Source: an uncultured Chloroflexia bacterium
GTDB lineage: Bacteria > Chloroflexota > Dormibacteria > Aeolococcales > Aeolococcaceae
Length of the DNA stretch: 64,000 bases
Assembly: GCA_963793875.1 (NCBI GenBank)
Contig: CAWCBS010000014.1
Span: 90,088 to 154,087 of the forward strand
Direction of reading: 5' to 3'
Position numbers and translations under genes: made by a program. Below the pieces are notes generated by a model. It saw only the letters and a list, made by a program, of their open reading frames with translations, was not told where the DNA came from and made no database searches. Of the stretch, positions 1 through 64,000 are shown piece after piece. How positions within the stretch are numbered: position 1 is the stretch's first letter; every line of letters begins with the position of its first letter.

Positions 1-471
1 ACCGCCGCCGAGATCTCGTCGAGGTACTCGATGATCTGGGAGGCCAGGGCGATCAGGGTCGCCGAGGGCATCTCGTGCTCGCGCGCGACCGTGCCCACCA
101 CCTCCTCCCAGACCACCTTGGCGGCCACCCGGTATGCGGAGAGGAGGACGTCGAAGGGGAGGCCGAGGTCGGCCTGCACCGCCCCGGTCTGGGCCAGCCG
201 GTCGAGGTCGCCGGCCCGCGGGCCGCGGCCGTCGTGGAGGCGCCGGACCAGGACCCGCAGCGCGTCCCGGCAGGCGGAGACGATCGAACGGTAGTAGGAG
301 ACGGTGTTGAAGTGCCCCGGCAGGCTGATCTCGGCGGCGATCCGGCGAGCCATCCGGCCCGCGATCGCGTCGGCGTCGGCGAGCAGCCGGGCGGTCACGG
401 CCGGGGGAAGACTGGCCGACTCGACCAAGACCGCCGGTCGCGGTTTGGATACCGTGGCCAACTTGTCCACC
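1..471 (-). CDS. Hypothetical protein, N-terminal ~157 aa only; it runs off the 5' edge of the window and has no recognisable family
   Basis: The minus-strand frame is open from a GTG at ~471 down to position 1. The translation is protein-like (…VDKLATVSKPRPAVLVE…ALASQIIEYLDEISAA). The plus-strand frames here translate to Arg/Ser-rich junk. The gene is divergent from the ferritin-like gene that starts at 504. Confidence 0.4.
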
Positions 472-503
472 TCACACAAAAAGAGCACGGTTGCATCGCC
501 AGG

Positions 504-1343
504 ATGGCGGATGCTTTGGCCATTCTGCACCAGGACACTGGGTTTGTGCTCTACGATGAGCTGTTCGTCAACCTCGAGCGAGCCCGCTGGAACCTGAGTC
601 GCGACATCGACTGGGACGCCATCGAGCCGGAGAAGCTCACCCCGGGGTGGATCTTCGACGTGCGCGAGGTCTGCCTCACCGAGCTGTCGGCCCTCTACGC
701 GACCGAGATGTTCCTGCGCGACTTCTACGCCGACATCGACTTCTGCAGCTTCATCTCGGTGTGGTTCTACGAGGAGATGAAGCATCACCTGGTGCTGCGC
801 AAGTACCTGGAGCGGGTCGGCGAGGTGATCGAGGAGGCCGAGCTGCCAAGGCTTCGGATCAGCTTCGACGAGGGCCCGGCGATCGAGACCCTCACCATGC
901 ACTTCTGCGGCGAGCAGCGCCTGGCCCACTGGTACACGGCCTTCAGCGCCAACGCTCCTGAGCCGGTGCTGCGCCAGATCTTCAAGGTGCTGGCGGCCGA
1001 CGAGCTGCGCCACGGCGCCGCCTACGCCAAGTACCTGCGCAAGGCGGTGAAGAACAAGCCCGAGGTCGTCCCCACCATCCTTCGAATGGCGCTCTGGATG
1101 ATCCGTACCACCAATGACAATCCCAAGCACCCGACCACCATCACCGAGCCCTCGGTGGTCTCGCTGCTCGAGGATCCCCACTACATCCGCCGCATGCTCA
1201 ACGCCTACCTGCCCGGGCGCGACCACGAGGCACCGGTGCAGCGGCGGATCCTGGCGCTCATGTCCGAGCTGGCCGGGACCAAGATCGGCTCGGTTCGCGA
1301 GCTGCTCGCCCAGATCCGGCTGCTCGAGGGGGAGGCCGCCTAG
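504..1343 (+). CDS. Ferritin-like diiron-carboxylate superfamily protein (two EXXH motifs: EEMKHH and DELRHG)
   Basis: The ATG at 504 lies inside the longer track ORF 75..1343, whose upstream part looks like junk. The two E-x-x-H motifs in helical context are typical of diiron 4-helix-bundle proteins. The exact family is not resolved. Confidence 0.55.
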   Translation: MADALAILHQDTGFVLYDELFVNLERARWNLSRDIDWDAIEPEKLTPGWIFDVREVCLTELSALYATEMFLRDFYADIDFCSFISVWFYEEMKHHLVLRKYLERVGEVIEEAELPRLRISFDEGPAIETLTMHFCGEQRLAHWYTAFSANAPEPVLRQIFKVLAADELRHGAAYAKYLRKAVKNKPEVVPTILRMALWMIRTTNDNPKHPTTITEPSVVSLLEDPHYIRRMLNAYLPGRDHEAPVQRRILALMSELAGTKIGSVRELLAQIRLLEGEAA

Positions 1344-2999
1344 CCCCGATCTTTCAGTAGGGGCGGCCGGGAGGTCAACGAGGGGGTCGGAGGCGGTGCG
1401 GGGGCGTCGCCGCCACGGTGAGGACCCCGGTGGTGGTGCCGAGCGAGAGGGCCGGGGCGCTGCCGGGCGCGTCGACGGTGATGCGGGCCACGAACAAGGC
1501 CACGGGTGGAGTTGCCGAAGAGATCGGGTCCGGTGCCACAGGGTGTCGGTGTCAGGCGGCGGGAAGGCTGCGCAATCGCTCGAAGGCCGAGCCGAGCAGT
1601 CGCGCCCACGGCCAGCGGCGGTGCAGGCGCAGGTACAGCCGTCGCCCGCTCCGCACCAGACGGGCAGCGACGTGGAAGAGACAGTAGCGGAGCCGCTTGG
1701 GCTCCCACCGAGCGGCCTTGCCGTCGAGGCAGAGGCGCTGCATCCAGGCGACCAGATCCTGGGCGACGAGCACCAGCTCCAGCCAGACCTCGTTGGCGGC
1801 GAAGTCGCGGAAGGGGAGGTTGCGCAGGCCCGACGCCTTGCCGCAGCGAATGCGGTCCTCCACCCGGGCGTGGGCACGGTGACGCGCCTCCAGAACCGCC
1901 AGATCGGTGTCGGTCTGGTCGGTGATGAACACCTGGAAGCGAAACCCCTCGTGGTCAGTGAAGGAGAGCTGAGCGCCGGGATGAGGCCGCTCCCGCCGGC
2001 AGAGGGCCCGGGTGGCGGTGGGCCAGGCGCTGAGGTCGAGATCGTGGAGCTCGCAGACCGCCGCACCGTCCCGAGGATCGCCGTCCTGGGTGATGGCAGG
2101 GACCCAGGTCTCCGGGGAAACTCCAAGCACGGCATCGCGAACCGGCTCGGTGAGGTCGAAGCCGACGGAGAAGAGGATGCCGCGCTCCCGCAGGGCATCG
2201 AGGAAGTCGTGGGTGGCGCCGGCGGAGTCCGCGCGGGCCAGCATCGGCGGATCGCCGGCACTCTTGGGCGGGAGCTGCTCGAGCGCGGCGTCGAGGACCC
2301 GGATGTGATCAGCGGCATGGTTGGCGCCGGCATTGCCGGGGCGTAGCAGCCCGGCCAGGATCTCGTCAGTCTCGTCCAGGCTGCAGAGCAGCGGATGGAA
2401 GCCGAAGCCGTGCTTGTAGGTGCCGGCGGCGCCCTGCTTCTCCGAGTGGGCGGTGACCAGGGTGGCGTCGAAGTCGAGGGTGATGTGCTCGGGGCGGACC
2501 CCGTGCTTCCAGGCGTGGCCCCGCGCCTGGGCCCGGGCTCGGCGCACCGGGGTGAGGTCGAGATCGGTGCTGAGCGCGTCGATCACCCGCCAGGCGGTGG
2601 GGACCGAGGCCACCTCGCCGAAGAGGTCCGGCTGGTGGTGCAGGACGGTCAGGTCGGAGAGGCAGTCTCCGCCATCGGCGATGCTGACGGCGAGGTCCCG
2701 CAGCACCTCGCCGGGGTCGTGCGCCCGCCGACGCCGCTGCAGGCAGGCGAGCTCCCGAGAGAGCGCCGCGGTCAGCCCCACCCGATCGGCCAGCTCGACC
2801 AGCAGGTAGCTGCCCGCGTGAGAGATCACCCCCTCGCCATCCGCCGTCACCACCGGCCGTGGCCGCTTGGTAGTCTTCATCCTGAAAGTGCCCCCCTCTT
2901 TGGGATCTTCGAGCGTCGAGAACCCGAGTATCCCTTGTCAGGTGGGGCACTTTCTCGTTCCCGCCCCCGGCAACCACCTACCTCAGTGAAAGATTGGGG
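1344..2999 (-). mobile_element. IS1380-family insertion sequence of ~1656 bp with imperfect terminal inverted repeats, flanked by a 4-bp CTAG direct repeat
   Basis: The left end at 1344-1366 (ccccgatctttcagtagg…) matches the reverse complement of the right end at ~2975-2999 (…cctcagtgaaagattgggg), with one 4-nt indel. CTAG sits at 1340-1343 and again at 3000-3003. The length matches IS1380 itself (1665 bp). A single transposase ORF lies inside. Confidence 0.7.
1552..2880 (-). CDS. IS1380-family DDE transposase (442 aa)
   Basis: The N-terminus (…ADGEGVISHAGSYLLVELADRVGL…) is characteristic of IS1380-family transposases. The size is also typical of the family. It is called by family resemblance only. 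Confidence 0.75.
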   Translation of the reverse strand: MKTTKRPRPVVTADGEGVISHAGSYLLVELADRVGLTAALSRELACLQRRRRAHDPGEVLRDLAVSIADGGDCLSDLTVLHHQPDLFGEVASVPTAWRVIDALSTDLDLTPVRRARAQARGHAWKHGVRPEHITLDFDATLVTAHSEKQGAAGTYKHGFGFHPLLCSLDETDEILAGLLRPGNAGANHAADHIRVLDAALEQLPPKSAGDPPMLARADSAGATHDFLDALRERGILFSVGFDLTEPVRDAVLGVSPETWVPAITQDGDPRDGAAVCELHDLDLSAWPTATRALCRRERPHPGAQLSFTDHEGFRFQVFITDQTDTDLAVLEARHRAHARVEDRIRCGKASGLRNLPFRDFAANEVWLELVLVAQDLVAWMQRLCLDGKAARWEPKRLRYCLFHVAARLVRSGRRLYLRLHRRWPWARLLGSAFERLRSLPAA

Positions 3000-3067
3000 C
3001 TAGCGGACCGGCCCGGAGGTTCAGCAGCCCTCGCGGCTGCCGGCCCCGCTTTCGGGATAATCGGTCG

Positions 3068-3352
3068 ATGGCGGATGAGATCCGGGTTCACGCCACCGTG
3101 CGCGGGCGGGTCCAGATGGTGGGCTTCCGCGCCTTCGTGCTCGATCACGCCTGGGACCTGGCGCTGCGGGGGACGGTGGCCAACCGGCCCGACGGCAGCC
3201 TGGAATGCGTCGTCGAGGGCCCGCGGGAGGACGTCGAGAGACTGATTCAATCACTCCGCCAAGGCCCCAGCTCGGCGCGCGTGGACAGCGTCGACGTGCT
3301 GGAGCAGCCGGCCCGCGGGGACCTTCCGCCGATGGCGGTGTCGGCGTGGTGA
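3068..3352 (+). CDS. acyP: Acylphosphatase
   Basis: VHATVRGRVQMVGFRAFV matches the acylphosphatase signature (V-x-G-x-VQGV-FR). The protein is 94 aa. Confidence 0.85.
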   Translation: MADEIRVHATVRGRVQMVGFRAFVLDHAWDLALRGTVANRPDGSLECVVEGPREDVERLIQSLRQGPSSARVDSVDVLEQPARGDLPPMAVSAW

Positions 3353-3560
3353 GCACGCTGCGCTCTGCCGAGCGGATGTCGCAGGGCTGCGCTCTGGGCG
3401 GGGGCAACCTCGGGGCGCGGGTCGAGCCGCTCCGCAACCTGCTCCCCGGCAGCCCCGACCGCCAGGCGGTCTGGCGCTGAGCGACCCGCTGAACGCCGAC
3501 GTCCGTCCGGGCCTCGAGCAGACCCGAGCGCTGGCGCGGGACCACGACCTGGTCGCCCTG

Positions 3561-5018
3561 GTGCGGACGGTCGCGGCCCCGGAGGTGACCGGGCCGCGGC
3601 TGCTCGCCGCGGTGGGTGATCGCTTGGGCGCCTTCCTCTTCGAGTCCGCGAGCGGGGAGGGCGAGTTTGCCCGTTTCACCTTCGCCGGTCTGGCCGGCCC
3701 GGAGCGATTCCGGGTCCGACGGGGGCGCCTGACGCGGCTCGGCGAGGGAGAGCCGGCCGCCCCGGTCCCCTGCCCCGACCCGCTCCGTGCCCTCCAGGAG
3801 TTCACCGCCGGCCCCCGGGTGGCCCTCCCCGACGACCTCGATGTGCCCTTCACCGGCGGCTCGGTCGGACATCTCTCGTACGAGGCGGCGACCAGCTTCG
3901 AGAACGTAGGCCGCCCCGAACGCGATCCGCTCGACCTCCCCGACGCCTGGTGGGGCCGCTGCCTCTCGTGCAGCGTGCTCGACCGGGAGCGCCAGGTCGT
4001 GCATCTGATCACCCACGTCCCCACCGACGGCAACCTGGCCGAGGCCCATGCGGCGGGCGTCCGCCGTCTGGACGCGATGGCGGAGAGCCTGGAGGCCGCG
4101 GTCGCGCCCCCGGTGGCGGTCACCCCCTCCACGTCGGCGCCGCTGCCCGACGCCGCCGCCAACCTGAGCCGCGACGGCTTCATGGCGGCGGTGGCGCGCT
4201 GCCTCGAGTACATCGCGGCCGGGGACATCTTCCAGGTGCAGGTGTCACGGCGCTTCAGCCTCGACTTCCCGGTGTCGCCGCTGCGCCTCTACGCGGCGCT
4301 GCGGGCCGTGAACCCCAGCCCGTACCTCTTCTACCTCCGCACCGACGACTGCGTGCTGGCCGGCACCAGCCCCGAGATGCTGGTCCGGGTGACCGCGGAC
4401 GGGCGGGTCGCGTACCACCCCATCGCCGGCACCCGGCGCCGGGGACGCAGCCCGGAGGAGGACGCGGCGATGGAGCGCGAGCTCCACGAGAGCGCCAAGG
4501 AGCAGGCCGAGCACCTGATGCTCGTGGACCTCGGTCGCAACGACGTGGGCCGGGTCTGCGAGATCGGCAGCGTGGAGGTGAGCGACTACGCGGCGGTGCG
4601 CCGGTACGGGCACGTCATGCATCTGGAGACCTCGATCCAGGGGAGGCTGCGCCCGGGCCTCTCCGCCGTGGACGCGCTGCGCGCCTGCTTCCCCGCCGGC
4701 ACCGTCACCGGCGCCCCCAAGGTGCGGGCGATGGAGATCATCGCCGAGCTCGAGCCGGAGGTCCGCGGCGCCTACGCGGGCGCGGTCGGATACCTCGACT
4801 TCCGGGGCAGCCTGGACACCGCCATCGCGCTGCGTACCGCGGTGGTCCGCCAGGGACGGCTCCACCTCCAGGCCGCGGCTGGCATCGTCGCCGACTCCGA
4901 CCCCGCCGAGGAGGCGCGCGAGATCGACAACAAGCTGCGCGCCCTGGCCATGGCCGCGGAATCGCTCCGCCCGGCTGCAGCTGCGGCAGCGGCGGCGGCG
5001 GAGGGCCCGGCACGGTGA
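3561..5018 (+). CDS. trpE: Anthranilate synthase component I
   Basis: TrpE-family motifs (…SPEMLVRV…HPIAGT…GAPK…) in a 485-aa protein. The start codon is a GTG. The same frame stays open upstream, so the true start could be earlier. Confidence 0.85.
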   Translation: MRTVAAPEVTGPRLLAAVGDRLGAFLFESASGEGEFARFTFAGLAGPERFRVRRGRLTRLGEGEPAAPVPCPDPLRALQEFTAGPRVALPDDLDVPFTGGSVGHLSYEAATSFENVGRPERDPLDLPDAWWGRCLSCSVLDRERQVVHLITHVPTDGNLAEAHAAGVRRLDAMAESLEAAVAPPVAVTPSTSAPLPDAAANLSRDGFMAAVARCLEYIAAGDIFQVQVSRRFSLDFPVSPLRLYAALRAVNPSPYLFYLRTDDCVLAGTSPEMLVRVTADGRVAYHPIAGTRRRGRSPEEDAAMERELHESAKEQAEHLMLVDLGRNDVGRVCEIGSVEVSDYAAVRRYGHVMHLETSIQGRLRPGLSAVDALRACFPAGTVTGAPKVRAMEIIAELEPEVRGAYAGAVGYLDFRGSLDTAIALRTAVVRQGRLHLQAAAGIVADSDPAEEAREIDNKLRALAMAAESLRPAAAAAAAAAEGPAR

Positions 5019-5043
5019 GCGCGGCGGCCACGACCGGCGGGGG

Positions 5044-5685
5044 GTGGCCCCGGTGAACGAGGAGTTCAGCCTTCCCGAGCGCGACCTCGGAGATTCGGTC
5101 CTGGTTGTCGACAACTACAACTCCTTCACCTTCAACCTGGTCCAGCGGCTGGGCGAGCTGGGGGCGCGCTGCGTGGTGGTGCGCAACGACACCGCCACCG
5201 TGGCGGCGATCGGGGAGCGCGGGCCGGCGGCGGTGGTGGTCTCGCCCGGACCCCGGACCCCCGCGCAAGCCGGGATCTCGGTGGAGCTGATCCGCGTGCT
5301 CGGCGCTCGCATTCCCATTCTCGGGGTGTGCCTTGGCCACCAGGCCATCGGGGAGGCGTACGGAGGCCGCGTGGTGCGGGCGCCGTCCCTGATGCACGGC
5401 AAGCTGAGCCAGGTCCACCACGATGGCGCCGGGGTCTTCGCCGGCGTCCCGGATCCTTTCGCGGCCACCCGCTATCACTCGCTGGTGGTGGAGCCCGCGA
5501 GCCTGCCCGCGTCGCTCGAGGTCACCGCCCGCACCGACGATGGGGTGATCATGGCCCTGCGCCACCGGGAGCACCCGGTGGTCGGGGTCCAGTTCCACCC
5601 CGAGTCGATCGGCACCGGCGCCGGCTACCGCATCCTCGAGAACTTCCTGGAGATGACCACGGCACCGCTCGAGGTGAGGCGATGA
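5044..5685 (+). CDS. trpG: Anthranilate synthase component II (glutamine amidotransferase)
   Basis: Class I glutamine amidotransferase with the GVCLGHQ catalytic Cys motif. It lies immediately downstream of trpE. Confidence 0.85.
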   Translation: MAPVNEEFSLPERDLGDSVLVVDNYNSFTFNLVQRLGELGARCVVVRNDTATVAAIGERGPAAVVVSPGPRTPAQAGISVELIRVLGARIPILGVCLGHQAIGEAYGGRVVRAPSLMHGKLSQVHHDGAGVFAGVPDPFAATRYHSLVVEPASLPASLEVTARTDDGVIMALRHREHPVVGVQFHPESIGTGAGYRILENFLEMTTAPLEVRR

Positions 5686-6494
5686 CCTCCGAACTCGGGG
5701 CGCTCGGCCCGATCGTGGAGCGGAAGCGACGCGAGGTCGAGGAGATCAGCTGCGGTCGCGCCGCCATCTGGGCCAAGGCTGAGCACCTCCCGCCCGCGCC
5801 CGGCTTCGCCGTGCTCCGCGGCGGTCGGGTCGTGGCCGAGCTGAAGCGGCGCTCTCCCAGCGGCGGCTCCCTGCGCGCCGACCTGGACGTGGGGGCGGTC
5901 GCCGCCGCGTACGCCGACGCCGGAGCGGCGGCGATCTCGGTGCTTACGGACGCCGCCGATTTCGGGGGCTCGCCGGCGGACCTGGAGTCGGTGCGGGCCG
6001 CGGTCGAGATCCCGGTGCTGCGCAAGGACTTCACGGTGGATCCGGTCCAGATCGCCGAGTCCCGGGTGCTCGGTGCCGACTGGGTGCTGCTGATCGTCGC
6101 CGTGCTCGAGGGCGGCGCTCTCGAGGAGTGCCTGGAGGCGGTGCGGCGGGCCGGCGCCCAGGCCCTGGTCGAGGTCCACGACGAGCGGCAGGTGGAGCGC
6201 GCCCTGGCCGCCGGAGCGACCTGCATCGGCATCAACAACCGCGACCTGCGCAGCCTCCGCACCGACCTGGGCACCTTCTCCCGGTTGCGCCGGCTGCTCC
6301 CGGAAGGGGTGGTGAGCGTCGCCGAGTCCGGGGTGCGCAGCGCCGCCGACGTCGTCCGCCTGGTGGGGGAGGGGGCCGACGCCGTGCTGGTCGGCGAGGC
6401 GCTGATGCGCCACCCCGACCCGGGCGGCCTCTGTGCCGAGCTGGTGGCCGCCGCGGCCGCGGAGGGGGCGCGGCGCCACAGCACCACCCGGTGA
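5682..6494 (+). CDS. trpC: Indole-3-glycerol phosphate synthase
   Basis: The ATG at 5682 overlaps the trpG stop codon in an ATGA junction. The N-terminus MTSELGALGPIVERKRREV is IGPS-like. The track ORF 5328..6494 carries a spurious upstream extension in the same frame. Confidence 0.8.
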   Translation: MTSELGALGPIVERKRREVEEISCGRAAIWAKAEHLPPAPGFAVLRGGRVVAELKRRSPSGGSLRADLDVGAVAAAYADAGAAAISVLTDAADFGGSPADLESVRAAVEIPVLRKDFTVDPVQIAESRVLGADWVLLIVAVLEGGALEECLEAVRRAGAQALVEVHDERQVERALAAGATCIGINNRDLRSLRTDLGTFSRLRRLLPEGVVSVAESGVRSAADVVRLVGEGADAVLVGEALMRHPDPGGLCAELVAAAAAEGARRHSTTR

Positions 6495-6603
6495 GCCCAG
6501 GCGCCGAGAGGCTCGCGCCCTCGCGCATCGGGCCCAGTGGGGGACAACCGTCGCCCACCGGTCTCGCTCCAACCCGGGGCGTCGAGTTCGGCATGATGCG
6601 CAG

Positions 6604-7289
6604 GTGATCGTCAAGGTCTGCGGGGTGCGCACCCCCGAGATCGCCGCGTGCGCGGTCGAGGCCGGGGCCGACTGGGTCGGGGTCGTCCTCGAGCCGCGCA
6701 GCCCGCGCCACGCCGACGCCGCCGCCGTGGACGCGGTGCATGCGGCGCTGGCGGGTCGCGCCGACCTGGTCGGGGTGATGGTCGAGCCGGCGGCCGGGCG
6801 CTGCGCCAGGCTTGCCCGCCGCCACCGGCTCGACGCGCTCCAGCTCCACGGCCGGGTGGAGCCGTCACTGGTCGGGGAGGTCGACCTCCCGCTGATCCGG
6901 GCCGTCAACCCCGAGTACGAGAGCGCGGCCTTCACCGCCGACTGGTGGCCGGACTGCCTGCTGCTGCTCGACAGCCCGCCGCTGGGGGCCGGGGCGCTCC
7001 CCGGTGGCACCGGCAGGCTGGTCGACCTCGAGACCGCCGCCGAGGTGGCCGCCCACCGCCCCATCATCCTGGCCGGCGGCCTGACCCCTGACAACGTCGC
7101 CGCCGCGATCGAGATGGTCCGGCCCCACGGCGTCGACGCCAGCAGCGGGCTGGAGTCGAGCCCCGGGGTCAAGGACCCCGGAAGGGTCCGCGACTTCGTG
7201 ATCGCGGCGCGGGCGGCTTTCGCGACCCTGGACCGGCGCGCCGCGGCATCCGACGGTCCGGGTGGCAGCCGCGCCGGAGGGGCGGGCCG

Positions 7290-7293
<4 letters not shown>
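6604..7293 (+). CDS. trpF: Phosphoribosylanthranilate isomerase
   Basis: VIVKVCGV…ADWVGVV is a PRAI signature. I chose the GTG at 6604 as the start. The track ORF starting at 6433 has an unlikely N-terminal extension. Confidence 0.7.
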
Positions 7294-8476
<1,183 letters not shown>

Positions 8477-8480
<4 letters not shown>

Positions 8481-9295
8481 CCGCCGCCGCCGCCGGGCCG
8501 GCCCGGTTCGAGGCCGCCTTCGCGGCGCGCGCCGGCGACGGACGCCCCGGGGTCATCCCCTACGTCACCGCCGGCTTCCCGGGGCCCGCCGACACCGCCC
8601 CGCTGTTGCTCGCCTGCCAGCGGGCGGGGAGCCTGGCGGCTGAGGTGGGGATCCCGTTCAGCGACCCCCTGGCCGACGGCCCCACCATCCAGCGCACCGG
8701 CTGGCGCGCCCTGGAGCAGGGGATGACCCCGGCCCGGGCGATCGCCCAGGTGGCCGAGGCCCGGAGCGCGGGGCTGACCATCCCGGTGGCCGTGATGACC
8801 TACGTCAACCCGATCCTGGCGGTCGGGGTGGAGGCCTTTGCGACCGCCTGCGCCGGGGCCGGCGTCGACGGGGTGATCGTCCCCGACCTCCCCGCCGAGG
8901 AGGCCGCCACCCTGGCCGCGGCCCTGGCGAGCCACGGGCTGGCCCACATCCCGCTGGTGGCGCCCACCACCCCGACCCCCCGGGTCGCCCGGGTGGCGGC
9001 CACCGCTGCCGGCTTCGTGTACTGCGTCAGCGTGACCGGCACCACCGGCGCGCGGGAGAGCGTGAGCCCCGCCGCCCTGGATCTGCTGGAGCGGGTGCGG
9101 TCGGTCAGCGTTCTGCCCCGCGCTCTCGGCTTCGGCATCTCGCGTCCCGAGCACGTGGAGGCTCTCGCCGGTCACTGCGAGGCGGTGGTGGTCGGCTCGG
9201 CGCTGCTCGACGCCATCGGGAAGGGCGGAGACCACCCGGGGGCGATCGCGGAGCGGTTCATCGGCGGTTTGCGCGGCGTGGGCGCAGCCGGGTGA
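8477..9295 (+). CDS. trpA: Tryptophan synthase alpha chain
   Basis: TrpA-like sequence ([10 protein letters not shown]…[11 protein letters not shown]). ATGA overlap with the trpB stop codon. Confidence 0.85.
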
Positions 9296-9326
9296 GCCCC
9301 ACCTCGATCTTGGCGCCCTCGCGCCG

Positions 9327-10631
9327 ATGACCCCTCCCGCCAACCTGGGGCCGATCTTCCGCCTGGCGGGCGAGGTGCGGGTGCCCGGCGACAAGAGCAT
9401 CAGCCACCGCGCTCTGATCCTCGGTGCGCTGGCCCGCGGCCGCAGCTACCTCGGCGGCCTGGCCCCGGGCGAGGACGTGGCCCACACCGCCTCCTGCCTG
9501 GAGGCGTGCGGCGTCTTCATCCGCATCCACGGCGACGGCCGCGCCATGGTGGAGGGCAACGGGCCGGAGCACGCCCTGGCCGTCCCCGCCGACCGTCTCG
9601 ACTGCGGCAACTCGGGGAGCACCATGCGGATGCTCGCCGGGGCCGTCGCCGGCCATCCCATCACCGCCTGCCTGGACGGGGACGCCTCACTGCGGCGGCG
9701 GCCGATGCGCCGCATCGCGGCCCCGCTCCAGGAGATGGGGGCGGCGGTGCGGTTGGGGCCGGAGGGCACTGCTCCGATGACCGTCGAGGGGCGGCGCCCG
9801 CTCCGGGCGATCACCTTCGAACCGCCGGTGCCGAGCGCCCAGGTCAAGACGGCCGTCCTGCTCGCCGGCCTCTTCGCCGACGGACCGACCGCGGTCGTCG
9901 AGCCGGCGCTGACCCGCGACCACACCGAACGACTGCTCCGGCTCTGCGGCATCGAGGTGGTGAACGCGGAGGGCCGGGTCACCGTCACCCCCGGCCCGCC
10001 CCAGCCATTCGGTCTCCAGATCCCCGGTGACATCAGCTCGGCCGCGTTCTTCCTCTGCCTCGCCGCCGCGCGCGACGGCTGGCAGGTCCGCTGTCCCGGG
10101 GTGGGGCTCAACCCCGGGCGTGACGGGGTCATCGACGTGCTCCGGGCCATGGGAGCCACCGTCGGCGTCCTGCAGCGAGAGCCCGCCGGCGGGGTGGAGC
10201 CGGTCGGCGACGTGGAGGTGCGCGGCGGACCCCTGCACGGGACCATCGTCGGGGGCGCGCTGGTCCCCCGTCTCATCGACGAGCTGCCGGTCATCGCCGT
10301 GCTCGCCACCCAGGCGGAGGGGGTGACGGAGATCCGCGACGCCGCCGAGCTGAGGACCAAGGAGTCCGACCGCATCGCCCACCTGGCCGAGGGATTGCGC
10401 CGCATGGGCGCGGCCTGCGAGACCCTGCCCGACGGGCTGGTCATCGAGGGGCCGGCCCGGTTGGTCCCCGCCGCCGTCGACGCCGCCGGCGACCACCGGC
10501 TGGCGATGGCCTTCGCGGTGGCCGCCTGCCTCTGTGCAGCGCCGGGCGAGACCCGCATCGCGGGCGCGGAGTCGGTCGCCATCTCCTATCCCGGCTTCTT
10601 CGAGGACCTCGCGACCCTCTCGGCCGGGTAG
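9327..10631 (+). CDS. aroA: 3-phosphoshikimate 1-carboxyvinyltransferase (EPSP synthase)
   Basis: The N-terminal PGDKSISHRALILGALA motif in a 434-aa protein. Confidence 0.9.
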   Translation: MTPPANLGPIFRLAGEVRVPGDKSISHRALILGALARGRSYLGGLAPGEDVAHTASCLEACGVFIRIHGDGRAMVEGNGPEHALAVPADRLDCGNSGSTMRMLAGAVAGHPITACLDGDASLRRRPMRRIAAPLQEMGAAVRLGPEGTAPMTVEGRRPLRAITFEPPVPSAQVKTAVLLAGLFADGPTAVVEPALTRDHTERLLRLCGIEVVNAEGRVTVTPGPPQPFGLQIPGDISSAAFFLCLAAARDGWQVRCPGVGLNPGRDGVIDVLRAMGATVGVLQREPAGGVEPVGDVEVRGGPLHGTIVGGALVPRLIDELPVIAVLATQAEGVTEIRDAAELRTKESDRIAHLAEGLRRMGAACETLPDGLVIEGPARLVPAAVDAAGDHRLAMAFAVAACLCAAPGETRIAGAESVAISYPGFFEDLATLSAG

Positions 10632-11787
10632 CCAGGACGGGTTGGGCCCTACACGGCGGCGGGCAGGCGCGTCTCCACGCGGCGCATGAGGGTGAGCCGG
10701 CGGCTACCTCGGGGATCCCGTCGCGGAAGCTCACCGTGTTGGTGTGCAGGGCGGGGATCCGCGGTCCGGGGACGACGATCCCCACTAGGTTCAGCGGATC
10801 GGCCGCCGAGAGGTTGACCAGCTCGCCGGCCGGTTGGCTCCGGCGCACCGAGCGCAGCATGTCGACCGCCTCGGGGAGCGCGTACTGCTCGCCGGCGAAG
10901 CCGTTGACGAAACGGCCGCCCCGCGCCGTGCCCCGCGCCTCCATGCGGCGCAGCGCCCAGAGGACGTCGCGCCAGGGGACGGCCAGCGTCTCGCGGGCCA
11001 GCAGGTCATGGAAGACCACGCCCCAGCGGGCCAGGAGCTGCTCCGCCACCGCCTCGGCCAGAGCGTCGCGATCCGCGACCGGCGCCGCCTCCGGCAGCAG
11101 CGACCAGCGCCCCTCCCCGGCGGCGATCCCGGCGGTGCCGCGCCGGAGGCCGCGTCCGTGGCGGGAGGCGCCGTGGCGGTGGCCGTCGAGCAGGGAGCGC
11201 ACCGCCGCGAAACCGTCGGCGGTGACCAGCCCCCGGCCGACCGCGTCCCACAGCCCCGCCACGACCTCGGTGGGGAGGCGTCGCGAGAGCGCGGCGACGT
11301 CGCCTGTGAAGAGCGCCCCGTGCTGGCGGAGCACCCCGATGACGTCGCGGGTGGCGCCGCTCTCGGGCTCGGAGGGCCGGGCGGCGCCGCGGGCCGCCTG
11401 GAGCAGCCAGGGCAGGTCGCCGCGCACCACCAGGGTCAGCGGCGTGGCCCGGGAGGGGAAGGGCCGGCTGCGCCCGCTCGCGTCCGGGTCGGCGTCGCGC
11501 ACCTTGAGCCGGCCCCAGGCCACGCTCCCCGAGAGGCAGAGGTCGTCGAGCCAGACCGGCCGGTACCCGGCGACGCGCCGGGGGAGGATCTCCGCCTCCC
11601 AGGCGCCGGCCGGAGCCTCGGTGCCCTGGAGCTGGGCGATGGCGGCGGCGACGCCGGCGCGGCCCTCTCGCTGCGCTACCCGCGGAGCCACCCCCTGCCA
11701 GCGGAGCAGGAAGCGCATCAGGTCGCGCGGGCTGACCGGGGCGATCTCGCGGCGCAGGCGCTCCCGCGTGTACGAGTGGATGCGCAT
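10441..11787 (-). pseudogene. lhr: C-terminal portion of Lhr-type helicase, separated from the upstream lhr ORF by a frame change
   Basis: This 448-aa ORF starts 25 nt after the stop of the 1062-aa lhr ORF, in a different frame. Its own frame remains open upstream of the ATG. Together the two ORFs come to about 1510 aa, the size of full-length Lhr. Confidence 0.5.
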
Positions 11788-11812
11788 CAGGAGCCGTCGC
11801 GAGCACCACTGC

Positions 11813-14800
11813 TCAGCCGTCGAGGTCGGGGTCGAAACGGCCGCGGACGGCGAAGCCCTCCGCCTCCAGCCGGGCCAGCCCGGAGGCGATCAGGCCGGCG
11901 GGGAGCGAGGTGGCGGCCGCGAGGTCGATCGCCGTCACCGCGCCGCACAGCTCCAGATGACCGCGCAGCGCCAGCGCCGCGGTCACCCCGGGGTCGTCGG
12001 TCTGGGCGCAGCCGGGAGGCGGCCGCAGGTCGGGATCGAAGCCGGCCGCGGGCAGCATGGCCTCGATCAGATGGCGCGACTCGACCGCGCACCAGAGGGT
12101 CGTGCCGGCCGCACTCACGCTGAGCGCCCTGCCGTCCGCCTCCAGCGTCTCGAACCACTCCCGCCAGCCGTCGCGCGGGAGGGTCACCACCAGCGCCAGG
12201 AGCAGGTCGTGCAGCTCCTCCGGGTCGCGCGGGTCGGCGGCGGCCTCGTCGCGGACCCGGACGATGGCGGCGGGGTCGAGGGCGGCCAGGTCGCGGGGGT
12301 CGATGGAGAGACCGCGCCGCAGCGGCACCGCCCGGCTCCTCCGTTCCTCGAGCGGGGCGTCGTCCAGGAACGTGTAGGGGTGGCCGTTCAGGATCTCGTG
12401 GGCCAGCACCGAGGGCTCGGTGGTGTCCCGGCAGGTGACCGAGATGGCGCCGCCCTCGATCTGGGCGACCAGCGCGCGCAGGGCGTCCACGTCCATCGCC
12501 TCGTGAAGGCAGTCGTGCATCGTCTGGCGCACCAGTGGGTGGTCCGGCGGCTCCACGGGCCCGGTGGGATTCTCGTTCTGGCAGGCGACCAGGGCCGGGA
12601 AGACCGCCGCCATCACGTCGTCGGACTGAAGGCGCTGGAGGGGGGCGGGGTTGCGCCGGCCGCCCTTGAAGCGCAGGACGGTCAGCGACCGGGTGAGCGT
12701 CCAGCGCCAGCGCACTGGGAACATCGGCGAGAAGATCACCGCGCGGCGCAGCACCTCCTCGACTGTCGCGGAGGCGAGGAACCGGGGCACGTCCTCGAGC
12801 GGCAGGCTGTGCTGGGGCCCGAGCGAGAGCAGCACCGCGTCGTCGCTGGCCGCAGCCTGGAGCTCGAAGTCGAAGGTCGCGCAGAAGCGCTTGCGCAGGG
12901 CCAGGCCGAGCCCGCGATTGAGCCGCGCCCCGAAGGGTGCGTGGACCACGATCTGGGTGCCGCCCAACTCGTCGAAGCAGCGTTCCAGGACGATCCGCTC
13001 GCGGGTGGGCAGCAGCCCGAGCGCGGCCCGGCCCGCGGCCAGGTACGCGACCACCTGCGCGGCCACCTCCTCGGAGACGCCGCAGCGGGCGACCAGCCCG
13101 GCCCCGGCTGCCTGCGGATCCCCTCGGGAGAGCGCCTCGTCGACCAGGGCGCGGAGGGCCGACACCTCCTCGGAGAGCTCGCGCGTGCGTCCTGGGGCCT
13201 CCCCCAGCCAGAAGGGGACCGAGGGCGGCACACCCTGGGCGTCGACCACCCGCACCGTGCCCGCGCTGACCCGGGTGATCCGCCAGGAGGTGCTGCCCAG
13301 CAGGAAGACGTCGCCCGCCATCGACTCGACCGCCCAGTCCTCGTTGACGCTGCCCACCACGGTCTCGTCGGGCTCGGCAACCACGCGGTAGTCGCCGCTC
13401 TCCGGGATCGCCCCGCCCGAGGTGAGCGCGGCCAGCCGGGCGCCCCGCCGGGCCCGGAGCCGGCGATGGACGCGGTCGCGGTGGAGGTACGCGCCGGCGG
13501 CGCCCCGCCCGGTGACGACCCCGGTGGAGAGCAGCTCCACCACCTCGTCGAAGTCCTCCCGGGCCAGGGAGGCGAAGGGCGCCGCCCGCCGGGCCAGGTG
13601 ATACAGCTCATCCTCCGCCACCCCGGGGTCGGCGATGGCGTCGTCTCCTCCGGCGCGCGGGGCCCGCTGCCACTCGGGGCGGCCGGCGGTCCCGGTCAGC
13701 CCCACCCCTGCGGGCGAGCGCGCCGCGCATTCGGCGACCAGCTGCTGGGCAAGGATGTCGAGCGGCGCGACCGGGGGCTCGATCGCATCCAGCCGCCCCG
13801 CGCGCACCCCGGCGAGCAGCGCGCAACACTCCACCAGGTCGTCGCGGGTCATCGGGAAGAGGCGTCCCTTGGGGATGGCACCCCGCCGATGGCCGGAGCG
13901 GCCCACCCGCTGCAGGAAGGTGGCCAGGCTCCGCGGCGAGGCGATCTGGCAGACCATGTCGACCGGCCCGATGTCGATGCCCAGCTCCAGCGACGCGGTG
14001 GCCACCAGGGCGCGCAGCTCACCGGCGCGCAGGCGCGATTCGACCAGGCTGCGGCGCTCCCGGGAGAGGCTGCCGTGGTGAGCCATCACCGCGTCGTCGC
14101 CGAGCCGCGCGGCCAGCAGGTGGGCGATGCGCTCGGACATCCGCCGGGTGTTGACGAAGACGAGCGTGGTGCGGTGCGCCGCCACCTGGGTGGCGATGCG
14201 CCCGACGATGTCGTCCAGCTGCTCCCGGCTGGCGACCGCGCCCAGCTCCTCCTCGGGGAGCTCGATGGCGATGTCGAGCGCGCGCCGGTGGCCGGTGTCG
14301 ACGATGGCGCAGCGGGGCCGACCCGCGGCGTCCTCGCGGTCCGGGCTGGCGCCCACCAGGAGCCGGGCGATGGTCTCGATGGGGCGCTGGGTGGCGGAGA
14401 GGCCGACCCGCACCGGTGGCTGCGCGCAGAGGGCGTCCAGGCGCTCCAGGGTCAGGGCCAGATGGGCTCCGCGCTTGTCCCGCGCCACGGCGTGGATCTC
14501 GTCGACGATGACGGTGCGCACCTTACCCAGGGTGGCGCGGCTGCGCGCCGCGGTGACCAGCAGGTAGAGGGACTCCGGGGTGGTGACCAGGAAGTTGGGC
14601 GGGCGACGGGTCATCGCCGCCCGCGCTGAGGGCGGGGTGTCCCCGGTGCGGACCTCGACCCGTAGCGCCGGTGCCGGCATCCCCAGCGAGGCGGCCACCT
14701 CGGCGATCTCCCGCAGCGGCACCTCGAGGTTCTGGTGGACGTCCACGGCCAGCGCCTTGAGTGGCGAGACGTAGACGACCTGGGTGACCCCCTCCACGGT

Positions 14801-15001
14801 CTCCCCGGCGGCGGCGGCGCGGTACAGCTCGTCGATCGCGGTGAGGAAGCCGGCCAGGGTCTTGCCCGAGCCGGTGGGGGCGGCGATCAGGGTCGACTCG
14901 CGGGCCGCGATGTGCGGCCAGCCCTCGGCCTGCGCCGGGGTCGGGCCCTCCGGGAACCGTGCTTCGAACCACGCCCGCACCGCGGGATGGAGAAGGCTCA
15001 T
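11813..15001 (-). CDS. lhr: ATP-dependent helicase Lhr (N-terminal/core portion; DEAD/DEAH-box SF2)
   Basis: Starts MSLLHPAVRAWFEARFPEG…APTGSGKTLAGFL (Walker A). The ATG at 15001 was chosen; the track ORF extends to 15400 with a junk-like N-terminus. Confidence 0.8.
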   Translation of the reverse strand: MSLLHPAVRAWFEARFPEGPTPAQAEGWPHIAARESTLIAAPTGSGKTLAGFLTAIDELYRAAAAGETVEGVTQVVYVSPLKALAVDVHQNLEVPLREIAEVAASLGMPAPALRVEVRTGDTPPSARAAMTRRPPNFLVTTPESLYLLVTAARSRATLGKVRTVIVDEIHAVARDKRGAHLALTLERLDALCAQPPVRVGLSATQRPIETIARLLVGASPDREDAAGRPRCAIVDTGHRRALDIAIELPEEELGAVASREQLDDIVGRIATQVAAHRTTLVFVNTRRMSERIAHLLAARLGDDAVMAHHGSLSRERRSLVESRLRAGELRALVATASLELGIDIGPVDMVCQIASPRSLATFLQRVGRSGHRRGAIPKGRLFPMTRDDLVECCALLAGVRAGRLDAIEPPVAPLDILAQQLVAECAARSPAGVGLTGTAGRPEWQRAPRAGGDDAIADPGVAEDELYHLARRAAPFASLAREDFDEVVELLSTGVVTGRGAAGAYLHRDRVHRRLRARRGARLAALTSGGAIPESGDYRVVAEPDETVVGSVNEDWAVESMAGDVFLLGSTSWRITRVSAGTVRVVDAQGVPPSVPFWLGEAPGRTRELSEEVSALRALVDEALSRGDPQAAGAGLVARCGVSEEVAAQVVAYLAAGRAALGLLPTRERIVLERCFDELGGTQIVVHAPFGARLNRGLGLALRKRFCATFDFELQAAASDDAVLLSLGPQHSLPLEDVPRFLASATVEEVLRRAVIFSPMFPVRWRWTLTRSLTVLRFKGGRRNPAPLQRLQSDDVMAAVFPALVACQNENPTGPVEPPDHPLVRQTMHDCLHEAMDVDALRALVAQIEGGAISVTCRDTTEPSVLAHEILNGHPYTFLDDAPLEERRSRAVPLRRGLSIDPRDLAALDPAAIVRVRDEAAADPRDPEELHDLLLALVVTLPRDGWREWFETLEADGRALSVSAAGTTLWCAVESRHLIEAMLPAAGFDPDLRPPPGCAQTDDPGVTAALALRGHLELCGAVTAIDLAAATSLPAGLIASGLARLEAEGFAVRGRFDPDLDG

Positions 15002-15179
15002 CGAGGCAAGGTAGCACCGGGTGGCCGGCGGAGCGCCGCGCACCGCGGACGCGGGAGGGAGAGGGGCTGTGGCTCTCCTCGGATCCTTCTCGTGACGGAG
15101 TATTCGTGACGAAATGCGTCTTCGAGAAGGCGCGGAGGCAGCCGGCCAGAAACCGGCTCCGCCGCCTCGACGCTGAGGT

Positions 15180-15795
15180 CTACTCGAGCGGCTCCGGGTT
15201 GGCGACGACCAGGTCAAACGAGCTCGGCGGCCGCACCTGCGTGAGGTAGTGGCGTTCCGCCGCATCCCAGCGCTCGTACCAGGAGTTGATTCCACCATCC
15301 CGCAGCGCCACCCGTGCTCGGCGCACTTCCGGCGGCGCTTCCACCAGGATCGAGAGGGAGACGAGGTCGGCGAACTCGGGACCGGCCGAGTAGATGCCAT
15401 CCAGGATGACCACGGCCGCAGGCTGCACCACGGTCAACGCGGATGCAAGACCGCCGGCGTCCCAGTCGTAGGGGTGCCATGCCGCGACCCTCCCCGCCAT
15501 GAGCGGTTCGATCGCCTCCTGCCGAAGACGCACCGAGTTCGATGCAGTGGTCGGCGTCTTCGGCAACCGTCCGCGCGTCCCAGACGACGGCGGAGTCGCC
15601 GGCGTAGAAGTCGTCGCCGTCCACGACCACCCCGTCGACGGCAGCCGCGACCCGGGCGGCGATGTGGGACTTTCCAGCCCCGCTGTGCCCGTCGAGGGCG
15701 ACCAGGATCGGGGTGACGCCCTCATCGAGCCGGCGCATGATCCGCGTGGCAATCAGCTTCACAGCCGTTGCGTCGGAATCGCTCACGGCGGCCAA
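15180..15795 (-). pseudogene. Uridine-kinase/phosphoribulokinase-family P-loop kinase with an apparent +1 frameshift mid-gene
   Basis: The N-terminal frame has a Walker A (LDGHSGAGKSH…DGDDFYAG…DADH). The C-terminal frame (…LMAGRVAAWHPYDWDAGG…VVILDGIYSAGPEF…RRARVALRDG…) matches Udk-family C-terminal motifs. The frames switch near 15530-15560. The N-terminal start (TTG or GTG at ~15795/15786) is uncertain. Confidence 0.5.
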
Positions 15796-15803
15796 GTCTA
15801 TGG

Positions 15804-16682
15804 TCAGCGGAGCAGCCGGGACATCCGCCGGTCGGCGTAGATCCTGCCCCCGGTCTGGCACCCCGGGCAGTACTGGAAGGAGCGCGACGCCAGCGACACT
15901 TCGCGCACCGTGTCGCCGCAGACGGGGCAGGCTTCCCCGGTCCGGCCGTGCACCCGCAACCCGGCGCGCTTGGCATCCTTGAGCCCCTCGATGTCGTGGG
16001 CCCGGGCCTGCGCCAGGGCGGCGTCGAGCGTCTGGCGGAGCTCCGTCAGCAGCCGCTCGAGGGCGTCGTCGTCGAGCCGCTCGGCCCGGGCGAAGGGGGA
16101 GAGGCGGGCGGCGTGCAGGATCTCGTCGGAGTAGGCGTTGCCCACCCCCGCGATGAGACCCTGATCGGCGAGCGCGTTCTTGAGCATTCCCGGACGGCTG
16201 CGCAGCAGCTCCCCGAGCCGCCGGGCGTCCAATCCCGGGTCCAGGGCGTCCACCCCCAGCCGGCCCACCCCGGGGACCTCCGCGGGATCTCGGACCACGT
16301 AGAGGGCGAGCCGCTTCTCGGTGCCCTGCTCGGTGACGTCGAGGCCGGTCCCGTCGTCGAAGCGGAGCCGGGCCGCCAGCGGCCCGCGCTGAGCCAGGCG
16401 GGTGTCGGAGGCGTTCTCCCGCCATCGGACCCAGCCTCCCCGGCTCAGGTGGGCGACCAGGTGGAGGGAGGGTCCGGTGCCGCCGGGGGCCGCCGCCTCG
16501 AGGTCGAGGAACTTGCCGTGACGCCCCACTCCGGCGACCGCGCGGCCGGCGAGCGCCGTCACGGGTGGGTCGTACGTCTTGAGCGCGGCGATGGACACGA
16601 CCGTCAGCGAGGCGATGCACCGCCCTCGGAGGCGGCGGTCGAGGCTCTCGGCGAGCGCCTGGACTTCGGGAAGCTCGGGCAT
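15804..16682 (-). CDS. mutM: Formamidopyrimidine-DNA glycosylase
   Basis: MPELPEVQ at the N-terminus and a C-terminal zinc finger (CPVCG…CPGCQ). Confidence 0.9.
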   Translation of the reverse strand: MPELPEVQALAESLDRRLRGRCIASLTVVSIAALKTYDPPVTALAGRAVAGVGRHGKFLDLEAAAPGGTGPSLHLVAHLSRGGWVRWRENASDTRLAQRGPLAARLRFDDGTGLDVTEQGTEKRLALYVVRDPAEVPGVGRLGVDALDPGLDARRLGELLRSRPGMLKNALADQGLIAGVGNAYSDEILHAARLSPFARAERLDDDALERLLTELRQTLDAALAQARAHDIEGLKDAKRAGLRVHGRTGEACPVCGDTVREVSLASRSFQYCPGCQTGGRIYADRRMSRLLR

Positions 16683-16712
16683 GGCCGCCGGCTCCGCTCC
16701 CGCGGGACCCGG

Positions 16713-17384
16713 TTACCCGGCGTCCGCAGGGGGACAGCCGGTCTCATCGGTATTCGTGATCGCGTAGAGGGAGGTGGAGAGATCGGGCTCTCCACCGCTC
16801 ACGCAATCGACATCGTCCACCAGGTAGCCTCCGCCCTCCTCCTGGACCTCCGATATGGCCAGGGGGATCGTCGTGCCGCCGTCGCTCAGCACAACATAGA
16901 CGATGGCGCCGGTCGGGTCCGCGGTCCAGCTGCTGATCGTGAGGTCCGCAAAGGGCGCCTGGCAGCCGCGGCAGAAGGGATCCGAGCCGCCGCCTCCGGC
17001 GTTGTGTGCCCAGCTTGCATCGGGGAACACCGGGAGGCGCTCGGTCAGCCGGGGGGTCAGCGGGCACGAGGCGGTGGTGGTCAGGCAGTCGAGGCGTCCC
17101 GTGGACGGCGTCCCCCCGCCCGCGTACAGCGCCAGGGCCACCTGATCGGGCTGGGTCGGGTCGAGGCTGGCCGAGGCCGGGGTGGGCGATGGTGTCGGGG
17201 TCGATGCCGGGGAGATGGCGGGCGTCGCCGGCACCGATGGGGGTTCGGATGGGGTGGGAGACGCCGGACTGGTGGGCGACCGGGAGATGGTCGGGGAGGA
17301 GTCGGACGGCGAGCCGCACCCGAGCGCGGCGCCTGCCAGGGCGGCGATCGCCACCAGTCGCCAGGCTCGGGCACCCCAGGGCAT
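16713..17384 (-). CDS. Putative lipoprotein with a Pro/Ser/Thr-rich linker
   Basis: Signal peptide with a lipobox (…AALAGAALGCGSP). The internal Met at 17384 was chosen over the longer track start. Confidence 0.55.
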   Translation of the reverse strand: MPWGARAWRLVAIAALAGAALGCGSPSDSSPTISRSPTSPASPTPSEPPSVPATPAISPASTPTPSPTPASASLDPTQPDQVALALYAGGGTPSTGRLDCLTTTASCPLTPRLTERLPVFPDASWAHNAGGGGSDPFCRGCQAPFADLTISSWTADPTGAIVYVVLSDGGTTIPLAISEVQEEGGGYLVDDVDCVSGGEPDLSTSLYAITNTDETGCPPADAG

Positions 17385-17483
17385 CAAGACGGCGCGGATT
17401 CTATCGCGGCCGCCGCGGCTCCGCCGGGACCCCTTCGGATGGAACAATCCGGGGACGCGGCAGAGCACGGAGGTTGCCTACCG

Positions 17484-18113
17484 ATGGGCGTCGTGGAGCG
17501 TCCCGGCAAGATCGTCTGCGTGGGACGGAACTACCGCGAGCACGCCGACGAGCTCGGCCACGCCCTCGCGCGCGACCCGATCCTCTTCCTCAAGCCGCCC
17601 TCGTCGGTGATCGGGGACGGGGACGCCATCGTGCTCCCCCGGCTGCCGGCCGGTCTCTCCCGGATCGACTACGAGGGCGAGTTGGTCGCCATCGTCGGCG
17701 GCCGCCTCCGCCACGCCAGCCCCGCGGCCGCCCTGGAGGGGGTGCGCGGCTACACCTGCGGCAACGACGTCACCGCGCGGGAGATCCAGGCCGCCGAGGA
17801 GCAGTGGACGCGGGCCAAGGGGTTCGACACCTTCTGCGCCCTGGGGCCCCGGGTGGCTTCCGTGGACCCCTCCGACGCCGCCATCCTCACCCGGGTCAAT
17901 GGCGAGTTGCGGCAGCGGGCGAACAGCCGCGAGATGTTGCTCGGGGTCGGCGAGCTGCTCGCCTACATCAGCGATTGCATGACTCTCGAACCGGGCGATG
18001 CGGTCTTCACCGGGACCCCGGCCGGGGTGGGGCCGCTGCGGGACGGGGACGTCGTGGAGGTCGAGATCGGGGGGATCGGGATTCTCCGCAACCCGGTCCG
18101 GGCCGAGTCCTGA
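17484..18113 (+). CDS. Fumarylacetoacetate hydrolase (FAH) family protein
   Basis: A 209-aa FAH-fold sequence (…IVCVGRNYREHA…FLKPPSS…GELV…). A GGAGG Shine-Dalgarno lies ~8 nt upstream of the ATG at 17484. Confidence 0.8.
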   Translation: MGVVERPGKIVCVGRNYREHADELGHALARDPILFLKPPSSVIGDGDAIVLPRLPAGLSRIDYEGELVAIVGGRLRHASPAAALEGVRGYTCGNDVTAREIQAAEEQWTRAKGFDTFCALGPRVASVDPSDAAILTRVNGELRQRANSREMLLGVGELLAYISDCMTLEPGDAVFTGTPAGVGPLRDGDVVEVEIGGIGILRNPVRAES

Positions 18114-18180
18114 CGCTATGCCCGATGCCCTCGACGGTGTACCGTTGCGAGCACCCGGGGCCCACGACACGGAGGAGGGC

Positions 18181-18873
18181 ATGAGCGTCTCGTCGCCTGC
18201 CGCCACGCTCGGAGTTGCGCACGCGCATGCCGACGAGGATGTCCTCTGCATCCCCCGGACCACCATCTTCCCGGGCAACGTCTGGCACGGCCTGGTCACC
18301 CGCGGCCTCGAGCGGGTGCTGCGCACCATCCGCGCCGCCAGCGAGTACCGGCCGCGGCACCTGGTCGAGGACGACCCCTCCCAGCAGCAGGTGATCCCCT
18401 ACTGCATCGTCCACCATCCCGACGACGATACCTACCTGATCACCCGGCGGCTGCGTCACTCCAGCGAGCGGCGGCTGCACAACCTCTACTCGCTGGGGGT
18501 GGGGGGGCACGTCAACCCCGGGGACGGGGAGCGGTTCGACCCGGTGGTGGGCGGGCTGATGCGCGAGTGGCAGGAGGAGATCGTCTGCCCGGCGCCGGCC
18601 ACGGCCCGGCTGGTGGCCCTCCTCAACGAGGACTCCACCCCGGTGGGGCGGGTTCACCTCGGCCTGGTCTTCCTGGTGGAGCCCGAGGCCGGCCCGGTGG
18701 CGGTGCGGGAGACCCACAAGCTCGAGGGCGAGACCATGAGCCTGGAGGCCATGCGCCGCTACTACCTCAGCATGGAGTTGTGGTCCCAGCTCTGCTACGA
18801 CGACCTGCTGGCGGGGGCGCCGGCGCGCGCCGAGCGGAGCCCCCTGGTGGTGGAGCTGCCGCCCGCCCCCTGA
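18181..18873 (+). CDS. Hypothetical protein, possibly a Nudix-like hydrolase (imperfect Nudix box)
   Basis: GGAGG Shine-Dalgarno before the ATG at 18181. GGHVNPGDGE…REWQEEIV loosely resembles a Nudix box but does not fit the canonical spacing. Confidence 0.4.
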   Translation: MSVSSPAATLGVAHAHADEDVLCIPRTTIFPGNVWHGLVTRGLERVLRTIRAASEYRPRHLVEDDPSQQQVIPYCIVHHPDDDTYLITRRLRHSSERRLHNLYSLGVGGHVNPGDGERFDPVVGGLMREWQEEIVCPAPATARLVALLNEDSTPVGRVHLGLVFLVEPEAGPVAVRETHKLEGETMSLEAMRRYYLSMELWSQLCYDDLLAGAPARAERSPLVVELPPAP

Positions 18874-18999
18874 GCGCCGCGACGGGGATCTGGGTTGGCC
18901 GCCCTCAGCGCCGGTCCGGCCGAGGAGGCGTCGCCGTCGCATGCCGCCGGATGGTCCGCTCGACGCGGGCGTCGCGTAGCCGCCCGTATACTCCCGCCC

Positions 19000-19275
19000 A
19001 TGCCAGTCAACGTTCGCGTCCCCGGTCCGCTGCGCCGGCTCACCGCCGGCAGCTCCCAGGTCGTGGTCGAGGGCGGCACCGTCGCCGCGGCCCTGGCCGA
19101 CCTCGAGGTCCGGTTCCCGGGCTTCCGGGATCGCCTCTACGACGGCGACGGCAAGCTCCGTCAGTTCATCAACATCTACGTCAACGACGCCGACATCCGC
19201 TTCGGCGGCGGGCTGGACACCCCGGTCACCGAGGGTGACGACATCTCCATCGTCCCGGCCGTCGCCGGCGGCTGA
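19000..19275 (+). CDS. MoaD/ThiS-family ubiquitin-like sulfur-carrier protein with a C-terminal Gly-Gly
   Basis: 91 aa, ending …ISIVPAVAGG. The beta-grasp pattern is MoaD/ThiS-like. It lies directly upstream of mnmA. Confidence 0.65.
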   Translation: MPVNVRVPGPLRRLTAGSSQVVVEGGTVAAALADLEVRFPGFRDRLYDGDGKLRQFINIYVNDADIRFGGGLDTPVTEGDDISIVPAVAGG

Positions 19276-19392
19276 GCCGGGCTCGGCTGGGGCCGTACGG
19301 GCGCCCTGCGCGACCCGCCCGGACGGCCATGGGGTCGGTCGGCGGGAGGTGGGTCGGGCGGAGACGCCCCGGTAGACTCGCGTAGGCTTTCG

Positions 19393-20547
19393 GTGATGAC
19401 CGTCGCCATCCGCGAGGCCGCTCCCGCGGTCGTCCCCGACGACCCCTTCGCCGTCCTTCCTCATGGTGCCGTGGTGGCGGTGGCCATGTCGGGTGGGGTG
19501 GACAGCAGCGTGGCCGCCGCCCGCTGCGTGACCCGCGGTGTCGAGACCTTCGGGGTGACCCTGGCTATGTGGCCGGGCGACCGGGAGCAGGTCAGGGACC
19601 GCGGATGCTGTTCCATCGACGCCGTCGAGGACGCGCGGCGGGTGGCCAACCGGCTGGGGATCCGCCACCTCACCTGGAATCTCGAGAGCGAGTTCTCGGC
19701 GCAGGTCATCGCCGGCTTCGAGGCCGACTACGCGGCCGGCCGGACGCCCAACCCCTGCGTGCGCTGCAATCAGCAGGTCAAGTTCGGCGTGCTCCTGGCG
19801 CGGGCCCGGGCCATCGGCGCGACCCACGTCGCCACCGGCCACTACGCGCGGATCGGTCGGCGCGCGCAGACCTGGACCCTGCACCGCGCCTGCGAGGCCG
19901 GCAAGGACCAGTCCTACACCCTCCACCGCCTCGACCAGGCCCAGCTCGGGGCCGCGCTCCTGCCCCTCGGCGACGTGGCGCGCAAGTCCGAGGTGCGCGC
20001 CGAGGCGGCCGCGCTCGGGCTGGTCACCGCCGCCAAGCCGGACTCCCAGGAGCTCTGCTTCGTCGGGGACGATCTGGCCGCCGACCTGGGCCGGCGTCTG
20101 GCCGGTCGCTTCCGGCCGGGGCCGATCGTGGATCGCGCCGGCCGCGTGTTGGGCGAGCACCGGGGCCTGCCCTTCTACACCGTCGGGCAGCGGAGCCGGC
20201 TGGGGATCCGGCCTGACCGTCCCGACGCCATCCCCCTCTACGTCCTGGAGCTCGACGCCGCCGCCAACCGGGTGGTGGTCGGAGCCGTGGCGGAGCTCCG
20301 GCGCAGCCGGTTGACCGCCGGAGACTGTCGCTGGGTGAGCGGCGCCCCCCCGGAGGATGGGACCGAGGTCCAGGCCCAGCTCCGGGCCCACGGCCGGGCC
20401 CATCCGGCCGAGGTGGTCGCCGCGGAGGGGCGCTCCGTGCAGCTGCGCTTCCCGGAGCCGGCCGGGCAGGCCGCGCCGGGCCAGGCGGTGGTCCTGTACC
20501 GGGGCGACGAGGTCATCGGCGGTGGGGTGGTGGAGGTGGCGGCCTGA
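19393..20547 (+). CDS. mnmA: tRNA-specific 2-thiouridylase
   Basis: PP-loop SGGVDSS, followed by …NPCVRCN… and …GHYAR…, a typical MnmA pattern. Confidence 0.85.
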   Translation: MMTVAIREAAPAVVPDDPFAVLPHGAVVAVAMSGGVDSSVAAARCVTRGVETFGVTLAMWPGDREQVRDRGCCSIDAVEDARRVANRLGIRHLTWNLESEFSAQVIAGFEADYAAGRTPNPCVRCNQQVKFGVLLARARAIGATHVATGHYARIGRRAQTWTLHRACEAGKDQSYTLHRLDQAQLGAALLPLGDVARKSEVRAEAAALGLVTAAKPDSQELCFVGDDLAADLGRRLAGRFRPGPIVDRAGRVLGEHRGLPFYTVGQRSRLGIRPDRPDAIPLYVLELDAAANRVVVGAVAELRRSRLTAGDCRWVSGAPPEDGTEVQAQLRAHGRAHPAEVVAAEGRSVQLRFPEPAGQAAPGQAVVLYRGDEVIGGGVVEVAA

Positions 20548-20927
20548 TGGCGCCCGCCTGGTATCAGATCGTGCTTGCCGCGCTGGCCGTGGTGGTCGGC
20601 TGCGTCGTGTCGGCGTACAGCTTCTGGATCGCCGTCCGGCACCGCAACGCGCTCTTCCACGTGATCGGGGTGGGGGCGGCGCTCTTCGTTGTCGGGCTGG
20701 TCGGGGAGCGCAACGTGGTGGCCGGGACGGGGCGGCCGGGGAGCGTCTGGGACCTCTCCATCAAGATTCCCCTGGTTCCCCTCTACGTGGATGCGGTGAC
20801 CATCGCCGGCGTGATCATCGCCCTCCTCGGGTTCAGCCTGGTGCTCTTCCTGGAGCGGGTCGTGCCACCTGACCAGCGCTGGCAACCGCCTTCCCCACGC
20901 GACCTGGAGGAGGACGACTCGGTCTGA
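20547..20927 (+). CDS. Hypothetical small membrane protein (3 predicted TM helices)
   Basis: Hydrophobic segments. Its start overlaps the mnmA stop codon. Confidence 0.45.
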   Translation: MAPAWYQIVLAALAVVVGCVVSAYSFWIAVRHRNALFHVIGVGAALFVVGLVGERNVVAGTGRPGSVWDLSIKIPLVPLYVDAVTIAGVIIALLGFSLVLFLERVVPPDQRWQPPSPRDLEEDDSV

Positions 20928-21034
20928 ATCAATGGGGGGGCCTGTCCCCACCGGTACAATCTCGCGGCGATGTCCCGGCCCCGACGCCCTCCCGCCTCTC
21001 CCCTCCGCCGCGAGCCCCTCGGCGCCGGGCGCCC

Positions 21035-21631
21035 ATGAGCGCCGCCGGCTTTTACATCGCGGCGGTCCTGGTGGTGCTGAGCTGCGCTGCCGCCGTGGGC
21101 CTGCGAGGCGCACGCCAGTCGGCGGTGGCGGGCGTTGCGGTGGCCGTCTCGATCGGCATCTTCCTGGTGGTGGGCCATGAGTACCTGCTCGCCCTGCTGG
21201 AGGTCGTTGTCCTCCTGGCAACCCTCGGAACCGTGGTGGAGATGAGCCGCCGCGGAGCCTTCGGCCCCCAGGTGAGCCCGCTTCCCTTCGGCCGCTGGCT
21301 CGCCGCGGCAGGCCTCGCGGTGCTGGCGCTGGTGGTCCTCGACGGGACCGCCCTCGCCGCCGGCAGTGGATGGCACAAGACCGGGATCGAGGCGGCCCTG
21401 AGCAGCGTCCTCAACCACCAGGCGCCGGTGACCACCGGACTGCTGGTGGTGGTCGGCGTCGCCGCCGTCCTGGTCGCGCTGGCGATCGGGCGCACCGACC
21501 CCGACGAGGCCGAGCACGTCGAGCGCCGCCGGGCCCGTCAGGAGCGGGAGGCCAGGATGCTGCGCCGGCGCGAGGATCGCGCCGCCGCCCGCGCCAAGCG
21601 CGAACCCGCCAACCCCGGAGGCGGCGGATGA
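21035..21631 (+). CDS. nuoJ: NADH-quinone oxidoreductase subunit J
   Basis: NuoJ-like hydrophobic N-terminus and a charged C-terminal tail. Followed by nuoK-N. Confidence 0.75.
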   Translation: MSAAGFYIAAVLVVLSCAAAVGLRGARQSAVAGVAVAVSIGIFLVVGHEYLLALLEVVVLLATLGTVVEMSRRGAFGPQVSPLPFGRWLAAAGLAVLALVVLDGTALAAGSGWHKTGIEAALSSVLNHQAPVTTGLLVVVGVAAVLVALAIGRTDPDEAEHVERRRARQEREARMLRRREDRAAARAKREPANPGGGG

Positions 21632-21954
21632 GCATCGGGCCCGGCCAGGTCGCCATCCTGAGCGGCATCGTCTTCGCCATCGGGGCCTTCGGCCTGGTGA
21701 GCCGGCGCGATGCCTTGGGGCTGCTGACCAGCCTCGCCATCCTCCTGCTCGCGTCGGTGATCGCATTCGCCGGCTTCACCGCGGTCCGCGGCGGCATCCT
21801 CGGGCCACCTCAGGGGGAGGTCGTTGCCCTCGCCGCCCTGGTGGTCTGTGCTGCCGAGATCCTCATCGGCGCCGCCCTGGTCGCTCTCCTGCGACGCCGC
21901 CGGGAGAGCCTGGACACCGACGAATACGTCGACGTCGAGGCGGAACCCCGCTGA
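21628..21954 (+). CDS. nuoK: NADH-quinone oxidoreductase subunit K
   Basis: 108 aa with 3 TM helices. ATGA overlap with nuoJ. A Glu in the second TM helix is conserved in NuoK. Confidence 0.8.
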   Translation: MSIGPGQVAILSGIVFAIGAFGLVSRRDALGLLTSLAILLLASVIAFAGFTAVRGGILGPPQGEVVALAALVVCAAEILIGAALVALLRRRRESLDTDEYVDVEAEPR

Positions 21955-23978
21955 TGTACGCGTACGCCTGGGCCATCCTGCTGCTCCCGCTGGGCGGCCT
22001 CGCCTTCTCCTTCGTCGCCGAGACGCCGCGGCGTGCAGCTCAGGTCTGCATGGGCTTCATGGGTGCGGCGCTGGTCATGGCCCTGATCGTGCTCGGCTAC
22101 CGCCTGGCCCACGAGACGGTCAGCGTCACCCCCAACTTCTCCACCCTCAACTTCCTCTCGCTCAACCCGGACCCGAGCGAGACCACCACCTTTCCGGCGA
22201 CGTTCCAGGTTACGGTCGGGGTGCGGGTCGACAACCTGAGTGCGAGCTTCATGGCTCTGATCCCCGTCCTGGTCCTCGCCGTCCAGGGGCTCGGCACCGC
22301 CATGCTGGAGCGTGACGCCGGCTACCGCCGCTTCTTCTGGGCGTCGTCGCTCCTCGCCGCGGCGATGATCGCGGTGGTCGCCAGCCCTGGCCTCTTCCAG
22401 CTGTGGCTGGGGCTGGGGGTGGGGACCGCGACCACCCTGGTGCTCGCCCTCCACTGGTGGCACCGGTCCGACACCGGCGCGGTCGCCCGGCGCGCCTTCA
22501 TGGTGCTCGCCGGGGCGGACGTCGTCCTCCTGCTGGCGATGGCCTTCGTGGTCGACAAGCTCGGTGCCTTCATCGGCCTCGAGACGGTCCCGTCCTCCGG
22601 AGCCTTCGACATCACCGACTTCCGGCTCCTCGACCCCGCCTGGAAAGCCGCGGCCCACTGGACCGTCGCCGGTCTCGGCTACCGCAGCCTGGTGATCTTC
22701 ACCGGCCTCCTGGTGGTCGCCGCCCTGGTGCGGGCGGCGCAGCTCCCCTTCACCGGATGGCTGTCCGGACTTCGTGAGGCTCCGCTGCCGGTGCTCGGCG
22801 CCATCTCGATCTCACTGCTCGGCGGGGTGGTTCTGCTCGCCCGGGTCTACCAGCTGCTGATGGTCACCGCCCACGCCCTCAGCGTCGTTGCGGTGATCGG
22901 GGCCCTCACCGCGGTCTGCCTGAGCGCAGCCTGCCTCGGGGCCAAGGACATCTACCGGCTCGCCCTGCTCTCCGCGTCCGCGCAGATGGCCCTGGCCATC
23001 ACCGCCCTCGGCGCCGGGGGCTACAGCGACGGTCTGCTCATCGCCTTCGTCAGCGCGCCCCTCGGCCTGCTGCTGCTGGTCACCGCGGGCAGCCTGGCCC
23101 GCGCCTACCGCACCCGGGAGATCGCCTCCATGAGCGGGGCCTGGCGCCGGATGCGCCGCACCAGCCTGAGCCTCGGCCTCTGGGCGGTGGCCGCCGGCGG
23201 GCTCGACCTGGTCGGCTACGACGTCGTCTCGACGGTCTTCCTCAACCACTTCCCGAACGGCGGCCATATGGCCGCCTGGATCCAGGCCCTGGTCGCCGTG
23301 CTGGCCATCGTCGCTCTGCTGCTGACCGCCGTATACGCCGTCCGCCTGGTCGCCAAGGTCTGCGCGGGAGCGCCGGTGGCCCGCCGCGGCTTCGCGGTGG
23401 AGCGGCTCGCCGAGGCCGAGCCGCGGCTGCGGGCGCTGCAGGGGTGGTCCGCCGCCGCCACCGTGGTGGCGGTGCTGATCGGCCTGCCCGGCATCGCCGG
23501 CATCGGGCAGGGCAAGGGCCGGGTGCCGGCGCTCACCTTCAGCCGCTGGATCTACTTCGGGAGCAGTCATCAGGCCCTTCCCCTGAGCGGGGCGGCCCTG
23601 GGGGTCGCGGCGGCCGTGCTCCTGATGGGGGGCGCGGCTGGAGTCGCGGTCACCCGCCTCGGGGGGGTGCGCCTCTGGAGCCGGCTCCGGATCCCGGCCG
23701 TCGCCGCGGCGGCGCCGGCGGCGGTGCGCTGGGCGGCCCGCCTCGGTGCCCGAGCCGCAGACACCCTGGCGGGTGAGGTGGTGGCGCTCGACCACGGGCT
23801 GGTCGAGCCGCTCTACGACTCTCCGGGGGAGGGGGTGGAGACCCTCGCCTGGTCCCTGAACCGGGTGCGGGTGCGGAGGCTGCGGATCGGGCTCGGGGTG
23901 GCCCTGGTCATCGTCCTGCTCCTCGTGGGCGCCAGCGTCCTGGCCGCCGGCGGCCATCTTCCGGTGCACACCACATGA
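21954..23978 (+). CDS. nuoL: NADH-quinone oxidoreductase subunit L
   Basis: 674-aa antiporter-like subunit with a long C-terminal extension. Confidence 0.8.
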   Translation: MYAYAWAILLLPLGGLAFSFVAETPRRAAQVCMGFMGAALVMALIVLGYRLAHETVSVTPNFSTLNFLSLNPDPSETTTFPATFQVTVGVRVDNLSASFMALIPVLVLAVQGLGTAMLERDAGYRRFFWASSLLAAAMIAVVASPGLFQLWLGLGVGTATTLVLALHWWHRSDTGAVARRAFMVLAGADVVLLLAMAFVVDKLGAFIGLETVPSSGAFDITDFRLLDPAWKAAAHWTVAGLGYRSLVIFTGLLVVAALVRAAQLPFTGWLSGLREAPLPVLGAISISLLGGVVLLARVYQLLMVTAHALSVVAVIGALTAVCLSAACLGAKDIYRLALLSASAQMALAITALGAGGYSDGLLIAFVSAPLGLLLLVTAGSLARAYRTREIASMSGAWRRMRRTSLSLGLWAVAAGGLDLVGYDVVSTVFLNHFPNGGHMAAWIQALVAVLAIVALLLTAVYAVRLVAKVCAGAPVARRGFAVERLAEAEPRLRALQGWSAAATVVAVLIGLPGIAGIGQGKGRVPALTFSRWIYFGSSHQALPLSGAALGVAAAVLLMGGAAGVAVTRLGGVRLWSRLRIPAVAAAAPAAVRWAARLGARAADTLAGEVVALDHGLVEPLYDSPGEGVETLAWSLNRVRVRRLRIGLGVALVIVLLLVGASVLAAGGHLPVHTT

Positions 23979-25516
23979 GCTTCCTCGCCCAGACCACGAC
24001 CACCACGAGCGGCGTGACCTTCCCGACGCTCGTCGTCACGGCCATGGTGTGGAGCGCACTGGTCTTCGCCCTGGTGGTGCTCCTCCTCCCCGAGCAGTCT
24101 CGGGAGCAGCGGGCTCGGATCAAGTCGCTGGGCACCTCGGGGGCCTCCGCCGCCCTCTTCTTCGCCATCTGGGCCTTGGAGAGCCAGATCGCCGACGTCG
24201 CCCTGGGCACGGGGGGCCGTCCCGCTGGCGACCTGCTGGAGCAGCACAACTGGTTGGTCTCGTTCCCGATCGCCTCGAGCTACCACCTCGACGTGGACGG
24301 GCTCGGACTGGCGCTGCTGACCATGGTGGCGGTGGTCTTCTTCTGCACCTCGCTGGCGGCGTGGCGGAACGACCGTCACGTCAAGCTGCTGACCGTCTCC
24401 CTGCTCACCCTGGAGACCGCGGCCCTGGGGGTCCTCGTCTCCTACGACTGGGTGCTCTTCCTCCTCTTCTGGACCCTCCCCGTGGTTCCGGTGTACCTCC
24501 TGATCCGGGCCTTCGGCCACGGGCATCGAGTCCGTGCCGGCGAGCGCTACGCCGCCGTGACCCTGGTCTCCACCGCCCTGCTCACGCTCGCCGCCGCCCT
24601 GATCGCCTTCCAGAGCGGGCAGCACTCCTTCGACATGGGCGCCGTGCCGGTGTCGCTGCACGGCTCGGGCGACCAGGTTGCCTTCTGGCTGATCACCGGG
24701 GCCTCCCTGCTGGTCATGGCCGTGGTGCCCCTCCACGGTGCCCTGCTCGACCTCGAGGAGGACAGCACCGGCGTGCTCTCGGTCGTCTTCGCGGCGATCC
24801 TCCCCAGCCTGGGCGCCTACGGCCTCATCCACGTCGCGGTCGGCCTCTTCCCCACGGTGGGGGCGCACTACTCGCTCCTCTTCGCGGGCCTCGCCGTGGT
24901 GACGGTGGTGTGGGCAGGGCTCGCCGCGCTGCGGGCCGACGACCTGCGTCGCCTCATCGGGCACGTCGGGACCGTGATGATGGGGGTCGTGCTGCTCGGC
25001 GTCGCCGGCCACACCACGGTGTCGGTGACCGGGATCATGTTCCTGCTGATCGCCCGGGGCCTGGTGGTGGCAATCCTCATGCTGCTGACCTCCGCCATCC
25101 AGGAGCGCACCCGGCGGGTGCGCATCTCCCAGCTCGGCGGGCTGGCGTGGCAGGCGCCGTATCTGGCGGCGTTCTGGCTCGCCGCCGCCCTCACCGCGGC
25201 CGGGCTGCCCCTGCTCGCGGGTTTCAGCGGCGACTTCCTCATCTTCACGGGGTCGTTCCCGGCCCACCGCTGGGCGACCACCGTGGTGCTCGCGGGCACG
25301 CTCGTGACCGGGGGGGTCCTGCTCTGGGCCGCCCAGCGGATCTTCCTCGGCAGCTCCCGTGACGTCTTCGTCCGGGTGCGCGACGTCGGGCCCCTGGAGG
25401 TCACCTTCCTCGGCGTCCTGCTCGCGGTGATCGTGATCATCGGGGTCGTCCCCGGCCACTTCGCGGGGCTGTTCCTGAACGGGGCCTCGTACATCCTCTT
25501 CCCGGGGACGAGCTGA
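23975..25516 (+). CDS. nuoM: NADH-quinone oxidoreductase subunit M
   Basis: 513-aa antiporter-like subunit. Overlaps nuoL. Confidence 0.8.
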   Translation: MSFLAQTTTTTSGVTFPTLVVTAMVWSALVFALVVLLLPEQSREQRARIKSLGTSGASAALFFAIWALESQIADVALGTGGRPAGDLLEQHNWLVSFPIASSYHLDVDGLGLALLTMVAVVFFCTSLAAWRNDRHVKLLTVSLLTLETAALGVLVSYDWVLFLLFWTLPVVPVYLLIRAFGHGHRVRAGERYAAVTLVSTALLTLAAALIAFQSGQHSFDMGAVPVSLHGSGDQVAFWLITGASLLVMAVVPLHGALLDLEEDSTGVLSVVFAAILPSLGAYGLIHVAVGLFPTVGAHYSLLFAGLAVVTVVWAGLAALRADDLRRLIGHVGTVMMGVVLLGVAGHTTVSVTGIMFLLIARGLVVAILMLLTSAIQERTRRVRISQLGGLAWQAPYLAAFWLAAALTAAGLPLLAGFSGDFLIFTGSFPAHRWATTVVLAGTLVTGGVLLWAAQRIFLGSSRDVFVRVRDVGPLEVTFLGVLLAVIVIIGVVPGHFAGLFLNGASYILFPGTS

Positions 25517-26997
25517 TGGCCGAGCCGAACGGAGCCGCATTGTTCGCGGCCACCCTGCCGACCGTGCTGCTGGTGGCCCTCGCGGGAGTGACCGCCCTGA
25601 TCGGCTGGGCGCGTCCCGGGCTGCCGGCCTCCTTCCATCGCTGGCTCAGCTCGATCGGGCTGCTCGGGGCCGGCGTCGCTGCCGTCATCAACCTGGACGG
25701 GCTCACCCACACCCACGGTCTCGGCCTGGCCGCGTACGCAGGGGCGGTGGTGGCGGACCGGCTGGGGGTGTTCGCGGTGCTCCTTCTCTGTGCCACGGGC
25801 CTGGTGGCGGGCCTGACCAGCGGTGCCGCCGCACCCCGTCTCGGCCCCCGCCTCCCCGCCTTCCACGCCCTCGTCCTCACCGCCACCGCGGGCGGGACGA
25901 TCATCGCCGTCCAGTGGGAGATGGGGATGCTGGTGGTGGGGCTCGCCCTCCTGGTCATCAGCCTGGTCGGGCTGGTGGCGCTGGAGAAGACCGCCGAGGC
26001 GCCCGGCGAGGTCGCCCTCCGCACGCTGGCAGGCGGAGGCGTGGCGCTCGCCCTCCTGCTCTACGGTCTGGCCATCGTCTACGGCGCGACCGGGAGCACC
26101 GACCTCGCCGCCACCGGCGGTCTGCTCGTTCATGCCGGCCCGCTGGAGGGCCTCGGCCTCGCTCTCACCGTCCTCGGCCTCGCCTACCTGGTGGGGGCGC
26201 CGCCGCTTCACCGCTGGGTGCTCCAGGTCGCGTCGGCCAGCAACGGCGCGGTCGCCGGGGCAGTCGTCAGCCTGGCCGCCGCGGCCGGGGGCATCGCCCT
26301 GGTCCGGGTCATGGTCAGCGGCTTCGGCACCGGCCTGCGCCCGTGGGTGGTCCTGGCCGCCGTCCTGGGGGTGGCCGCCTGCCTCTACCCGGCCCTGCTC
26401 AGCCTGGCGGCGGGCGGCCTCCGCCGCCTGATCGGGCTCGGCGCCTGCCTTCAGGGCGGCCTCCTGCTCACCGCCCTGATCGCGGGCGGCGTCGGCGGCG
26501 ACTACAAGCCGGCGGGCGGGGTGACCGCGCTCCTCTTCGCGCTGGTCATCTTCGTCCTCTCCGTTCAGGCCAGCTTCCAGGCGGTGGCCCGGCTGGACAT
26601 CGACGGCATCGGCACCTCCTTCGCCGACGTGCGCGGGCTGTCGCGGCGCTCACCCACCACCGCGGTGCTGCTCTGCCTGGGGCTGGCCGGGCTGGCCGGC
26701 CTGCCGCCTCTGGCCGGGTTCGTGGCCCGGATCCTGATCGCCGAGTCGGCCGTCGCGGCCGGCTACGCGTGGGTGGCGGCGGCGAGCGTGGCGGCCTCGG
26801 TCATCTACGCGATCCCGGTCGTCCGGTGGATGGCGGCCGTCCTCGTCGAGGACGACGAGCAGCCCGCCGTGGTGCCCGAGACGCCCCGGCTGGCGGCGCT
26901 GGTCGGGGCGGCGTGCGCCGGCTTCGGGGTGGCGGCCACCGTGGTGGCCGGGCCGCTCCTCTACGCGGCCAACCAGGCGGCCACCGCCCTGCGCTGA
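25516..26997 (+). CDS. nuoN: NADH-quinone oxidoreductase subunit N
   Basis: 493-aa antiporter-like subunit, the last gene of the nuo cluster. Confidence 0.8.
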   Translation: MAEPNGAALFAATLPTVLLVALAGVTALIGWARPGLPASFHRWLSSIGLLGAGVAAVINLDGLTHTHGLGLAAYAGAVVADRLGVFAVLLLCATGLVAGLTSGAAAPRLGPRLPAFHALVLTATAGGTIIAVQWEMGMLVVGLALLVISLVGLVALEKTAEAPGEVALRTLAGGGVALALLLYGLAIVYGATGSTDLAATGGLLVHAGPLEGLGLALTVLGLAYLVGAPPLHRWVLQVASASNGAVAGAVVSLAAAAGGIALVRVMVSGFGTGLRPWVVLAAVLGVAACLYPALLSLAAGGLRRLIGLGACLQGGLLLTALIAGGVGGDYKPAGGVTALLFALVIFVLSVQASFQAVARLDIDGIGTSFADVRGLSRRSPTTAVLLCLGLAGLAGLPPLAGFVARILIAESAVAAGYAWVAAASVAASVIYAIPVVRWMAAVLVEDDEQPAVVPETPRLAALVGAACAGFGVAATVVAGPLLYAANQAATALR

Positions 26998-27359
26998 GCC
27001 CGCGGCCGTGGCTCCGCGCGGAGCGGCCGCGGTGGCGGCGGGTTGAGGATGCCGCGTCACCCAGCGACGAGCGTGCGCCGGCCCCGGTCGATGGCTCCTG
27101 GTCGCCCTGGCCTGGCCGGCGGCGATACTGGGCCGCTGCTTTCACGTGGCGCTGCAACCGCCGCCGTCCCCAACTTCACCCACCATCGGCTGGGGCCGGG
27201 TGCGGCGGCCGCGTCCGTGGCCCGGTACAATGGGTCACGGTCGCGCTAGACGGGGAGCCAGCGGTGCCCTGTACCCGCAATCCGCTATAGCGGGGTCGAA
27301 TTCCCCACCGAGGGGGCGCGTCGCCGGGTCCGCTCCGACCTCTCCGGTGTTGATGGTTG

Positions 27360-27464
27360 GGTCCTGCGCAGCCCGGGCCCGTGAACCGCGTCAGGTCCGG
27401 AAGGAAGCAGCGCTAAGCGGTCCCCCGGGGGTGCCGCAGTCAACCTGGCCTGAGCCGGGGGACC
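27360..27464 (+). ncRNA. ffs: Signal recognition particle RNA (small 4.5S-type)
   Basis: Exact match to the conserved helix-8 motif GUCAGGUCCGGAAGGAAGCAGC at 27391-27412. Terminal pairing ggtcc…ggacc. It lies upstream of dnaX-ybaB-recR, the usual neighbourhood. The ends are approximate. Confidence 0.7.
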
Positions 27465-27654
27465 GGGTGAGCGCCGGTGCCGTGCCAACGACGTGGGGTG
27501 CGCGACTACTCCCCCTCCCGGGGCGGTGGGAGGCCACCCCCGCGGGCGGCCACAACCGGGCACCTTCGACCCGGCCGATCCGCTCACCGGTGGTCGCGCG
27601 GTTGCCGCCGCCGCCTCCGCCCGGCCGCCCGCCCCGCCAGGACGGGCCGGCCGA

Positions 27655-28164
27655 TCAGGACTGCCAGGGGGCTCCCGCCGCGCCCCGCTGGGGAAGGCTC
27701 CCGGGCTGGCGTGCCCGTGCCTGGACGACCAGCTGCTGTGCGCCCAGGGTGATGCCCATGTAGAGGAGAAGGGTGCTGTCGCTGATGTCGGCCAGCGCCC
27801 CGACCAGCGCATGGATCCCGACGCCGACGATCCAGAGCGCCATGGTGAGCCAGGTCCCCTGACGGAGCACCGCGTCGCCGCTCCGCCAGAGGCGCACGGT
27901 GAGGGCGCGGACCGCGCCCAGCCCCGCCGCGTCGCCCACCAGGAGGGCTACCAGGATCGCCAGCCGGCCCGGGGAGCCCAGCCCGCTGGGGCCTCCGCCG
28001 GAGATGGTGACCGCTCCCAGGACGATCAGCACCAGGGGAAGGGCGAAGTTCGCCCGCACCGGTCGCACCTGGAGCTGCCGGTACATGAGGAGAGCCAGCA
28101 CCGCCAGGGAAACCGCGATGCTGAGCACCGTGGTCTGGGTCTGGGCGGCCGTCGCAGCGAGCAT
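27655..28164 (-). CDS. Hypothetical integral membrane protein
   Basis: 169 aa with 4-5 hydrophobic helices. It occupies the gap between ffs and dnaX. Confidence 0.5.
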   Translation of the reverse strand: MLAATAAQTQTTVLSIAVSLAVLALLMYRQLQVRPVRANFALPLVLIVLGAVTISGGGPSGLGSPGRLAILVALLVGDAAGLGAVRALTVRLWRSGDAVLRQGTWLTMALWIVGVGIHALVGALADISDSTLLLYMGITLGAQQLVVQARARQPGSLPQRGAAGAPWQS

Positions 28165-28238
28165 GGTGCGAGTCTAAAGGGGAGGGACCCGTCGCCCCGG
28201 GCCCGCCCGGGTGGGCGGGTCGGCTATCGTCGGCGGAC

Positions 28239-30056
28239 GTGACTGCTCTCTACCGCAAGTACCGGTCCGCGGTGCTTGCCGATCTCATCGGCCAGGGCGA
28301 CATCGTCCGCACCCTGAGCAACGAGCTGCGCGCCGGGAAGCTCGCCCACGCGTACCTCCTGGCCGGGATTCGGGGAACCGGGAAGACGTCGACGGCCCGG
28401 ATCCTCGCCCGGGCCGTGAACTGCCTGGAGCCGGTCGACGGCGAGCCCTGCAACCGCTGCGAGGCCTGCGTCGAGATCCTGGACGGGTCGGCGGTGGACG
28501 TCCTCGAGATCGATGCGGCGAGCAACCGCGGCATCGACGAGATGCGCGAGCTGCGCGAGCGCGTCCGCTATCTCCCCGCCCGCCTGCGGTCCAAGGTCTA
28601 CATCATCGACGAGGCCCACATGCTGACCACGGAGGCGTGGAACGCGTTCCTCAAGACCCTGGAGGAGCCGCCCGCCCACGTCCTCTTCATCCTCTGCACC
28701 ACCGAGCCTCACAAGGTCCCGGACACGGTCCGCTCCCGGGTGCAGCGCTTCGACTTCGGGCGGGTGACCAGTGCTCGCATCGGCGATCACCTCCGCTCGA
28801 TCGCGGCCCAGGAGGGGGTCGAGCTCGATCCCGCCGCCGCCCGTCTGATCGCCCGCGCCGCCCAGGGCAGCGTGCGCGACGGGCTCTCGCTGCTCGACCA
28901 GTGCTTCGCCACCGGGGACCGTCCGGTGACCCTCGAGACCTGCCGCCGAGCCCTCGGCCTGGCCCATCCGGACGTCATCCGGGCGCTGCTCGAGGGACTG
29001 GCGGTGCGCGATGCCGCCGCCGCCCTGCGCGCCGCCGCGGCCGCCTTCGAGGCCGGCGCCGATCCGCGCCAGCTCCTCCGCGAGTGCTCACGCCTGGCGC
29101 GGGCCGCGGAGCTGGTCGCGGTCGGATTCGCCGAGGGGGTGCGGCTCGAAGCCGACGAGGACGAGCTCTGCCGCCGGTTGGCCGCGCAGGAGCCTGACGG
29201 CTACTGGCTGAGGGTGCTGGAGGAGATGGGCGCCGCCGAGCTCGAGCTGCGCCAGCCGGTCGACGCACGGCTCCAGGTGGAGGCCTGCCTGCTGAGGCTC
29301 TGCCGGGGCGCCTCCGCCGGCGGCGGCGATGAGCGCCTCGACCGGCTCGAGGCCCGGCTGACCGAGCTGGAGGGGCAGCTGGGATCCGGCTCCCAGGATG
29401 GTCGAACGCGGGACAGGGCGCAGGCGGCCCCCGCGGCCAGCGCGGCCGCGCCCGCAGCGGCGGCCCCCGTCCATCGGGGGCGCCCGGTGGGCCAGGCACG
29501 ACCCTCCGCCCCGTCTGGCCTGGACCCGGCCGGTGAGCTCGCGACGGAAGCGGAGGCCCCGGCGGCCGAGGCCGGGGTGGGTCTGCCGGAGTCCGTCGGG
29601 GAGGATCCCGCGCCCGACCGGGCCGCGCCGGTGGCCGCTGACGTACCCCGGCCCCCGGCGTCGCTGGTGACGTTGGAGGCGTGGCAGGCAGCCTGGCCGG
29701 CCCTCATCGAGGCGGTCAACCGCCGCGACCGGGTCTTCGCGGGCGTCCTCCGCGGCTGCCGCCCGCTGGATGCTGACCCGGATCGCCTGGTGGTCGGGGC
29801 TCCCTACGACTTCCATCTCAAGCAGCTCGGCAACCCCGTCAAGCGGCCGATCCTGGCGAGCGCCGTCGAGGCGGTGGCCGGCGGGCCGCGTGAGCTGGTC
29901 GTGGAGTTCTGCGGTACCCCGGCAATTCCCCCCGGCGTGGCCGCCGCCGATGCCGGCGCCAAGCTCACCGATGCCGTGGTCGCCACCTTCGCGGGGAGCC
30001 GGGTCACGTCGACGCGCCTGGTCGATCACGCTCACGACCCGGTCGACGAGGGCTGA
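28239..30056 (+). CDS. dnaX: DNA polymerase III subunit gamma/tau
   Basis: The N-terminus (…LYRKYR…GQ…HAYLLAGIRGTGKTSTARILA) is typical DnaX. An Ala/Pro-rich linker follows. Confidence 0.9.
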   Translation: MTALYRKYRSAVLADLIGQGDIVRTLSNELRAGKLAHAYLLAGIRGTGKTSTARILARAVNCLEPVDGEPCNRCEACVEILDGSAVDVLEIDAASNRGIDEMRELRERVRYLPARLRSKVYIIDEAHMLTTEAWNAFLKTLEEPPAHVLFILCTTEPHKVPDTVRSRVQRFDFGRVTSARIGDHLRSIAAQEGVELDPAAARLIARAAQGSVRDGLSLLDQCFATGDRPVTLETCRRALGLAHPDVIRALLEGLAVRDAAAALRAAAAAFEAGADPRQLLRECSRLARAAELVAVGFAEGVRLEADEDELCRRLAAQEPDGYWLRVLEEMGAAELELRQPVDARLQVEACLLRLCRGASAGGGDERLDRLEARLTELEGQLGSGSQDGRTRDRAQAAPAASAAAPAAAAPVHRGRPVGQARPSAPSGLDPAGELATEAEAPAAEAGVGLPESVGEDPAPDRAAPVAADVPRPPASLVTLEAWQAAWPALIEAVNRRDRVFAGVLRGCRPLDADPDRLVVGAPYDFHLKQLGNPVKRPILASAVEAVAGGPRELVVEFCGTPAIPPGVAAADAGAKLTDAVVATFAGSRVTSTRLVDHAHDPVDEG

Positions 30057-30091
30057 CCCTCCGCCACGTCACCCGTCGTAGACTGCGGCCG

Positions 30092-30424
30092 ATGTCCATC
30101 AACCGGGGGAGCCGTGTGAACAACCCCAACATGCTCAAGCAGATCCAGCAGATGCAGGCCCGGATGGCGCGGATGCAGGAGGAGCTGGGCGGCATGACCG
30201 TGACCGGGACCGCGGGCGGCGGGGCGGTGACGGTGGTCGCCGACGGCCATCAGCAGATCCACAGCGTCGTCATCCAGGCCGAGGTCCTCGAGGAGGGCGC
30301 GGAGCTGCTCGGCGACCTGGTGCTCGCCGCCGTCAACTCGGCGCTCGACCAGTCGCGGGAGCTGGCGACTCGGCAGATGGGCCAGCTCACCGCCGGCCTG
30401 AACCTCCCCCCCGGCCTGCTCTGA
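30092..30424 (+). CDS. ybaB: Nucleoid-associated protein YbaB/EbfC
   Basis: 110 aa, MLKQIQQMQARMARMQEEL… YbaB family. It lies between dnaX and recR. Confidence 0.85.
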   Translation: MSINRGSRVNNPNMLKQIQQMQARMARMQEELGGMTVTGTAGGGAVTVVADGHQQIHSVVIQAEVLEEGAELLGDLVLAAVNSALDQSRELATRQMGQLTAGLNLPPGLL

Positions 30425-30525
30425 TCTGACACGGTGACCCGGCAGCCCGCGGTGGTGACCCTCCGGACGCTTCCCCCGTGCCCATCGGGGTCGCGGGGCG
30501 CCCGCCCGACCGCCGGGTGCCCCCC

Positions 30526-31143
30526 GTGTCGCTGATCCCGGAGCCGGTCGAGCGCCTGGCGGCCGAGTTCGCCCGCCTGCCCGGGATCGGGCCCAAGACG
30601 GCCCAGCGGCTCACCTTCTTCTGCCTGCGCAGCGATCCCGGCCAGGTCGCCCGGCTGGCCACCGCCCTGGCGGAGCTGAAGGCGGCGGTGCGCCCCTGCT
30701 CCCGGTGCTTCTTCATCGCCGACGACGACCTTTGCGCCATCTGCCGGAACGCGAGCCGCGACGCCTCGGCCATCTGCGTGGTCGAGGACCCCCTGGACGT
30801 CATCGCGGTGGAGCGCAGCGGGGGCTTCCACGGCCTCTACCATGTCCTGGGCGGCGCCCTCTCGCCGATCGAGGGGGTGGGGCCGGATCAGATCCGGGTG
30901 GCCGAGCTGGAGGCCCGGCTCCGGGAGGGGGAGGTCACCGAGGTGGTCCTCGCCACCGATCCGGACGTGGAGGGGGAGGCGACTGCCCACTACCTCGCGG
31001 AGCGGTTGGCGGGCTCCGGGGTGCGCCTGACCCGGCTCGCCCACGGGCTGCCCGCCGGCGCCGACCTGCAGTACGCGGACGAGCTCACCATCGCCCGGGC
31101 CCTGGCCGGGCGGCGCAGCCTGGACGCCGGCTGGCTCGCCTAG
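30526..31143 (+). CDS. recR: Recombination protein RecR
   Basis: LPGIGPKTAQRL helix-hairpin-helix, a C4 zinc finger (CSRCFFIADDDLCAICRN), and a Toprim domain. The GTG at 30526 was chosen as start. The track ORF begins at 30478. Confidence 0.8.
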   Translation: MSLIPEPVERLAAEFARLPGIGPKTAQRLTFFCLRSDPGQVARLATALAELKAAVRPCSRCFFIADDDLCAICRNASRDASAICVVEDPLDVIAVERSGGFHGLYHVLGGALSPIEGVGPDQIRVAELEARLREGEVTEVVLATDPDVEGEATAHYLAERLAGSGVRLTRLAHGLPAGADLQYADELTIARALAGRRSLDAGWLA

Positions 31144-31422
31144 AGACCTGCGGGCGCCGGCCGGGACTCCGGCTGCTCGCCCCCGGAATCCGGCGCGCGG
31201 CGGCCCGAGGGCGCGTCGAGGGCGCCCGGAAGCCTCGTGGAAGAGCCGATCGGGTATCATCCGCGGGCGCGGCGGTATTAGGGTGCCGCCGGCTGGCGCC
31301 GGTCCCCGCATTGACGGCGGAGCCTTCCGGCGGTACAATCCGCAAGTTGCCCGCACGGGGAAGGTCCCCGGTCGGAATCCCCGCGTTCAGTTCCGCGACC
31401 GGTTCGGAGCGCGGTTAGGTCC

Positions 31423-31451
31423 TTGACAATTGAAGAGTGGAGACGACTTTC
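31423..31451 (+). promoter_or_regulatory. Candidate rRNA operon promoter (TTGACA -35 hexamer with a weak -10)
   Basis: An exact TTGACA at 31423-31428, about 115 nt upstream of the 16S start. The -10 hexamer is not convincing. Confidence 0.25.
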
Positions 31452-31543
31452 CGCGAAGGCCCTGGGACCGGCGCTCTGCGCCGGATTCCACGCAGGCCTC
31501 GTCAACGTTCGAATTTGACCCGCGCAAGCGGGTGAGAACGTTT

Positions 31544-33049
<1,506 letters not shown>

Positions 33050-33430
33050 TATGGAGTGACCTGGGTTTGGGGCTCCGGCCCGATCCCGGTCAGTCAACTC
33101 AGGTCGTGCAGCAACGCGCGTCGTGAAACCGCCAAGAACGGTGAGCCCTAGGGCTCGCCGGGAGTAACGGCAGTAGCGGGGCGCGGGCCGGGGTGCTCGC
33201 ATCCCGGGAAGGCCGGCCAGTGGGCAGTGGGAATCTGCTTCAACCGGCGAGCCGCCGAGGCTCGCCACCGAGGCACTGCGTCAAGCCGACGCGGTTAGTC
33301 GCTCCACGCTTCAGGGGTCAAGGACGACCTGGCGCGATCTGCGCGCCGGGACCGCGCCCCCTGCGCCGCGAGGCCGACGTGCTCGCCGACCATCGTGGCC
33401 GGGGGGTGGCCTGAGCGGCGCGGGCCCCGG

Positions 33431-33505
33431 GGGCCTTTAGCTCAGGTGGTAAGAGCGCACGGCTGATAACCGTGAGGTCTGTGGTTCGAAGTCCACAAAG
33501 GCCCA
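33431..33505 (+). tRNA. tRNA-Ile (GAT)
   Basis: Cloverleaf sequence GGGCCTTTAGCTCAGGTGG… with anticodon loop cTGATAAcc. Located in the 16S-23S spacer. Confidence 0.85.
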
Positions 33506-33527
33506 CGCTCGGGTCTGACCACCAGCC

Positions 33528-33601
33528 GGGGATGTAGCTCAGCTGGGAGAGCACCTGCTTTGCACGCAGGGGGTCGGGAGTTCGAAGTCTCCCCATCTCC
33601 A
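33528..33601 (+). tRNA. tRNA-Ala (TGC)
   Basis: GGGGATGTAGCTCAGCTGGGAGAGC…cTTTGCAcg… with the G3·U70 identity pair. CCA is not encoded. Confidence 0.85.
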
Positions 33602-34379
33602 GGGATGAGCTGCGCTCCGCCTCCACTCTTGATTCTCGCGGCCGCACCAGCGGCGGCAACCCCGCTCCTTCATACGTGAATACAAGTCTGCGAATGATCT
33701 TCGTCACCGCCGTACTTCAGCGGTGGTGGCGAGACGGATCCTCTTTGTAATACATGTCAGGTGAACACAAACGCGCGCGACCCCGGCCCCAGGGCCGAGG
33801 TCGATCCCTTCCTCTCATCCCCGGCGTGGCCGTGGATGAGCGCTGAAAAGTGTGAATAGGAAGGTCAAGCTGATAAGGGCGCACGGTGGATGCCTTGGCA
33901 CCAAGGGCCGAAGAAGGACGTAGCGTTGCTGCGATAAGCCTCGGGTAGCTGCTAGCGAGCGTTAATCCGGGGATTTCCGAATGGGGCAACCCACCTGGAG
34001 TCATGTCCAGGTACTCCCGGTTGAATATATAGGCCGGGTAGAGGGCACGCGGAGAACTGAAACATCTAAGTATCCGCAGGAGAAGATAACATCCCCTTAG
34101 TAGTGGCGAGCGAAAAGGGGTGAGCCTAAACCGAGACGGCGTGATAGCCGGCAGGCGTTTCCGTCTCGGGGTCGTGGGACCCTCATGCTCCGCTGCCGTG
34201 GAGCGCAGGAGTTACCAAGTCGTCGCCTAGCTGAACAGTTTTGGAACAGCTGGCCGTAGAAGGTGAGAGCCCTGTACGCGAAAGGCGGACGACCTCCTGG
34301 AGGTGTTCCCAAGTACCACGGAACACGTGGAATTCTGTGGGAATCTGGGCGGACCATCGTCCAAGGCTAAATACCCTTG

Positions 34380-34421
<42 letters not shown>

Positions 34422-35051
34422 CACCCCGGAAGGGGAGTCAAAAGTCCCTGAAACCGTGCGCTTACAAGCCGTGAGAGGGCTATGCCCGTATGGGAATGCC
34501 TGATTGCGTGCCTTTTGTAGAATGAGCCGACGAGTTACTTCAGTGTGGCGAGGTTAAGGGGTAGACACCCGGAGCCGTAGCGAAAGCGAGTCTGAATAGG
34601 GCGTTGTCGCCGCAAGGCGATGGTAGTCGCACTGAGTAGACCCGAAACCGAGTGACCTATCCATGGTCAGGGTGAAGCGCGGGTAAAACCGCGTGGAAGC
34701 CCGAACCGACCCCAGTTGAAAATGCGGCGGATGAACTGTGGATAGCGGTGAAATGCCAATCGAACTCGGATATAGCTGGTTCTCCTCGAAATGCATTTAG
34801 GTGCAGCGTCGTCAACGGGTCTGTCGTAGGTAGAGCACTGAATGGGCTAGGGGCGATCACCTCGTTACCAAACCCAATCAAACTCCGAATGGCGGCAGAT
34901 TTTCTGGCGGCAGTGAGACAGTGGGGGCTAAGCTTCATTGTCGAAAGGGAAACAGCCCAGACCACCGGCTAAGGTCCCCAATCGCAAGCTAAGTGGTAAA
35001 GGATGTCACGATGTCCAGACAACCAGGATGTTGGCTTAGAAGCAGCCACCA

Positions 35052-35082
<31 letters not shown>

Positions 35083-35847
35083 ATGTCATGGCGCCGACAA
35101 TGATCGGGGCTCAAGCTTGCAACCGAAGCCGTGGATGACCCTCCTTCTGGGAGGGTCGTGGTAGAGGAGCGTTCTGTGGGCAGAGAAGCCCGACCGGAAG
35201 GACGGGTGGAGCGTACAGAAGTGAGAATGTCGGCACAAGTAGCGAGAAACGCGTGAGAAACGTGTTCGCCGTAAACCTAAGGTTTCCTGGGCAACGTTAC
35301 TCGTCCCAGGGTCAGTCGGGACCTAAGCCAAGGCCGAAAGGCGTAGGCGATGGACAGTTGGTCAACATTCCAACACCGCCAAAGACAATTCAAGGCGGCG
35401 GGGGACGGGGAAGGATAGGCCTTACGGAGCGATGGTTGACTCCGACGCAGCCAGGTAGGGGGTCGCCGATGAAAGTTGGCGGCAACTCCGAGACGGATGC
35501 CAAGGCACCTAGTGCTGATGGGGCCGATTCCATGCCTCCAAGAAAAGCCCGTACCGCTGGTCTAGGCGCCCGTACCGCAAACCGACACAGGTAGGTAGGA
35601 AGAGGATTCCAAGGCGATCGAGGGAAACGTGGCTAAGGAACTCGGCAAAATTTCCCCGTAACTTCGGGAGAAGGGGAGCCCTTGACGGTGATCGGCCTCG
35701 CGCCGTGAGCTGATGAGGGCCGCAGAGAAAAGGCCCATCCGACTGTTTACTAAAAACACAGGTCTCTGCTAAAGCGTAAGCTGATGTATAGGGGCTGACG
35801 CCTGCCCGGTGCCGGAAGGTTAAGTGGAGGGGTGCAAGCTCTGAAAT

Positions 35848-35891
<44 letters not shown>

Positions 35892-36601
35892 GGAATCGCT
35901 GCCTTAGTAAAATCTGGCTATATGCTGGAACACCCGTGGATCCCGCACTACTAGGCCGAACCGACGTTTGGTATAGTGACAATGTGACGGGTGCGGACAA
36001 TCAGCAGGAAAGGCTCATCGAGCTGGGTTGGGTACTCGGCTTTGTGGACGGAGAAGGTTGCTTCTCCCTCAGCCTGGTGCGGCAGGTAGGCCGCGCTGGG
36101 CGAGTAGGCTACAGGTCGGGGTACCAGATCTTTCATGAGTTCGCAGTGACGCAGGGCGAGAGGAGCATCACGTGCCTCTACCGACTTCGCGAATACTTCG
36201 GAGTCGGATCGGTGATTGTGAACCGACGGTATGACAACCATCGGGAGTGCGTTCATCGGTATGTGGTTCGGCGACGAGACGATCTGGAGGCGGTGATCAT
36301 TCCGTTCTTCAGGGAATACCCGTTGCGGACTGCGAGACGTGAGGACTTCGAGAAGTTCGCGACGTGCGTGGCGATGATGTCGTGTGGACACCACCGCACG
36401 CCGTCCGGATTTGGTGAAGTGATCGGCATTGCGGAGACGATGAACAGACGCAAACCTAGAACAACCATTGGTGAGAATCCTCAGAGGCCATACGCCAGAC
36501 ACCCGGACGGCCCGAGTGAAGATATGGTCCCGTCTGCATGGCGACATGCAGGAGAGGTGCCGGCTCACGGCACCTCCGCCTGGGATACCAGGTAAGAGCA
36601 G
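35892..36601 (+). mobile_element. Group I intron in 23S rRNA at position L1931 (E. coli numbering), 710 nt, encoding a LAGLIDADG homing endonuclease
   Basis: The upstream exon ends …CCUAAGGU and the downstream exon resumes AGCGAAAUUCC, so the exon is restored perfectly when the insert is removed. A 7-bp P1 forms between exon ccuaaggu and the intron internal guide sequence gccttag at 35901-35907, with a U·G pair at the splice site. The last intron nucleotide is G. A P-like element (attgcggaga), Q-like (aatcctcag), R-like (cagacac) and S-like (aagatatggtcc) occur in canonical order at 36427-36530. A P9-like 9-bp hairpin lies at 36556-36578. Confidence 0.75.
35936..36595 (+). CDS. Single-motif LAGLIDADG homing endonuclease (I-CeuI-like family) encoded inside the L1931 intron
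   Basis: LIELGWVLGFVDGEGCFSLSL is a LAGLIDADG motif. The downstream VIIPFFREYPL…DFEKF… segment resembles the I-CeuI family. The protein is 219 aa and the start codon is GTG. The region has 'ttt', 'att' and 'aga' codons and ~55% GC, unlike the host. The C-terminal ~55 codons overlap the intron core elements. Confidence 0.8.
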   Translation: MDPALLGRTDVWYSDNVTGADNQQERLIELGWVLGFVDGEGCFSLSLVRQVGRAGRVGYRSGYQIFHEFAVTQGERSITCLYRLREYFGVGSVIVNRRYDNHRECVHRYVVRRRDDLEAVIIPFFREYPLRTARREDFEKFATCVAMMSCGHHRTPSGFGEVIGIAETMNRRKPRTTIGENPQRPYARHPDGPSEDMVPSAWRHAGEVPAHGTSAWDTR

Positions 36602-36621
36602 AGCGAAATTCCTTGTCGGGT

Positions 36622-36870
36622 AAGTGAAACGAGCCCGTACCGGCTAATATCGGTGAAGCCCTACTGGTAGGCGTGCGGCCGCCAGGGGTGATACCGAGGG
36701 AAGTCACCTCCACTGAGGAGGTTGACCCTGTATCGACTGAGGCCCTAGTGCCAAGGGTTGGTGGAAGTGCGCAATCCGCGCACAATCTAGCCGCCAGCCA
36801 AGACGCCGGTGACTTCCGTGGCGGGAGTCAAAGTTATAGTCAGTGCTACCAGTGATGGTGGATAACCATG
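36622..36870 (+). mobile_element. ORF-less group I intron in 23S rRNA at position L1951 (E. coli numbering), 249 nt
   Basis: The exon reads …CUUGUCGGGU | intron | AAGUUCCGACC, and the exon is restored when the insert is removed. The internal guide sequence gcccg at intron positions 12-16 pairs with exon cgggu (U·G at the splice site). The intron ends in G. A P4/P6-like hairpin gtgcgcAATCCgcgcac contains a Q-like element. An R-like element is tcgactga and an S-like element is aagttatagtcagt. Confidence 0.75.
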
Positions 36871-37149
36871 AAGTTCCGACCCGCACGAATGGCGTAACGA
36901 GATGGGCGCTGTCTCGGCCACGTACTCGGCGAAACTGAAGTACCTGTGAAGATACAGGTTACCCGCAGCAGGACGGAAAGACCCCGTGGAGCTTTACTAC
37001 AACCTGCCACTGAGATGGGGTCTAGCATATAGAGGATAGCTGGGAGACGGTGAAGCGTGGTCGCTAGATTGCGTGGAGTCAACCTTGGAATACCAGCTTT
37101 GCTAGACTTTATTTCTAACCGGGACCGTGATCCGGTTTCGGGACCGTGG

Positions 37150-37182
<33 letters not shown>

Positions 37183-37340
37183 CAAAAGGTAACGGAGGCG
37201 CCCAAAGGTTCCCTCAGCCTGGATGGAAATCAGGCCTAGAGAGTGTAATGGCACAAGGGAGCTTGACTGTGAGGCCTACAAGCCGAGCAGGGACGAAAGT
37301 CGGGCATAGTGATCCGACGGCTCTGAATGGAAAGGCCGTC

Positions 37341-37377
<37 letters not shown>

Positions 37378-37407
37378 GATCTTGCCCAAGAGTTCACATC
37401 GACGGCA

Positions 37408-37449
<42 letters not shown>

Positions 37450-37455
37450 GAGTAT

Positions 37456-37490
<35 letters not shown>

Positions 37491-37966
37491 TACGCGAGCT
37501 GGGTTTAGAACGTCGTGAGACAGTTCGGATCGTATCCGCTGTGGGCGCAGGAGATTTGAGGGGAGCTGACCTTAGTACGAGAGGACCGGGTTGGACGGAC
37601 CGCTGGTGCACCGGTTGTTCTGCCAAGAGCACCGCCGGGTAGCTATGTCCGGATGGGATAAGCGCTGAAAGCATCTAAGTGCGAAGCCCACCCCAAGATA
37701 AGATCTCCCACCGGATTAACCGGGTAAGACCCCAGCAAGACTAGCTGGTTGATAGGCCGCAGGTGTAAGGGGGGCAACCCCTTGAGCTGAGCGGTACTAA
37801 TCGGTCGAGGGCTTGACCTTTCTATCCCACACTCTTCAGCGCAGTGCAGGGCGGCGACCCGCGGGTCGCCGGCGCGATCGTTGTTCGCCCGACATGAAGT
37901 GGGTCCGGAGCCGCGCGTGGCTCTCAGACGCAGACTTGGTTCCTTCTTACGAAAGAAAGGAGATAT

Positions 37967-38082
37967 TCGGTGACCATAGCGGTGGGGAGACACCTGTTCC
38001 CATCCCGAACACAGCAGTTAAGCCCACCAGCGCCGATGGTACTGCCCTGGCAACGGGGTGGGAGAGTAGGTCGTTGCCGAGT
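37967..38082 (+). rRNA. rrf: 5S ribosomal RNA
   Basis: …CCCGAACACAGCAGTTAAGCCCACCAGCGCCGATGGTACTG…GGGAGAGTAGGTCGTTGCC. Length ~116 nt, located 146 nt downstream of 23S. Confidence 0.85.
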
Positions 38083-38171
38083 ATCTCTTTCTTTCGTTAC
38101 GGAGCGATTCCAGACACCTTGAATATGGATCCGAGGGGCAGCGGTTGATGTCTACGTCATCCGCGTCGAGA

Positions 38172-39131
38172 TCACTTGATCACCCTCAGCACCACGTTGC
38201 CCGTCTTCTGCTCGGTCTCAACGTACCTCGTCGCCTCGACCACCTCCTCCAGCGAGTAGGAGCGATCGATGACGGCGCGATATCTCCCCGCTTCGATCAG
38301 CTCCTTGATGAGCACGGCGTCCTTCCTCGAGTAGCGCGGCGGTATCACCATCACGGTGCTCAAGCCACTGACGTGAAGCGGGGCCAGGGCCATGAGTACG
38401 TTGCGCAGCCCGTCTGTCCCGATGTAGACGCCGCCCGGCCGCAGTGAGCTGCGACAGCGCTGGAAGGAGTGCTTGCCGACCGCGTCGAATATGATGTCGT
38501 ACAACTCGCCGTTCTCGGTGAAGTCCCGCTCCGTATAGTCGATGACCTCATCGGCACCGAGCCCCTTCACGACCGCGACGTTCCTGGTGTTGCACACCGC
38601 GGTGGTGTGAGCAGCGACGGCTGCTGCGAGCTGCACGGAAGCTGTGCCGATCGAGCCCGAGGCTCCGTAGATGAGCACGCGCTGACCGCCGCGCAGCCCC
38701 GCGCGCCTCAGGTTCATCTGGGCGAGGAGAGCCCCGTCGTAGATCGCCGCCGCTTCCTCGAAGGTGATCCCGTCAGGCATGTGGGCGATTGGAGCGGTTT
38801 CGCGAACGCAGACGTACTCCGCGTGCGTGCCGAACCTCCACGGGTTCAGCCCGAAGACCTGATCGCCGATCTGGAACTCGGTCACGGCGGGGCCGACGCT
38901 TGCAACCTCCCCGGCAAACTCGGTGCCGAGGATTGGCCGCCTCGGCCGGCGCAGCCCGGTGACAAGGCGAGACGCGAAGGGTCTACCGCTGCGAAGCCCG
39001 GTGTCCGTCCTGTTGACGGTCGTCGCGTGGACTCTGACGAGGACCTCATGGTCGCTGGGATCGGGCTGCGCGACCTCCTCCAGACTCAGCACCTCAGGGG
39101 GCCCATACGTGTCGTGGACAACCGCCCTCAT
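38172..39131 (-). CDS. Zinc-binding dehydrogenase / NADPH:quinone oxidoreductase family protein
   Basis: 319-aa medium-chain dehydrogenase/reductase (MDR) fold (MRAVVHDTYGPPEVL…GASGSIGTA…). Confidence 0.8.
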   Translation of the reverse strand: MRAVVHDTYGPPEVLSLEEVAQPDPSDHEVLVRVHATTVNRTDTGLRSGRPFASRLVTGLRRPRRPILGTEFAGEVASVGPAVTEFQIGDQVFGLNPWRFGTHAEYVCVRETAPIAHMPDGITFEEAAAIYDGALLAQMNLRRAGLRGGQRVLIYGASGSIGTASVQLAAAVAAHTTAVCNTRNVAVVKGLGADEVIDYTERDFTENGELYDIIFDAVGKHSFQRCRSSLRPGGVYIGTDGLRNVLMALAPLHVSGLSTVMVIPPRYSRKDAVLIKELIEAGRYRAVIDRSYSLEEVVEATRYVETEQKTGNVVLRVIK

Positions 39132-39390
39132 GCGTCACAACCTCATCGGGGATGCCGTCGGTGTCGATGGTACGCGCGCCCGACACTGGTCATGACAATG
39201 AATGTCCCTCGGCGCAGTAACCAAGGCGCGGCATGCTTCCGGATGTGGCTCGCGAGCGCTTCAATCGCGAGGCGGCCCGCGGCCTGGGATCGCTGCCGGG
39301 TGGTCTTTCCGGTGGGGCGGCCCAGACGCCGGGTGCCTGTCCTCGGGCGACGGGGCAGGCGACGGCGCCGGCTACTAGACTGCTCACCCG

Positions 39391-40065
39391 ATGGGACTGG
39401 TGTACTCGGGGGTGCCGACCCCCCTGGCGCGGGCCCTGGTGGACGGCCTCGGGCTGCGCGTGGCGGTGGAGACCGGGACCAACCTCGGGGACGGCACCGC
39501 TGCGCTGGCCGAGATGGTTGATCGCGTCTGGACCGTGGAACTGTCGCCCAAGTACGCGGAGTGGGCGCGCGCCCGCCACGCTGGAACCCCGGCGATCACC
39601 CTCCTCGAGGGCGACTCGGCGACGGTTCTCGCCGAGCTGGCGCCGCGCATCGACCAGCCCACGCTGTACTGGCTGGACGCTCACTGGTGCGCGGGCGACA
39701 GCGCCGGCTTCGAGGCGCAGTGCCCGCTGCTCGGAGAGATCGAGGCTCTCGACTCCTCGCCGGCAGCCGCCGAGAGCGCGATCCTGATCGACGACGCCAG
39801 CTTCTTCCTGGCCTCCCCGTACCCCGACTACCGGAGGAGCGACTGGCCCCCCTTCATGGAGGTGGCCGACCGGTTGCGAGCACGGTATCCGCGCCACGTC
39901 ACCACACTCCTCGACGTGATCATCGCCACCCCTCCTGCGGGCCGGGCCGTCGTTGAGCGTTTCTGGCAGGCGAAGCGGGACGCCGACATGGCCGAGAGCA
40001 GGGAGCGCGCGCTGCGGGCGGAGCAGGCTCTCCGCGCGCGCTCCCTGCCGCGCGGCGAGCCCTGA
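39391..40065 (+). CDS. Hypothetical protein, possibly a class I SAM-dependent methyltransferase-like fold
   Basis: VETGTNLGDGTAAL…LYWLDAHW resembles a methyltransferase-like Rossmann motif. This is a weak call. Confidence 0.35.
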   Translation: MGLVYSGVPTPLARALVDGLGLRVAVETGTNLGDGTAALAEMVDRVWTVELSPKYAEWARARHAGTPAITLLEGDSATVLAELAPRIDQPTLYWLDAHWCAGDSAGFEAQCPLLGEIEALDSSPAAAESAILIDDASFFLASPYPDYRRSDWPPFMEVADRLRARYPRHVTTLLDVIIATPPAGRAVVERFWQAKRDADMAESRERALRAEQALRARSLPRGEP

Positions 40066-40155
40066 TACATGGTTCGGGTGGAGCGAGCGAGCCGACGGCC
40101 CCACTGTCTGCGCCCGGGTCGGCCAGGGAGCCGGTGTAGACTCCGCACCTGCCGC

Positions 40156-40242
40156 GCCGAGGTGGTGGAATAGGTAGACACGCTAGCTTGAGGGGCTAGT
40201 GAGCGCAAGCTCGTAGGGGTTCGAGTCCCCTCCTCGGCACCA
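40156..40242 (+). tRNA. tRNA-Leu (GAG) with a long variable arm; CCA encoded
   Basis: Acceptor gccgagg / cctcggc. Anticodon stem ctagc / gctag with loop tTGAGGg. 16-nt variable arm. The sequence ends …GGCACCA. Confidence 0.85.
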
Positions 40243-40285
40243 GGGCCCCGCCGTGCTCTGCAGCAGCGGACGGCTGGAGGGCGCG

Positions 40286-41656
40286 ATGGCAGGCTGGCGA
40301 TATCCGGAGGCGGGTGGCACCCAGGATGTCTTCTTCGACCGCGCCACGTCCGGCGCGCTCCCCACGATCGTGGCGGGGGAGGGCATCCACCTCACCGACG
40401 ATCGGGGGAGGCGCCTCCTCGACGTCTGCTCCGGGCCATTCTTGGCCGGACTCGGTCAGGGCAACGAGCGGGTGCTCCAGGCGATGCTGGAGCAGGGACG
40501 GCGGCTGACCTACACCTACTCGCGCACCACCCGGCACCCCGCCAACGCGGCCCTCACCGAGCGGCTGGCGTCACTGGCCGGCCCCGGCTTCGAGCGCGCG
40601 CACCTCACCTCGGGAGGCTCGGAGGCGGTCGAGATGGCCCTCAAGTTCCTCCGTGCCCATGCGGTTGCCACTGGACAGCCGAAGCGCCACCGCGTGATCT
40701 CGCTGATGCCCGGCTATCACGGGGCGACCTTCCAGACCCTCGGCCTGAACGGCGACCTCAACGTGCCGGCCCTCTGGGGGCCGATGACGGTCTGCTCGGA
40801 CAAGATCCCGGCCCCGCTGACGTTCCGGGCCAGCGGTCCGGAGCAGGCGGCGGCCGACAGCCTGAGCGCCCTGGAGGAGACCATCGAGCGGGTTGGGGCG
40901 GGACGGGTCCTGGCCCTGGTGATGGAGCCGATCGGCGGCCAGGCCTCAGGGGTCAACGTGCCCCACCCCTCCTTCGCACGCGGGGCCCGCGCCATCTGCG
41001 ATCACCACGGCATCCGGCTCGTCTTCGACGAGAGCGTGTGCGCCTTCCGGACCGGGCGATTCCTCGCCGCCCACCACCTTCCCGACGCACTGCCCGACGT
41101 CGTGGTGCTCGCCAAGGGGCTGGCGGCCGGCTACGCGCCGCTCGGCGCGGCACTGATGCCGGCAGGGATGGTGGAGGAGGTCGCTGCCTCCACCGGCTTT
41201 CTGGTGGCCCACTCCTACGATGCCAATCCGATCGCCTGCGCCGCCGGGGCGGCCGTCCTCGACGAGATCGTCGAACGCCACCTGATCGCCCACGCGGAGG
41301 AGATGGGGGCGCGCATCCGGGCCGGTCTGGCGCGGCTCGCCGCCGGCTCGCCGCTCATCGGCGAAGTCCGGGGCCGGGGGCTGCTGCTCGCCATCGAGCT
41401 GGTCGCCGACTGGGAGACCATGGCGAGGTTCCCGGCCGATGTCGACCCCGGCGCGGTGGTGCTCCGACACGGTGTCGAGCACGGACTTCTCCTCTACTCG
41501 CGGCGCCAGAACGCCGGCCGATTCGGCGACTGGCTGCTGATCGCCCCGCCGCTGGTCATCGACGAGGCCGGGTGCGATGACCTGCTCGAGCGGCTGGAGA
41601 CCACCCTGGCCAGTGCGGCGGGGGAGCTCCTGCCCCAGCCCGGAGGCGCCGGTTGA
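40286..41656 (+). CDS. Class III pyridoxal-phosphate-dependent aminotransferase
   Basis: 456-aa aminotransferase class III pattern (…SGGSEAVE…; DES…; [14 protein letters not shown] with the Lys for pyridoxal phosphate). The second Met was chosen as start. The track ORF begins at 40253. Confidence 0.75.
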
Positions 41657-41732
41657 ACGTTCCCCCTGGTGGCCGTCCAGCCGGCGACGGTGCCGGAATG
41701 CGGCCGGCACCCCGGGTGGCATAGTTCGGACG

Positions 41733-42320
41733 ATGACCACCGAGCCGCGCCCGCTACCCGTCGACCCCCTCGCCGGCCTGGCGCGAGAGCTGCTCGCCGA
41801 GCTGGGCGAGGACCCCAACCGGGAGCCGCTGCTGCGCACCCCGGCCCGGGTGGCCGAGAGCCTCCGCTTCCTCACCCAGGGGTACGGCATCGACGTCAAG
41901 GACGTCATCCGCGACGCCGTCTACGCCGAGCCCTACGAGGAGATGGTCCTGGTCCGGGACGTGGAGGTGTACAGCCTCTGCGAGCACCACCTTCTGCCCT
42001 TCTACGGGCGGGCCCACATCGCCTACATGCCCCGGGGACGGATCGTCGGGCTGAGCAAGCTGCCCCGGGTGGTGGACGTCTTCGCCCGCCGTCTCCAGGT
42101 CCAGGAGCGGCTCACCACCCAGATCGCCGAGGCCCTCGACGAGGCGCTCAGCCCGTACGGCGTCGCCGTGGTCATCGAGGCCTTCCACCTCTGCATGATG
42201 ATGAGGGGCGTCCAGAAGCAGAACAGCCAGACGGTGACGTCGTCGCTCACCGGCGTGTTTCGCAACGACCCCAAGACCCGCAGCGAGTTCCTGGAGCTGA
42301 TCGGCCGCCGTCCACGCTGA
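41733..42320 (+). CDS. folE: GTP cyclohydrolase I
   Basis: …[13 protein letters not shown]…HLCMMMRGV… FolE signature. 195 aa. Confidence 0.9.
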
Positions 42321-42362
42321 TCCGGCCGGCGGCCGACGGGGACCGGGGGCGAGTGAGTTGAC

Positions 42363-43532
42363 TCAGGCTTGGGGCGGCGCCACCAGGAAGTCCTGGGTGA
42401 TCCACCCGTGGCCCTGGAGATGCCACCAGATCGTGCCCGCCGCCTGACCGCTGCTCGAGTCGGTCTCCGCGGTGTAGGTGGGCCCCTGGTCCAGGGTGTA
42501 CTGGCTCCCCGAACCTGACGCGCTCCAGGCCAGGCAGCCGGCGGTGCCGGAGGCGTGGCCGGCGCTCGAGTAGACGTCGGCACAGCCCGTTCCGGGGCCG
42601 AAGATGTAGCTGGCCGTTCCCACCACGGGGTTGTATCCGGAGCTCTGGGCGCAGGCGACGTCGAGCGGATGCCAGACGCCGGAGTCCTCGAACACGTACG
42701 AGTAGCAGACGGCGCCACCGCCGGTCGCGGAGTAGTCGAACTGCTGGTATCCCGCCGTGTTCCCGCTGCCCAGGATGGGGCCGGTGCTGGTGGTCAGGCA
42801 GTCCTTCCCCGCCGTGGGGGTGCAGCTCTCGGTGACGTCCATCCCCATCTCCGTCCCGATGGTCCCGAAGGTCGCGTCGAGGACGGACTGGAAGGTCTGC
42901 GAAGGAGCCGCCTGGGTGATCGCACCCAGCTCGATCTCGCCCTTGCAAGGCGCCATCGAGGATGAGCCTGGGACCACGCCGGTGACGGTGCCACCGCCCG
43001 GGACGGTGAAGCTCACCTCGCCGACCGACGGCGCCGCTCCCGAGCACTGACCCGGCTGGACGTCACCGGTGTGCCAGCTGATGGTGGCGGTCGCCTCGCC
43101 GGACTGCGGCCACCAAGCGTCGAGGGCGATCCGGTCCGGCACCAGCCAGGCGCTGCCGCTGGGCGGTGTCCCCTGGAGGCTGGTGGTCAGTGAGCCGCCG
43201 TTGCTGTCCATGAGCTCCGCGGCCAGGGCTCCGCTCAGCTGGCACGCCTTGCTGGAGTGGTTGGCGAAGAGCGCGGTCAGTCCCTGCTGACCCCCGGAGG
43301 CGGAATTCTCAGCGCCCAGCACCGCGGTGAGCTCGGAGCCGGTGCACGCCGTGCTGGCGGCTGTGGGCGTGGCCGAGGGGGCGGTGGCAGTGGGGGTGGA
43401 GGTCGTCGCCTGAGTGGGGGTGGGAGAGCTGGGTGTTGTCGAGCCTCCGCAGGCGCTGAGCGCCACGGCCGGCAGCAGCAGCATGGAGAAGAGAGCGCGC
43501 GCGATGACCGGAGGACGGACGGAATTAGGCAT
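42363..43532 (-). CDS. Secreted lipoprotein, Ser/Thr/Gly-rich, unknown function
   Basis: Signal peptide plus lipobox LSACGG. Thr/Pro-rich linker. 389 aa. Confidence 0.55.
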   Translation of the reverse strand: MPNSVRPPVIARALFSMLLLPAVALSACGGSTTPSSPTPTQATTSTPTATAPSATPTAASTACTGSELTAVLGAENSASGGQQGLTALFANHSSKACQLSGALAAELMDSNGGSLTTSLQGTPPSGSAWLVPDRIALDAWWPQSGEATATISWHTGDVQPGQCSGAAPSVGEVSFTVPGGGTVTGVVPGSSSMAPCKGEIELGAITQAAPSQTFQSVLDATFGTIGTEMGMDVTESCTPTAGKDCLTTSTGPILGSGNTAGYQQFDYSATGGGAVCYSYVFEDSGVWHPLDVACAQSSGYNPVVGTASYIFGPGTGCADVYSSAGHASGTAGCLAWSASGSGSQYTLDQGPTYTAETDSSSGQAAGTIWWHLQGHGWITQDFLVAPPQA

Positions 43533-43568
43533 GGCGGCTATCCTGCTCGGGAGTACAGGGGTTGTGCA

Positions 43569-44813
43569 ATGGCCAAGCCTCGCCGGCGGCCACGGATCAC
43601 CCCGCGACGACCCGCCCGTAAGATGACCCGGATGGCGACGCCGACTGACGCTCGCGTGCCCATTCGGGAGACGGGACGCGGTGGCGGCTCACGGCCGGCC
43701 CTCAGCACGATCGGCGACCGCGACTTGGCGGCCCTGCTCCGGGAGATGGGACAGCCGCCCTGGCGCGCCCGCCAGCTGCGCGAGGCGACCTGGCAGCCCT
43801 ACGTGAGCGGCTTCGAGGCGATGCGGCAGCTTCCCGGGGAACTGCGCGCCGAGCTCGGTGACCGGCTCCGCTTCAGCACCGCCGCGGTGACCTCGGAGCG
43901 GGTGGCGGACGCCGGGTTGACCCTCAAGCTGCTCTGCGCCCTCGAGGGACCCCAGACGGTCGAGACCGTGGCGATGGAGAGCCCCGCCCGGGGCGTCAGC
44001 GGCCGCCGGGCCACCGTCTGCGTCAGCACCCAGGTCGGCTGCGCGGTCGGATGCCCCTTCTGCGCCACCGGGCGCATGGGACTGCGCCGCAGCTGCACTC
44101 CCGCCGAGGTCGTCGATCAGGTCAGGCTGGCCGGTCAGGCCCTCTCCCGCCACGCGCTGGGGCCGGTCACCCACGTGGTCTACATGGGCATGGGGGAGCC
44201 CCTCGCCGCGTACGAGACCACGGTGGCCTCGCTGCGCATCCTGGCCGCAACTGGTGGAATCAGCCCGCGGCGGATCACGGTCTCCACCAGCGGGGTGGTG
44301 CCGGGCATCCGCAGGCTGGCCGCCGAGGGGCTGCCGGTGACCCTGGCGGTGTCGCTCCACGCCGCCAGCGACGCGCTGCGCGACCGGCTGGTGCCGCTGA
44401 ACCGTGCCCATCCGCTGGACGCGCTGCTGGCGGCGGCCGGAGCCTACGCGCGAACCACCGGTCGCCGGCTCAGCCTGGAGTGGTGCCTGATCGGCGGGGT
44501 GAACGATGGCCTCGACCAGGCCGCCGGGCTGGTGGGGATCGCCCGGAGGCTCGGCGCCCACGTCAACGTCATCCCTATGAACCGGATCGAGGGCAGCCCC
44601 TGGGGGCCGCCCCCGGCGGCCGTCGGGCGCGCCTTCCTGCGCCATCTCACCGGGGCGGGGGTGAGGGTGACGGTGCGGGACACCCGCGGCGGGGAGGCGG
44701 AGGCGGCCTGCGGGCAGCTGCGCGCCGCGCTCGAGCCGAGGAGGCAGCTGCGTCCGGACGGCACGCTCACGCCGCAGCGAGCGGTGCGGCATGGCGCACC
44801 AACGCGGGGCTGA
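43569..44813 (+). CDS. rlmN: 23S rRNA (adenine2503-C2)-methyltransferase, radical SAM (RlmN family)
   Basis: …STQVGCAVGCPFCATG… radical-SAM cluster motif and an RlmN-like N-terminal domain. The start is uncertain: ATG 43569, 43623 or 43632. The track ORF begins at 43257. Confidence 0.75.
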   Translation: MAKPRRRPRITPRRPARKMTRMATPTDARVPIRETGRGGGSRPALSTIGDRDLAALLREMGQPPWRARQLREATWQPYVSGFEAMRQLPGELRAELGDRLRFSTAAVTSERVADAGLTLKLLCALEGPQTVETVAMESPARGVSGRRATVCVSTQVGCAVGCPFCATGRMGLRRSCTPAEVVDQVRLAGQALSRHALGPVTHVVYMGMGEPLAAYETTVASLRILAATGGISPRRITVSTSGVVPGIRRLAAEGLPVTLAVSLHAASDALRDRLVPLNRAHPLDALLAAAGAYARTTGRRLSLEWCLIGGVNDGLDQAAGLVGIARRLGAHVNVIPMNRIEGSPWGPPPAAVGRAFLRHLTGAGVRVTVRDTRGGEAEAACGQLRAALEPRRQLRPDGTLTPQRAVRHGAPTRG

Positions 44814-44873
44814 GGAACTGACCGCACCTGCCGGGCGGGGCGACCGCCCCAATTCAGAGGGTCCGCAAAGCCC

Positions 44874-45065
44874 CTAGGCGGAGGCCTGCTTGCTGGCGGT
44901 GCGGATGCAGCGGGTGCAGAGGGTCGTCTTGACCCAGCGGCTGCCCTCGAGCACCCGCGTCGACTGCAGGTTGGGCATGAAGCGGCGGCGGGTCCGGACC
45001 TTGGAGTGGCTGACGTTGTTGCCGACCATCGGCCCCTTGCCGCAGCGGTCGCACTTCTGGGACAT
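44874..45065 (-). CDS. rpmB: 50S ribosomal protein L28
   Basis: [34 protein letters not shown]… bL28. 63 aa. Divergent from asp23. Confidence 0.85.
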
Positions 45066-45218
45066 GGTGGTGAGGTGTGATCCCTGAGCGGCCGGAGCGG
45101 CACCTGGGCCGGCCCCGGCGGCATACTTAGCAATCCCTGCGCCGGACGTGGAGCCATGTCCGGCGTTGGTTCTGGGCGAGAATAGCACAGCGGCCATGCC
45201 GCATCTGATGGGAGCGAC

Positions 45219-45614
45219 GTGACGAGCAGACAGCGGACGGCGGGGCCCCTCAGCCACACCGCGGGGCTGGGCCGGATCGAGGTGTCGCCGCGGGTGGTGG
45301 CCTCGATCGTCGGCCACGTCGCCAACGAGTGCTACGGGGTCGTCGGCATGGCCGCCCAGGGCCTGCGCGACGGGATCGCCGAGCGGCTCAACCGGGAGAC
45401 CGTCCACCGCGGGGTCACGGTCGAGATCCAGGAGGGCGGGCTGGTGATCGAGCTCTACATCATCGCCCAGTACGGCACCCGCATCAGCGAGGTCGCCCAC
45501 AACCTGATGAGCGCGGTCAAGTACGAGGTCGAGAAGACCCTGGGGGTGGATGTCATCGCGGTCAACGTCAACGTTCAGGGCATTCACCTGGAAGAGGGCG
45601 ATGACCGGCGCTGA
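45219..45614 (+). CDS. Asp23/Gls24-family (alkaline shock) protein
   Basis: …[19 protein letters not shown]… is an Asp23-family sequence. The order rpmB / asp23-yloV is a conserved arrangement. Confidence 0.75.
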
Positions 45615-47520
45615 CGGCGCGGTGGCGGCCAGTCCACGACAGCCGTTGCGGGAGATCGACGGCGACGCGCTCCTGGCCGGGCTGCGCAGCTCGCTGGCCT
45701 GGCTCCAGGCCAACCAGGAGCAGGTCAACGAGCTCAACGTCTTCCCGGTGCCGGACGGCGACACCGGCTCCAACATGTATCTGACCCTCCGCTCGGCGGT
45801 CGAGGACGCCCAGGCGGCCCCGGTCCCGTCCTCGGCCGGCTCGGTGATGCGGGCCGCCGCCCACGGCTCCCTGATGGGAGCGCGTGGCAACAGCGGGGTC
45901 ATCCTCTCCCAGATCTTCCGCGGCTTCGCGCAGGGGGTCGCGGATCGGGACCACCTGGACGCAGCCGGTGTCGCTGACTGCCTCAGCGAGGGAGCCCGGG
46001 TCGCCTACAAGGCGGTCATGAAGCCCACCGAGGGGACCATTCTCACCGTGGTGCGCGAGGCCGCCGAGGCCGCCCAGCGCGCCGCGGCCACCAACTTCGA
46101 CATCCGTGCCGTGCTCGACGAGACGGTGCGCGAGGCACACGGCGCCGTCGAGCGGACCATCGACCAGCTGGCCGTGCTGCGCGAGGCCGGGGTGGTCGAC
46201 GCAGGCGGGTTCGGGCTGGCCGTGATCTTCGAGGGGCTGACCCGGGCGGTCGGTGAGTCGGACGAGGCGGCCCGGCGGCCGCGCCTGGTACGAGAGCGCC
46301 GCAGCGGCGAGCCCCGGGTGCGACGGCCAGAGGATCCCGCGGTGACCCCCCGGGACGACCTGGCGGTTCCCGCCGCCGCCACGTCGTCACCGACTGCCGC
46401 TCATCCCGCGGCGGGCCGGCGTCGCGGTGCGGCGGCGGTCGCGCGCCGTGAGCAGGGCTGGGGCTACTGCACCGAGTTCATGATCAGCGGCCCGGGGCTC
46501 GACGTGGAGGCCCTCCGCGAGGAGCTGGGCGGGCTCGGCGACTCCAGCCTGGTGGTCGGCGACGCCGACCTGGTCCGGGTCCACATCCACACCGGCGACC
46601 CCGCTGCCCTCATCGGCGTGGCCGCCCAGCGCGGGGGTCTCTCCAACCTCAAGGTCGAGGACATGACGGCTCAGCACCACGAGATCCTGGTCCGCGCCGA
46701 CCGCAGCGAGATGTCCGCGGCGGTGGAGGGCGGGCCCGTCGGTGCCGGCGTGACGACCACTGCCCCGGTTGCCCCGCAGGCGGGCTTCGTGAAGCCAGCG
46801 GGGCCTGCCTCGAGCGCACCGGGCACCATCGGGTCCCCGGCGCCCTCCGGGGCCGCGGCGAGCCGGCGGTTCGCCGTGGTGGCGGTCGCCCCCGGGGACG
46901 GGTTCCAGGAGATCTTCCGGAGCCTTGGGGCCGACGCCGTGGTGGAGGGTGGTCAGACCATGAACCCCTCGACCCAGGACCTCCTCTCGGCGGTCAAGGG
47001 GACCGGGGCGAGCTCGGTGGTGATCCTCCCCAACAACGGCAACGTGATCATGACCGCCGAGCAGGTCCAGCACCTCGCCGAGGGGATCGACGTGCGGGTG
47101 GCCCCGTCACGCAACGTGCCTCAGGGGATCAGCGCCATGCTGGCCATCGACCCCGGGGGTGACGGCCCGGCCAACGCCCGCCGGATGACCGAGGCGATGC
47201 CCCGCGTCTCCGCCGTGGAGGTGACCCGGGCGGTGCGCGACAGCGGCATCAACGGTCTCCAGATCCACGCCGGCGAGGTGATGGCCCTGGTGGACGACGA
47301 GATCGTCCAGACCGGTGATGACGACGCGTCGGTGATCGAGGCCGTGCTCCGCAACCATGACACCCCGCCCGAGCTGGTCACCGTCTACTGGGGCGCCCAG
47401 GTCGACCAGGGCGCGGCCGCGGCACTGGTCGACCGCTTGCGCGCCGCTTTCCCGGAGGTCGAATTCGAGCTGCACCGGGGCGGCCAGGACCACTACCCCT
47501 ACATCCTCTCCCTGGAGTGA
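45601..47520 (+). CDS. DAK2-domain fusion protein (YloV family)
   Basis: N-terminal DAK2 motif [14 protein letters not shown]. 639 aa. Overlaps the asp23 3' end. Confidence 0.75.
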
Positions 47521-47544
47521 GGCCGCGCGCCGGGCGCGCTCAGC

Positions 47545-49626
47545 TCAGGGCAGGAGGCGGTCCGGGGTCCCGTTGAAGCCGGCGTAGATCGAGAAGGTGT
47601 CGCCCGCGGTGGCGGTCTTGGCCACCGCGTAGAAGAGGTTCCAGTAGCAGGCGGTGTTATCCGGGTTGGATGCGCATCCGGAGGGCAGGGTGTAGTTGGA
47701 CGGCACCGAGATCTCGAACTGGAGCCACTGGCCGTTCCAGAGGGTTCCGCCCGTGCTGCCCGCGGTCTGGATGACGGCGTCCGTGGTCTTGCCGCCGGCA
47801 TCCGGGTTGCCCGCTGCCCCGCTCGAGCTGGCATTGCCCTCGTTCCCATAGCTGTCGCTGCCGAGCGACGGCCCGAGGTCCTGGATGCTATAGCCGGTGG
47901 GCATCGACGCGAAGGAGGTGGGGGTGCTGCACGACCCGCCGCTGGAGTTGGGTGGCGCGAACCCCAGGAAGGCCGCACCGCCGCCCACGTCGCCGGGGTC
48001 GAAGAGGTCGATAGTGATGGTCTGGCCGGCGTAGGCCGGATCCAGGTAGAAGATCGGGATCTGGAAGTCCTGGCACTGGCCACCCTGCACCGGGGTGTAG
48101 ACGGTCATGTCGTCCATCGCGGAGACCGTGCAGGTGCCGCAACTCCCCCCGGTGGAGGAGACGACCCGCACCGAGTACGCCTTGTGGGCCAGCGGGTATC
48201 CGCTTGCAGCCGCGGTGAGCGGGTTGATCGTCACACCGGTGTTGGTCAGGGTATCCACCTCGAGGCGGTAGTACTCGGGGGTGGACGAGCTGTTGGTGAT
48301 GTACCCGGTGGCGGTGCCGGTGGTGGGGTAGGCCGTCCGGTACAGCTGCTGGTCGTTCGTGTAGTTGGAGTCTGCGACGTTGCTGATTTGGCCAGTTGGG
48401 TCGTCTATCGAGATCCAGTTGTGGAACATCGCGGGGACCTTACCGGTCACCTTGGTCGAGGAACCCGCGCTGCCGTATCCCCCCCAGTAGATGTAGCTGC
48501 TGGTCCCGAGCGTGCTGCCCTCCAGCCCGGTGGCGTTGTACGGGTAGAAGATCTGCTGGTCGAGCTCCGTGTCGTTGAGATCGGAGGCGAGGGTCGGGAC
48601 CGAGAAGAGCGTGTAGGCCATAGCGGCGTAATCGGCTTTGGTCGCGTCCGGTTGCTGGGTGCCGCAGGCACTGCCGTTGCCGCTCGAGCAGTCGTCGGGG
48701 AAGTCGCCGTCGTCCTCGTGGAGCGTGTAATCGCCGTTGTTGTTGTTGTCATCGGTGTTGGGGGCGAAGCTAGGGTTGTAGATCTGGACGTCCACGGTGC
48801 TATTCGCCGGGACGGTGATCAGGTAGTTCTGGCCGCCGTTGCCGTTGATCCCTGAGATGCCGGTGGTCTCGGTACCGTTGAGCGGACTGATGTTGTGGAA
48901 GTTGACTGTGCTGTCCGCCGCGGCACAGGAATCGGACGAGCCGAGAGGGCCGCAGCTGGTCGCCGAGTTATTCGGGTCGGGTGTGTATCCATCGCCCTCG
49001 GATCGGTCGACGCTCCAGCCCTCGGAGCGGAGGATGTAGAAGTTGCCCGAACTGCCCAGACCGCTGGGAGGGGTGGCGCAATAGGCGCCGGCCTGCCCCG
49101 CCGTGGGTACGCCGTCGCAGTTGGTGGTGGCGGCGAGGCCCGACCCGAGCTGGCTGCCGGGTTGACCGAGCTGGATGGGCGGTAGGTACTCCGCGGTGGC
49201 GTTCCGGACAACCGCATGGGGCCCGAATCCGACCAGCTGGAGGAAGGTGACCGGCACGTTGACCGACACCGTCACCTCGAGCTGGTTGGTGGTTCCCGCC
49301 GGCGCCTGGACCACCGCGCAGGGTGCGGGGGCGCTGGCGATGTTGGCGAGCGTGGTGGTGGTCGGGCAGGCGCTCTCGAAGCCGTTGCGGGCCACCTCCA
49401 CCAGGGCGGCGTTGGTCGCTGCCGCGTAGTTACCGGGCAGGTAGGCGACGCCGGCCAGGGCGCCCGCTGCCGCCGCCCGCTCGACCTGGTCACTGCTGAA
49501 GTAGCTCATGCCGGCGTCGACGGCGAGTCCGGCGATGGCCAGGAGGAGCACCGCCATCAGCGCGAAAAGGAGCATCACCTGGCCGCGCGCGGTGCGGCGG
49601 CCGTCGCGGGTCGGGCGTGGCCTCAT
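47545..49626 (-). CDS. TadG-like large pseudopilin / Tad pilus-associated secreted protein
   Basis: The N-terminus (…QVMLLFALMAVLLLAIAGLAVDAGMSYF) is a TadE/TadG-type prepilin-like leader and TM helix. A large Gly/Ser/Thr/Asn-rich extracellular domain follows. 693 aa when started at the internal Met at 49626. Confidence 0.65.
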   Translation of the reverse strand: MRPRPTRDGRRTARGQVMLLFALMAVLLLAIAGLAVDAGMSYFSSDQVERAAAAGALAGVAYLPGNYAAATNAALVEVARNGFESACPTTTTLANIASAPAPCAVVQAPAGTTNQLEVTVSVNVPVTFLQLVGFGPHAVVRNATAEYLPPIQLGQPGSQLGSGLAATTNCDGVPTAGQAGAYCATPPSGLGSSGNFYILRSEGWSVDRSEGDGYTPDPNNSATSCGPLGSSDSCAAADSTVNFHNISPLNGTETTGISGINGNGGQNYLITVPANSTVDVQIYNPSFAPNTDDNNNNGDYTLHEDDGDFPDDCSSGNGSACGTQQPDATKADYAAMAYTLFSVPTLASDLNDTELDQQIFYPYNATGLEGSTLGTSSYIYWGGYGSAGSSTKVTGKVPAMFHNWISIDDPTGQISNVADSNYTNDQQLYRTAYPTTGTATGYITNSSSTPEYYRLEVDTLTNTGVTINPLTAAASGYPLAHKAYSVRVVSSTGGSCGTCTVSAMDDMTVYTPVQGGQCQDFQIPIFYLDPAYAGQTITIDLFDPGDVGGGAAFLGFAPPNSSGGSCSTPTSFASMPTGYSIQDLGPSLGSDSYGNEGNASSSGAAGNPDAGGKTTDAVIQTAGSTGGTLWNGQWLQFEISVPSNYTLPSGCASNPDNTACYWNLFYAVAKTATAGDTFSIYAGFNGTPDRLLP

Positions 49627-49634
49627 CGCAGTCT

Positions 49635-50255
49635 TCACTCCACTGGAGCCAGGCGGACGACCGTGTACCTGGTCTCCGTCTGCGTGAACATGGACAGGGT
49701 GGGGGAGGTGTACTTGAATTGGACGAGCACCCCCAGCTCGGCCTCGTTGGGATGGATCTGGACGCGCAGATCGAGCGTGTAACCGGCCGTACCCTGCAGC
49801 GTCCATGCACCGCCGACAAGCTGGTAGACGTCGATCGGCTCACCGGCCGTGTAGGCGCCGTTGTTGGGTGGGCAACCGCCGCTCGTATAGGGGGTACCGG
49901 TGGCGAAGAGCCCGCCGTTGGTGCAGGAGGTGGGCTCGTAGATCGCGATCTCCTGCACCACGGCGTTGGGCATGGTGCCGGTGAAGATCGGGACCATCTG
50001 CTGGATGATCGCCTGGTCCGCGGCGCAGGGATTCGTGTTGAGCCCCGACTGGCATGCGGCGACGACCGTGGGGTAACCGTCGTTGCCCAGCTCGGCTGCG
50101 TAGCGCGCGCCGGCCCGCGTGGCCTGCAGGGCGGTGTCGTTGTCGCCGATGAGATCCGCTGCGGTCCAGCCGCCGAGGAAGAGCACCACCATGACGGGCA
50201 CCACGATGGCGAACTCCACCATCGCCTGCCCGCTGCGCCGGGACCGACGCCTCAT
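49635..50255 (-). CDS. TadE-like pseudopilin
   Basis: …RSGQAMVEFAIVVPVMVVLFLG… is the TadE-family N-terminal motif. 206 aa. Confidence 0.7.
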   Translation of the reverse strand: MRRRSRRSGQAMVEFAIVVPVMVVLFLGGWTAADLIGDNDTALQATRAGARYAAELGNDGYPTVVAACQSGLNTNPCAADQAIIQQMVPIFTGTMPNAVVQEIAIYEPTSCTNGGLFATGTPYTSGGCPPNNGAYTAGEPIDVYQLVGGAWTLQGTAGYTLDLRVQIHPNEAELGVLVQFKYTSPTLSMFTQTETRYTVVRLAPVE

Positions 50256-50884
50256 GGCTGCGGCTCCAGGCGGAAGAGGTTGTCGGTGGTCAGCGTGAAG
50301 CCGCCTGCGGTGGCGAGGAGCGAGTAGTGATAGGTGATCTGCAGCTCCGCGAAGTCCGGGGAGCCGACCACCGTGCGTGCACCGGGGAGCCAGTTGGAGA
50401 CCGACGCAGTCCCATTCTGCGCATAGATGTCCTCACACGGACCGGAGCAGCCGGAAGTGACCGTTGTGAAGGAGCCGCCGCTCTGCGTCATCTTCCAGAT
50501 CACGATCTGGGTCACGGTGGTGAGCGGCGCGCTGTTGAAGCCCTGCTGGTCCATCGCGCAGATGGCGATCTGATCGGCGGTCGCGGCCTGCCCGGCATTG
50601 GGACAGCTGGCCGCCAGTTGCAGACAGAGGCCGCCCGGCGTGTAGGACATGCAGTTGCCCTCGGTGGAGATCAGAGCCACCCCAACGTCAGCCGCGTGCT
50701 CGACCGCGCCCCGCCCGTAGAGGAAGAAGCCGGCGTTGACGATGGAGAAGAGGAGGAAGAAGAAGAGCCCGCCCACCAAGGCGAACTCGACCAAGCCCTG
50801 CCCTCTCTGACCCGGGCGTGGGGTCCGCTGACGATGGGGTGGCAGGATCCACCGCACTCTTGTCTTCCTTACTCCGGGCACCAC
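50252..50884 (-). CDS. TadE/TadF-like pseudopilin
   Basis: …RGQGLVEFALVGGLFFFLLFSIVNAG… is a TadE-family motif. 4-bp overlap with the downstream tadE-like gene. Confidence 0.65.
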   Translation of the reverse strand: MVPGVRKTRVRWILPPHRQRTPRPGQRGQGLVEFALVGGLFFFLLFSIVNAGFFLYGRGAVEHAADVGVALISTEGNCMSYTPGGLCLQLAASCPNAGQAATADQIAICAMDQQGFNSAPLTTVTQIVIWKMTQSGGSFTTVTSGCSGPCEDIYAQNGTASVSNWLPGARTVVGSPDFAELQITYHYSLLATAGGFTLTTDNLFRLEPQP

Positions 50885-51042
50885 GACACGCGCACCGCTG
50901 GGAGCGCCAGGTCAAAACTGTACCGAATGACGCGGTTGCTGTATCAGACGTCGCTGAGCTGTTACGAAAATGTGGAGACGACCCTCAGAGAGGCAGGCCC
51001 CGGGAAGTCCTGCGGGCCCATCCTGTGCCTAGAGTCGGCTGG

Positions 51043-53145
51043 ATGCCCGACGTCGCCGACGCCCGTGGCCGGCGGGTGGGCCGGATCCTGAAGCTTCCCA
51101 GCGCCTGCTGGCCGGACACGCCGGTGGCGGGGCTTCCCGGCGTCGGCCCGGCCCGGGCCAGGGGTCTCGGCCGGCTGGGCATCGTCACCGCCTCGGACCT
51201 GCTCCTCCACCTGCCCCGCCGTTACGAGGACACCCGAGACCTGGTGCCGGTTCGGGAGCTGCGCGCCGGCGTGGTGCAGACGGTCCGGGTGCGGGTGCGC
51301 GAGGTCCGCGCCCATCACAGCCCGAGGCGGCACATGGCGCTGGTCGAGGCCACCCTCGAGGACGGCGGCGGCAGCGTCGGCGCCATCTGGTTCAACCAGC
51401 CGTATATCGCCGGCCAGGTTCCCCCCGGCACCGAGCTCCTGGTCAGCGGCAAGGTGGTCAGCGGCCTGCACGGGCTGAGCTTCCAGAACCCCCGCTTCGA
51501 GCGGGCCAGCAGCGATCCCCGCCACGTCGGCCGGCTCGCCGCCGTCTACCCGGAGACGGAAGGGGTCACCTCCGTCTTCCTCCGGGGTTTGATCGCCCGG
51601 CTGCTGCCGGTGGCCGAGCAGATGCCCGACCGGCTGCCTCCCGAGGTCCGCCAGGCCGACGGCCTGATGCCGCTGGCCGATGCGCTCCGCCAGGTGCACC
51701 TCCCCGACGAGGAGAACGCCGCCGCAGGCGCCCGGGAGCGGCTGGGCTTCGAGGAGCTCTTCCTGATCCAGCTCGCGGCCGACCGGGCCCGGCGCCGGCG
51801 ACTGAAGTCGACCGGGGTGGTGGTCGCGTACGACGTCGCGGTCGCCCGCGCCTTCTCGGCCGGGCTGCCCTTCCGGCTCACCGACGGCCAGCGGATCGCC
51901 GCCCACCAGGTGCTCGCCGACCTCGCCGCCCCAGGACCGATGAACCGCCTGCTCCAGGGCGACGTGGGCAGCGGCAAGACTGCGGTGGCTGCGATGGCCG
52001 CCCTGATGACCTGCCGCTCCGGCCACCAGTGCGTGGTGATGGCACCCACCGAGATCCTGGCCCGCCAGCACTATGTGACCCTGGAGGCCCTGCTCGCCCC
52101 CTACGGCCTCTCGCCGCGGCTGCTCCTGGGCAGCACGGGGAGCCGGGCCCGGCGCGAGATCCTGGAGGGGCTGGCGGCCGGGCGCGACCCGCTCGTGGTC
52201 GGGACCCACGCCCTCATCGAGGACGACGTGGTGCTCAACGACCTGGGCCTGGTGGTCGTCGACGAGCAGCACCGCTTCGGGGTCGCCCAGCGTCAGCGGC
52301 TGCGCCTCAAGGCGCGCGCCATGCCCAACTTCCTGGCCATGACCGCGACCCCGATCCCGCGCTCGCTGACCCTCACCCTCTACGGCGACGTGGACGTCAG
52401 CGAGCTGCGCGAGATGCCTCCGGGCAGGCTCCCGGTCGAGACCCGGGTGGTCCCGCCCCAGGAGCGCGAGCAGGCGTACGAGTTCGTGCGGGCCCAGGTG
52501 GCGGAGGGGCGTCAGGTCTTCGTGATCTGCCCCCTGATCGAGGAATCGGACAAGTTGGGCGTGAAGTCGGTGACCGCCGAGCACCGCAAGCTGGCCGGGG
52601 AGGTGTTCCCCGACCTGCGCGTCGAGATGCTCCACGGCCGGATGCCGGCCCGCGAGAAGGCCGAGCGGATGGCCCGGTTCGCCTCCGGCGAGGCCGACCT
52701 GCTGGTCGCGACCTCGGTCGTGGAGGTGGGCGTCGACATCCCCAACGCGACCGTGATGATCGTCGAGGGCGCAGAGCGCTTCGGGCTGGCCCAGCTCCAC
52801 CAGCTCAGGGGGCGGGTCGGGCGCGACCGCCACCGGGCCTTCTGCCTGCTCTTCGAGGACGGCATCGACGAGGAGGGGTCGCAACGCCTGCAGGCGGTGG
52901 CCAGCACCCAGAGCGGCTTCGACCTCGCCGAGCTGGACCTCAAGCTGCGCGGGCCGGGGGACGTGGCCGGGCTGCGCCAGCACGGCCTCCCCGAGATGCT
53001 CGCCGCCGACCTCCTGGACGTCGCCCTCGCCCAGCGCGCGCGCAGCGCGGCCGCCGCCTGGCTGGACCGCGATCCTGGGCTGACCGCCTATGAGCCGCTG
53101 CGCGAGGCCATGCACGGCTACTCCAGCATCTTCGACCTGGACTGA
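51043..53145 (+). CDS. recG: ATP-dependent DNA helicase RecG
   Basis: The N-terminal …LPGVGPARARGLGRLGIVTASDLLLHLPRRYED plus helicase motifs (…DVGSGKT…; DEQHRFG). The ATG at 51043 was chosen, because the track start at 50818 overlaps the tadE-like gene. Confidence 0.85.
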   Translation: MPDVADARGRRVGRILKLPSACWPDTPVAGLPGVGPARARGLGRLGIVTASDLLLHLPRRYEDTRDLVPVRELRAGVVQTVRVRVREVRAHHSPRRHMALVEATLEDGGGSVGAIWFNQPYIAGQVPPGTELLVSGKVVSGLHGLSFQNPRFERASSDPRHVGRLAAVYPETEGVTSVFLRGLIARLLPVAEQMPDRLPPEVRQADGLMPLADALRQVHLPDEENAAAGARERLGFEELFLIQLAADRARRRRLKSTGVVVAYDVAVARAFSAGLPFRLTDGQRIAAHQVLADLAAPGPMNRLLQGDVGSGKTAVAAMAALMTCRSGHQCVVMAPTEILARQHYVTLEALLAPYGLSPRLLLGSTGSRARREILEGLAAGRDPLVVGTHALIEDDVVLNDLGLVVVDEQHRFGVAQRQRLRLKARAMPNFLAMTATPIPRSLTLTLYGDVDVSELREMPPGRLPVETRVVPPQEREQAYEFVRAQVAEGRQVFVICPLIEESDKLGVKSVTAEHRKLAGEVFPDLRVEMLHGRMPAREKAERMARFASGEADLLVATSVVEVGVDIPNATVMIVEGAERFGLAQLHQLRGRVGRDRHRAFCLLFEDGIDEEGSQRLQAVASTQSGFDLAELDLKLRGPGDVAGLRQHGLPEMLAADLLDVALAQRARSAAAAWLDRDPGLTAYEPLREAMHGYSSIFDLD

Positions 53146-53152
53146 GGCGTAG

Positions 53153-53722
53153 GTGGCCGCCAGTCGGATAACCGGAGGGGAGTGGCGAGGGCGGCTGCTG
53201 ACCACCCCGCACGGCCTGGAGGTGCGGCCGACCCGTGGCATGGTGCGCCAGGCCCTGTTCAACATCCTGGGGACGCGGGTCGCCGGGGTGCCGGTGGTCG
53301 ACCTCTACGCGGGAGCCGGGTCGCTGGGGTTCGAGGCGCTCAGCCGGGGGGCGCTGCGCGCCACCTTCGTCGACCGCCGCCCTCAGAGCCTGGCCCTGGT
53401 GAGGGAGACGGCCCGCCGCTTCGGCTGCGAGGACCGGGTCGAGGTGGTCAACGCCGACGCCATCACCTGGCTGCGCCGCCGGCCCGAGCAGGTGGGCGGC
53501 GCCGGTGTCTGCTTTGTCGACGCCCCCTACAAGGACGAGCGCTTGACCGAGGCGCTGGAGCTGCTCGGAGATCTCGCACCAGCACTCATCGTGTGCGAAC
53601 ATCACCGCGCCCGGGCGCTGCCCGCCGAGCTGGGAGTCCTCATCGCGGTGCGCACCGCCCACTACGGGCTCACCGACCTCACCCTCTACCAGCGTCGAGA
53701 GCAGCAGGAGCCGTCCCCATGA
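53153..53722 (+). CDS. rsmD: 16S rRNA (guanine966-N2)-methyltransferase
   Basis: RsmD family (…VDLYAGAGSLGFEALSRGA…VNADA…). Located upstream of coaD as in many bacteria. Confidence 0.8.
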   Translation: MAASRITGGEWRGRLLTTPHGLEVRPTRGMVRQALFNILGTRVAGVPVVDLYAGAGSLGFEALSRGALRATFVDRRPQSLALVRETARRFGCEDRVEVVNADAITWLRRRPEQVGGAGVCFVDAPYKDERLTEALELLGDLAPALIVCEHHRARALPAELGVLIAVRTAHYGLTDLTLYQRREQQEPSP

Positions 53723-54228
53723 AGGAGCGCGTGAGCGAGCGGCGGGTGGCCCTCTACCCCGGGAGCTTCGACCCCATCACCCTGGGCCACCTCGACATCC
53801 TGGAGCGGGCCATGGAGATCTTCGACCGGGTGGTGGTGTCGGTCCTGCGCAACCCCGACAAGCAGCCCCTCTTCAGCGTCGAGGAGCGCCTCGAGCTCAT
53901 CCGTGAGGCGGTCCGCCCCCTGAACGGGGAGGTCGAGGTCGACGCCTTCGACGGGCTCACCGTGGAGCACGCCAAGCGGGTGGGGGCGGTTGCCATCGTC
54001 CGCGGCCTGCGCGCGGTGAGCGACTTCGAGAGCGAGTTCCAAATGGCGCTGATGAACCGCCGTCTCGACCCCGACATCCACACCGTGTTCCTCATGACCT
54101 CGGCGCCCAACGTCTTCATGTCCTCGGCGCTGGTCAAGGAGGTCTGCCGGCTGGGGGGCGATATCAGCGAGTTCGTCCCGCCGCCGGTTGCCGAGGCGCT
54201 GCAACAGCGCGTCGGGCGTCGCGGATGA
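53719..54228 (+). CDS. coaD: Phosphopantetheine adenylyltransferase
   Basis: …ALYPGSFDPITLGHLDIL… (nucleotidyltransferase H-x-G-H). 169 aa. ATGA overlap with rsmD. Confidence 0.9.
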   Translation: MKERVSERRVALYPGSFDPITLGHLDILERAMEIFDRVVVSVLRNPDKQPLFSVEERLELIREAVRPLNGEVEVDAFDGLTVEHAKRVGAVAIVRGLRAVSDFESEFQMALMNRRLDPDIHTVFLMTSAPNVFMSSALVKEVCRLGGDISEFVPPPVAEALQQRVGRRG

Positions 54229-54896
54229 GCGGAGAACCGCGCTCCCCTCGAGAGGCCCCGCCGTCGACCCTCGACCTCCTCGACGCTCTGGAGGCGATGC
54301 TGACCGAGGCCCGGCGGGTTCCCTTCAGCGGCAGCGTCGTGGTCAACGACCAGGAGCTGGTCCAGCTGATCGACCGGGTCCGCCTCTCCCTGCCCGCGGA
54401 CGTGGTCCAGGCCCAGCGGCTGCTCGACCAGCGCGAGCGAGTGTTGACGGACACCGAGGAGCGGGCCGGAGACCTGACGGCGCGCGCCGAGGCCGCCGCC
54501 CGGCAGCTCGCCGAGCGGACGGCCGCGCAGGCCCGCGAGCTGACCGACCGCGCCCAGGCCGAGGCGGCGCAGCTCGCGGAACGGGCCGAGGCCGAGGCTC
54601 GCCGACTGGTGACGGAGGCCCAGGCTCAGGCCCAGCGTATGGTCGCCGAGCACACCGTCGTCCGGGCCGCCGAGGAGCGCGCCGCTCGCCTGTTGCGGGA
54701 CGCGGAGGAGCGCGCCGCCGCCATCACCTCGGCCGCCGAGGGGTATGCCCGGGACGCGGACGACTACGTTCGGGCGGTCATGACCGAGCTCGAGGAGCAC
54801 CTGGTGACCGCCACGTTGACAGTCCGCAAGGGGTTGAGCACCCTCGCGTCGGCGGAGACCCCCCGCAAGAAGCGGCGCGGCGGCGCGACCTCCTGA
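54225..54896 (+). CDS. Hypothetical Ala/Glu/Arg-rich coiled-coil protein
   Basis: 223 aa, no Cys. Long A/E/R/Q heptad-like repeats. It occupies the position where YceD (DUF177) usually sits between coaD and rpmF. Confidence 0.45.
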   Translation: MSGEPRSPREAPPSTLDLLDALEAMLTEARRVPFSGSVVVNDQELVQLIDRVRLSLPADVVQAQRLLDQRERVLTDTEERAGDLTARAEAAARQLAERTAAQARELTDRAQAEAAQLAERAEAEARRLVTEAQAQAQRMVAEHTVVRAAEERAARLLRDAEERAAAITSAAEGYARDADDYVRAVMTELEEHLVTATLTVRKGLSTLASAETPRKKRRGGATS

Positions 54897-55023
54897 GCCT
54901 CCGCCGCACGGCTCCATCCCCGCAGCCTGGCCGGAGGGGCGGCGGCGGCCCGAGCGGGTATACTCGCCGCTCAGGTCCTGCGTGGCCGTACGCTGCGCGC
55001 CCTCCCTCCATCCCGGAGCCGTC

Positions 55024-55200
55024 ATGCCCCTCCCCAAACAACACACCTCACAGCGCCGCCGCGACATGCGGCGCTCGCACCACGCCCTGGTCCTGCCCAC
55101 CCTGAACCCCTGTCCCCAGTGCAAGCAGCCGCGGCTGCCCCACCGGGTCTGCCCGAACTGTGGCCATTACGACCGCCGCGAGGTGATCGCGACCGAGTGA
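55024..55200 (+). CDS. rpmF: 50S ribosomal protein L32
   Basis: MPLPKQHTSQRRRDMRRSHHAL…CPQCKQPRLPHRVCPNCGHY is a bL32 signature. 58 aa from the internal Met. Confidence 0.85.
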   Translation: MPLPKQHTSQRRRDMRRSHHALVLPTLNPCPQCKQPRLPHRVCPNCGHYDRREVIATE

Positions 55201-56129
55201 CCGGACCGGGGCTGCGCGTCGCCCTCTGCTTTCCGGGTCAGGGCAGCCAGGCGGCCGGCATGGCGGCAGGCCTGGACGTGACGCCATTGGGAGAGCGGTT
55301 GCTCGCCGCCGCCGCCGCCGCCGGGATCGACCTCGAGGCCGCGCTGCGGGGCGACGACGAGTCGCTCCGCCCCACCGAGATCGCCCAGCCGGCGCTGATC
55401 TTCACCGAGCTGGTGCTGGCCGCCGCGCTCCCCCCGGAGCTCAGCGTGGTCGCCGTCGCCGGGCACTCGGTCGGCGAGCTGGCTGCCTGGGCCGCCGCCG
55501 GAGCCCTCTCGCCCGAGGCCGCACTCCGGCTGGCCGTGGAGCGCGGCCGGCTGATGGCGGGGATGCGGGAGGGGACCATGGCGGCGGTGTTGGGCCTCGA
55601 CCCCGGCAGCGTCGAGCGGCTCTGCGCTGAGACCGAGGGGACAGTGGTGGTGGCCAACCTCAACGCCCCCGGCCAGGTGGTGGTGAGCGGCGGGCTCGAT
55701 GCCATCGCTGACTTCTCGGTCCGGGCCCGGGAGCAGGGCGCCCGGCGGATCGTCCCGCTCCGGGTCAGTGGTGCCTTTCACTCGCCGCTGATGGCCGCCG
55801 CGGCCGCCGACTTCGCGCGCGTGCTCGAGGCCGCCGAGCTGCACCATCCGGCCCTGCCGGTGGTGGCCAACGTCGACGCCACCGCGGTCACCACCGGACC
55901 CGGGCTGCGCGAGCGGCTGGGCCGGCAGATGGTGTCCGCGGTGCGCTGGACCGAGTCGGTGGAACGGCTGGTCGAGCTCGGCGCCGACGTCCTGGTCGAG
56001 GTCGGGCCTGGGGAGGTGCTCACCGGGCTGGCTCGGCGGATCGCCCCCGGGGTGAGGGCGGTCAGCTTGGGCAGCCTGGCGGCCGCCGCCGGCCTGGCCG
56101 AGACCCTGGGCGCGGAGGGCTCGCGGTGA
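55197..56129 (+). CDS. fabD: Malonyl-CoA:ACP transacylase
   Basis: …ALCFPGQGSQ… and GHSVGE motifs. The GTG start overlaps the rpmF stop codon. Confidence 0.85.
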   Translation: MTGPGLRVALCFPGQGSQAAGMAAGLDVTPLGERLLAAAAAAGIDLEAALRGDDESLRPTEIAQPALIFTELVLAAALPPELSVVAVAGHSVGELAAWAAAGALSPEAALRLAVERGRLMAGMREGTMAAVLGLDPGSVERLCAETEGTVVVANLNAPGQVVVSGGLDAIADFSVRAREQGARRIVPLRVSGAFHSPLMAAAAADFARVLEAAELHHPALPVVANVDATAVTTGPGLRERLGRQMVSAVRWTESVERLVELGADVLVEVGPGEVLTGLARRIAPGVRAVSLGSLAAAAGLAETLGAEGSR

Positions 56130-56252
56130 GCCGGCCCGAGGCTTCGGCCGGACCCCTCCGCGGGAGCGCTCCCGGGCGCGCTCTGTCGAGTACCCTAGCG
56201 TCCGTGCCGGAGATGCCCTCGCCTACCACCCTTCCACGCCTGGCCACCGGCC

Positions 56253-57026
56253 GTGTTTGAGGGTGCCCTCACCGGCCAGGTCGCCCTGGTCACCGGTGGG
56301 TCCAAGGGGATCGGTCGGGCCACCGTCCTGGCCCTCGCCGAGGCGGGCGCGGACATCGCCTTCACCTACTCGGCCCAGGCCGATGCGCGGGCCGGCCATC
56401 CCGGTATCGCCGACGGCACCGCCGACGAGATCCGAGCCCTCGGGGTTCGCGCCATCACCCTGGATGCGGATGCGGCCGACCCCGCCGCCGCCGAGGTGGT
56501 GGTGGAATCGACCATCACGGGCCTGGGGCGCCTGGACATCCTGGTCAACAACGCCGGCATCGCGCGCGACAACCTCGCCATCCGGATGAGCGATGCGGAG
56601 TGGGATCTGGTCATCGCCATCGACCTCTCCGCGGCCTTCCACGTCAGCCGCGCCGCCCTCAAACGGATGTTCCGCCAGCGCTCGGGTCGAATCATCAATG
56701 TCAGCAGCATCGCCGGGATCATGGGCAACCCCGGCCAGGCCAACTACTCGGCCGCCAAGGCGGGGCTGATCGGCCTGACCAAGACCCTCGCCCGCGAGAT
56801 GGGGCCGAGGGGGATCACCGTCAACGCCGTGGCCCCGGGATTCATCGAGACCGACATGACCGCGGGGCTTGGCGACAAGGTCCTCAACTCGGCCCTCGGC
56901 GCCATCCCCCTGGGGCGGGCCGGCAAGGCCGAGGAGGTCGCCGCCGCGATCCGCTTCCTCGCCCTGCCGGAGGCCGGCTACATCACCGGCTGCGTCCTCC
57001 AGATCGACGGTGGCATGGGGGCGTGA
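56253..57026 (+). CDS. fabG: 3-oxoacyl-ACP reductase
   Basis: TGGSKGIGRA Rossmann fold, NNAG motif, and YSAAK catalytic motif. 257 aa. Confidence 0.9.
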   Translation: MFEGALTGQVALVTGGSKGIGRATVLALAEAGADIAFTYSAQADARAGHPGIADGTADEIRALGVRAITLDADAADPAAAEVVVESTITGLGRLDILVNNAGIARDNLAIRMSDAEWDLVIAIDLSAAFHVSRAALKRMFRQRSGRIINVSSIAGIMGNPGQANYSAAKAGLIGLTKTLAREMGPRGITVNAVAPGFIETDMTAGLGDKVLNSALGAIPLGRAGKAEEVAAAIRFLALPEAGYITGCVLQIDGGMGA

Positions 57027-57399
57027 CGATCACGGGTGGCCGGCTCCCCGGCTGAACCAGAGGAGACAGTGGCCGACACTCCAGCCGAGCATGCCGGGAC
57101 GGCCGGGTCGCCAGGATCGCGCCGCCGGCGCCGCCCGAGCACCCCGCCCCAGCCCGAGGAGACCATCGACAGAGCTCCGGAGCCCTCGCCGGCCCCCACG
57201 GCACCGACCTTCATCGACGGGGCCTCCGGACGGTATGCCTTTCGACCCCCCGACCCCACGCGGGGCGACCGGAGCCTGGGGGGCGACGACGACCCATCGC
57301 TGCGAGCGAAGCGGGACCCAACACGCGGTATTGTTTCCACCCAGCCCGAAGCGACCCACGCTGATGACGTTGATGAAAGAGAAGAAGGACTGACGACTG

Positions 57400-57648
57400 A
57401 TGCCAGACGTGACGTTCGACCGGTTCAAGACGATAGTCGCCGAGCAACTCGGCGTGGAGCCGGACCAGGTGACGCCGGAGGCGTCGTTCGTCGAGGATCT
57501 CAACGCGGACTCGCTCGACCTCGTGGAGCTGATCATGGCCTTCGAGGAGGAGTACCAGATGGAGATCAGCGACGAGGACGCGGAGCGGATCGGGACGGTG
57601 GGGCAGGCCTGGGAGTACATCAAGGAGAAGAGCGGGGCGGAGAGCTAG
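57400..57648 (+). CDS. acpP: Acyl carrier protein
   Basis: …[19 protein letters not shown]… contains the phosphopantetheine-attachment Ser. 82 aa. Confidence 0.9.
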
Positions 57649-58487
57649 CCGTTCCCGGCCCCGGCCCCTCGCTGGACGCCCCGGCCACGGCCCGCCTGCT
57701 GGCGGAGGAGGCCCAGGCCAGCGCCGACTCTCATGGCGAGCCCACGGACCGCTCGCCCGGCTCCGGCTCCCCGGACGTCCCCGCCGCCGAGCCCGGAGGC
57801 CGGCCCCCAGCGGCGAGTGGTGAGGCTGCGCCGGCACGCCGCCGCCGGTCGCGCTCCCGGCGACCGGGCGGCTCGGCGACCCAGGCGCCGGCTCCGGCGG
57901 CTTCCCCGGAGGGGACCTCGACCCCGATCTCGGCCGCCGTGCCCGCTGCAGTCCGGGCGTCGATCTCGCCGGAGCCGACCCTGCCGTTCCCGCCGTCGCC
58001 GCCCCGCTCGGTCGCGATCCCGGTTGGGTCAGCGGCGTCGATCTCACCGGCAGCCCCCTCGATCCCCGGCCCGGATCTCACCGGGCCGCCGCTCGAAGCG
58101 CCCGGGGTGGGCCCGGCGGAGCCGCCAGCGAAACCCTCGCGCCGCCGGCGCTCCCGCTCGCGCGGGGCAGGCGCGGCGACCGCTGCCGCCGCGCCTCCGG
58201 CTGCGGAGTCCGGCGAGACGGCCGCGCCCGGTCCGACCGCTCCCGGGGTGCCGGCTCTCGCCGGCGGTGCGGCTCCGGGAACCGCGACCGTCGCCGGAGG
58301 GACCGCGGCGGTCGAAGCTGAGGGCGCCCCCCCGGCGGAGGGGAAGCCGGCGCGCCGGCGTCGCTCGCGTTCGCGCGGGAGCGCGGGGGCGGCTCCCGTG
58401 GCGGCCGGCCGGGTGGCCCTGACCGGATCCGCGCAGGCGGCTTCCGTGGCCCTGGCCGGCATCCCCCAGCGCACCCCGCCGGCTCCG

Positions 58488-59720
58488 ATGAGCGAGGAGT
58501 CAGTCGTGGCGTACCGGGGGGATGCGCAGGCGGCTGCGCCCCAGCCCTCGGAGCTGTTCCACCAATCGGAGCTGGCGCCCGAGGAGCAGCGGGGGCTCGA
58601 CGAGCTCGCCGAGCGCCTCCAGATCAACTTCCGGCGCCCGGCGCTGCTCCGCGAGGCGATGACCCACGCGTCGTGGAACAACGAGCGCGGCGAGCCCAGC
58701 GGTCCCGGTCACGACAACGAACGGCTGGAGTATCTCGGGGATGCGGTCCTCGAGCTGGTCGTCGGCGAGTACCTCTTCCGAAGGTTCCCGGGGTACGACG
58801 AGGGTCAGCTGACCCAGCTCCGGGCGGCGCTGGTCAACACCATGTCGCTGGCCAAGCTGGCCGAGCGCCTCCATCTCGGCGACTCGCTGCTGCTCGGCCG
58901 GGGCGCGGCCAAGACTGGGGCGCGGCAGCTCCCCTCGCTGCTCGCCAACTGCTTCGAGGCGATGATCGGGGCGATCTTCCTCGACCAGGGGTACCGGGTG
59001 GCGACCCGCGTCTTCCTGCAGAGCATCGGCGACCTCTCCGAGTGGAGCGACGAGAACCACAAGGGCCGGCTCCAGGAGGCGGCCCAGCTCCGTCTCGGAG
59101 CGCCCCCCGTGTACCGGGTGACGGCCATGGGCGGACCCGGACACCGCCGCGAGTACCGTGCCGAGGCGCTGGTGGGGGGGAAGGTGCTGGGCGAGGGGCG
59201 CGGCAGCACCAAGCAGGCGGCCGAGCAGGCGGCCGCGCGCCTCGCCGTGGAGCGGCTGTCCGTCCCCGAAGGGCAGCGGCCGGCGCCGGCTCGACCCCGC
59301 CGGCCCGCCGGGGTCGCGGCGGAGCCGGCTCGGGTGCGCCGCCGCGTCGCCGAGGTGGCCGCGGACCGGCGCGCCGTCGCCCGTCCCGCCGCCCAGGTCG
59401 TGACCCCCGCGGCCCCGGAGCCGGGGCGCTCTCGAGGCCTCCTCGGTGCCATCCGGGCCGCGGCCCAGGTCCTGGTGGGCCGCCGCGCCGAGGTGGCGCC
59501 GCCCGCCGCCCCGGCCGCCGCCGAGCCATCCAGCGGCGCCGCCCGGCGCAGCCACCGGGGCCACCGTGGGGGTCGCGGCCGCCGCCCGGGATCCGGGGCC
59601 GGATCCGCCCCCGCCGGCTCGTCGCCGTCCGGGTCCGAGGCCGGGGGGCCCGCACCCTCCGCATCCGCTCCCTCGGGCTCGCCGTCCTCCGGCAACACCC
59701 CGCCGGCCGCATCCCGGTGA
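58488..59720 (+). CDS. rnc: Ribonuclease III with a low-complexity Pro/Ala/Arg-rich C-terminal tail; the N-terminus may extend upstream in the same frame
   Basis: RNase III signature ERLEYLGDAVLELVVGEYLF, a dsRBD (…GRGSTKQAAEQAAARLAVE…), then ~180 aa of low complexity. The ATG at 58488 is the first canonical start. The frame is open back to 57036 with coding-like GC3. Confidence 0.7.
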   Translation: MSEESVVAYRGDAQAAAPQPSELFHQSELAPEEQRGLDELAERLQINFRRPALLREAMTHASWNNERGEPSGPGHDNERLEYLGDAVLELVVGEYLFRRFPGYDEGQLTQLRAALVNTMSLAKLAERLHLGDSLLLGRGAAKTGARQLPSLLANCFEAMIGAIFLDQGYRVATRVFLQSIGDLSEWSDENHKGRLQEAAQLRLGAPPVYRVTAMGGPGHRREYRAEALVGGKVLGEGRGSTKQAAEQAAARLAVERLSVPEGQRPAPARPRRPAGVAAEPARVRRRVAEVAADRRAVARPAAQVVTPAAPEPGRSRGLLGAIRAAAQVLVGRRAEVAPPAAPAAAEPSSGAARRSHRGHRGGRGRRPGSGAGSAPAGSSPSGSEAGGPAPSASAPSGSPSSGNTPPAASR

Positions 59721-59823
59721 CGGGGCTCTCCCCGAGCATCATCCGCGCGACATCTTGTGGTGGCGGCCCTGCCTGCCCCCCAGATGTTGACGTGGAGGCG
59801 CTCCGACACGGAGAATCCGGCGG

Positions 59824-62800
59824 GTGAGGTTGCAGCGTCTCGTCCTCAGCGGGTTCAAGACCTTCGCTCATCGGACCGAGATCCGCTTCGAGCCCGGGAT
59901 CACCGCGGTCGTCGGGCCCAACGGGAGCGGGAAGAGCAACCTTGTCGACGCGGTCCGGTGGGCGCTGGGGGAGACCAACGCCCGGGAGCTGCGCGGCAAC
60001 CGCCTGGACGAGATGATCTTCGCGGGCGGTTCGGGTCGGGACCGGATGGGGGTGGCCGAGGTCGAGCTGATCCTCGACAACGAGGACGGGCAGCTCCCGG
60101 TCGAGGATGCCGAGGTCGCGATCAGCCGCCGGGTGGTGCGCGGCGGCGAGGTCGAGTACCGGGTGAACGGGGAGCGCACCCGGCTTCGCGACGTCGAACG
60201 GATCCTGGGGGGCACCGGGCTGACCCAGCACGGCTACGCCGTGGTGGCCCAGCACGATATCGAGGCGATCATCGAGGCCAGTCCCCGGCAGCGCCGCTCG
60301 CTGGTCGAGCAGGCGGCCGGCGTCCGCCCTCTCCGAGTCGCCTGCGACGACGCCCTGCGCCGGCTGGACCAGGTGGGCGTCGCGGTGCAGCGGCTGGTCG
60401 ACCGGCTCGGCGAGTCCGAGCCCCGGCTGGCCGAGCTGGCCGGCGAGCGCGAGGCGGCCCTGGAGGTGAGAGGTCTGGCCGAGCGCCTCGCCTCACTGCG
60501 GGGGAGCCTGGCCCGTGAGGCCTGGCGGGCGGCTCGCGCCGAGGTGAGGCAGGCCCGGCGGCGGCTGGAGACAGCCGAGCGGCGGCTGGAGGCCGCCACC
60601 GAGGCGGAGGCCGGCTTCGCGGCCCGGGTGGATGCGGCTCGGGCCGAGCTGGAGACCGCGCGGGCGGCGCAGCATGCGGCGGCGGAGCGCCTCGAGGCAG
60701 CCCGGGTCGCCGCCGAGCGCTGTCGCGGCGAGGCCCGGCGCTTCGCGGACCGCACCTGGACTGCGGCGCTGCACCGGGCCGACGCCCGGCGCCAGGCGCG
60801 GGCGTCGGCGCTCGAGGTCGAGGCGGCGCGCGAGACCCTGGAGCGGCTCGTCGGCGCTGCGGCGGAGACCCGCCGGCGGCTCCAGGAGCTGGAGGCCGCG
60901 ACGGCCGCACTGGCCTCCGAGAGCCGCGCGGCGGCCACCGCGGCGACCGAGGCCCAGCGGGCGGCCGATTCGGCGGAGCGCGAGCTGGCCCGCGCCGCGG
61001 CGCTGACCGTGAGCGCGCTGGCGGGCGCCCACGACCGCGCCGAGAACCGGCATCTCCTCGACGAGTCCTTCCGGGCCGCCGCGGAGGAGCTGACCGCCGG
61101 CCGGGGCCGCGCTGTGGAGCTGGAGACGGCGGCACGCGCGGCGGAGGCGCACCTCGCCGAGCTGGCGGCCTCCGCCCGGGGGGCGGAGGCGGAGACGGCC
61201 CTGCGCGCCACCGCCCTCGGGGAGGCGCGCAACGCCCTGCGGGAGGCCGAGGAGCGGAGGGTCGAGGCGCGGGAGCGGATGACCCGCTCCCTGGGGCGCG
61301 CGGCCAGCCTGCGCGGCCAGGTGGACGGTCTGCTGGGCGGCACCGGGGCCATCGGGGCCCGGGCGGTCGAGCTGGGGGCGGTCCGGCTGGTGGACTCCCT
61401 CCGGGTCCGAGACGCCGCGGATGCGGCCGCCGTCGAGGCGGCGCTGGAGCCGCACCTCGGGGCCTGGGTGGTCGCCGACCTCGATGGGGCGCTCCACCTG
61501 CTCCGGGGCTCGGAGGTCCGTGAGGAGGTCCTGGCCGCCGGTGGGGAGGGAGCGAGCTCGGGCGCAGCGGATGCGCGGCCCGCGGGGCTGGAGGCGCGGG
61601 TCGCGGACCGGGGCGCTGGCGGCATGGACGAGGCCGGCCCCCGGCTGGAGGGCGGCGCGGCCCGGCGCGCGCTCGAGGCCGTGGACGTGGATCCTCGAGC
61701 CGGCGCGGCCGCGGCGTACTGCCTGGCCGGCACCTGGCTGGTCGCCGACCTGGACGAGGCGCGGCGGCTGGCCGCGACCGGCGCCAGGGCGGTTCTCCCC
61801 GATGGCGCGGTGATCACTGCCCGGGGGGCGCGTGCGGGTGGCGGCAAGGTGCCCACGCTAACCCTGGTGGCCGCGGCCCGGGAGGCCCAGGAGGCCGCCG
61901 AGGCTGCCAGCGCCCTCGAGGCCTGCGCGAGCAGTCGTGTGCGCGGCTGCTCGGAGGCGGTGGCGAACGCGGATCAGGCGCTGACCGCGGCGTCGTCGAC
62001 CCTGGCCGCCCAGCGCCGCGCGGTTGCCGATGCCACCGCGCAGTCGGCGGCGGCGGGGATCGCAGCGGCCATGGAGGCGCGGCGGCTGACCACCCTCGAG
62101 GCGGAGCTGAGCCGGCACACCGAGGCCCGCGCTCAGGCCGAAGGGGCGGCCCGGAATGCGGCGGCGGAGGCCGAGCGAGCCGGGCGGGACGAGGAGGTGT
62201 TCCGCACCGCTGCCCAAAGGGCTCGTGCCCGGCACCTCGAGCTGCGTGAGCGCAGTGAGCGGCTGGGGGCGCAGCTGAGCCGGGCGGAGGCGGCCGTGGC
62301 CGAGCTGCGGGTCGCGGCTGACGACGCGGAGCGCCGCCGTCTGGAGACCGAACGCCGGCGCCACGAGGCCGCCGCGCGGGTCGCCGAGTCCGATGCCCGG
62401 GTGGCCGGAGCGGAGACCGAGGCGCTGACCGCCCTGGCGCGAGGTGGAGCGGCGGCGGTGGCGGCCCGCAGCGCGGAGGACCTCGTGGAGACGGCCGCGA
62501 CGCGGCTGGCCGCGAGCTCGCGGCCGCTGGGGGAGATGGAGGGCGCGCTCAACGCCCTGGAGACCGAGCGCGGGGAGGTCCGGGTGGCGGTCGCTCGCGC
62601 CGAGGACGAGGTCAACGCCGCCCGGAGCGACGTGGATGTGGCCGAGATGCGGCTCGCGGAACAGGCTGAACAGGTCCGCGACCAGGTGGAGGACGACCCG
62701 GTGGAGCTGGACCCCGCCGCCGCCGAGCGCGCCGAGCGGGAGATCGCTCGGCTGGAACGCCGGATCGCGGCGATGGGGCCGGTGAACGCCCTGGCCCCGG

Positions 62801-63480
62801 AGCAGCACGATGCGCTGGAAGAGCGGGTCGGCCGCCTCCGGGCCGCCCGTGACGACCTGGCGGTGGCATCCGCCGAGGTGGCCAACCTGGTGCGCCGCTT
62901 CGACACCGAGGCCGGCCGGCGTTTCGAGGCCGTCTTCGGGGCGGTCAACGCCCACTTCGGCGAGCTCTTCGCCGAACTCTTCCCGGGCGGACGCGCCGCC
63001 CTTCGGATGGAGGCCCCCCCGGAGCCGCCGGCGGTGCCGGCCGGGGAGGAGCCCAGGGGCCCCGCCAGGGTGGAGGAGGAGCTGCCCGGGGTGGCGATCC
63101 TGGCTCAGCCCCCCGGCAAGCGGCTTCAGCACCTGAGCCTCTTGAGCGGCGGGGAGCGGGCGCTCACCGCGCTGGCGGTGGTCCTGGCGCTCCAGCAGGT
63201 CAACCCCTCGCCCTTCTACATCTTCGACGAGGTCGACGCCCCGCTCGACGACACCAGCGTGCTGCGCTTCACCCGGCTGCTGGGCCGCCTGGCCACTCTC
63301 CAGCAGTTCATCGTGGTGACCCACAATCACGTCACCATGGCCGCCGCGGACGCCCTCTACGGGGTGACGATCGATCGCGAGGGGGTGAGCTCGCTGCTCT
63401 CGGTCCGCTTCGGCCTCGACACCGGGGCCGCCGACGTGACCGGGACCCTGGTCGCGCCGCTCCGCCGTGTCGCCTCGTAA
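59824..63480 (+). CDS. smc: Chromosome segregation protein SMC
   Basis: The N-terminus is MRLQRLVLSGFKTFA…GPNGSGKSN (Walker A). Long coiled coils follow. A C-terminal LSGGE signature and Walker B (FYIFDEVDAPLDD) complete it. 1218 aa. Confidence 0.9.
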   Translation: MRLQRLVLSGFKTFAHRTEIRFEPGITAVVGPNGSGKSNLVDAVRWALGETNARELRGNRLDEMIFAGGSGRDRMGVAEVELILDNEDGQLPVEDAEVAISRRVVRGGEVEYRVNGERTRLRDVERILGGTGLTQHGYAVVAQHDIEAIIEASPRQRRSLVEQAAGVRPLRVACDDALRRLDQVGVAVQRLVDRLGESEPRLAELAGEREAALEVRGLAERLASLRGSLAREAWRAARAEVRQARRRLETAERRLEAATEAEAGFAARVDAARAELETARAAQHAAAERLEAARVAAERCRGEARRFADRTWTAALHRADARRQARASALEVEAARETLERLVGAAAETRRRLQELEAATAALASESRAAATAATEAQRAADSAERELARAAALTVSALAGAHDRAENRHLLDESFRAAAEELTAGRGRAVELETAARAAEAHLAELAASARGAEAETALRATALGEARNALREAEERRVEARERMTRSLGRAASLRGQVDGLLGGTGAIGARAVELGAVRLVDSLRVRDAADAAAVEAALEPHLGAWVVADLDGALHLLRGSEVREEVLAAGGEGASSGAADARPAGLEARVADRGAGGMDEAGPRLEGGAARRALEAVDVDPRAGAAAAYCLAGTWLVADLDEARRLAATGARAVLPDGAVITARGARAGGGKVPTLTLVAAAREAQEAAEAASALEACASSRVRGCSEAVANADQALTAASSTLAAQRRAVADATAQSAAAGIAAAMEARRLTTLEAELSRHTEARAQAEGAARNAAAEAERAGRDEEVFRTAAQRARARHLELRERSERLGAQLSRAEAAVAELRVAADDAERRRLETERRRHEAAARVAESDARVAGAETEALTALARGGAAAVAARSAEDLVETAATRLAASSRPLGEMEGALNALETERGEVRVAVARAEDEVNAARSDVDVAEMRLAEQAEQVRDQVEDDPVELDPAAAERAEREIARLERRIAAMGPVNALAPEQHDALEERVGRLRAARDDLAVASAEVANLVRRFDTEAGRRFEAVFGAVNAHFGELFAELFPGGRAALRMEAPPEPPAVPAGEEPRGPARVEEELPGVAILAQPPGKRLQHLSLLSGGERALTALAVVLALQQVNPSPFYIFDEVDAPLDDTSVLRFTRLLGRLATLQQFIVVTHNHVTMAAADALYGVTIDREGVSSLLSVRFGLDTGAADVTGTLVAPLRRVAS

Positions 63481-63563
63481 CCGGGGGACGGCGGCGACTG
63501 GCCCCGGCCCGGAGCTCACGGGTGGCGAGCGACGGGGTCACCTCAGGTGGTGAGGAGGGGAAG

Positions 63564-64000
63564 ATGACGCGGCAGCTGGTCAGCCGCCCCCAGCGGGAGT
63601 CCTGGTGGCGGCGCATGTCCCGGCGGATGGACCGGGCCTCGCTCAGCTTCAGCGAGCAGGTGCGCGAAGCCGTCCTGCTGCGCCGCGACCTCGACGACGA
63701 ATTCTGGGACGACCTCCTCCAGGTGCTGGTCGGCGCCGACTGCGGCATGACCGTGGCCGAGGCGCTGGTGGCGCGGCTCCGCGCCCGGGTCCGGGACGAG
63801 CGGATGTCCACCCCGGAGCAGGCGGTGCGCGCCCTCAAGGCGGAGATGCTGGCCGTGCTCGAGGCCCGCGATCGCGAGCTCCACATCGACCAGGTACCGG
63901 CGGTGGTGCTGATGGTCGGGGTCAACGGCAGCGGCAAGACCACCACCATCGGCAAGCTGGCCCACCGGCTCCAGGTCGAGGGGCGGACCACGCTCATCGC
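63564..64000 (+). CDS. ftsY: Signal recognition particle receptor FtsY (5' partial; continues beyond the window)
   Basis: GAGGAGGGG Shine-Dalgarno precedes the ATG at 63564. The NG-domain P-loop GVNGSGKTTTIGKLA is present. It lies downstream of smc, as is usual. Confidence 0.8.
   Translation, partial: MTRQLVSRPQRESWWRRMSRRMDRASLSFSEQVREAVLLRRDLDDEFWDDLLQVLVGADCGMTVAEALVARLRARVRDERMSTPEQAVRALKAEMLAVLEARDRELHIDQVPAVVLMVGVNGSGKTTTIGKLAHRLQVEGRTTLI

Follow-up and report, generated by a model that had tools for sequence, protein, structure and literature searches.

Group I introns at L1931 and neighbouring sites

Group I introns inserted at L1931 of the 23S rRNA gene, with lengths of 654-700 nt and single-motif LAGLIDADG ORFs, have been described from Thermotoga, Simkania and Synechococcus (PMC1995217). 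ORFs reaching into the ribozyme core have also been noted before, and in the L1917 intron of Synechococcus the ORF begins in P6 and continues into the core (PMC1995217). In CPR bacteria, LAGLIDADG_1 ORFs have been found at 23S positions 1917, 1931, 1952, 2593 and other sites (PMC11270868), while archaeal introns at LSU/1931 have been assigned to subgroup IB4 (PMC6125680). The L1931 intron of Simkania is unspliced according to the title of Everett et al. (1999), as cited in PMC11270868.

The intron described here was found in the window, the whole stretch of 64,000 nucleotides that was analysed, the host of which is a high-GC, soil-type bacterium. It is a known kind of selfish element, which in this lineage is absent from the literature searched; the search on Dormibacterota introns found nothing. 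On the evidence presented below it is very probably a mobile group I intron at L1931 with a LAGLIDADG homing endonuclease gene (HEG) in its P6a loop, splicing and homing in the manner proposed.

The 23S rRNA gene and its two insertions

The 23S rRNA gene was located at 33863-37820 on the plus strand using the Rfam model RF02541 LSU_rRNA_bacteria (2629.5 bits, full length) and measures 3958 nt against a model of 2925 positions. The LSU alignment contains exactly two inserts in the region 35850-37150, the first of ~713 nt after ...GGUCCUAAGG(U) and the second of ~250 nt after ...UUGUCGGGUAAG. The initial annotation had described this gene as ~960 nt too long, a figure which agrees with the 959 nt that both introns together occupy in the gene (710 + 249), but ~250 nt of this excess belongs to a second intron at L1951 that it did not recognise. 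The parts of the gene are as follows:

33863-35891, 36602-36621 and 36871-37820 (+), 23S exons, insert positions from the LSU alignment
35892-36601 (+), intron 1, group I at L1931, from sequence, ORF-less L1931 homologues and covariation
36602-36621 (+), internal exon between the introns, 20 nt, E. coli 1932-1951
36622-36870 (+), intron 2, ORF-less group I at L1951, 249 nt, ends G36870

By direct reading of the sequence, exon 1 ends at T35891 (...AACGGTCCTAAGGT) and exon 2 begins at 36602 (AGCGAAATTCC...), with intron 1 running from G35892 to G36601 (710 nt) between unambiguous boundaries. The insertion point follows the U that corresponds to E. coli U1931, a numbering that agrees with m5U1939 as the first U of AAAUU, and the earlier placement of the intron at 35892-36601 proved exact to the base both in the sequence and in the LSU alignment. 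The intron-less L1931 target sequence consists of ...GGTCCTAAGGT joined directly to AGCGAAATTCC....

Boundaries exact to the base at conserved rRNA positions argue against an assembly or binning artefact, by which a chimeric rRNA operon would have come to lie on an unrelated high-GC contig or the intron would have been mis-assembled. It is true that rRNA operons of MAGs are often mis-assembled and that the GC of the operon is ~57% against 73% in its flanks. However, low rRNA GC is normal in a high-GC genome, and the nearest relative, the independent MAG L014, has this operon too, from the 16S end to the 5S, the two introns included at matching sites. Such an artefact is considered extremely improbable.

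Structure of the L1931 ribozyme

The structure of intron 1 was mapped on an alignment of homologues and comprises the following elements:

35885-35907 (+), P1, 7 bp, exon CUAAGGU (35885-35891) with internal guide GCCUUAG (35901-35907)
35913-36008 (+), 5' half of the ribozyme core, structure mapped on the homologue alignment
35913-35918 (+), P3 5' strand, compensatory changes present
35923-35928 and 36001-36006 (+), P4 5' and 3' strands, invariant among homologues
35934-35936 and 35994-35996 (+), P5, CCG/CGG, compensatory changes present
35942-35948 and 35984-35991 (+), P5a, CCCGCAC/GUG(A)CGGG, compensatory changes present
35950-35953 and 35974-35977 (+), P5b, with extension, structure on the alignment
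36007-36008 and 36479-36480 (+), P6, 5' GG and 3' CC, structure on the alignment
36014-36019 and 36470-36475 (+), P6a stem, CUCAUC with GGUGAG, closing the loop that contains the LAGLIDADG domain
36479-36601 (+), 3' half of the ribozyme, P6 3' to intron end
36486-36489 and 36526-36529 (+), P7, 5' GGCC and 3' GGUC, structure on the alignment
36494-36499 (+), P3 3' strand, structure on the alignment
36500-36518 (+), P8, then J8/7 AAGAUAU
36534-36551 (+), P9, structure on the alignment
36552-36577 (+), P9.1 hairpin, by sequence reading only
36579-36592 (+), P9.2 hairpin, by sequence reading only
36593-36601 (+), intron 1 tail UAAGAGCAG, by sequence reading only

The 7-bp P1 with guide GCCUUAG and the terminal G of the intron, both named in the initial annotation, are seen in the sequence. 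The guide occupies intron positions 10-16 and the U35891·G35901 pair of P1 marks the 5' splice site; exon and guide co-vary, reading CAAAGGU and GCCUUUG, respectively, at locus L008. UCGCU (35896-35900) forms a P10 of 5 bp with the 3' exon AGCGA (36602-36606), and the 3' terminal nucleotide is an omega-G, G36601, directly before AGCGAAAU. The architecture is one without P2 and with an extended P5 domain. An alternative P5 pairing, ACCCG/CGGGU, was dropped, as the CCG/CGG P5 together with P5a is backed by compensatory changes. P-, Q-, R- and S-like elements had previously been placed together near the 3' end, an arrangement which must be revised: the P4 strands (P and Q) are at the 5' end and the core is split around the ORF. 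At the P6a position ORF-less relatives have a hairpin of 21-31 nt, and all six pairs of P6a were changed on both sides among the homologues.

Evidence for group I identity

In the P1/P3-P9 model 95.3% of cells were paired across 23 homologues, the P3/P7 pseudoknot included, against 31-40% in slid controls in which partners were moved by 1-3 columns. Compensatory changes on both sides were found in 35 of the 59 model pairs among the same 23 homologues, and the observed covariation was matched on any measure by none of 500 shuffles. P9.1, P9.2 and the tail were left out of this count because the alignment is poor there. Within the window intron itself, a C·A in P8 is the one non-standard pair (1/59). 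The core helices have been kept by compensatory change, and therefore selection has acted on a working ribozyme.

When searched with RF00028 Intron_gpI, the window intron scored 24.1 bits (E 0.0012, threshold 50), a sub-threshold score due to the 450-nt loop insert. Since this alignment misplaced the 5' half by threading it through the ORF, an ORF-less homologue was used as structure guide. This same-site homologue, L033, reaches 74.5 bits on RF00028 (curated threshold 50), and by BLAST it shares 80% and 86% identity with intron positions 7-124 and 583-667, respectively. MFE folding of the ORF-deleted intron as a single sequence, which is uninformative for a tertiary-constrained fold, recovered 13 of 55 nested model pairs (z = -4.2). 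Judged on sequence evidence, the insert at 35892-36601 is a genuine group I intron.

The same data bear on the reading of the insert, raised in the initial annotation, as an intervening sequence that is removed by RNase III to leave a fragmented 23S rRNA, a reading in favour of which nothing was found. The insert is located in domain IV, not at a helix 9/25/45-type site, and instead of a simple extended stem it contains a group I core. In addition to the score of L033 above the RF00028 threshold and the covariation backing P3-P9 with the P3/P7 pseudoknot, the known sites of cleaved intervening sequences are 23IS2 and 23IS4, with group I-containing insertions at 23IS6-14 (PMC11270868). Removal by RNase III is on these grounds barely credible.

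The LAGLIDADG ORF

The ORF of intron 1, the extent, length and single GFVDGEGCF motif of which had been given exactly in the initial annotation, is as follows:

35936-36595 (+), LAGLIDADG ORF, 219 aa, GTG start at 35936, stop TAA at 36593-36595

An alternative GTG start at 35984 is conserved among relatives, and sequence reading revealed no obvious Shine-Dalgarno before either candidate start. The endonuclease domain (~aa 28-176) is present in a single copy, and Pfam LAGLIDADG_1 (PF00961) matched residues 34-144 with 62.2 bits against a cutoff of 23.1 (E 9.7e-17). The LGFVDGEGCF motif includes the acidic residue E40 at the metal-binding position, invariant in 19 aligned homologues, and Q73 is nearly invariant across homologues. 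Among the PDB matches listed (best 60 of 67), the best were I-PanMI, I-SmaMI and I-OnuI-type domains, these three at 85-93 bits, and the single-domain 5gkk, with E values of ~1e-24 to 2e-25. A literature search on PDB 5gkk and I-CpaI found nothing. The ORF is intact, and its dN/dS, estimated at 0.13 from comparison with the homologues of L014 and L001, records past purifying selection.

The reading frame enters the ribozyme core at both ends, overlapping the 5' core by ~80 nt and the 3' half, from P6 3' to P9.2, by ~120 nt. P5a 3', P5 3', P4 3' and P6 supply the codons of the N-terminus (…ADNQQER), and the C-terminal ~43 residues run through P6a 3' to P9.2; this C-terminal tail is probably a by-product of stop-free conserved RNA. 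As the ORF overlaps both halves of the ribozyme, translation and folding must compete.

The Lys of RTAK (column 134), conserved in at least 90% of the family, is replaced by Arg in the window only, and endonuclease activity could therefore be impaired. It has to be asked, then, whether the intron is splicing-competent with a nuclease-dead endonuclease, its ORF decaying or being kept as a maturase and the element being fixed and immobile. The tail of the ORF is also frame-shifted across P7-P8 compared with relatives, and the frameshifted HEGs of relatives L016 and L017, along with many other relatives that are ORF-less, fit a cycle of gain, decay and loss. Against this, the ORF is unbroken over the entire domain with E40 and Q73 kept and the low dN/dS given above, the change from Lys to Arg is conservative, and the equivalence of this residue to a catalytic Lys is putative. 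An inactive endonuclease is accordingly thought unlikely, although it is an alternative of some weight, and the product of the ORF is predicted to be an active endonuclease.

The second intron at L1951

P1 of intron 2 is formed by exon CGGGU with guide GCCCG, and two hairpins between P7 5' and P3' are P7.1/P7.2-like, as in IA-type introns. Compensatory pairs numbered 31 of 73 in an RNAalifold analysis of 8 homologues, and the Rfam search gave no RF00028 match for this intron at E<=10. Intron 2 must leave the same transcript across the 20-nt exon. This exon is common to P10 of intron 1 and P1 of intron 2 and so provides a natural test of coordinated splicing.

Proposed mechanism of splicing and homing

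Intron 1 would be transcribed as part of the pre-rRNA, in which the 5' exon end CUAAGGU would pair with the guide GCCUUAG to form P1 with U·G at the cleavage site. Cleavage after U1931 would be carried out by external guanosine, the 3' splice site would be positioned by P10 (UCGCU/AGCGA) together with the terminal G36601, and exon ligation would restore the H69-H71 region of 23S rRNA. The protein made from the ORF, which is most likely homodimeric, would cut intron-less 23S rDNA at L1931, and repair of the cut rDNA would copy the intron in (homing). Splicing and current mobility are both predicted from these features.

A different fate for the RNA is that intron 1 is not spliced and remains in the mature 23S rRNA, for which the one precedent is Simkania at the same site, as far as the title of Everett et al. 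(1999) indicates (cited in PMC11270868). In the window intron, however, no splice signal is lost, the U·G of P1, the P10 pairing and the terminal G all being present, every core helix is maintained by compensatory change, and 959 nt within the H69-H71 bridge region would presumably be hard to accommodate. Retention is therefore judged very unlikely, and splicing as outlined above is preferred.

Relatives, distribution and origin

Protein homologues of the window ORF number 3,923, and L1931 loci occur in Dormibacterota, Chloroflexota-labelled, Actinomycetota, Patescibacteria and other MAGs. The L1931 family spans MAGs with six or more different phylum-level labels, among the labels being Dormibacteraeota, Chloroflexia, Solirubrobacterales/Actinomycetes, Planctomycetia and Patescibacteria. 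The initial view of such introns as rare, and as unexpected in a high-GC lineage, is thereby outdated, and the window intron together with these related loci suggests that rRNA introns are far more widespread among soil bacteria than the few classic cases would indicate. ORF-containing, ORF-less and frameshifted versions exist side by side among the relatives, most of which end in a terminal A rather than the omega-G. Where the intron of a relative starts with AG, a terminal G can be regained by moving its boundaries, but only trivially; in L001, L002, L005, L007, L008 and L022 the boundaries are immovable, and the terminal A is therefore real for these six.

Compared with L014, the exons are 99.4-99.5% and the spacers 92-94% identical, with identities within intron 1 of 95% for the 5' ribozyme, 72.8% for the HE region (pS 0.62) and 60% from P9.1 to the end. 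Similarity between the two is absent downstream of the 5S, which makes a comparison of host flanks impossible. Horizontal acquisition had originally been argued from an intron GC of ~55% in a genome of ~72% GC. In its raw form this argument fails because the GC of the intron equals that of the rRNA exons (58% and 57%, or 57.9% and 56.8% to one decimal). The idea of acquisition itself nevertheless finds support elsewhere: the GC3 of the HE domain is 0.69, whereas host genes that show the high-GC3 pattern expected of them have values of 0.86-0.94, and this together with the pattern of divergence from L014, an argument presuming that spacers track host divergence, supports a foreign origin of the ORF.

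As a tentative proposal, somewhat short of probable, a large pool of L1917/L1931/L1951 rRNA introns may be circulating in soil phyla, including high-GC Dormibacterota-like bacteria and Actinomycetota, with the HEG and 3' half swapped between hosts having near-identical operons, translation and folding mutually exclusive, and mobility coupled to splicing. Exchange of the HEG and 3' half between hosts would explain the mosaic divergence of 95%/73%/60%. As the catalytic P4-P6 core supplies the coding sequence for the start and N-terminus of the endonuclease, translation and folding would, if the proposal is true, exclude one another and mobility would be tied to the splicing state. Such a pool among soil phyla is not described in the literature searched.

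Comparison with known systems

By their description, the published L1931 introns (PMC1995217) share with the window intron the gene, the site, a similar length and a single-motif ORF in a peripheral loop, and the cyanobacterial L1917/L1931 introns likewise lack P2 and have a complex P5 domain. Unlike these, the host of the window intron is a high-GC bacterium related to Dormibacterota or Chloroflexota-labelled MAGs, a second intron is present at L1951, and the ORF has a greater length (219 aa), since its frame continues across the whole 3' ribozyme half. The window intron leaves the understanding of how such elements work unchanged; with its ORF overlapping both halves of the catalytic core, it is a compact natural test case.

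The resemblance of the ORF to the I-CeuI family that was suggested initially holds at the level of the superfamily only. I-CeuI (Chlamydomonas chloroplast 23S; sequence validated against PDB 2ex5) is, like the window ORF, a single-motif LAGLIDADG protein. The two share 20% identity over 152 aa (42 bits pairwise), and I-CeuI is absent among the PDB matches listed for the window ORF (best 60 of 67), which are led by the I-PanMI, I-SmaMI and I-OnuI-type domains. The I-CeuI recognition site presumably falls within the part of 23S rDNA that includes L1931, with the intron itself inserted at L1923, not L1931.

Coxiella (2007; table entry in PMC1995217) has, as far as that entry describes it, likewise two group I introns in domain IV split by a micro-exon (20 nt in the window), one with a LAGLIDADG gene and one ORF-less. 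It also offers a precedent for a terminal nucleotide other than omega-G, as seen in most relatives of the window intron. According to the same source the Coxiella sites are L1917 and L1951, against L1931 and L1951 here, and it is the L1951 intron of Coxiella (720 nt) that encodes a protein, of 157 aa, whereas in the window the coding intron is the upstream one and the intron at L1951 has no ORF.

The CPR/Patescibacteria insertions (PMC11270868) share their sites and Pfam family with the window, and the patescibacterial loci L003-L005 and L008 have homologous L1931 introns with 43-54% aa identity, but the window host is not CPR. The hosts of L1931/L1951 introns are hereby extended to a high-GC, non-CPR, non-thermophile and non-intracellular bacterium, for the lineage of which two introns totalling 959 nt will cause rRNA annotation, primer and probe design and rRNA-based binning to misbehave.

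Organization of the 23S rRNA gene

The rRNA operon of the window contains 16S, tRNA-Ile, tRNA-Ala and 5S genes together with a complete bacterial 23S rRNA, which was located with Rfam at 33863–37820 and is 3958 nt long against a model of 2925 positions. When 35850–37150 was aligned to the LSU model, two blocks were left unaligned, the first of ~713 nt after ...AACGGUCCUAAGG(U) and the second of ~250 nt after ...UUGUCGGGUAAG. The features obtained by direct reading of the sequence are as follows.

T35891: end of exon 1
G35892–G36601: intron 1 (at L1931), 710 nt, boundaries unambiguous
36602–36621: internal exon, 20 nt, equivalent to E. coli 1932–1951
36622–36870: intron 2 (at L1951), 249 nt
36871: resumption of the rRNA, AAGUUCCGACC

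For intron 2 these limits are the sole placement giving an exon that ends in U and an intron that ends in G. The initial annotation had described the 23S gene as ~960 nt too long, an excess made up of the two inserts together (710 + 249 = 959), and its placement of intron 1 and of a 219-aa ORF at 35936–36595 was confirmed. Elsewhere in the window, the region ahead of the operon holds a large SRP RNA of the Bacillus type (27241–27505, 178.5 bits), and a tRNA-Leu(GAG) is found at 40156–40242.

Judged by its 23S exons, the window is closest to L014, a MAG with the label 'uncultured Chloroflexia' (99+% identity), followed by Dormibacteraeota MAGs (88–95%). This comparison indicates an uncultured, high-GC host related to Dormibacterota or to Chloroflexota-labelled MAGs. 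Its GC content outside the operon is 73%.

Intron 1 is a group I intron

The Rfam Intron_gpI model gave a weak match to intron 1 (24.1 bits vs a threshold of 50), with the 5′ half threaded through coding sequence. A protein search returned 3,923 homologues of the ORF product, all environmental and the best at 62–64% identity, and a scan of species-representative genomes yielded 36 loci, every one within 23S rDNA. Mapping of the conserved exon blocks placed inserts at L1931 in 29 of these, measuring 638–851 nt with an ORF and 253–333 nt without. The ORF-less L1931 intron of L033, a Dormibacteraeota MAG, scored 74.5 bits on RF00028 (E 4e-19), and positions 7–124 and 583–667 of intron 1 match this homologue at 80% and 86% identity.

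Comparison of all versions showed the build of intron 1. Its 5′ part of ~121 nt forms P1, P3 5′, P4, P5, P5a, P5b, P4′ and P6 5′, and the P6a stem closes around the endonuclease insert. The 3′ part of ~122 nt forms P6′, P7, P3′, P8, P7′, P9, P9.1 and P9.2, followed by a 9-nt tail. A structure written from the window sequence was assessed by counting pairs in an alignment of 23 intron versions from which the loop interior had been deleted. Standard pairs occupied 95.3% of cells, compared with 31–40% when partners were slid by 1–3 columns; both-sided changes occurred in 35 of 59 model pairs, and the observed values were reached by none of 500 shuffles on any measure. Most of the covariation was carried by P3, P5a, P6a, P8 and P9, with P4 and P6 invariant, and in one locus (L008) the P1 guide co-varies with the exon. 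The sole non-standard model pair in the window is one C·A in P8. The 5′ splice site (U35891·G35901 within a 7-bp P1), the 5-bp P10 (35896–35900 with 36602–36606) and the terminal nucleotide (G36601) are all canonical.

Intron 1 is a true group I intron, of the type that lacks P2 and has a complex P5. The initial annotation had identified it correctly, but several of its supporting arguments did not hold. This type is described for cyanobacterial L1917/L1931 introns (PMC1995217), and subgroup IB4 is assigned to archaeal LSU/1931 introns (PMC6125680).

With the 3′ splice site set by L1931, most related introns, including those of most Dormibacteraeota loci, end in A in place of the canonical G, and in L001, L002, L005, L007, L008 and L022 no boundary shift restores the G. 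A terminal G is present in the window and in L014, L006, L011, L016 and L017. The sole known precedent for an intron end other than G is reportedly that of Raghavan and colleagues in 2007, on Coxiella, to judge by its title. An (U)AAG(R) motif is conserved 4–8 nt before the intron end (window 36593–36601, with an equivalent in all L1931 homologues). This motif repeats a portion of the 5′ exon (CUAAGG) exactly and complements CUUA of the internal guide; it may provide an alternative pairing in competition with P1.

The LAGLIDADG ORF and its overlap with the ribozyme

The ORF product matched Pfam LAGLIDADG_1 at 62.2 bits (cutoff 23.1) and, in the PDB, single domains of I-PanMI, I-AabMI, I-SmaMI and I-OnuI (up to E 2e-25) as well as the 170-aa single-domain entry 5gkk. 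The resemblance to the I-CeuI family proposed initially was not borne out, I-CeuI (sequence validated against 2ex5) being only a distant relative with 20% identity over 152 aa. A 64-residue match was obtained to I-CreI, with an I-CreI sequence that may be approximate. Among 19 homologues the catalytic position E40 is invariant and Q73 nearly so. The Lys of the RTAK motif, which at least 90% of these homologues retain, is replaced by Arg only in the window (residue 134, 36335–36337), a change that may affect endonuclease activity. The dN/dS of the endonuclease domain is 0.13 against L014 and likewise against L001, which shows past purifying selection on the gene.

The reading frame enters the ribozyme at either end. 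Its GTG start at 35936 overlaps P5. The P5a 3′ strand begins with a second GTG (35984), which serves several relatives as start codon, and the RNA UGCGGACAAUCAGCAGGAAAG (P5′, P4′, P6), itself invariant, encodes the invariant peptide ADNQQER. Beyond about residue 176 the ORF runs through P6a′ to P9.2, with its stop 6 nt ahead of the 3′ splice site. Across P6a′-P7-P3′-P8 (36466–36510, residues ~177–191) the window frame differs from that of its relatives for ~15 codons (IGENPQRPYARHPDG vs LIRILRDHTPDPET) and rejoins it at EDMVPSAWRHAG; the tail is therefore under no constraint as protein. Core-invading ORFs were noted earlier for introns of this class (PMC1995217).

Intron 2 and neighbouring introns

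RF00028 gave no match to intron 2 at E≤10. L1951 homologues of it were found in eight loci, and RNAalifold was applied to eight sequences, the window and seven homologues. The predicted elements are P1 (CGGGU with GCCCG), a long-range P3 (CCGGC with GCCGG), P4–P6, P8, P9 and two hairpins between GACU (P7 5′) and P3′, with AAGUUAUAGUC as J8/7; 31 of 73 pairs show compensatory changes. On account of these elements and this covariation, intron 2 is an ORF-less group I intron, and its architecture would be IA-like. One ORF-containing L1951 version (L012, 689 nt) carries a LAGLIDADG ORF in the P8 loop.

An additional L1917 intron, 14 nt upstream of L1931, occurs in Dormibacteraeota MAGs (L018, L020, L023–L029, L031, L033 and L034) and likewise in L011, L012, L022 and L035, and in several of these 23S genes a stretch of ~35 nt of exon is interrupted by two or three introns. 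On RF00028, the L033 intron at L1917 scored 46.8 bits, just under threshold.

Origin and mobility of intron 1

Low GC had been taken as a sign of horizontal acquisition, an argument that fails as stated, with intron 1 at 57.9% and the 23S exons at 56.8%. The two comparisons that are informative on origin are the GC3 of the endonuclease domain (0.69 vs 0.86–0.94 in those host ORFs that show the high-GC3 pattern expected) and divergence from L014, whose operon is nearly identical and collinear with the window from the 16S 3′ end through 5S (window 32958–38090, L014 1–5135).

Identity of operon segments between the window and L014
23S exons: 99.4–99.5%
Spacers: 92–94%
Intron 1, 5′ ribozyme part: 95%
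Intron 1, P6′–P9: 84%
Intron 1, endonuclease region: 72.8% (pS 0.62)
Intron 1, P9.1 to end: 60%
Intron 2: 86.9%

Relative to the spacers of its operon, the endonuclease gene shows about four times the divergence, which is hard to square with simple co-descent. The pattern suggests that the gene and the 3′ part of the intron may have been replaced or re-acquired from a different donor. No similarity between the window and L014 was detected beyond 5S, so this contrast is confined to the operon itself, and either the operon has a different genomic setting or its flanks are unrelated.

Members of the L1931 family share this site in MAGs that carry the labels Dormibacteraeota, Chloroflexi/Chloroflexia, Solirubrobacterales/Actinomycetes, Planctomycetia, Ignavibacteria, Bipolaricaulota and Patescibacteria. 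The Acidobacteriaceae-labelled L021 also encodes a relative, but mapping did not locate its L1931 site. ORF-less versions are common, and in L016 and L017 (Actinomycetes/Solirubrobacterales MAGs) the endonuclease genes are frameshifted and look like decaying copies, with the ribozyme parts intact in both. This same-site spread, the ORF-less versions and the frameshifted genes show signs of the usual cycle of invasion, decay and loss.

Comparison with known rRNA introns

Intron 1 agrees in all respects with known L1931 rRNA introns that carry single-motif LAGLIDADG genes. No description of rRNA introns in Dormibacterota was found in the literature searched, coverage of which is incomplete. The tandem introns parallel those of Coxiella, where L1917 and L1951 introns surround a 34-bp exon. 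New here are the host range, the pairing of L1931, in place of L1917, with L1951 on either side of a 20-nt exon, and how far the ORF and the ribozyme overlap.

Follow-up and report, generated by a model that had tools for sequence, protein, structure and literature searches.

Reading frames that run from a peripheral loop of a group I intron into its catalytic core have been described for the cyanobacterial introns at L1917, L1931 and L2593, and the idea that such sequence is under a dual constraint was stated together with that description (Haugen 2007, PMC1995217). An account of how such overlaps arise, termed "core creep," is set out in the excerpted portions of Edgell, Chalamcharla & Belfort (2011, PMC3073962): once an ORF has entered a loop, its frame lengthens up to whichever in-frame stop comes next within the core, which predicts extensions of variable length, alternative start codons and longer extensions in GC-richer introns. 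Table 1 of that article, in the same excerpts, gives an overlap of 81 nt (P6/P7/P3/P8/P9.0/P9) for the LAGLIDADG frame in the LSU intron of Synechococcus lividus. With respect to the enzymes themselves, I-ShaI of the candidate phyla radiation (CPR), encoded at site 23IS7, cleaves its own insertion site as a homodimer of approximately 174 aa (Tsurumaki et al. 2024, PMC11270868), and by our reading of the site list in that article 23IS7 is position 1931. A further LAGLIDADG endonuclease, I-TnaI, has been placed in a 23S intron by a review, and the L1931 intron of Simkania has been reported as unspliced, to judge from a title cited in PMC11270868. The overlap of ORF and core in bacterial L1917, L1931 and L2593 introns and its likely origin are therefore already published; the locus described here is a new and extreme case.

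The window, which is to say the whole stretch of 64,000 nt that was analyzed, is a bacterial segment of ~72% GC (71.7%) with one rRNA operon, whose features are collected in the table below. Alignment to an LSU model reveals two inserts in the H69-H71 region of the 23S gene, one of 713 nt and one of 250 nt. The 5' exon ends ...CCUAAGGU at U1931, the insertion follows, and the exon picks up again at AGCGAAAUUCC. Read directly, the 5' exon and the internal guide would form a P1 with a U35891.G35901 wobble at the 5' splice site, and UCGCU (35896-35900) would pair with AGCGA of the 3' exon (36602-36606) as P10. A second group I intron lies a short exon further downstream; it is without an ORF and has no Rfam match even at E<=10. 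At the same site, 12 related loci carry a homologous insertion of 280-950 nt that shares conserved blocks with it, and the copy in the window is the shortest of this family.

Table. Features of the rRNA operon, its L1931 intron and the intron ORF, in positions of the window
Feature	Position	Strand	Remarks
Large SRP RNA	27241-27505		178.5 bits
16S rRNA	31543-33049		
Two spacer tRNAs, 16S-23S	33431-33601		
23S rRNA	33863-37820		About 1 kb too long
5S rRNA			Downstream of 23S in the operon
tRNA	40156-40239		3' of 5S
Group I intron at L1931	35892-36601	+	710 nt; exon junctions read; canonical terminal G36601
P1 (putative)	35885-35907	+	Exon CUAAGGU (35885-35891) with guide GCCUUAG (35901-35907), by direct reading
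P3 5' strand, UCUGGC	35913-35918	+	Upstream of ORF; partner 36494-36499
P4 5' strand, element P, UGCUGG	35923-35928	+	In 44-nt leader; partner 36001-36006
P5	35934-35936 / 35994-35996	+	Middle pair CG to UA in 12/45 sequences
Longest ORF	35936-36595	+	219 aa; GTG start, TAA stop 36593-36595; 93% of intron
P5a	35942-35948 / 35984-35991	+	Double changes in 7/7 pairs
P5 extension, variable	35949-35983	+	
Alternative GTG start, V17	35984-35986	+	203-aa product; within P5a 3' strand
P4 3' strand, element Q, UCAGCA	36001-36006	+	In codons 22-24
P6 5' strand	36007-36009	+	
P6a 5' strand	36014-36019	+	
L6 loop	36020-36469	+	450 nt; body of LAGLIDADG domain, residues ~29-178
P6a 3' strand, GGUGAG	36470-36475	+	ORF tail begins
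P6 3' strand	36478-36480	+	
J6/7	from 36481	+	
P7 5' strand, element R	36486-36492	+	
P3 3' strand	36494-36499	+	
P8	36501-36506 / 36512-36517	+	
J8/7	36518-36522	+	
P7 3' strand, element S	36523-36529	+	
P9 hairpin, CUGCAUG-GCGA-CAUGCAG	36534-36551	+	Near-invariant GNRA loop
P9.1	36554-36562 / 36568-36576	+	Single-sequence fold; inside ORF
P9.2	36579-36583 / 36588-36592	+	GAUA loop; single-sequence fold; inside ORF
Exon between introns	36602-36621	+	20 nt; 23S positions 1932-1951
Second intron, group I, ORF-less	36622-36870	+	249 nt; after U1951; ends G36870

Comparative evidence comes from 80 related loci, fetched with A[DE]NQQERL, where the protein family is best conserved, as the search pattern. 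Fifty-six of these carry an insertion at exactly the L1931 site, giving 57 introns with that of the window, and their hosts belong to the soil Actinomycetota, Chloroflexota, Gemmatimonadota, Gammaproteobacteria and the CPR. The nearest sampled intron, L016, comes from a Chloroflexota MAG, has a broken ORF and is 81% identical; the nearest of ~3,900 protein homologs reach 62-66% identity. Exon identities, unreliable for host placement on account of free end gaps, were used solely to establish L016 as the nearest. The endonuclease ORF is interrupted in eight of the 57 introns (L016, L021, L030, L032, L035, L039, L054 and L074) while the ribozyme parts are conserved, and such interruption fits a homing cycle of gain, decay and loss. 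With boundaries set by the exon, 30 of the 57 lack a terminal G (A 17, C 8, T 5; L001, L002, L005, L007 and L010 are examples), and sliding the boundary yields no terminal G in 22 of these 30; the intron of the window is canonical in this respect. Such ends may reflect a terminal nucleotide other than the canonical one, as reported for a Coxiella intron, or introns that do not splice.

The two halves of the split ribozyme, 35892-36019 on the 5' side and 36470-36601 on the 3' side, flank the 450-nt P6 loop, and the group I core from P3 to P9, including the P3/P7 pseudoknot, is supported by covariation. Among the 57 introns, P3 is paired in 99.1% of cells and shows three covarying pairs (UA/GC/CG, CG/UA and UA/CG), and P6a is paired in 90.6%, with CG/UA/GC/AU exchanges. 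Taken together, P7, P8 and P9 are paired in 94.5% of cells; the corresponding figures are 78% for shuffles and 28-44% for slid partners, and none of 500 shuffles equals the real pairing. Double changes occur in 15 of the 20 pairs of these three helices and amount to 200 double-change cells vs. 58 in shuffles. By helix, P7 is paired in 90% of cells, P8 in 94.7% with all six pairs covarying, and P9 in 99% with double changes in six of seven pairs. P4 is invariant except for G.U/G-C exchange, and the inner pairs of P6 are likewise invariant; both are compatible with pairing but, being invariant, are uninformative as to covariation. Covariation across homologs, by which the earlier note on this DNA proposed to judge the core helices, is accordingly present in P3, P5/P5a, P6a, P7, P8 and P9. 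At the 3' end, the three hairpins P9, P9.1 and P9.2 are predicted by folding to fill 36534-36592 (MFE -41.1 kcal/mol, z = -5.4); the P9.1-P9.2 sequence is not conserved (identity 0.24-0.29) and is absent from some relatives. Between the guide and P3, most relatives (L001-L015 and others) carry an extra P2-like hairpin of 20-60 nt, some with a further insert, and P1 leads straight to P3 in the window (35892-35912), L016, L058, L065 and L074.

Rfam Intron_gpI (RF00028) has no match in the window at the gathering threshold (50 bits) and one weak match at an E-value threshold (24.1 bits, E 0.0012). The 3' half of this match sets J6/7, P7, P3', P8, J8/7 and the terminal hairpin on 36480-36551, and its 5' half is misplaced in the ORF body, which we attribute to the real 5' half lying 450 nt upstream. 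Two other placements were discarded. A hand-built model with UUUGGUG at ~36410 as the P3 5' strand and CCGCAC/GUGCGG as P5 was replaced by the pairings that covariation supports, and a helix in which RNAalifold, run on the 5' half alone, engaged the P3 5' strand (columns 8-11 paired to 139-143) was rejected as spurious because that strand covaries with 36494-36499. The earlier note had assigned the P, Q, R and S elements and P9 to the last ~55 codons of the ORF. Rfam, covariation and folding agree that R, S, P3', P8 and P9 are in the tail; P, however, is in the leader and Q is near the 5' end of the frame, and the 3' core, which starts at 36470, occupies the last 42 codons.

The ORF begins 44 nt into the intron and leaves 6 nt after its stop, exactly as first described. 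It matches Pfam LAGLIDADG_1 (PF00961) with 62.2 bits, against a curated cut-off of 23.1, over residues 34-144, and carries a single LAGLIDADG motif, LGFVDGEG at residues 34-41 (GFVDGEG at 35-41), that is invariant in the family alignment and whose helix has an acidic catalytic residue at its end. Sequence matches in the PDB, whether obtained with the single sequence or with the family profile, span residues 21-173 and reach no further. The AlphaFold model is confident for residues 40-172, with low pLDDT for the LAGLIDADG helix itself in this monomer model; the order of elements is alpha-beta-beta-alpha-beta-beta-alpha, and I-TnaI, I-OnuI and I-SmaMI are the top Foldseek matches. The LAGLIDADG domain is made up of residues ~27-172 and fills the P6 loop, uninterrupted and with all family-invariant residues retained, including GFVDGEG. 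Its last helix is still coded by 36420-36469, and the domain ends ~15 nt before the P6 3' strand. Where the earlier note had credited ~165 residues with endonuclease character, the homology to endonucleases of known structure extends to residue ~171-174. The label "I-CeuI-like" is not exact: among solved structures I-TnaI is the nearest relative, the 60 best PDB matches listed do not include I-CeuI by name, and the site of I-CeuI is L1923, as opposed to L1931 for the element in the window.

GTG 35936 is not a conserved start: of the 57 introns, that of the window alone has a start codon in frame at this offset. At the aligned position of GTG 35984, an in-frame start codon is found in 22 of the 57, and in L005 it is the sole possible start. 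From this comparison of sequences, the real product is probably a protein of 203 aa that begins at GTG 35984, with its start codon inside a helix. Neither candidate start, GTG 35936 or GTG 35984, has a Shine-Dalgarno-like sequence upstream.

Considered together, it is very probable that the element is a mobile L1931 group I intron with a single-motif LAGLIDADG gene in its P6 loop, and that the overlap of gene and core is an instance of core creep. The ribozyme, ~260 nt in two halves, would fold around the 450-nt loop and self-splice from the pre-rRNA, for which P1 with its U1931.G, a canonical P10 and the terminal G36601 would provide the splicing features. The intron RNA would double as the message for the endonuclease, a homodimer of which would cut intron-less 23S genes at L1931 such that the intron is copied in; within the window there is no intron-less target site of this kind. 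Because no stop codon follows the domain, the frame runs on through P6', J6/7, P7, P3', P8, P9, P9.1 and P9.2 to a TAA that falls just short of the 3' exon. Upstream of the domain it likewise stays open, back through P6, the P4 3' strand and P5/P5a, the last of these being a stretch (35934-35996) that overlaps ORF codons 1-21. The chance of 46 extra open codons at the GC of the intron is estimated at roughly 20%, and the length of the overlap is therefore not statistically remarkable in itself.

The manner in which the overlapping segments vary indicates which constraint they are under. Scored by codon position, identity to the window amounts to 0.60/0.68/0.39 in the domain, a normal coding signature, and 0.76/0.72/0.72 in the conserved part of the tail (36470-36551), where there is no relaxation of the third position. 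Across the 49 introns with an intact ORF, the near-invariant segment AAUCCUCAGAGNCNAUACGCC reads RILRDHTP in 31, ESSEAIRQ in 15 and NPQRPYA in three, including the window. The tail of the window is out of frame with its closest homologs for ~17 codons, at about 36460-36510, and then returns to frame; L049 uses the same tail frame. Stops in the 49 intact ORFs are scattered from 5 to 48 codons past ..MNR, some in J8/7 and some at the last nucleotide of the intron, one ORF has no stop inside its intron, and the longest read-through is that of the window. The last 53 residues alone find no PDB match at E<=10, and residues 173-219 are predicted to be disordered (AlphaFold pLDDT 31-41). At the other end of the domain, 36001-36019 codes for the family-invariant peptide NQQERLI, and ADNQQERL is coded by the P5 3' strand, the P4 3' strand (element Q) and the P6 5' strand (35984-36016); the invariance of A[DE]NQQERL is an RNA signal and not a protein signal. 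These observations support the view, raised as a possibility for the final residues in the earlier note, that the C-terminal ~46 residues (173-219) are translated RNA structure and not a protein domain. The two-layer constraint proposed alongside it is not supported for the tail, in which we found no sign of protein-level selection and the RNA layer alone is visible. In light of the codon-position profile, the three frames, the scattered stops, the RNA-coded ADNQQERL and the unconserved start, we conclude that RNA function is what maintains the overlap, with the tail peptide a by-product that is tolerated and probably disordered.

Were the overlap instead a case of true dual coding, the tail would be functional under a selection of its own, either as a maturase-like RNA-binding extension or as one that makes additional contacts to DNA. 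The tail is indeed basic and Pro-rich, and the closest protein homologs (P0001-P0007) retain 218-222 aa and a conserved ..SGEDMVPSAWRHAG tail, in which protein-level selection could be at work, yet this conserved tail coincides with J8/7-P7'-P9. Such a function is difficult to reconcile with a core segment for which family members use three different frames, with stops that are scattered, with a frame displaced in the window relative to those very homologs, or with a tail that shows no third-position relaxation, is predicted to be disordered and is without a PDB homolog; moreover, about 174 aa suffice for activity in I-ShaI (PMC11270868). The LAGLIDADG protein encoded in the 23S intron of Thermotoga neapolitana is nonetheless credited by a review with a maturase-like activity (PMC3984707), and on that account we keep a small probability for a functional tail, regarding dual coding as very improbable. 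It is harder still to credit that the overlap serves as a switch, in which ribosomes proceeding from the P5a start through P4, P6, P7, P3 and P9 would unfold the ribozyme and render endonuclease synthesis and splicing mutually exclusive on each RNA, or that the basic tail binds its own RNA as a maturase peptide. If either were true, the window would be the best test case, as it has the longest read-through in the sampled family.

Two further readings concern the history of the element rather than its tail. Recent import of a selfish element, marked by low GC and rare codons, is conceivable but rather doubtful. The earlier note had estimated intron GC at ~55%, some 15-17 points below the host, and took this contrast for a compositional signature of import. 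Measured GC is 57.9% for the intron and 58.5% for the ORF, with 56.8% for the 23S exons, 57.9% for the 16S gene and ~73% for the non-rRNA flanks, which leaves no contrast with the host 23S gene. To our knowledge, the GC of a high-GC genome always exceeds that of its rRNA genes by a wide margin. As the intron equals the rRNA exons in GC, the gap of 14-16 points is ordinary for rRNA genes and no mark of import, and across the family intron GC roughly tracks the rRNA GC of the host (0.29-0.36 in CPR hosts, 0.55-0.62 in high-GC hosts). What survives of the signature is codon usage: GC3 in the ORF body is 0.69 vs. ~0.87 in host open frames, and AGA, TTT and ATT are much more frequent than in the host, which is weak evidence compatible with a foreign or mobile history and gives no timing. 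The distribution of the family over four bacterial groups and the CPR likewise speaks for import; the nearest sampled intron and proteins are too distant to show that it was recent, and no recent donor is in sight. The converse proposition, that the element is decaying and its endonuclease gene becoming a pseudogene, would explain the odd tail frame as an early lesion that was compensated by chance. The interrupted ORFs of the eight relatives, which include the most similar intron, the departure of the window tail from the family-consensus frame and the lack of an intron-less target within the window are in keeping with decay. We nevertheless judge it improbable, as the domain is uninterrupted with every family-invariant residue in place, and the frame shift is confined to a part that is dispensable in relatives. 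The tail frame of the window also recurs in L049.

Core creep of a mobile intron, the reading we prefer, brings little new biology. The value of the family lies in a clean natural experiment, in that its members translate a single ribozyme segment in three different frames, and this supports such overlaps as passive "core creep" and not as a finely tuned form of dual coding. Two practical warnings come with it: the "protein motifs" that are best conserved in this endonuclease family, ADNQQERL and RILRDHTPD, are RNA core elements, and a comparison of the GC of an rRNA intron with genomic GC misleads.

Among known systems, the introns of Haugen 2007 (PMC1995217) share with that of the window the L1931 site, the size class (654-700 nt vs. 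710 nt here) and the endonuclease family, and P2 is missing here as it is in their L1917 and L1931 introns. The endonucleases annotated in that work measure 143-167 aa, whereas the frame in the window has 219 aa (203 from the likely start), takes up 93% of the intron and reaches P9.2; their hosts are cyanobacterial, whereas ours is a bacterium of ~72% GC whose nearest relative, for both rRNA and intron, is a Chloroflexota MAG. I-TnaI (PDB 5gkk, Thermotoga) matches best by structure and strongly by sequence (E 4.8e-24, 36-37% identity, TM 0.74-0.75 on the target) and shares the single-domain LAGLIDADG fold, with a match that covers residues 31-174 of the window protein and nothing of residues 175-219. 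I-ShaI, to judge by its description, is likewise a single-domain LAGLIDADG_1 protein in a group I-like insertion of ~690 nt, and the relatives of the window ORF include CPR members; its ORF lies at positions 83-604 of the 691-nt insertion and stops 87 nt before the end. The I-TevI gene of the phage T4 td intron resembles the window in that a P6 loop houses the ORF, the 3' end of which forms part of P6a and P7, but it differs in encoding a GIY-YIG enzyme, in an overlap of only 20 nt and in a protein-coding host gene, as given in the excerpts of PMC3073962. With respect to the core creep model in those excerpts, the predicted variable extensions and alternative starts are both present in the family of the window, and extension length shows a weak trend with intron GC in the sampled family (Spearman rho 0.25, p 0.09). 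The overlap in the window, 126 nt at the 3' end and 36-84 nt at the 5' end, compares with the 81 nt listed there for Synechococcus lividus, and the reading of one conserved core segment in three frames within a single family is additional to the evidence that those excerpts present.

Follow-up and report, generated by a model that had tools for sequence, protein, structure and literature searches.

A P2-less, endonuclease-less intron, very probably group I of subgroup IA type, at position 1951 of a bacterial 23S rRNA gene

Introduction

What interrupts the 23S rRNA gene considered here, and can it be a group I intron if the standard Rfam model passes over it? The gene is 3958 nt long, about 1 kb in excess of the 2925 positions of its Rfam model. 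It lies in a 64,000-nt stretch of DNA from an uncultured bacterium (the window, from whose first letter all positions are counted). Comparison with the E. coli sequence reveals two insertions that break helices 69-71. The second, 249 nt long, follows U1951, in the helix 71 loop at the subunit interface. A first-pass annotation of the sequence had proposed that it is a second, ORF-less group I intron.

A covariation-backed fold from P1 to P9, a family of introns at the same site, and a covariance model specific to that family all uphold this proposal. The segment at 36622-36870 is very probably a group I intron of subgroup IA type, likely IA3, inserted after U1951 in the helix 71 loop. It is an ordinary copy of a family widespread in soil bacteria. 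What is new is a P2-less, endonuclease-less L1951 intron of this subgroup in a phylum without rRNA introns in the literature searched.

The host gene and its junctions

The window contains a single rRNA operon: 16S (31543-33049), two tRNAs, 23S (33863-37820) and 5S (37966-38082). The 16S, 23S and 5S genes score normally against their Rfam models. Elsewhere, a large bacterial SRP RNA (178.5 bits) is encoded at 27241-27505, some 4 kb upstream of the operon, and there is an additional tRNA at 40156-40239. The parts of the interrupted gene are as follows.

33863-37820, + strand: 23S rRNA gene hosting both insertions (Rfam LSU_rRNA_bacteria, 2629.5 bits, model 1-2925)
35892-36601, + strand: upstream insert at L1931, 710 nt (junctions from sequence)
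36602-36621, + strand: exon between the introns, 20 nt, AGCGAAAUUCCUUGUCGGGU, E. coli 1932-1951 (sequence and E. coli comparison)
36617-36621, + strand: CGGGU, last 5 nt of the 20-nt exon and exon strand of P1 of the second intron
36622-36870, + strand: whole element at L1951, 249 nt, very probable group I intron (junctions, profile match, fold, covariance model)

The exon 5' of the first insert ends in ...CCUAAGGU, with its last base at 35891; that 3' of the 249-nt insert begins AAGUUCCGACC.... When both inserts are excised in silico, 220 nt around the site align to E. coli 23S as one BLAST piece, and the E. coli-like GUCGGGUAAGUUCCGAC is given back. In an E. coli copy of 2903 nt the junctions are at 1930 and 1950, and so at 1931 and 1951 in conventional 2904-nt numbering. 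The 20-nt exon claimed between the introns can be read directly from the junctions. Because AAGU is present at both ends of the insert, the boundary can be slid by 0-4 nt, giving five possible registers. Only in the register chosen in the first-pass annotation does the exon end in U at the 5' splice site and the intron end in G.

Without the two inserts the 23S sequence comes to 2999 nt and, aligned to E. coli, contains no further large insertions except about 80 nt near the 5' end. These extra nucleotides (window ~34170-34250), in domain I around spliced position 310, may represent an expansion or else an intervening sequence.

A complete group I fold

The conserved order P3-P4-P5-P6-P7-P3'-P8-P7', with its P3/P7 pseudoknot, is present in the insert. 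The fold was drawn manually and evaluated with two alignments. The several-phyla set comprises 21 ORF-less L1951 introns. The close-relative set comprises 30 Dormibacteria-type copies: 28 distinct ORF-less metagenome copies, the window copy, and the copy from a Dormibacteria genome (L002). The 28 distinct sequences derive from 35 ORF-less copies, 223-259 nt, on independent contigs. Intron position n corresponds to window position 36621 + n.

36633-36637, + strand: guide GCCCG (intron G12-G16), forming P1 with exon CGGGU; U.G at the 5' splice site
36628-36630, + strand: possible P10, intron AAC with exon GUU; weak, 3 bp after two mismatches
36639-36644, + strand: P3 5' strand, ACCGGC (intron 18-23); partner 36805-36810; recovered by RNAalifold
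intron 24-28, + strand: J3/4, UAAUA
36650-36697, + strand: P4-P5-P5a domain; 97.6% paired (several phyla), 95.9% (close relatives)
36650-36655/36692-36697, + strand: P4 (intron 29-34/71-76)
intron 35-36, + strand: J4/5, AA
36658-36661/36686-36689, + strand: P5 (intron 37-40/65-68)
36664-36672/36678-36685, + strand: P5a (intron 43-51/57-64)
intron 69-70, + strand: J5/4, GA
36698-36729, + strand: P6 (36698-36700/36727-36729) and P6a hairpin (intron 77-108); 99.4% paired, 4 pairs doubly changed (close relatives)
36735-36739, + strand: P7 5' strand, GACUG (intron 114-118); partner 36837-36841; P3/P7 pseudoknot
36741-36752, + strand: P7.1 hairpin, GGC-CCUAGU-GCC (intron 120-131); 100% paired (close relatives)
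36756-36799, + strand: P7.2 (intron 135-178); outer helix, apical hairpin and internal loop
36767-36783, + strand: P7.2 apical hairpin, loop AAUCC
36805-36810, + strand: P3 3' strand, GCCGGU (intron 184-189)
36811-36829, + strand: P8 hairpin, 3-nt loop (intron 190-208); 93.8% paired, 6 of 7 pairs doubly changed (close relatives)
36830-36841, + strand: J8/7 AAAGUUA (intron 209-215) and P7 3' strand UAGUC (intron 216-220); AUAGUC invariant across phyla
36843-36869, + strand: P9.0, 36843-36845 with 36867-36869 (intron 222-224/246-248), enclosing P9
36846-36861, + strand: P9 hairpin, GUGA tetraloop (intron 225-240)
36870, + strand: terminal guanosine omegaG (intron 249), before exon AAGUUCC; same in all aligned introns

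Most sequence elements picked out by the first-pass annotation find a place in this fold: the guide pairing with exon CGGGU; the R-like GACUG, which is the 5' strand of P7; the S-like AAAGUUAUAGUC (36830-36841), which is J8/7 together with the P7 3' strand; and the terminal G. The exception is the Q-like AAUCCGCGC (~36773-36781), which lies 3' of the R element and belongs to the apical loop and stem of P7.2 rather than to P4'. The true P4' is UACCGA, at 36692-36697.

Several elements hardly vary. The GCCC of the guide is unchanging across the 21 introns of several phyla, and P7 GACU/AGUC, J8/7 AAAGUUA, J4/5 AA and J5/4 GA are invariant or nearly so. The P7 sequence presumably matches that of Tetrahymena P7, and its pair G36735-C36841 is presumed to bind guanosine. 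P2 is lacking in the window intron. One candidate for it, ACCG/CGGU, was rejected, the same bases making P3 and P4, with covariation. Likewise rejected was an outer P7 pair, C113-G222: RNAalifold shows G222 co-varying with U248 as the third P9.0 pair (GC 8, AU 7, GU 6).

An endonuclease gene is also absent: the only ORF, of 60 aa at 36673-36855, matches nothing in Pfam, and the P8 loop is 3 nt.

Does the fold hold in other copies?

When the 3' partners in the several-phyla set are slid by 1-3 columns as a control, 37-45% of cells pair, versus 86.9% in the proposed register; the covariation score is 0.281 versus at most 0.086, and 23 pairs are doubly changed. P3 pairs in 100% of the sequences across phyla, with GC/CG/AU exchange; P4 and P5 show AU/UA and UA/CG/GC/AU exchanges; P9.0 and P9 are 100% paired, with UA/CG, GC/CG and GC/AU/GU exchanges. 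RNAalifold, blind to the manual drawing, recovered P2 (absent from the window copy), P3, P4, P5, P5a, P6, P8, P9.0 and P9, in agreement with the nested helices of the manual fold.

The close-relative set gives 91.3% pairing versus 31-41% in register-shifted controls, with 32 pairs changed on both sides. None of 500 shuffles equals the observed value by any of five measures. Most of the covariation signal comes from the peripheral helices, such as the 9-bp outer helix of P7.2 (36756-36764/36791-36799; 98.5% paired, 7 of 9 pairs doubly changed). P7 and the greater part of P3, P4 and P5 are constant here, and so are supported by conservation rather than covariation; P7, although 100% paired, gives no covariation evidence. 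Pairing is low for the inner P7.2 hairpin (43%) and the P8 tip (29%) in the MAFFT alignments. This is misalignment, because every sequence alone folds into a hairpin there. The insert itself has a minimum free energy z-score of -3.3.

Two further features may concern tertiary structure. P7.2 holds a conserved internal loop of AAUCUA type (AAUCUA or AAAUCUA) on its 3' side (36784-36790), kept while the surrounding helices vary. It occurs in Dormibacteria- and Actinomycetota-type copies (from Dormibacteria, Actinomycetota, Acidobacteriota and Gemmatimonadota) and is missing from Gammaproteobacteria-type copies. Its conservation suggests a tertiary contact.

The GUGA tetraloop of L9 (36852-36855) accompanies CU:AG at the base of P5a (36664-36665/36684-36685) in 9 of 10 GUGA sequences; GUAA copies have CG there instead. 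GNRA loops recognize helix receptors by a rule that covers the L9-P5 contact. The GUGA/CU:AG pattern fits this rule and may reflect such a contact, a signal confounded by shared ancestry.

A blind spot in the standard model

Recognition by RF00028 was the check proposed with the first-pass annotation, and failure by the covariance model was to count against an intron. RF00028 found no match to the 249-nt insert in the whole window, in 35850-36950 or in 36610-36885, even at E<=10 on this last, 276-nt stretch; for that model, the adverse outcome is the one obtained. The sole Rfam match listed in the 276-nt stretch, sR43, is noise (10.1 bits, E=3.3).

This failure is a false negative, a gap in sensitivity rather than a refutation, because at its gathering score RF00028 likewise overlooks the L1951 intron of each of the eight related loci examined, endonuclease-bearing copies included. 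The only intron that it detects in those eight loci is a different one, at L1917 in L029. The gathering score is a detection criterion, not a structural definition. RF00028 assigned only 45% of the 23S insertions in CPR bacteria to group I (PMC11270868).

Models built from the family itself behave differently. When 19 introns of other phyla, none of them from Dormibacteria, are made into an nhmmer profile, its sole match in the 64 kb is at 36638-36870 (E = 2e-20). A covariance model, R1, was made from ten introns of Actinomycetota, Acidobacteriota and Gemmatimonadota, covering P3 to omegaG, with P1 and P2 trimmed from the training alignment and the structure taken from RNAalifold. An alignment mixing Gammaproteobacteria and Actinomycetota types misaligned P3' and was not used for the model. 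R1 has one match in the 64 kb, at 36637-36870 (126.9 bits, E = 3e-44), spanning model positions 1-255 of 255 and ending exactly at the terminal G36870. Thus, the insert is recognized by a covariance model if the model represents its subgroup.

A family at L1951

The 3' junction expected at L1951 (G followed by the exon from position 1952) was used as the query in a scan of one genome per bacterial or archaeal species. The first-pass annotation had recommended looking for this intron in other genomes of the lineage; in the wider scan, L1951 introns occur in at least 120 species-level genomes from many phyla. Hosts among the matches listed include Thermoleophilia/Solirubrobacterales, Acidimicrobiia, Dormibacteraeota, Gammaproteobacteria, Gemmatimonadota, Acidobacteriota, Omnitrophota, Peribacteria and other CPR groups.

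Insert lengths among these listed matches are bimodal, at ~230-400 nt and ~620-870 nt. About two-thirds of the listed species-genome copies fall in the longer class, mostly through a LAGLIDADG gene in P8. The J6/7-P7, J7.2/3-P3' and J8/7-P7' anchors occur in order in 67 of 103 L1951 introns among the matches listed, and the stretch from P7 to P3', though quite different in sequence, folds into two hairpins in essentially all 67 members. The family members, in metagenome-assembled genomes (loci L001-L174), share with the window intron its site, core and P7.1/P7.2 architecture. In CPR bacteria, L1951 is held also by two unrelated ribozyme types (e.g. L007 and L096; L068 and L071).

The window copy is not near the minimum size, as had been claimed. 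Copies in the same family measure 223-247 nt, and an unrelated L1951 intron 227 nt. Smaller self-splicing introns are known, such as that of Azoarcus (~205 nt).

The closest relatives among the matches listed are all in Dormibacteria genomes (L098, L029, L018, L002 and L114). The window 16S and spliced 23S sequences are 92-100% identical to the closest loci, with L029 further away (23S 83.6%, 16S 89.7%), and ~80% identical to those of other phyla. On these identities, the host lineage is almost certainly Candidatus Dormibacteraeota.

The Dormibacteria type differs from the others in its guide region, with GAGCCCG in place of UUGCCC, and in having no P2, whereas most family members outside Dormibacteria contain a P2 hairpin. 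A LAGLIDADG gene of ~470 nt occupies the P8 loop of the L1951 intron in L029, L018 and L080 (Pfam 1.1e-26); such a gene within an intron is a signature of mobile group I introns. Judged by its sequence, the window copy is a stripped-down and presumably immobile form, without P2 and without the LAGLIDADG gene that relatives carry in P8.

Individual loci show a range of intron states. Over 680 nt, the 23S exons of L098 (1-1452; Ca. Dormibacteria SPRUCE 306, at a contig end) are 100% identical to those in the window. An L1931 intron is nevertheless missing from this locus, and its L1951 intron is only 85.5% identical to the window copy. That intron carries a LAGLIDADG ORF whose stop codon spans the junction, and is without the P8 3' strand, J8/7, the P7 3' strand and P9. 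Either the intron of a near-identical rRNA gene has decayed in L098, or the locus is misassembled. In L018 (508-1199), the LAGLIDADG gene is frameshifted, its motif region and C-terminal part being in different frames, as if the endonuclease gene were decaying within a ribozyme intact in other respects.

Introns of R1 type occur also at other 23S sites: after ~U2473 in Dormibacteria L018 (1722-2026) and L029 (5313-5571), and as two extra copies in an Eremiobacteraeota MAG, L036 (5125-5385 and 5540-5786). These score 100-155 bits with R1. L029 additionally has a 696-nt insert at L2604 (5703-6398) and the RF00028-positive L1917 intron, making four introns in one gene. The window contains only one R1-type copy.

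Two introns around a 20-nt exon

The upstream insert at L1931 encodes a LAGLIDADG_1 ORF (35936-36595, Pfam 9.7e-17) and scores 24.1 bits with RF00028, under the threshold of 50. Its exon sequence UAAGGU is able to pair with intron GCCUUA, by manual reading. The ORF overlaps the 3' ribozyme core, whose R-like CAGAGGCCAUACG and S-like GAAGAUAUGGUC, around 36480-36535, it includes.

When metagenomes were scanned for a 26-nt core found only in the Dormibacteria type, 54 contigs matched. About 26 of them carry the L1931 intron, the same 20-nt exon and the L1951 intron; in about 12, an L1917 intron precedes L1951 across a 34-nt exon, as in Coxiella; and about 15 have nothing upstream of the L1951 intron. 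The nearest copies, 90-91% identical to the window intron, include four with an L1931 partner (L127, L148, L160 and L171) and one without (L140). The L1931-L1951 pair is therefore real and recurrent, but not obligatory. Literature searches turned up neither such a pair nor rRNA introns in Dormibacteria.

The likeness to the twin introns of Coxiella burnetii noted in the first-pass annotation, with a different first site, stands; the arrangement is not singular, being identical on about 26 of the 54 contigs. Coxiella contains L1917 (IB2) and L1951 (IA3) introns with a 34-nt exon between them (PMC10136302). Both pairs consist of group I introns around a very short exon in helices 69-71 (PMC10136302), differing in the partner: L1917 and a 34-nt exon in Coxiella, L1931 and a 20-nt exon in the window. 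The Coxiella Cbu.L1951 intron shares its site after U1951 and its subgroup, IA, with the window intron (PMC10136302; PMC1995217). However, it is 720 nt long and encodes a 157-aa LAGLIDADG protein (PMC1995217), whereas the window copy, at 249 nt, lacks both an ORF and P2; the comparison is one of sites and published descriptions. The title of Raghavan et al. 2007, cited in PMC11270868, calls the Coxiella L1951 intron self-splicing.

Closely spaced introns are known from other bacteria. Synechococcus sp. C9 has introns at L1917, L1931 and L2593 (PMC1995217), and CPR bacteria have 23S insertions at 1917, 1931, 1952, 2593 and 2604 (PMC11270868). Together with Thermotoga (L1917, L1931, L2593), these organisms share with the window the occurrence of 23S group I introns at the same few conserved sites, frequently with more than one in a gene and little distance between them (PMC1995217, PMC11270868). 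The introns described are all endonuclease-bearing and come from cyanobacteria, Thermotogae or CPR, whereas the window copy is without an endonuclease gene.

The hallmark of subgroup IA is a pair of hairpins lying between P7 and P3' (PMC3984707; PMC1995217). The window intron is assigned to this subgroup because P7.1 and P7.2 are present and paired in its predicted fold and P7.2 co-varies. The IA2 introns of phages (T4 td, Twort orf142) also have P7.1 and P7.2 between P7 and P3', where they wrap the guanosine-binding pocket (PMC1995217), and Twort too has tandem introns, around a 23-nt exon (PMC10136302). These belong to another subgroup and interrupt protein-coding phage genes; they are likened to the window intron by architecture. 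Within subgroup IA, the window intron is most likely IA3, a label that rests on the site it has in common with the IA3 intron of Coxiella (PMC10136302).

Other explanations

Might the insert have a group I sequence and fold and yet no longer be spliced, being retained in the mature 23S rRNA, as at Simkania L1931, or lying in a dead rRNA copy? P10 is weak, and P2 and the endonuclease gene have been lost. Moreover, decayed copies may exist in the lineage, as the L1951 intron of L098, without its 3' core in a near-identical rRNA gene, illustrates. At least one bacterial 23S intron, Simkania L1931, was reported unspliced (title of Everett et al. 1999, cited in PMC11270868). However, all core helices and junctions of the window copy are intact, and the 35 ORF-less copies (28 distinct) keep their pairing by compensatory changes, which implies that the fold is still under selection. 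The loop of helix 71 would not easily take up a structured insert of 249 nt, and the operon looks intact otherwise, with normal 16S, 23S and 5S scores. Loss of splicing is accordingly judged improbable.

Excision by an RNase III-type activity, which removes an intervening sequence without exon ligation and leaves fragmented 23S rRNA, is very unlikely. Such intervening sequences are common in bacterial 23S genes (PMC11270868), and the insert does lie in a hairpin loop, but this processing needs a long stem formed from both ends; the minimum-free-energy fold provides about four scattered end pairs. Instead, the insert has a full-length match to a group I family model, and the fragmentation sites 23IS2 and 23IS4 differ from group I sites (PMC11270868). 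Equally hard to credit is an assembly error, a chimeric join of rRNA reads from different organisms that would create a pair found in no genome. rRNA operons are hard to assemble from metagenomes, and L098 combines the same exons with other intron content; yet the junctions are base-exact and the same arrangement recurs on about 26 independent contigs, including those of the four 90-91% identical copies with an L1931 partner.

A model for splicing

For the group I intron favored here, the observed boundaries, fold, covariation, family membership and recurrent arrangement permit a model in which catalysis and the order of events follow the established group I pathway. In the precursor rRNA, guide GCCCG would pair with exon CGGGU, so that the 5' splice site is marked by a U.G pair. 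With P7.1 and P7.2 as braces, the P4-P6 and P3-P8 domains would form the catalytic core around the P3/P7 pseudoknot. Free guanosine in P7 would attack the 5' splice site; P9.0 would put the terminal G36870 into the same pocket; and the freed exon 3'-OH would attack the 3' splice site, joining U1951 to A1952 and restoring helix 71.

The L1931 and L1951 introns plausibly act independently, because their contacts use different ends of the 20-nt exon: P1 of the L1951 intron would take only the last 5 nt, and the 3' exon contacts of the L1931 intron would take the first few. As the first-pass annotation supposed, it is reasonable to think that ribosome assembly in this organism depends on two ribozymes.

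Implications

A more speculative idea, and a long shot, is that the two ribozymes around the 20-nt exon jointly provide a brake or checkpoint for 50S assembly in soil bacteria that grow slowly. They might do so through splicing that responds to temperature or Mg2+; through the 20-nt exon being skipped now and then, yielding dead 23S rRNA; or through binding of the excised introns to ribosomes, as proposed for Coxiella. If the idea were true, the recurrence of the pair on about 26 contigs, and an immobile ribozyme kept under purifying selection, would signify host benefit, not mere persistence.

Understanding of how group I introns work is unchanged by these results. The points of wider use are the blindness of RF00028 to the whole L1951 family and the breadth of that family in soil bacteria. 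Because this class of introns is invisible to the standard Rfam model, annotations overstate the length of 23S genes in Dormibacteria and many other soil lineages by about 250-1000 nt. Such introns also interrupt primer and probe sites around helices 69-71. The P2-less form of ~250 nt is a compact natural subgroup IA ribozyme and a possible experimental model. Group I introns in bacterial 23S genes have long been called rare; at least 120 species-level genomes contain them at L1951 alone, and the coexistence of endonuclease-bearing and stripped forms is as expected from cycles of invasion and decay.
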